1,018 nt of DNA from Naegleria gruberi (lineage: Eukaryota), in the NCBI GenBank assembly GCA_000004985.1, contig GG739614.1; one strand, given 5' to 3'. The notes beneath the pieces were generated by a model. That model worked only from the letters and a program-made list of their open reading frames with translations, did no database searches and was not told the origin of the DNA. Both the position numbers and the translations under genes were made by a program. Below are positions 1 to 1,018 of this stretch, in pieces (the stretch's first letter is position 1; each line of letters opens with the position of its first letter).

Positions 1-287
1 ATATGACCATATTTTTGACTGAAATTTTTTAAAATTTTTGTCCTCACTTCATTTCTAGCCGATTTTAAAATAACCAAATACTGTAAAACATTATATTCCT
101 CTTGTAATATATGCATAAAATCGATTAAAAAAATTAACCCGTTTCTACCCAATATATTCTTTATAATAGACCTGTATACTCAATTATACTACCATTAAAT
201 CGTCTAAATCGAATGTAAAAAAAGTGAATTCCGAAAGTCACTATATTTATAATCAAATTAAATCTATGGACACCGGTCTCTTAATCG

Positions 288-305
288 GAATCGCCTGAAT
301 CGCCC
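288..305 (+). repeat. 9-bp tandem direct repeat GAATCGCCT-GAATCGCCC inside G+C island A
   Basis: Exact 8-mer GAATCGCC at 288-295 and 297-304. A third TGAATCGC lies at 376-383, and AATCG also occurs at 283-287. Confidence 0.7.
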
Positions 306-312
306 TCCTTCA

Positions 313-323
313 TTTTTTTTTTT
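313..323 (+). repeat. T11 homopolymer tract, present in copy 1 only
   Basis: It reads CA-T11-GAAAACG. The equivalent stretch in copy 2 (684-696) is CACTTCTATTTGT, the same length but heteropolymeric. Confidence 0.9.
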
Positions 324-488
324 GAAAACGTTAGCTACGCGATACATTCATTGATTATGCAATTACGGAACCGTCTGAATCGCAGCCGTTCGGGAGTTGG
401 GTACCTCAAAAAATTGATATTATTATATATCATTGTATAGTCAAATAACTATTATATCAAAAATGGCTAGAACCCAGCCGTTCAAAAG

Positions 489-516
489 TTGACAATGATT
501 TTTATGAATATATATC
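489..516 (+). promoter_or_regulatory. Sigma70-like promoter candidate: TTGACA (489-494), 16-bp spacer, TATATC (511-516). An A-rich stretch lies upstream and TG sits at 505-506
   Basis: The -35 is a perfect consensus. The -10 matches TATAAT at 4 of 6 positions. -10-like hexamers are common in AT-rich DNA, so specificity is low. Confidence 0.3.
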
Positions 517-660
517 TATCTATTATCTATATAACCTTTTGTAAAGATTTTATTTTATAGAAATTGATTTTTGAGCATGTTTCAAACATAAAAAAAGTGA
601 ATTCCGAAAGTCACTATATCTATAATCAAATTAAATCTATGGACACCGGTCTCTTAATCG

Positions 661-678
661 GAATCGCCTGAATCGCCC
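661..678 (+). repeat. 9-bp tandem direct repeat GAATCGCCT-GAATCGCCC (copy-2 equivalent)
   Basis: Identical to 288-305 at the +373 offset. The third TGAATCGC lies at 749-756. Confidence 0.7.
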
Positions 679-861
679 TCCTTCACTTCTATTTGTGAAA
701 ACGTTAGCTACGCGATACATTCATTGATTATGCAATTACGGAACCGTCTGAATCGCAGCCGTTCGGGAGTCGGGTACCTCAAAAAATTGATATTATTATA
801 TATCATTGTATAGTCAAATAACTATTATATCAAAAATGGCTAGAACCCAGCCGTTCAAAAG

Positions 862-889
862 TTGACAATGATTTTTATGAATATATATC
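862..889 (+). promoter_or_regulatory. Copy-2 equivalent of the promoter candidate: TTGACA 862-867, TATATC 884-889. It faces the right flank
   Basis: Same sequence at the +373 offset. It sits about 60 bp upstream of the ATG at 950, which opens a frame running off the window. Confidence 0.3.
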
Positions 890-947
890 TATCTATTATC
901 TATATAACCTTTTGTACAGATTTTATTTTATAGAAATTGATCCTTGA

Positions 948-974
948 GCATGTTTCAAAAACCCAAAAACATGC
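948..974. other. Inverted repeat / potential hairpin: GCATGTTT (948-955), 11-nt loop, AAACATGC (967-974)
   Basis: Perfect 8-bp complementary arms, but only 3 G:C pairs. Neither strand has a T-run after the stem, so it is not a canonical intrinsic terminator. It spans the right boundary of repeat copy 2. Confidence 0.5.
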
Positions 975-1018
975 ACTTCGGGTCTCTGACTTCATGGTTG
1001 TCTATTTGCGGAACTGTT
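950..1018 (+). CDS. Possible 5' end of a flanking ORF (MFQKPKNMHFGSLTSWLSICGTV...), open to the window edge
   Basis: ATG at 950 with an in-frame stop upstream (TGA at 938-940). The frame is open through 1018. There is no recognisable Shine-Dalgarno sequence and only 23 codons are visible. This call is mutually exclusive with the minus-strand call below. Confidence 0.15.
   Translation, partial: MFQKPKNMHFGSLTSWLSICGTV
955..1018 (-). CDS. Possible 3' end of a minus-strand ORF entering from the right (...TVPQIDNHEVRDPKCMFLGF*), stop TGA = complement of 955-957
   Basis: Minus-strand frame open from 1017 down to 958, ending at the stop complement of 955-957. Only 20 codons are visible and I recognise no motif in them. 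Confidence 0.15.
   Translation of the reverse strand, partial: TVPQIDNHEVRDPKCMFLGF

What the first reader, a model, noticed from the sequence alone, without database searches (positions are those of the whole stretch)
217..972. Near-identical head-to-tail duplication of a ~373-bp non-coding unit
Copy 1 (217-589) and copy 2 (590-972) match at about 97.6%: 9 substitutions over ~370 bases plus one 10-bp indel, with unique sequence on both sides. The unit carries no substantial ORF. The duplication is therefore either a recent tandem duplication of an intergenic regulatory or ncRNA region, or two adjacent insertions of a small non-autonomous element. The divergence is low, which suggests the event is recent or that the copies are homogenised by recombination. 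Tandem ncRNA paralogues such as sRNA pairs are a known outcome of this kind of event, although that is inference here.
Basis: seen in the sequence. Interest (0 to 1): 0.6.

Follow-up and report, generated by a model that had tools for sequence, protein, structure and literature searches.

The report
Duplicated spacer unit, Naegleria rDNA plasmid
The window is non-coding spacer from the circular ribosomal-RNA plasmid of a Naegleria gruberi-type amoeba, and its 373-bp head-to-tail duplication is a real spacer repeat present in one copy in some strains and two in others; a repeat of this size is already reported, and its most notable content is two short sequence boxes conserved across Naegleria species.

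Summary
The duplication is real. The period is 373 nt, copy 1 is 216-588 and copy 2 is 589-961.

The window is not bacterial. It matches at 99% the non-ribosomal spacer (NRS) of a 13.8-kb circular eukaryotic rDNA plasmid (CERE) of the Naegleria gruberi group. It is read antisense to the rRNA genes, and the array lies 1.23-1.97 kb upstream of the 18S gene.

Related assemblies carry two copies (L002, L003) or one (L001, L006, L009). Flanks are near-identical (0-3 mismatches in 272 nt). This is a local copy-number polymorphism, not two transposon insertions.

No ORF, Rfam match or RNA-folding signal supports an ncRNA gene.

Only two short boxes of the unit are conserved in other Naegleria CEREs. 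Their consensus is AACTYYYGAACGGCTG(GGTTYTAG). They are nearly always in rDNA-sense orientation and cluster upstream of the 18S gene. Modules carrying these boxes are duplicated independently in N. fowleri and in one further CERE.

The best reading is a spacer subrepeat made and lost by unequal recombination or slippage. Its probable effect is to change the number of sites for a DNA-binding factor. Whether that factor acts in Pol I termination, fork pausing or origin function is inferred, not shown.

A 371-bp NRS repeat is already published for N. gruberi EGB, so novelty is low.

The parts
1..215 (-). Unique spacer between the array and the 18S gene (18S-proximal side). Window position 1 lies about 1,014 nt upstream of the 18S 5' end.
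   Evidence: Window 1-1018 equals L002 14248-13231 on the minus strand. The L002 18S gene starts at 15262. This flank is identical in L001 and differs at 1-3 positions in L002, L006 and L009.
216..588 (-). Copy 1 of the 373-nt spacer unit (proximal to the 18S gene), carrying the T-run variant at 313-322.
   Evidence: The same two-copy structure is present in L002 and L003.
589..961 (-). Copy 2 of the 373-nt unit (distal). Five substitutions (620, 771, 917, 942, 943) occur only in this window, and all are changes to C.
586..589 (.). Junction between the copies. There is no microhomology, and one base (C587) is not templated by either flank.
   Evidence: (printed junction and flank sequences).
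962..1018 (-). Unique distal flank. Together with the end of copy 2 it forms the hairpin GCATGTTT-N11-AAACATGC (948-974).
   Evidence: It has one mismatch (1008) against L001, L002, L006 and L009.
465..491 (-). Box 1 in copy 1. In rDNA sense it reads CAACTTTTGAACGGCTGGGTTCTAGCC.
   Evidence: Coordinates. It is conserved in L012 (40 nt, 87.5%, E 2e-7) and resembles N. fowleri TGAACGGCTCGTTTCTAG.
838..864 (-). Box 1 in copy 2.
366..401 (-). Box 2 in copy 1. In rDNA sense it reads CCCAACTCCCGAACGGCTGCGATTCAGACGGTTCCG.
   Evidence: Coordinates. It is conserved in L015 (23/24, E 2.5e-6) and L012 (16/16). A third 34-nt copy lies just distal to the array (L001 1679-1712).
739..774 (-). Box 2 in copy 2. 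It carries one substitution private to this window (771), at a position that is A in 17 of 24 boxes.
286..303 (-). Half-box in copy 1 (CGGAATCGCCTGAATCGC on the window + strand). It shares the GCGATTCAG part of box 2 but lacks the AACGGC core.
659..676 (-). Half-box in copy 2.
313..322 (.). Variant cluster. Copy 1 has TTTTTTTTTT where copy 2 (686-695) has CTTCTATTTG. Single-copy alleles carry one form or the other.
492..588 (.). AT-rich tail of the unit (GC about 18-25%). It recurs at 865-961 and is among the most AT-rich stretches of the whole spacer.

Best explanation
The window is part of the non-ribosomal spacer (NRS) of a Naegleria gruberi-group circular extrachromosomal rDNA element (CERE). 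This is a plasmid of about 14 kb that carries the cell's only rRNA cistron at thousands of copies per cell. The window is read antisense to the rRNA genes. The 373-nt head-to-tail duplication lies 1.23-1.97 kb upstream of the 18S gene, and about 0.33-1.08 kb upstream of the point where the AT-rich spacer turns into the GC-rich, presumably transcribed, leader. It is a copy-number-variable spacer subrepeat, with one copy in some strains and two in others. It is most likely created and removed by unequal homologous recombination or replication slippage among the many plasmid copies (inferred). It encodes no protein, and nothing indicates a structured RNA. Each unit carries two genus-conserved, orientation-fixed boxes (core GAACGGCTG) plus a half-box. 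The duplication therefore raises the number of full boxes in this stretch from three to five. My inference is that the boxes are binding sites for a sequence-specific DNA-binding protein. The core AACGG fits a Myb-type recognition sequence, the class used by the Pol I terminator and fork-barrier factors Reb1 and TTF-I. Such a factor could stop read-through or spacer transcription, could pause replication forks ahead of the promoter, or could mark the plasmid origin. Fork pausing at such sites would also explain why box-bearing modules have duplicated repeatedly in this genus.
For: Identity of the locus. L001 carries eukaryotic LSU, 5.8S and SSU rRNA genes plus a GIR1 ribozyme. L002 carries a single rDNA cistron and repeats itself with a period of 13,799 nt. 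The window matches L002 at 99.0% over all 1018 nt without gaps. The neighbouring ORFs fall in 90% clusters with N. gruberi CERE proteins BAF74738.1, AUH25139.1 and AUH25140.1. The intron endonuclease is closest to those of Naegleria italica, N. philippinensis and N. andersoni. Copy-number polymorphism. Two copies are present in the window, L002 and L003, and one copy in L001, L006 and L009, all with near-identical flanks. Logan contig L010 stops exactly one k-mer into the unit, as expected where a junction exists, whereas Logan contig L009 crosses a single unit without a break. Single-copy alleles carry either the copy-1-type or the copy-2-type cluster, as unequal crossover at different points would produce. 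No gene or RNA. (folding z-scores -1.28 and -0.04). Boxes. The only parts of the unit conserved in other Naegleria CEREs are box 1 and box 2. The pattern AACTYYYGAACGGCTG, derived from the window alone, gives 4 hits in L012 (0.05 expected) and 6 in L015 (0.03 expected). AACGGCT occurs 22 times in sense and 2 times in antisense orientation in the 4.3 kb upstream of the 18S gene across five CEREs, and not at all in the L002 rDNA. In an unbiased screen it is the only GC-containing source of 7/8-mers recurrent in both the N. gruberi-type and N. fowleri spacers. Positions flanking the core are also conserved across 24 distinct boxes. Recurrent duplication. N. fowleri TY has a 196-nt x2.3 array at -2057..-1610. 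L016 has 357-nt segments 588 nt apart at 84% identity. Both carry boxes. Literature. CERE spacers are known to be repeat-rich, and the N. gruberi EGB spacer is reported to hold repeats of 34-371 bp (PMC5805870). These sizes equal my BLAST self-hits for this motif and unit. Tandem-repeat copy number also varies among N. fowleri strains (PMC11075319).
Against: Nothing here shows protein binding, transcription termination, fork pausing or origin activity. The position of the Pol I start site in Naegleria is unknown to me, so 'upstream of the promoter' rests only on the AT-to-GC switch. The exact position of the mapped N. gruberi origin (a 2.1-kb NRS fragment, Mullican 2019) could not be retrieved, so overlap with the unit is untested. 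L016 has no match to the strict 16-nt pattern, only the shorter core. The AACGG resemblance to Myb sites comes from my own knowledge and is weak evidence. Some single-copy contigs come from short-read assemblies and could in principle be collapsed. The duplication could be selectively neutral.
Confidence: 0.75

Rival explanations
1. The unit is, or contains, the CERE replication origin. The duplication would then give two adjacent origin modules, as in the Tetrahymena rDNA minichromosome, where two origins sit in a tandem 430-bp duplication upstream of the rRNA promoter.
For: The geometry is similar: a tandem duplication of about 400 nt within the 2 kb upstream of the rRNA gene on an extrachromosomal rDNA, each copy carrying short conserved elements that recur nearby (Tetrahymena description in PMC9967165). 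Each unit ends in one of the most AT-rich stretches of the spacer. Perfect 15-nt and near-perfect 14-nt inverted repeats lie just distal to the array. A single origin has been mapped somewhere in the N. gruberi NRS (PMC13315211).
Against: The position of the mapped origin is not known to me. There is no yeast ARS consensus match in the window or in L002. The unit has no complementarity to rRNA of the kind used by Tetrahymena ORC. One-copy alleles are evidently viable, so the second copy is dispensable.
Confidence: 0.25
2. The duplication is a neutral accident in a repeat-prone spacer with no functional consequence. The boxes matter, if at all, independently of their copy number.
For: One-copy and two-copy forms coexist among near-identical CEREs. 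CERE spacers are 31-65% repeats (PMC5805870, PMC7714845). Outside the boxes the unit is not conserved between species.
Against: Box-bearing modules were duplicated independently in three of the five CEREs examined. This suggests either selection for box number or a local mechanism that promotes duplication.
Confidence: 0.35
3. The two units are tandem paralogous non-coding RNA genes, or spacer-promoter transcripts.
For: Spacer transcripts are known in other eukaryotic rDNAs (own knowledge). A short hairpin followed by a T-run occurs once per unit on the rDNA-sense strand.
Against: There is no Rfam match even at E<=10, apart from a chance miRNA hit. There is no tRNA. Folding energy does not differ from shuffled controls on either strand. 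The unit shows no similarity to the promoter-proximal region, so it is not a promoter copy. Only about 25-40-nt boxes are conserved between species, not an RNA-sized segment.
Confidence: 0.08
4. The pattern reflects two adjacent insertions of a small non-autonomous mobile element.
For: The two near-identical copies have sharp boundaries.
Against: There are no terminal inverted repeats or target-site duplication. Alleles have one or two copies, never none. There is no other copy on the plasmid. A core-motif scan of 241 million metagenome records found only this locus, and the scans of viral and prokaryotic genome collections found nothing.
Confidence: 0.03
5. The duplication is an assembly artefact in the window's source.
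For: Several short-read contigs break inside the unit (L008, L010, L011), which shows that it is hard to assemble.
Against: The same two-copy structure, with the same junction and the same variant cluster, appears in two other assemblies from different samples (L002, L003). L010 breaks exactly where a true junction predicts. A clone-based Sanger sequence of N. gruberi EGB reports a 371-bp repeat (PMC5805870).
Confidence: 0.03

Closest known systems
Repeats in the non-ribosomal sequence of the Naegleria gruberi CERE (NEG-M AB298288; EGB MG699123, PMC5805870)
   Same: It is the same kind of molecule and very probably the same locus. The flanking ORFs cluster with the N. gruberi CERE proteins. 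A contig encoding the exact NEG-M ORF is 100% identical to window 1-245. The published repeat size range of 34-371 bp equals my self-alignment lengths for the box-2 motif (34 nt) and the unit (371 nt).
   Different: I could not read the GenBank records, so identity with the annotated 371-bp repeat is inferred from size and context only. The published note does not mention copy-number polymorphism or conserved boxes.
Tandem and direct repeats of the Naegleria fowleri CERE spacer (PMC7714845, PMC11075319, PMC13398248 Data S1)
   Same: The spacer is repeat-laden, and strains differ by one repeat unit (a 167-nt insertion in a tandem repeat). A 196-nt x2.3 array lies at -2057..-1610 from the 18S gene and carries the same GAACGGCT box.
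   Different: The unit sequences are not homologous outside the box, and the period and copy number differ.
Tetrahymena thermophila rDNA 5' non-transcribed spacer, tandem 430-bp Domains 1 and 2 with type I elements (PMC9967165)
   Same: Both are extrachromosomal rDNAs with a tandem duplication of about 400 nt within 2 kb upstream of the rRNA start, each copy holding a short element that recurs nearby in the same orientation.
   Different: Origin activity and ORC binding are demonstrated in Tetrahymena and are untested here. No sequence relationship is shown. Tetrahymena rDNA is a linear palindrome, whereas the CERE is a circle.
Intergenic-spacer subrepeats of chromosomal rDNA (Xenopus 60/81-bp enhancers, mouse 140-bp repeats, Drosophila 240-bp repeats; own knowledge)
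   Same: These are head-to-tail subrepeats upstream of the Pol I promoter. They vary in copy number through unequal crossover and carry factor-binding motifs.
   Different: Those arrays usually have many copies and often contain promoter duplications. Here there are only one or two copies and no similarity to the promoter-proximal region.
Pol I terminator and replication-fork-barrier sites bound by Myb-like factors (yeast Reb1, mouse TTF-I Sal box; own knowledge)
   Same: They are short, orientation-dependent, multi-copy spacer elements that include a promoter-proximal copy. The box core AACGG resembles the Myb recognition core YAACNG.
   Different: The box consensus matches neither the Reb1 site nor the Sal box. 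The binding factor and its activity are unknown, and the boxes cluster upstream of the 18S gene rather than directly behind the 28S gene.

Membership tests
Naegleria circular extrachromosomal rDNA element (CERE), non-ribosomal spacer | A circle of about 14-16 kb with a single 18S-5.8S-28S cistron | tested here: met
   L002 repeats itself with a period of 13,799 nt and holds one SSU, 5.8S and LSU set per period. L012 starts and ends inside the LSU gene.
Naegleria circular extrachromosomal rDNA element (CERE), non-ribosomal spacer | Sequence relationship to published Naegleria CERE features | tested here: met
   The ORF upstream of the 18S gene is in the same 90% cluster as N. gruberi BAF74738.1 and AUH25139.1. 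The spacer endonuclease-like ORF is 81% identical to AUH25140.1. The S516 intron with GIR1 and a His-Cys endonuclease is closest to those of Naegleria species.
Naegleria circular extrachromosomal rDNA element (CERE), non-ribosomal spacer | The window itself lies in the spacer of such a circle | tested here: met
   Window 1-1018 equals L002 14248-13231 at 99.0% without gaps, between the LSU end (7263) and the next SSU start (15262).
rDNA spacer tandem subrepeat | Head-to-tail copies with no spacer between them, and non-coding | tested here: met
rDNA spacer tandem subrepeat | Copy number varies between related molecules while the flanks stay constant | tested here: met
   Two copies in the window, L002 and L003, and one copy in L001, L006 and L009. 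Caveat: read-level support could not be checked.
Replication origin module of Tetrahymena type (duplicated domain with ORC-binding elements) | Initiation of replication mapped inside each copy | not testable with these tools
   This needs 2D gels or nascent-strand mapping. The paper mapping the N. gruberi origin is not held.
Replication origin module of Tetrahymena type (duplicated domain with ORC-binding elements) | An element complementary to an rRNA fragment carried by ORC | tested here: not met
   The longest exact match of the unit to the rDNA is 11 nt, no more than for shuffled units.
Yeast-type ARS | An 11-bp ARS consensus WTTTAYRTTTW | tested here: not met
   There is no exact match in the window or in L002. 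One 1-mismatch hit is fewer than the 2.9 expected by chance.
Pol I terminator / fork barrier bound by a Myb-like factor | A short, oriented, multi-copy spacer element conserved between species | tested here: met
   (22 sense against 2 antisense; 4 and 6 hits against 0.05 and 0.03 expected).
Pol I terminator / fork barrier bound by a Myb-like factor | Binding by a Reb1/TTF-I-type protein, with termination or fork arrest at the site | not testable with these tools
   This requires biochemistry, run-on assays or 2D gels.
   The replicon is eukaryotic. There is no Rfam family. Folding z-scores are -1.28 and -0.04. Promoter-like sites are no more frequent than in shuffled sequence.
Non-autonomous transposable element (MITE-like) | Terminal inverted repeats, target-site duplication, dispersed copies and empty sites | tested here: not met
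   There are no inverted repeats in the window, no duplication of flank bases at the boundaries, no other copy on the circle and no empty allele.

The most novel reading that the evidence does not exclude
The GAACGGCTG boxes carried by the duplicated unit are the so far unidentified cis-elements that control the Naegleria rDNA plasmid. They would act either as origin or fork-pausing elements or as Pol I terminators that shield the promoter on a circular template. Recurrent lineage-specific duplication of box-bearing modules (373 nt in the N. gruberi type, 196 nt in N. fowleri, about 590 nt in a third CERE) would then be driven by fork stalling at these sites. This would parallel the Tetrahymena D1/D2 origin duplication and yeast barrier-stimulated rDNA recombination.
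Probability: 0.3. Interest if true: 0.55.

Novelty: already known. Interest (0 to 1): 0.3.

Why it matters
The duplication adds little by itself. Naegleria rDNA plasmids are known to have repeat-laden spacers, and a 371-bp repeat is already reported for N. gruberi. The comparison does give something usable. A box of about 24 nt, conserved in sequence, orientation and approximate position in five otherwise unalignable Naegleria spacers, including that of the pathogen N. fowleri, is a concrete candidate for the plasmid's replication or transcription control element. Groups working on CERE-based vectors and on CERE maintenance as a drug target state that these elements are unknown (PMC13315211, PMC13398248). 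Natural one-copy and two-copy alleles offer a ready-made dosage comparison.

Tried and rejected
1. BLAST of the whole window against the plasmid and phage collections in distant mode gave no match.
2. Scans of the viral and prokaryotic genome collections with the 26-nt core pattern gave no match. This fits a eukaryotic source.
3. Rfam at E<=10 gave only a chance mir-154 hit at 18 bits against a gathering score of 52. ARAGORN found no tRNA.
4. Translation with genetic code 4 produced no longer frames.
5. The yeast ARS consensus, reported twice in the EGB spacer, is absent from the window and from L002.
6. The spacer-promoter idea failed: the unit has no significant similarity to the 445 nt between the array and the GC-rich leader.
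7. The unit shows no complementarity or identity to rRNA above chance.
8. RNA folding of either strand did not differ from shuffled controls.
9. Papers on the mapped N. gruberi origin (Protist 2019), the Plasmid 2021 review and Clark & Cross 1987 are not held. The supplements of PMC12845041 do not contain the 636-bp origin fragment. Overlap of the unit with the mapped origin therefore stays open.
10. I considered that the one-copy contigs might be collapsed assemblies. I judged this unlikely for the k=31 Logan contig L009, because a junction would break the contig as it does in L010. It cannot be excluded for L001 and L006.
Full report
**1. The observation**

Tandem Repeats Finder reports a single array at 216-959 with period 373, 2.0 copies, 97% matches and 0% indels. 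The repeat finder reports one direct pair with spacing 373 and no inverted repeats. Sliding the sequence against itself by 373 nt gives copy 1 = 216-588 and copy 2 = 589-961. Identity is 363/373. The ten differences are at 247, 313, 316, 318, 322, 398, 544, 569, 570 and 587.

The ungapped alignment needs one mismatch instead. No ORF exceeds 35 aa, and every frame is interrupted under genetic codes 11 and 4.

**2. What the locus is**

The window has no match among plasmid or phage records. A 26-nt degenerate pattern covering an internal sub-repeat found nothing in viral contigs or in prokaryotic genomes. It found one metagenome contig, L001.

L001 carries eukaryotic LSU, 5.8S and SSU rRNA genes. 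Its SSU gene contains a GIR1 branching ribozyme followed by a His-Cys-box homing endonuclease ORF, which together form a twin-ribozyme intron. The endonuclease is most similar to those of Naegleria italica, N. philippinensis and N. andersoni.

An endonuclease-like ORF in the spacer led to two further contigs, L002 and L003. L002 repeats itself with a period of 13,799 nt and has one rDNA cistron per period, so it is a circle.

The GC-rich ORF between the window and the 18S gene sits in one 90% cluster with N. gruberi proteins BAF74738.1 (plasmid AB298288) and AUH25139.1 (MG699123). The spacer ORF is 81% identical to AUH25140.1.

This is the Naegleria closed circular extrachromosomal rDNA element (CERE). 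It is present at about 4,000 copies per cell and is the sole site of rRNA genes (PMC5805870, PMC7714845).

Window 1-1018 equals L002 14248-13231 at 99.0% without gaps, on the strand opposite to the rRNA genes. With the 18S gene starting at L002 15262, window position p lies at -(1013+p). The array therefore spans -1229 to -1974. The AT-rich spacer changes to a GC-rich (65-73%) stretch at about -895, which presumably is the external transcribed spacer.

**3. One copy or two**

L002 and L003 come from two different samples. Both contain the same two-copy array, with the same junction and the same four-site cluster. Their copies differ at only five sites.

L001, L006 and L009 have near-identical flanks (0-3 mismatches in 272 nt) but a single unit. 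Three other contigs stop inside the unit.

L010 is 100% identical to window 1-245 and encodes the exact N. gruberi NEG-M ORF. It ends at 245 = 215+30, which is where a k=31 graph must branch if a second context (the junction) precedes base 216. The k=31 contig L009 instead crosses one unit without a break. I read this as a genuine one-versus-two copy polymorphism, although read-level confirmation was not possible.

Single-copy alleles come in two kinds. L001 has the copy-2-type cluster CTTCTATTTG, and L006 and L009 have the copy-1-type T-run. Unequal crossover at different points within a two-copy array would yield exactly these two products. Alternatively, the array could have formed between two pre-existing alleles. 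In either case the locus gains and loses units.

The junction shows no microhomology and has one untemplated base, C587. There is no allele without the unit, there are no terminal inverted repeats, and there is no other copy on the circle. This excludes the mobile-element reading.

**4. Not an RNA gene**

Rfam at E<=10 gives only a chance miRNA hit, and no tRNA is found. Minimum free energies do not differ from dinucleotide shuffles, with z = -1.28 on the plus strand and -0.04 on the minus strand. Bacterial promoter-like sites are at the shuffle level and are irrelevant in a eukaryote.

**5. What the unit contains**

In window orientation, CTGAATCGC occurs eight times on one strand of the L002 circle and once on the other. 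All occurrences lie in the spacer, and four of them are in the array.

The more informative motif emerged from a cross-species comparison. The N. fowleri TY CERE sequence is printed in Data S1 of PMC13398248. An unbiased screen looked for 7- and 8-mers present at least four times in both spacers. It returned only AT-only words, one other word (AAAACCT) and words derived from GAACGGCTG. AACGGCT is present 6 times in sense and 0 in antisense orientation in the N. gruberi-type spacer. It is present 11 times in sense and 2 in antisense in the N. fowleri spacer. It is absent from the L002 rDNA.

Three further complete Naegleria-type CEREs were fetched through intron-endonuclease homologues: L012 (N. 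andersoni type), L015 and L016. Aligning the unit to their 4.3-kb upstream regions gives significant matches only at two places:
- **Box 1:** AACTTTTGAACGGCTGGGTTCTAGCCATTTTTG, 40 nt at 87.5%, E 2e-7 in L012.
- **Box 2:** AACTCCCGAACGGCTGCGATTCAG, 23/24, E 2.5e-6 in L015.

The pattern AACTYYYGAACGGCTG was taken from the window alone. With up to two mismatches it gives 4 hits in L012 (0.05 expected, 0 of 200 shuffles) and 6 in L015 (0.03 expected). It gives none in L016, which keeps only the core.

Across the five CEREs, AACGGCT is 22 sense against 2 antisense within 4.3 kb upstream of the 18S gene. The 24 distinct boxes also share flanking positions, giving the consensus AAcTyyyGAACGGCTGgGtTT.AG.

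In window coordinates, on the minus strand, box 1 is 465-491 and 838-864. Box 2 is 366-401 and 739-774. A half-box lacking the core is 286-303 and 659-676.

**6. Recurrent duplication**

N. fowleri TY has its own array, 196 nt x2.3 at 98% identity, at -2057 to -1610. It carries TGAACGGCTCGTTTCTAG. L016 has two 357-nt segments 588 nt apart at 84% identity, each with a box. The three duplicated units are unrelated outside the box. In all five CEREs the box nearest the 18S gene lies roughly 340-510 nt upstream of the AT-to-GC switch.

**7. Mechanism**

Three things are shown. The unit is a spacer subrepeat with variable copy number. It carries genus-conserved boxes in a fixed orientation. Such modules duplicate repeatedly.

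The rest is inferred. The boxes are probably protein-binding sites whose number the duplication changes from three to five. Fixed orientation in unrelated sequence contexts argues for an orientation-dependent function. My first choice is a Pol I terminator or replication-fork-pausing site bound by a Myb-like factor. The core AACGG fits the Myb recognition core, and Reb1 and TTF-I are Myb-like proteins (own knowledge). On a circular template such sites would shield the promoter and origin from read-through transcription. Fork stalling at them would promote local duplication and deletion.

The second choice is an origin module comparable to the Tetrahymena 430-bp D1/D2 duplication (PMC9967165). 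This could not be tested because the coordinates of the mapped N. gruberi origin are not in the held literature. Negative checks were the yeast ARS consensus, a promoter copy and rRNA complementarity.

**8. Comparison with what is known, and novelty**

The CERE, its repeat-rich spacer and strain-to-strain repeat-unit differences are all published (PMC5805870, PMC7714845, PMC11075319). The N. gruberi EGB announcement lists spacer repeats of 34 to 371 bp. These are the lengths BLAST gives here for the box-2 motif and the unit. The duplication itself is therefore already known. I found no description of the conserved oriented box or of independent duplications of box-bearing modules in the papers I could read, but I could not read the 2019 origin paper or the 2021 review.

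**9. Verdict**

The feature is real and is correctly described as a recent local tandem duplication of non-coding DNA. It is an ordinary, already reported kind of rDNA-spacer repeat. The conserved box gives it modest added value. Interest is 0.3.

Noticed in passing
L001 13282-14434 versus L002 1463-3482: Two CEREs that are about 99% identical around the window differ in their 18S gene. L001 has the S516 twin-ribozyme intron (GIR1 at 14046-14242 plus a 254-aa His-Cys endonuclease at 13315-14079). L002 has an uninterrupted 18S gene of 2,020 nt. This is an intron presence/absence polymorphism, and here it goes with the one-copy versus two-copy spacer state.
   Followed up: partly
L001 6341-7408 (minus strand); L002 7861-8916: The endonuclease-like ORF (PF05551) in the spacer downstream of the 28S gene is called a likely pseudogene in the EGB paper. 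It is nevertheless intact at 344-355 aa in contigs whose proteins are 99%, 81% and 58% identical (P0001-P0003), which suggests it is maintained.
   Followed up: partly
window 620, 771, 917, 942, 943, 1008: All substitutions found only in this window lie in its second half (620-1008). Five are T or A changed to C and one is T changed to G. The first 619 nt have no private change. The cause could be true variation in copy 2, sequencing error or something else, and it is unknown.
   Followed up: no
L002 13064-13133 and 13148-13207 (57-227 nt beyond the distal end of the array): A perfect 15-nt inverted repeat (ATATGACACAACAGG / CCTGTTGTGTCATAT, 40 nt apart) lies here. It is followed by a 14-nt inverted repeat formed by one antisense and one sense copy of the CTGAATCGC motif (32 nt apart).
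   Followed up: no
window 948-974 and 575-589: The unit ends in the left arm of a hairpin, GCATGTTT-N11-AAACATGC, whose right arm lies in the distal flank. At the copy 1/copy 2 junction this is replaced by the near-perfect palindrome ATGTTTCAAACAT.
   Followed up: no
L002 14367-15261 (L001 1-897): The GC-rich stretch (65-73% GC) directly upstream of the 18S gene is full of short repeats. It contains a 173-182-aa ORF annotated as a hypothetical protein in N. gruberi. It looks like transcribed spacer rather than a gene. Only its last ~210 nt are conserved with N. fowleri, at 81%.
   Followed up: partly
L001 5658-6298 and 4331-4588: The same spacer holds other tandem arrays: 119 nt x5.4 at 96% identity and about 101 nt x2.3-2.5.
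   Followed up: no
L012 (GCA_013558295.1, contig JACCDN010942333.1): A complete N. andersoni-type CERE sits as a 14.2-kb contig in a very fragmented NCBI genome assembly; the contig's accession number is above 940,000. It may be an amoeba contaminant of that assembly.
   Followed up: no
L016 11247-11534: The LSU gene of this CERE carries a group I intron (Rfam RF00028, 50.4 bits against a gathering score of 50) in addition to the SSU twin-ribozyme intron.
   Followed up: no

Follow-up and report, generated by a model that had tools for sequence, protein, structure and literature searches.

The window, a stretch of DNA of 1,018 nucleotides and 31% G+C, belongs to a circular extrachromosomal rDNA element (CERE) of the Naegleria gruberi type and lies in its non-ribosomal spacer (NRS). 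In it, a tandemly duplicated unit carries G+C-rich islands that contain two short motifs, termed here box 1 and box 2. Box 2 is conserved as far as Naegleria fowleri, and the boxes are therefore probably protein-binding control sites, with a probable role in rRNA transcription or plasmid replication. That they are functional elements which act at the DNA level and bind protein is, as judged from sequence, likely. An earlier note on this DNA had proposed either an array of directly repeated protein-binding sites, of a kind typical of response regulators, iterons or partition proteins, or a structured RNA. The general idea of repeated binding sites holds up, as the motifs are conserved, orientation-biased, enriched in the spacer only and free of substitutions among the unit copies; the setting of a bacterial regulon, a plasmid Rep iteron array or a partition locus does not.

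The rDNA circle

To what does the window belong? Among metagenome contigs, a scan for a two-part pattern picked out L009 (VFQN01005947.1), with 99% identity to the window but one unit only. Opposite the window's plus strand, L009 encodes eukaryotic LSU and 5.8S rRNAs and the 3' portion of an SSU rRNA, together with a group I twin-ribozyme intron with a GIR1 branching ribozyme and a His-Cys box homing endonuclease. Homologues of this intron endonuclease are named from Naegleria italica, N. gruberi, N. andersoni and N. jamiesoni. A second, endonuclease-like open reading frame downstream of the LSU gene led to two JGI metagenome contigs, L010 and L011; this NRS endonuclease-like protein (P0002) is AUH25140.1 of N. 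gruberi.

By BLAST, positions 14248-13231 of L010 match the whole window (1-1018), duplication included, with 99.0% identity. This places the window at -1014 to -2031 relative to the 18S 5' end, i.e. 1.0-2.0 kb upstream, where the rRNA sense strand is the minus strand of the window. The sequence of L010 recurs after 13,799 bp (SSU at 1463 and again at 15262, window positions 1-449 matched twice), and the contig therefore represents a circle. The SSU, 5.8S and LSU genes are found on this contig together with the window, as they are on L009 and L028. The window is contiguous with a single 18S-5.8S-28S cistron on a circle of ~14 kb that has Naegleria-type linked genes. The published N. gruberi EGB element (PMC5805870) has a like layout, at ~14 kb and 40% G+C, and likewise carries an endonuclease-like open reading frame downstream of 28S and a G+C-rich one upstream of 18S (Mullican et al. 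2018, MG699123; Maruyama & Nozaki 2007, AB298288).

About 125 bp past the left end of the window, the spacer jumps from ~24% to 65-70% G+C. A boundary box, GTTCATCGACCCCCCC, lies here just outside the window (L010 14372, -891 from 18S) and is conserved between lineages; its longer reading is GTTCATCGACCCCCCCrAAATGTCTGA...GTTCCTAACCTTGCGGAC. This AT-to-GC boundary is probably the start region of a putative 5' external transcribed spacer (ETS). The identity pattern between L010 and L028 is a mosaic one, which suggests recombination.

The window has no credible open reading frames. A 35-aa frame across the junction has no record by exact look-up. Two further candidates were dropped because the locus is a nuclear rDNA spacer: a small peptide in genetic code 4 (MDTGLLIGIAWIALLHFFFWKR, 266-334) and, at the left edge, the start of a divergent gene (MHILQEEYNV...), whose frame has only 43 aa.

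The repeat unit and its boxes

What the earlier note had called the 'unit' is 373 bp long and tandemly duplicated, and its two copies differ in 10 places. The features are listed below (coordinates, strand, description).

1..215 (-): promoter-proximal AT-rich spacer, ~125-340 bp upstream of the boundary box GTTCATCGACCCCCCC
216..588 (-): 373-bp unit, copy 1, nearer the rRNA genes; islands 1-3 with 7-20% G+C between them
276..304 (-): island 1 core, box 1 alone; sense reading GGCGATTCAGGCGATTCCGATTAAGAGAC, two CGATTC half-sites 9 bp apart
357..401 (-): island 2 core, full composite (box 2, then box 1); sense reading CCCAACTCCCGAACGGCTGCGATTCAGACGGTTCCGTAATTGCAT
465..491 (-): island 3 core, box 2 alone; sense reading CAACTTTTGAACGGCTGGGTTCTAGCC
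589..961 (-): 373-bp unit, copy 2, distal; 10 differences from copy 1, of which 9/10 are outside the islands
649..677 (-): island 1 core of copy 2 (box 1), motif matches
730..774 (-): island 2 core of copy 2 (box 2 and box 1), with a left-flank change, T398 to C771
838..864 (-): island 3 core of copy 2 (box 2), motif match
962..1018 (-): unique spacer distal to the repeat; in relatives another composite follows ~20 bp past the window end (L009 1679-1712, L010 13179-13212)

The three G+C-rich islands, which the earlier note had described, are real, with 53%, 47% and 47% G+C against 7-20% between them, and its short motifs recur exactly. GAATCGCC is present at 288-295 and 297-304, with a 9-bp period, and again at 661-668 and 670-677. 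CTGAATCGC is found at 295-303 and 375-383, and again from 668 and 748; CAGCCGTTC is found at 383-391 and 475-483, and again from 756 and 848, and in both settings it follows GAACC as had been noticed. This recurrence is far above chance, as dinucleotide-preserving shuffles give means of 0.00-0.02 (0.02, 0.01 and 0.00 for the three motifs in turn).

These 8-9-mers belong to longer imperfect repeats, e.g. CGGAATCGCCTGAATCGCC (286-304) and CGGAACCGTCTGAATCGCA (367-385) agree at 16/19 positions. Does the recurrence merely reflect the duplication? The relatives with a single unit, L009 and L028, have two copies of each motif, plus a composite ~200-300 bp further from 18S; the duplication is thus not the only source of recurrence. 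The unit is present twice in the window, in L010 and in L011, and once in L009 and in L028; copy number probably varies by unequal crossing-over.

All three islands represent a single composite cis-element: island 2 has it complete, islands 1 and 3 have one half each. Box 2 is CAACTYYYGAACGGCTG, often extended by GGTTnTAG. Box 1 is GCGATTCAGRSGATTC, with the consensus GCGATTCAG-RSGATTC-YSTTAAT, in which the half-site CGATTC occurs twice at a spacing of 9 bp. On the rRNA sense strand, the full composite of island 2 is CCCAACTCCCGAACGGCTG followed by CGATTCAGACGGTTCCGTAATTGCAT; island 1 has the right half (box 1), GCGATTCAG-GCGATTC-CGATTAAG, and island 3 has the left half (box 2), CAACTTTTGAACGGCTG-GGTTCTAGCC. 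Further copies of box 1 read (G)ACTTGCGATTCAGAGGATTCTCTTAATCC.

A scan of the 13.8-kb circle found nine copies of GCGATTCAG, eight sense and one antisense, all in the NRS, and five of GAACGGCTG, 5/5 of them sense. The copies of both are confined to the promoter-side 3.3 kb of the NRS, and neither sequence was found in the 5.8-kb rDNA of the L010 circle. Within the 30 nt 5' of the box, runs of five or more A or five or more T are enriched (T5+ at 12/30 sites and A5+ at 13/30, with a background of 16.5%); 3' of these 30 sites they are not. As A-runs are enriched as much as T-runs, this is a general A/T tract signal and not a T-specific one; a T-run acting as a terminator release element upstream of the box was rejected for the same reason.

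Conservation between species

Upstream spacers of other Naegleria plasmids were retrieved by way of the intron endonuclease and the endonuclease-like open reading frame (L015, L018, L021, L022, L025 and L028). L015 has an N. andersoni/jamiesoni-type endonuclease and L028 is N. gruberi EGB-like. The N. fowleri TY CERE was taken from Supplementary Data S1 of PMC13398248 as PDF-derived text, in which small errors are possible.

Homologues speak for the binding-site idea of the earlier note, as the motif is conserved in other Naegleria plasmids and box 2 reaches as far as N. fowleri. The box 2 core AACGGCT recurs in the N. gruberi-type and N. andersoni-type plasmids, in two further lineages and in N. 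fowleri. When the upstream spacer of L010 is compared with those of L015 and L021 by BLAST, only islands 3 and 2 align, besides the G+C-rich putative ETS. Island 3 is the sole piece of non-transcribed spacer that can be aligned with L015 (87.5% over 40 nt); L021 also aligns with three short stretches of the distal NRS, downstream of 28S. An unbiased k-mer scan of six upstream spacers gave 11 G+C-containing 10-mers that occur in three or more lineages, where 50 shuffles gave 0. Of these 10-mers, nine represent box 2 and two the boundary box.

Occurrences of AACGGCT by strand are as follows.

L028: 3 sense, 0 antisense
L015: 3 sense, 1 antisense
L018: 2 sense, 0 antisense
L021: 6 sense, 2 antisense
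N. fowleri TY NRS: 11 sense, 2 antisense
L010 rDNA (one plasmid tested): 0 sense, 0 antisense

First-order Markov simulation predicts 0.35-0.9 occurrences per region, with a maximum of 4. Pooled over five lineages there are 25 sense and 5 antisense sites, which are not independent events because many copies sit inside larger duplications.

The extended form of box 2, CAACTYYYGAACGGCTR...CTAG, is common to three lineages, and L021 has at -1194 an orthologous full composite, TCCCGAACGGCTGCGATTCAGGCAATCCTGTTAATGCA. The position relative to the AT-to-GC boundary is conserved as well: the nearest sense box 2 lies 513 bp upstream of it in both L010 and L028, 432 bp in L021, 362 bp in L015, ~326 bp in L018 and ~485 bp in N. 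fowleri. In a comparable position, N. fowleri has a 196-bp tandem repeat with the related boxes AAACGGACTTCGTTTCTAGAC and GAACGGCTCGTTTCTAGGC in each unit; its boxes are spread across ~5 kb and are not clustered. Two of the upstream fragments, both of them short, lack exact box 2: L022, with 2.2 kb, and L025, with 1.4 kb, which has only a diverged variant, CAACTCCCGGACTTGTCC, twice, 81 bp apart. Sense copies of box 1 (CGATTCAG) are present in L021 (four) and L018 (one) as well, but the N. fowleri TY CERE has none.

Constraint is also seen among the unit copies themselves. Seven copies from five sources have 17 variable columns, and only one of the 17 (position 398) falls inside the islands, which make up 43% of the unit (binomial P ~0.001, or ~0.03 with the 313-322 cluster taken as one event and edge columns dropped). 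The boxes are free of substitutions in these copies.

A possible role as RNA polymerase I spacer elements

What might the boxes do? By position and by analogy, we tentatively favour the reading that they are polar RNA polymerase I (Pol I) spacer elements upstream of the rRNA promoter. This preference rests on the biased orientation of the boxes, on their conserved location just upstream of where the promoter presumably lies, and on the AAC in the core. The boxes would be double-stranded DNA sites for a sequence-specific nuclear or nucleolar factor, with CAACTCCCGAACGGCTGCGATTCAG as a candidate target of sequence-specific binding; the invariant AAC-containing core is compatible with a Myb-type site. 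The array may act as an upstream enhancer, or as a promoter-proximal terminator or barrier, a role served elsewhere by Myb-like factors (TTF-I, Reb1). It could then stop read-through transcription around the circle and organize promoter chromatin. The A/T homopolymer tracts on the 5' side of the boxes may help to exclude nucleosomes, as in the nucleosome-free regions formed by yeast Reb1 and poly(dA:dT), where such an arrangement of tracts keeps the factor site accessible.

Reiterated spacer elements upstream of rRNA promoters are a well-known type of feature. Pol I terminators and barriers that bind Myb-like factors include the mouse Sal box (TTF-I), the yeast Reb1 site and the Xenopus T3 box GACTTGC. 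These boxes measure 10-18 bp and are reiterated and orientation-dependent; a copy stands upstream of the promoter, T-rich or A/T tracts precede the boxes, and the core has an AAC, as in Myb sites. The Naegleria boxes resemble them in size, in being reiterated and biased in orientation relative to rRNA transcription, in the A/T tracts and in the AAC of the core, and one copy is a putative promoter-proximal one. Three copies of box 1 are in addition preceded by (G)ACTTGC, the Xenopus T3 heptamer, a 7-mer match that may be due to chance.

There are also differences. The Naegleria boxes have no sequence identity with the Sal box or the Reb1 site, and no copy lies within 3 kb downstream of 28S. In L010 the first box 1 after the 28S 3' end is at 3.4 kb and the first box 2 at 5.9 kb, so the boxes are badly placed as primary terminators. 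Known promoter-proximal terminators lie at a distance of roughly 170-250 bp. In five lineages a sense box is 326-513 bp upstream of the AT-to-GC boundary, which is the presumed start; this wider spacing counts against a role in Pol I transcription, as do the missing exact box 2 in L022 and L025 and the missing box 1 in N. fowleri.

Spacer repeats of another type, the 60/81-bp repeats of Xenopus and the 240-bp repeats of Drosophila, copy part of the gene promoter. They resemble the Naegleria unit in being tandem, variable in copy number and directly upstream of the promoter, but the Naegleria unit lacks similarity to the promoter-proximal region (local alignment score 22, against 20.6 +/- 2.8 for shuffles). 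It is therefore not a spacer-promoter copy, and this interpretation was rejected.

Replication, remnants and other explanations

The boxes might instead be elements of the replication origin, i.e. repeated sites for an initiator or ORC-associated protein beside easily unwound AT-rich DNA; this is the main rival reading, which we regard as somewhat less likely than a Pol I role. The NRS must contain a single origin, and the passage of PMC13315211 that cites Mullican (2019) has one mapped to a 2.1-kb NRS fragment of N. gruberi. Conservation between species is rare among NRS elements, and box 2 shows it. Boxes and stretches of 7-20% G+C follow each other in turn, and the boxes are flanked by A/T tracts, so that conserved, reiterated elements stand beside AT-rich, easily unwound DNA in a duplicated domain. 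The copy number of the unit differs between near-identical plasmids, and a ~360-bp repeat of N. australiensis is also variable (PMC10586121). Duplication of the unit could on this reading give a replication advantage within a population of ~4000 copies.

The architecture resembles that of Tetrahymena thermophila, whose rDNA minichromosome carries type I elements in two tandem 430-bp domains (1 and 2) of its 5' non-transcribed spacer. Both systems have extrachromosomal rDNA with a tandem duplication of ~400 bp upstream of the rRNA promoter and length variants between alleles, and in both, what is conserved in a fast-evolving spacer is a set of short, reiterated elements that all point the same way. 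They share no sequence similarity, and the type I elements are A/T-rich whereas the Naegleria boxes are G+C-rich. A role in replication was shown by experiment for the Tetrahymena elements; the Naegleria boxes are known from their sequence. Several points weigh against an origin function. The N. fowleri boxes are dispersed over ~5 kb, and the boxes lack sequence similarity to known origin elements. The yeast ARS consensus WTTTAYRTTTW does not occur in the window, nor does L010 contain it. L012, an EGB-like fragment, has exactly two matches, both on the strand antisense to the rDNA, in agreement with what was published for the N. gruberi CERE; these two matches of the EGB-like lineage are far away, near the endonuclease-like open reading frame.

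Could the boxes be functionless remnants of older spacer repeats, kept alike as a multicopy plasmid undergoes duplication, gene conversion and concerted evolution? In published plasmids, repeats make up 18-65% of the NRS (PMC5805870, PMC7714845), many copies of the boxes are inside larger duplications, and the L010/L028 mosaic points to recombination. Concerted evolution within a species, however, does not explain a core of 8-17 nt that is kept across spacers which do not otherwise align, and it leaves the consistent orientation and the conserved distance to the boundary without explanation. Substitutions among unit copies, moreover, avoid the islands. Remnants are thus an unlikely explanation.

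A more specific proposal is that boxes 1 and 2 are iterons of the CERE origin that are bound by the plasmid's own His-Cys box homing-endonuclease-like protein. The open reading frame for this protein, downstream of 28S, is open with a dN/dS of ~0.5 across three lineages. The proposal is very doubtful; if true, a domesticated homing endonuclease would be the initiator or nicking protein of a eukaryotic nucleolar plasmid.

A structured non-coding RNA, the second option of the earlier note, or a spacer transcript of which the islands would form the stems is most improbable. G+C islands within AT-rich DNA do resemble stems, and the rRNA-sense strand has two weak sites of hairpin plus T-run (479-465 and 243-217), but the islands have no Rfam family, no stable fold and no conserved hairpin. 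Rfam models gave no match at E values up to 10 except a chance one to the microRNA family mir-154 (E=1.9). Neither a tRNA nor an organellar tRNA was detected, ARAGORN giving a single, meaningless, permissive mitochondrial match. The unit folds no better than shuffles do (z = -0.9 and -0.3 for the two strands). The hairpin adjacent to box 2 is not retained in other lineages while the sequence is kept, and intrinsic-terminator hairpins on the rRNA-sense strand were rejected because the hairpin is not conserved. No hairpin is common to 29 distinct box 2 sites (z -3.1 to +1.4); a primary sequence that is invariant at these sites without a common hairpin points to recognition of double-stranded DNA.

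Bacterial-type sites (iterons near a rep gene, response-regulator or partition-protein sites), suggested by the direct-repeat form of the motifs and by nothing else, can be set aside because of genomic context: the locus is the spacer of a eukaryotic extrachromosomal rDNA circle, contiguous with 18S, 5.8S and 28S genes and free of credible open reading frames, BLAST against plasmid and phage collections gave no match, and exact-pattern scans of prokaryotic genomes and viral contigs gave chance 18-20-mers only, in DNA of 49-64% G+C.

Significance and relation to published repeats

All rRNA genes of Naegleria, including those of the lethal N. fowleri, are carried on this plasmid of ~4000 copies, and its NRS is described in the literature as 'poorly conserved between species'. 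Three things were not found in the available literature: the conservation throughout the genus, N. fowleri included, of a box that has as its core the 9-mer CAGCCGTTC of the earlier note, the orientation bias of this box, and its conserved distance from the transcribed region. The conserved box is a concrete and cheaply testable candidate for promoter, terminator or origin function. It could also aid the construction of stable episomal vectors, of which none is so far available for N. fowleri.

Repeats of 371 bp and 34 bp have already been published for N. gruberi, without an explanation. The repeats of the EGB plasmid were reported as '34 bp to 371 bp', with no function assigned and without cross-species comparison (PMC5805870). 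As far as lengths can be compared, these sizes equal those of the BLAST self-matches here, 371 nt for the unit and 34 nt for a box-bearing 34-mer. The closest relatives of the window, L010 and L011, differ by 9-19% from the EGB-like lineage in the endonuclease-like region.

Haplotypes of the repeat unit and possible plasmid recombination

One segment of the 373-bp spacer unit (window 313-322 and 686-695) exists as two haplotypes, a T11 run and CTTCTATTTGT. The T11 run is present in unit copy 1 of the window and in the proximal copy of L010 (the 13,799-bp circle); L028, an N. gruberi EGB-like plasmid, carries it in its only unit. The CTTCTATTTGT form is shared by copy 2 of the window and the distal L010 copy, and another relative, L009, has it in its only unit. 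How did the two-copy form originate? Given this split by copy position, it looks like the product of an unequal crossover that joined both single-copy haplotypes, or else a different copy would have been lost in each single-copy form.

Divergence over the whole alignment of L010 and L028 is mosaic: identity is 95-100% in the rDNA and from -2600 to -1 relative to the 18S gene, and goes down to 57-90% at -3600 to -2800 and downstream of 28S. Such a pattern would fit either exchange of segments among plasmid lineages by recombination or constraint that differs along the molecule.

The plasmids also vary in intron content. A twin-ribozyme group I intron, consisting of a GIR1 branching ribozyme and a 254-aa His-Cys box endonuclease, is present in the SSU gene of L009 (13282-14434) and is absent from L010 (15262-17281 compared) and L028. 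Intron-plus and intron-minus plasmids are near-identical, with 97-99% spacer identity over the window region (L009, L010 and L028), and the rDNA of L010 and L028 is 100% identical.

Motifs of the spacer

A conserved boundary box, GTTCATCGACCCCCCCrAAATGTCTGA..GTTCCTAACCTTGCGGAC, marks the precise point, upstream of 18S, where AT-rich sequence gives way to GC-rich sequence:

L010 14364-14420, boundary box, outside the window and approximately 116-172 bp past its position 1
L028 ~2700, boundary box
L021 (a more divergent Naegleria lineage) ~4965, boundary box
L015 (likewise more divergent) ~6385, boundary box

An invariant TTTGAC lies ~70 nt upstream, and the two elements jointly represent a candidate Pol I start region. 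The box was looked for at the N. fowleri boundary and was not found there. L015 is a 14.2-kb rDNA plasmid contig of Naegleria andersoni/jamiesoni type (JACCDN010942333.1) from NCBI assembly GCA_013558295.1, which has >900,000 contigs; the amoeba was presumably an associate or contaminant of the organism sequenced.

Several copies of box 1, the motif with two CGATTC half-sites, have (G)ACTTGC at their 5' side (L010 10696-10715, 12834-12853, 12617-12636 and 13152-13168). GACTTGC is the heptamer of the Xenopus Pol I terminator T3, and the match may be due to chance.

Matches to the yeast ARS consensus are as follows:

L012 (N. gruberi EGB-like fragment) 1158, antisense to rDNA
L012 2868, antisense to rDNA
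L028 10774

L012 has exactly these two, and two antisense matches are likewise given for N. gruberi EGB (PMC5805870). Scans of L010 and L009 gave zero matches; thus, even close lineages do not share these matches.

Open reading frames

An endonuclease-like open reading frame (PF05551) is located 3' of the 28S gene:

L010 7861-8916
L012 361-1395
L014 986-2029
L009 6341-7408

It was termed 'likely a pseudogene' in an earlier publication. The frame is open over 344-355 codons in three lineages, at dS up to 0.62, and dN/dS is 0.48-0.56; together these suggest a functional plasmid-encoded protein.

The G+C-rich putative transcribed spacer carries CCAACCAGCC-type microsatellite repeats (L010 14597-14691) and a 178-aa reading frame called as a gene by metagenome pipelines (L010 14535-15071). 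The latter has no Pfam match and is probably a compositional artefact. A smaller putative frame lies in the stretch that separates the repeat from the boundary box:

Window 117-1, continuing to L010 14262, minus strand (rRNA sense), putative 43-aa open reading frame (MHILQEEYNVLQYLVILKSARNEVRTKILKNFSQKYGHIYQ)

A 41-aa gene call in L011 (334-459), a close two-unit relative, falls at about the same place.
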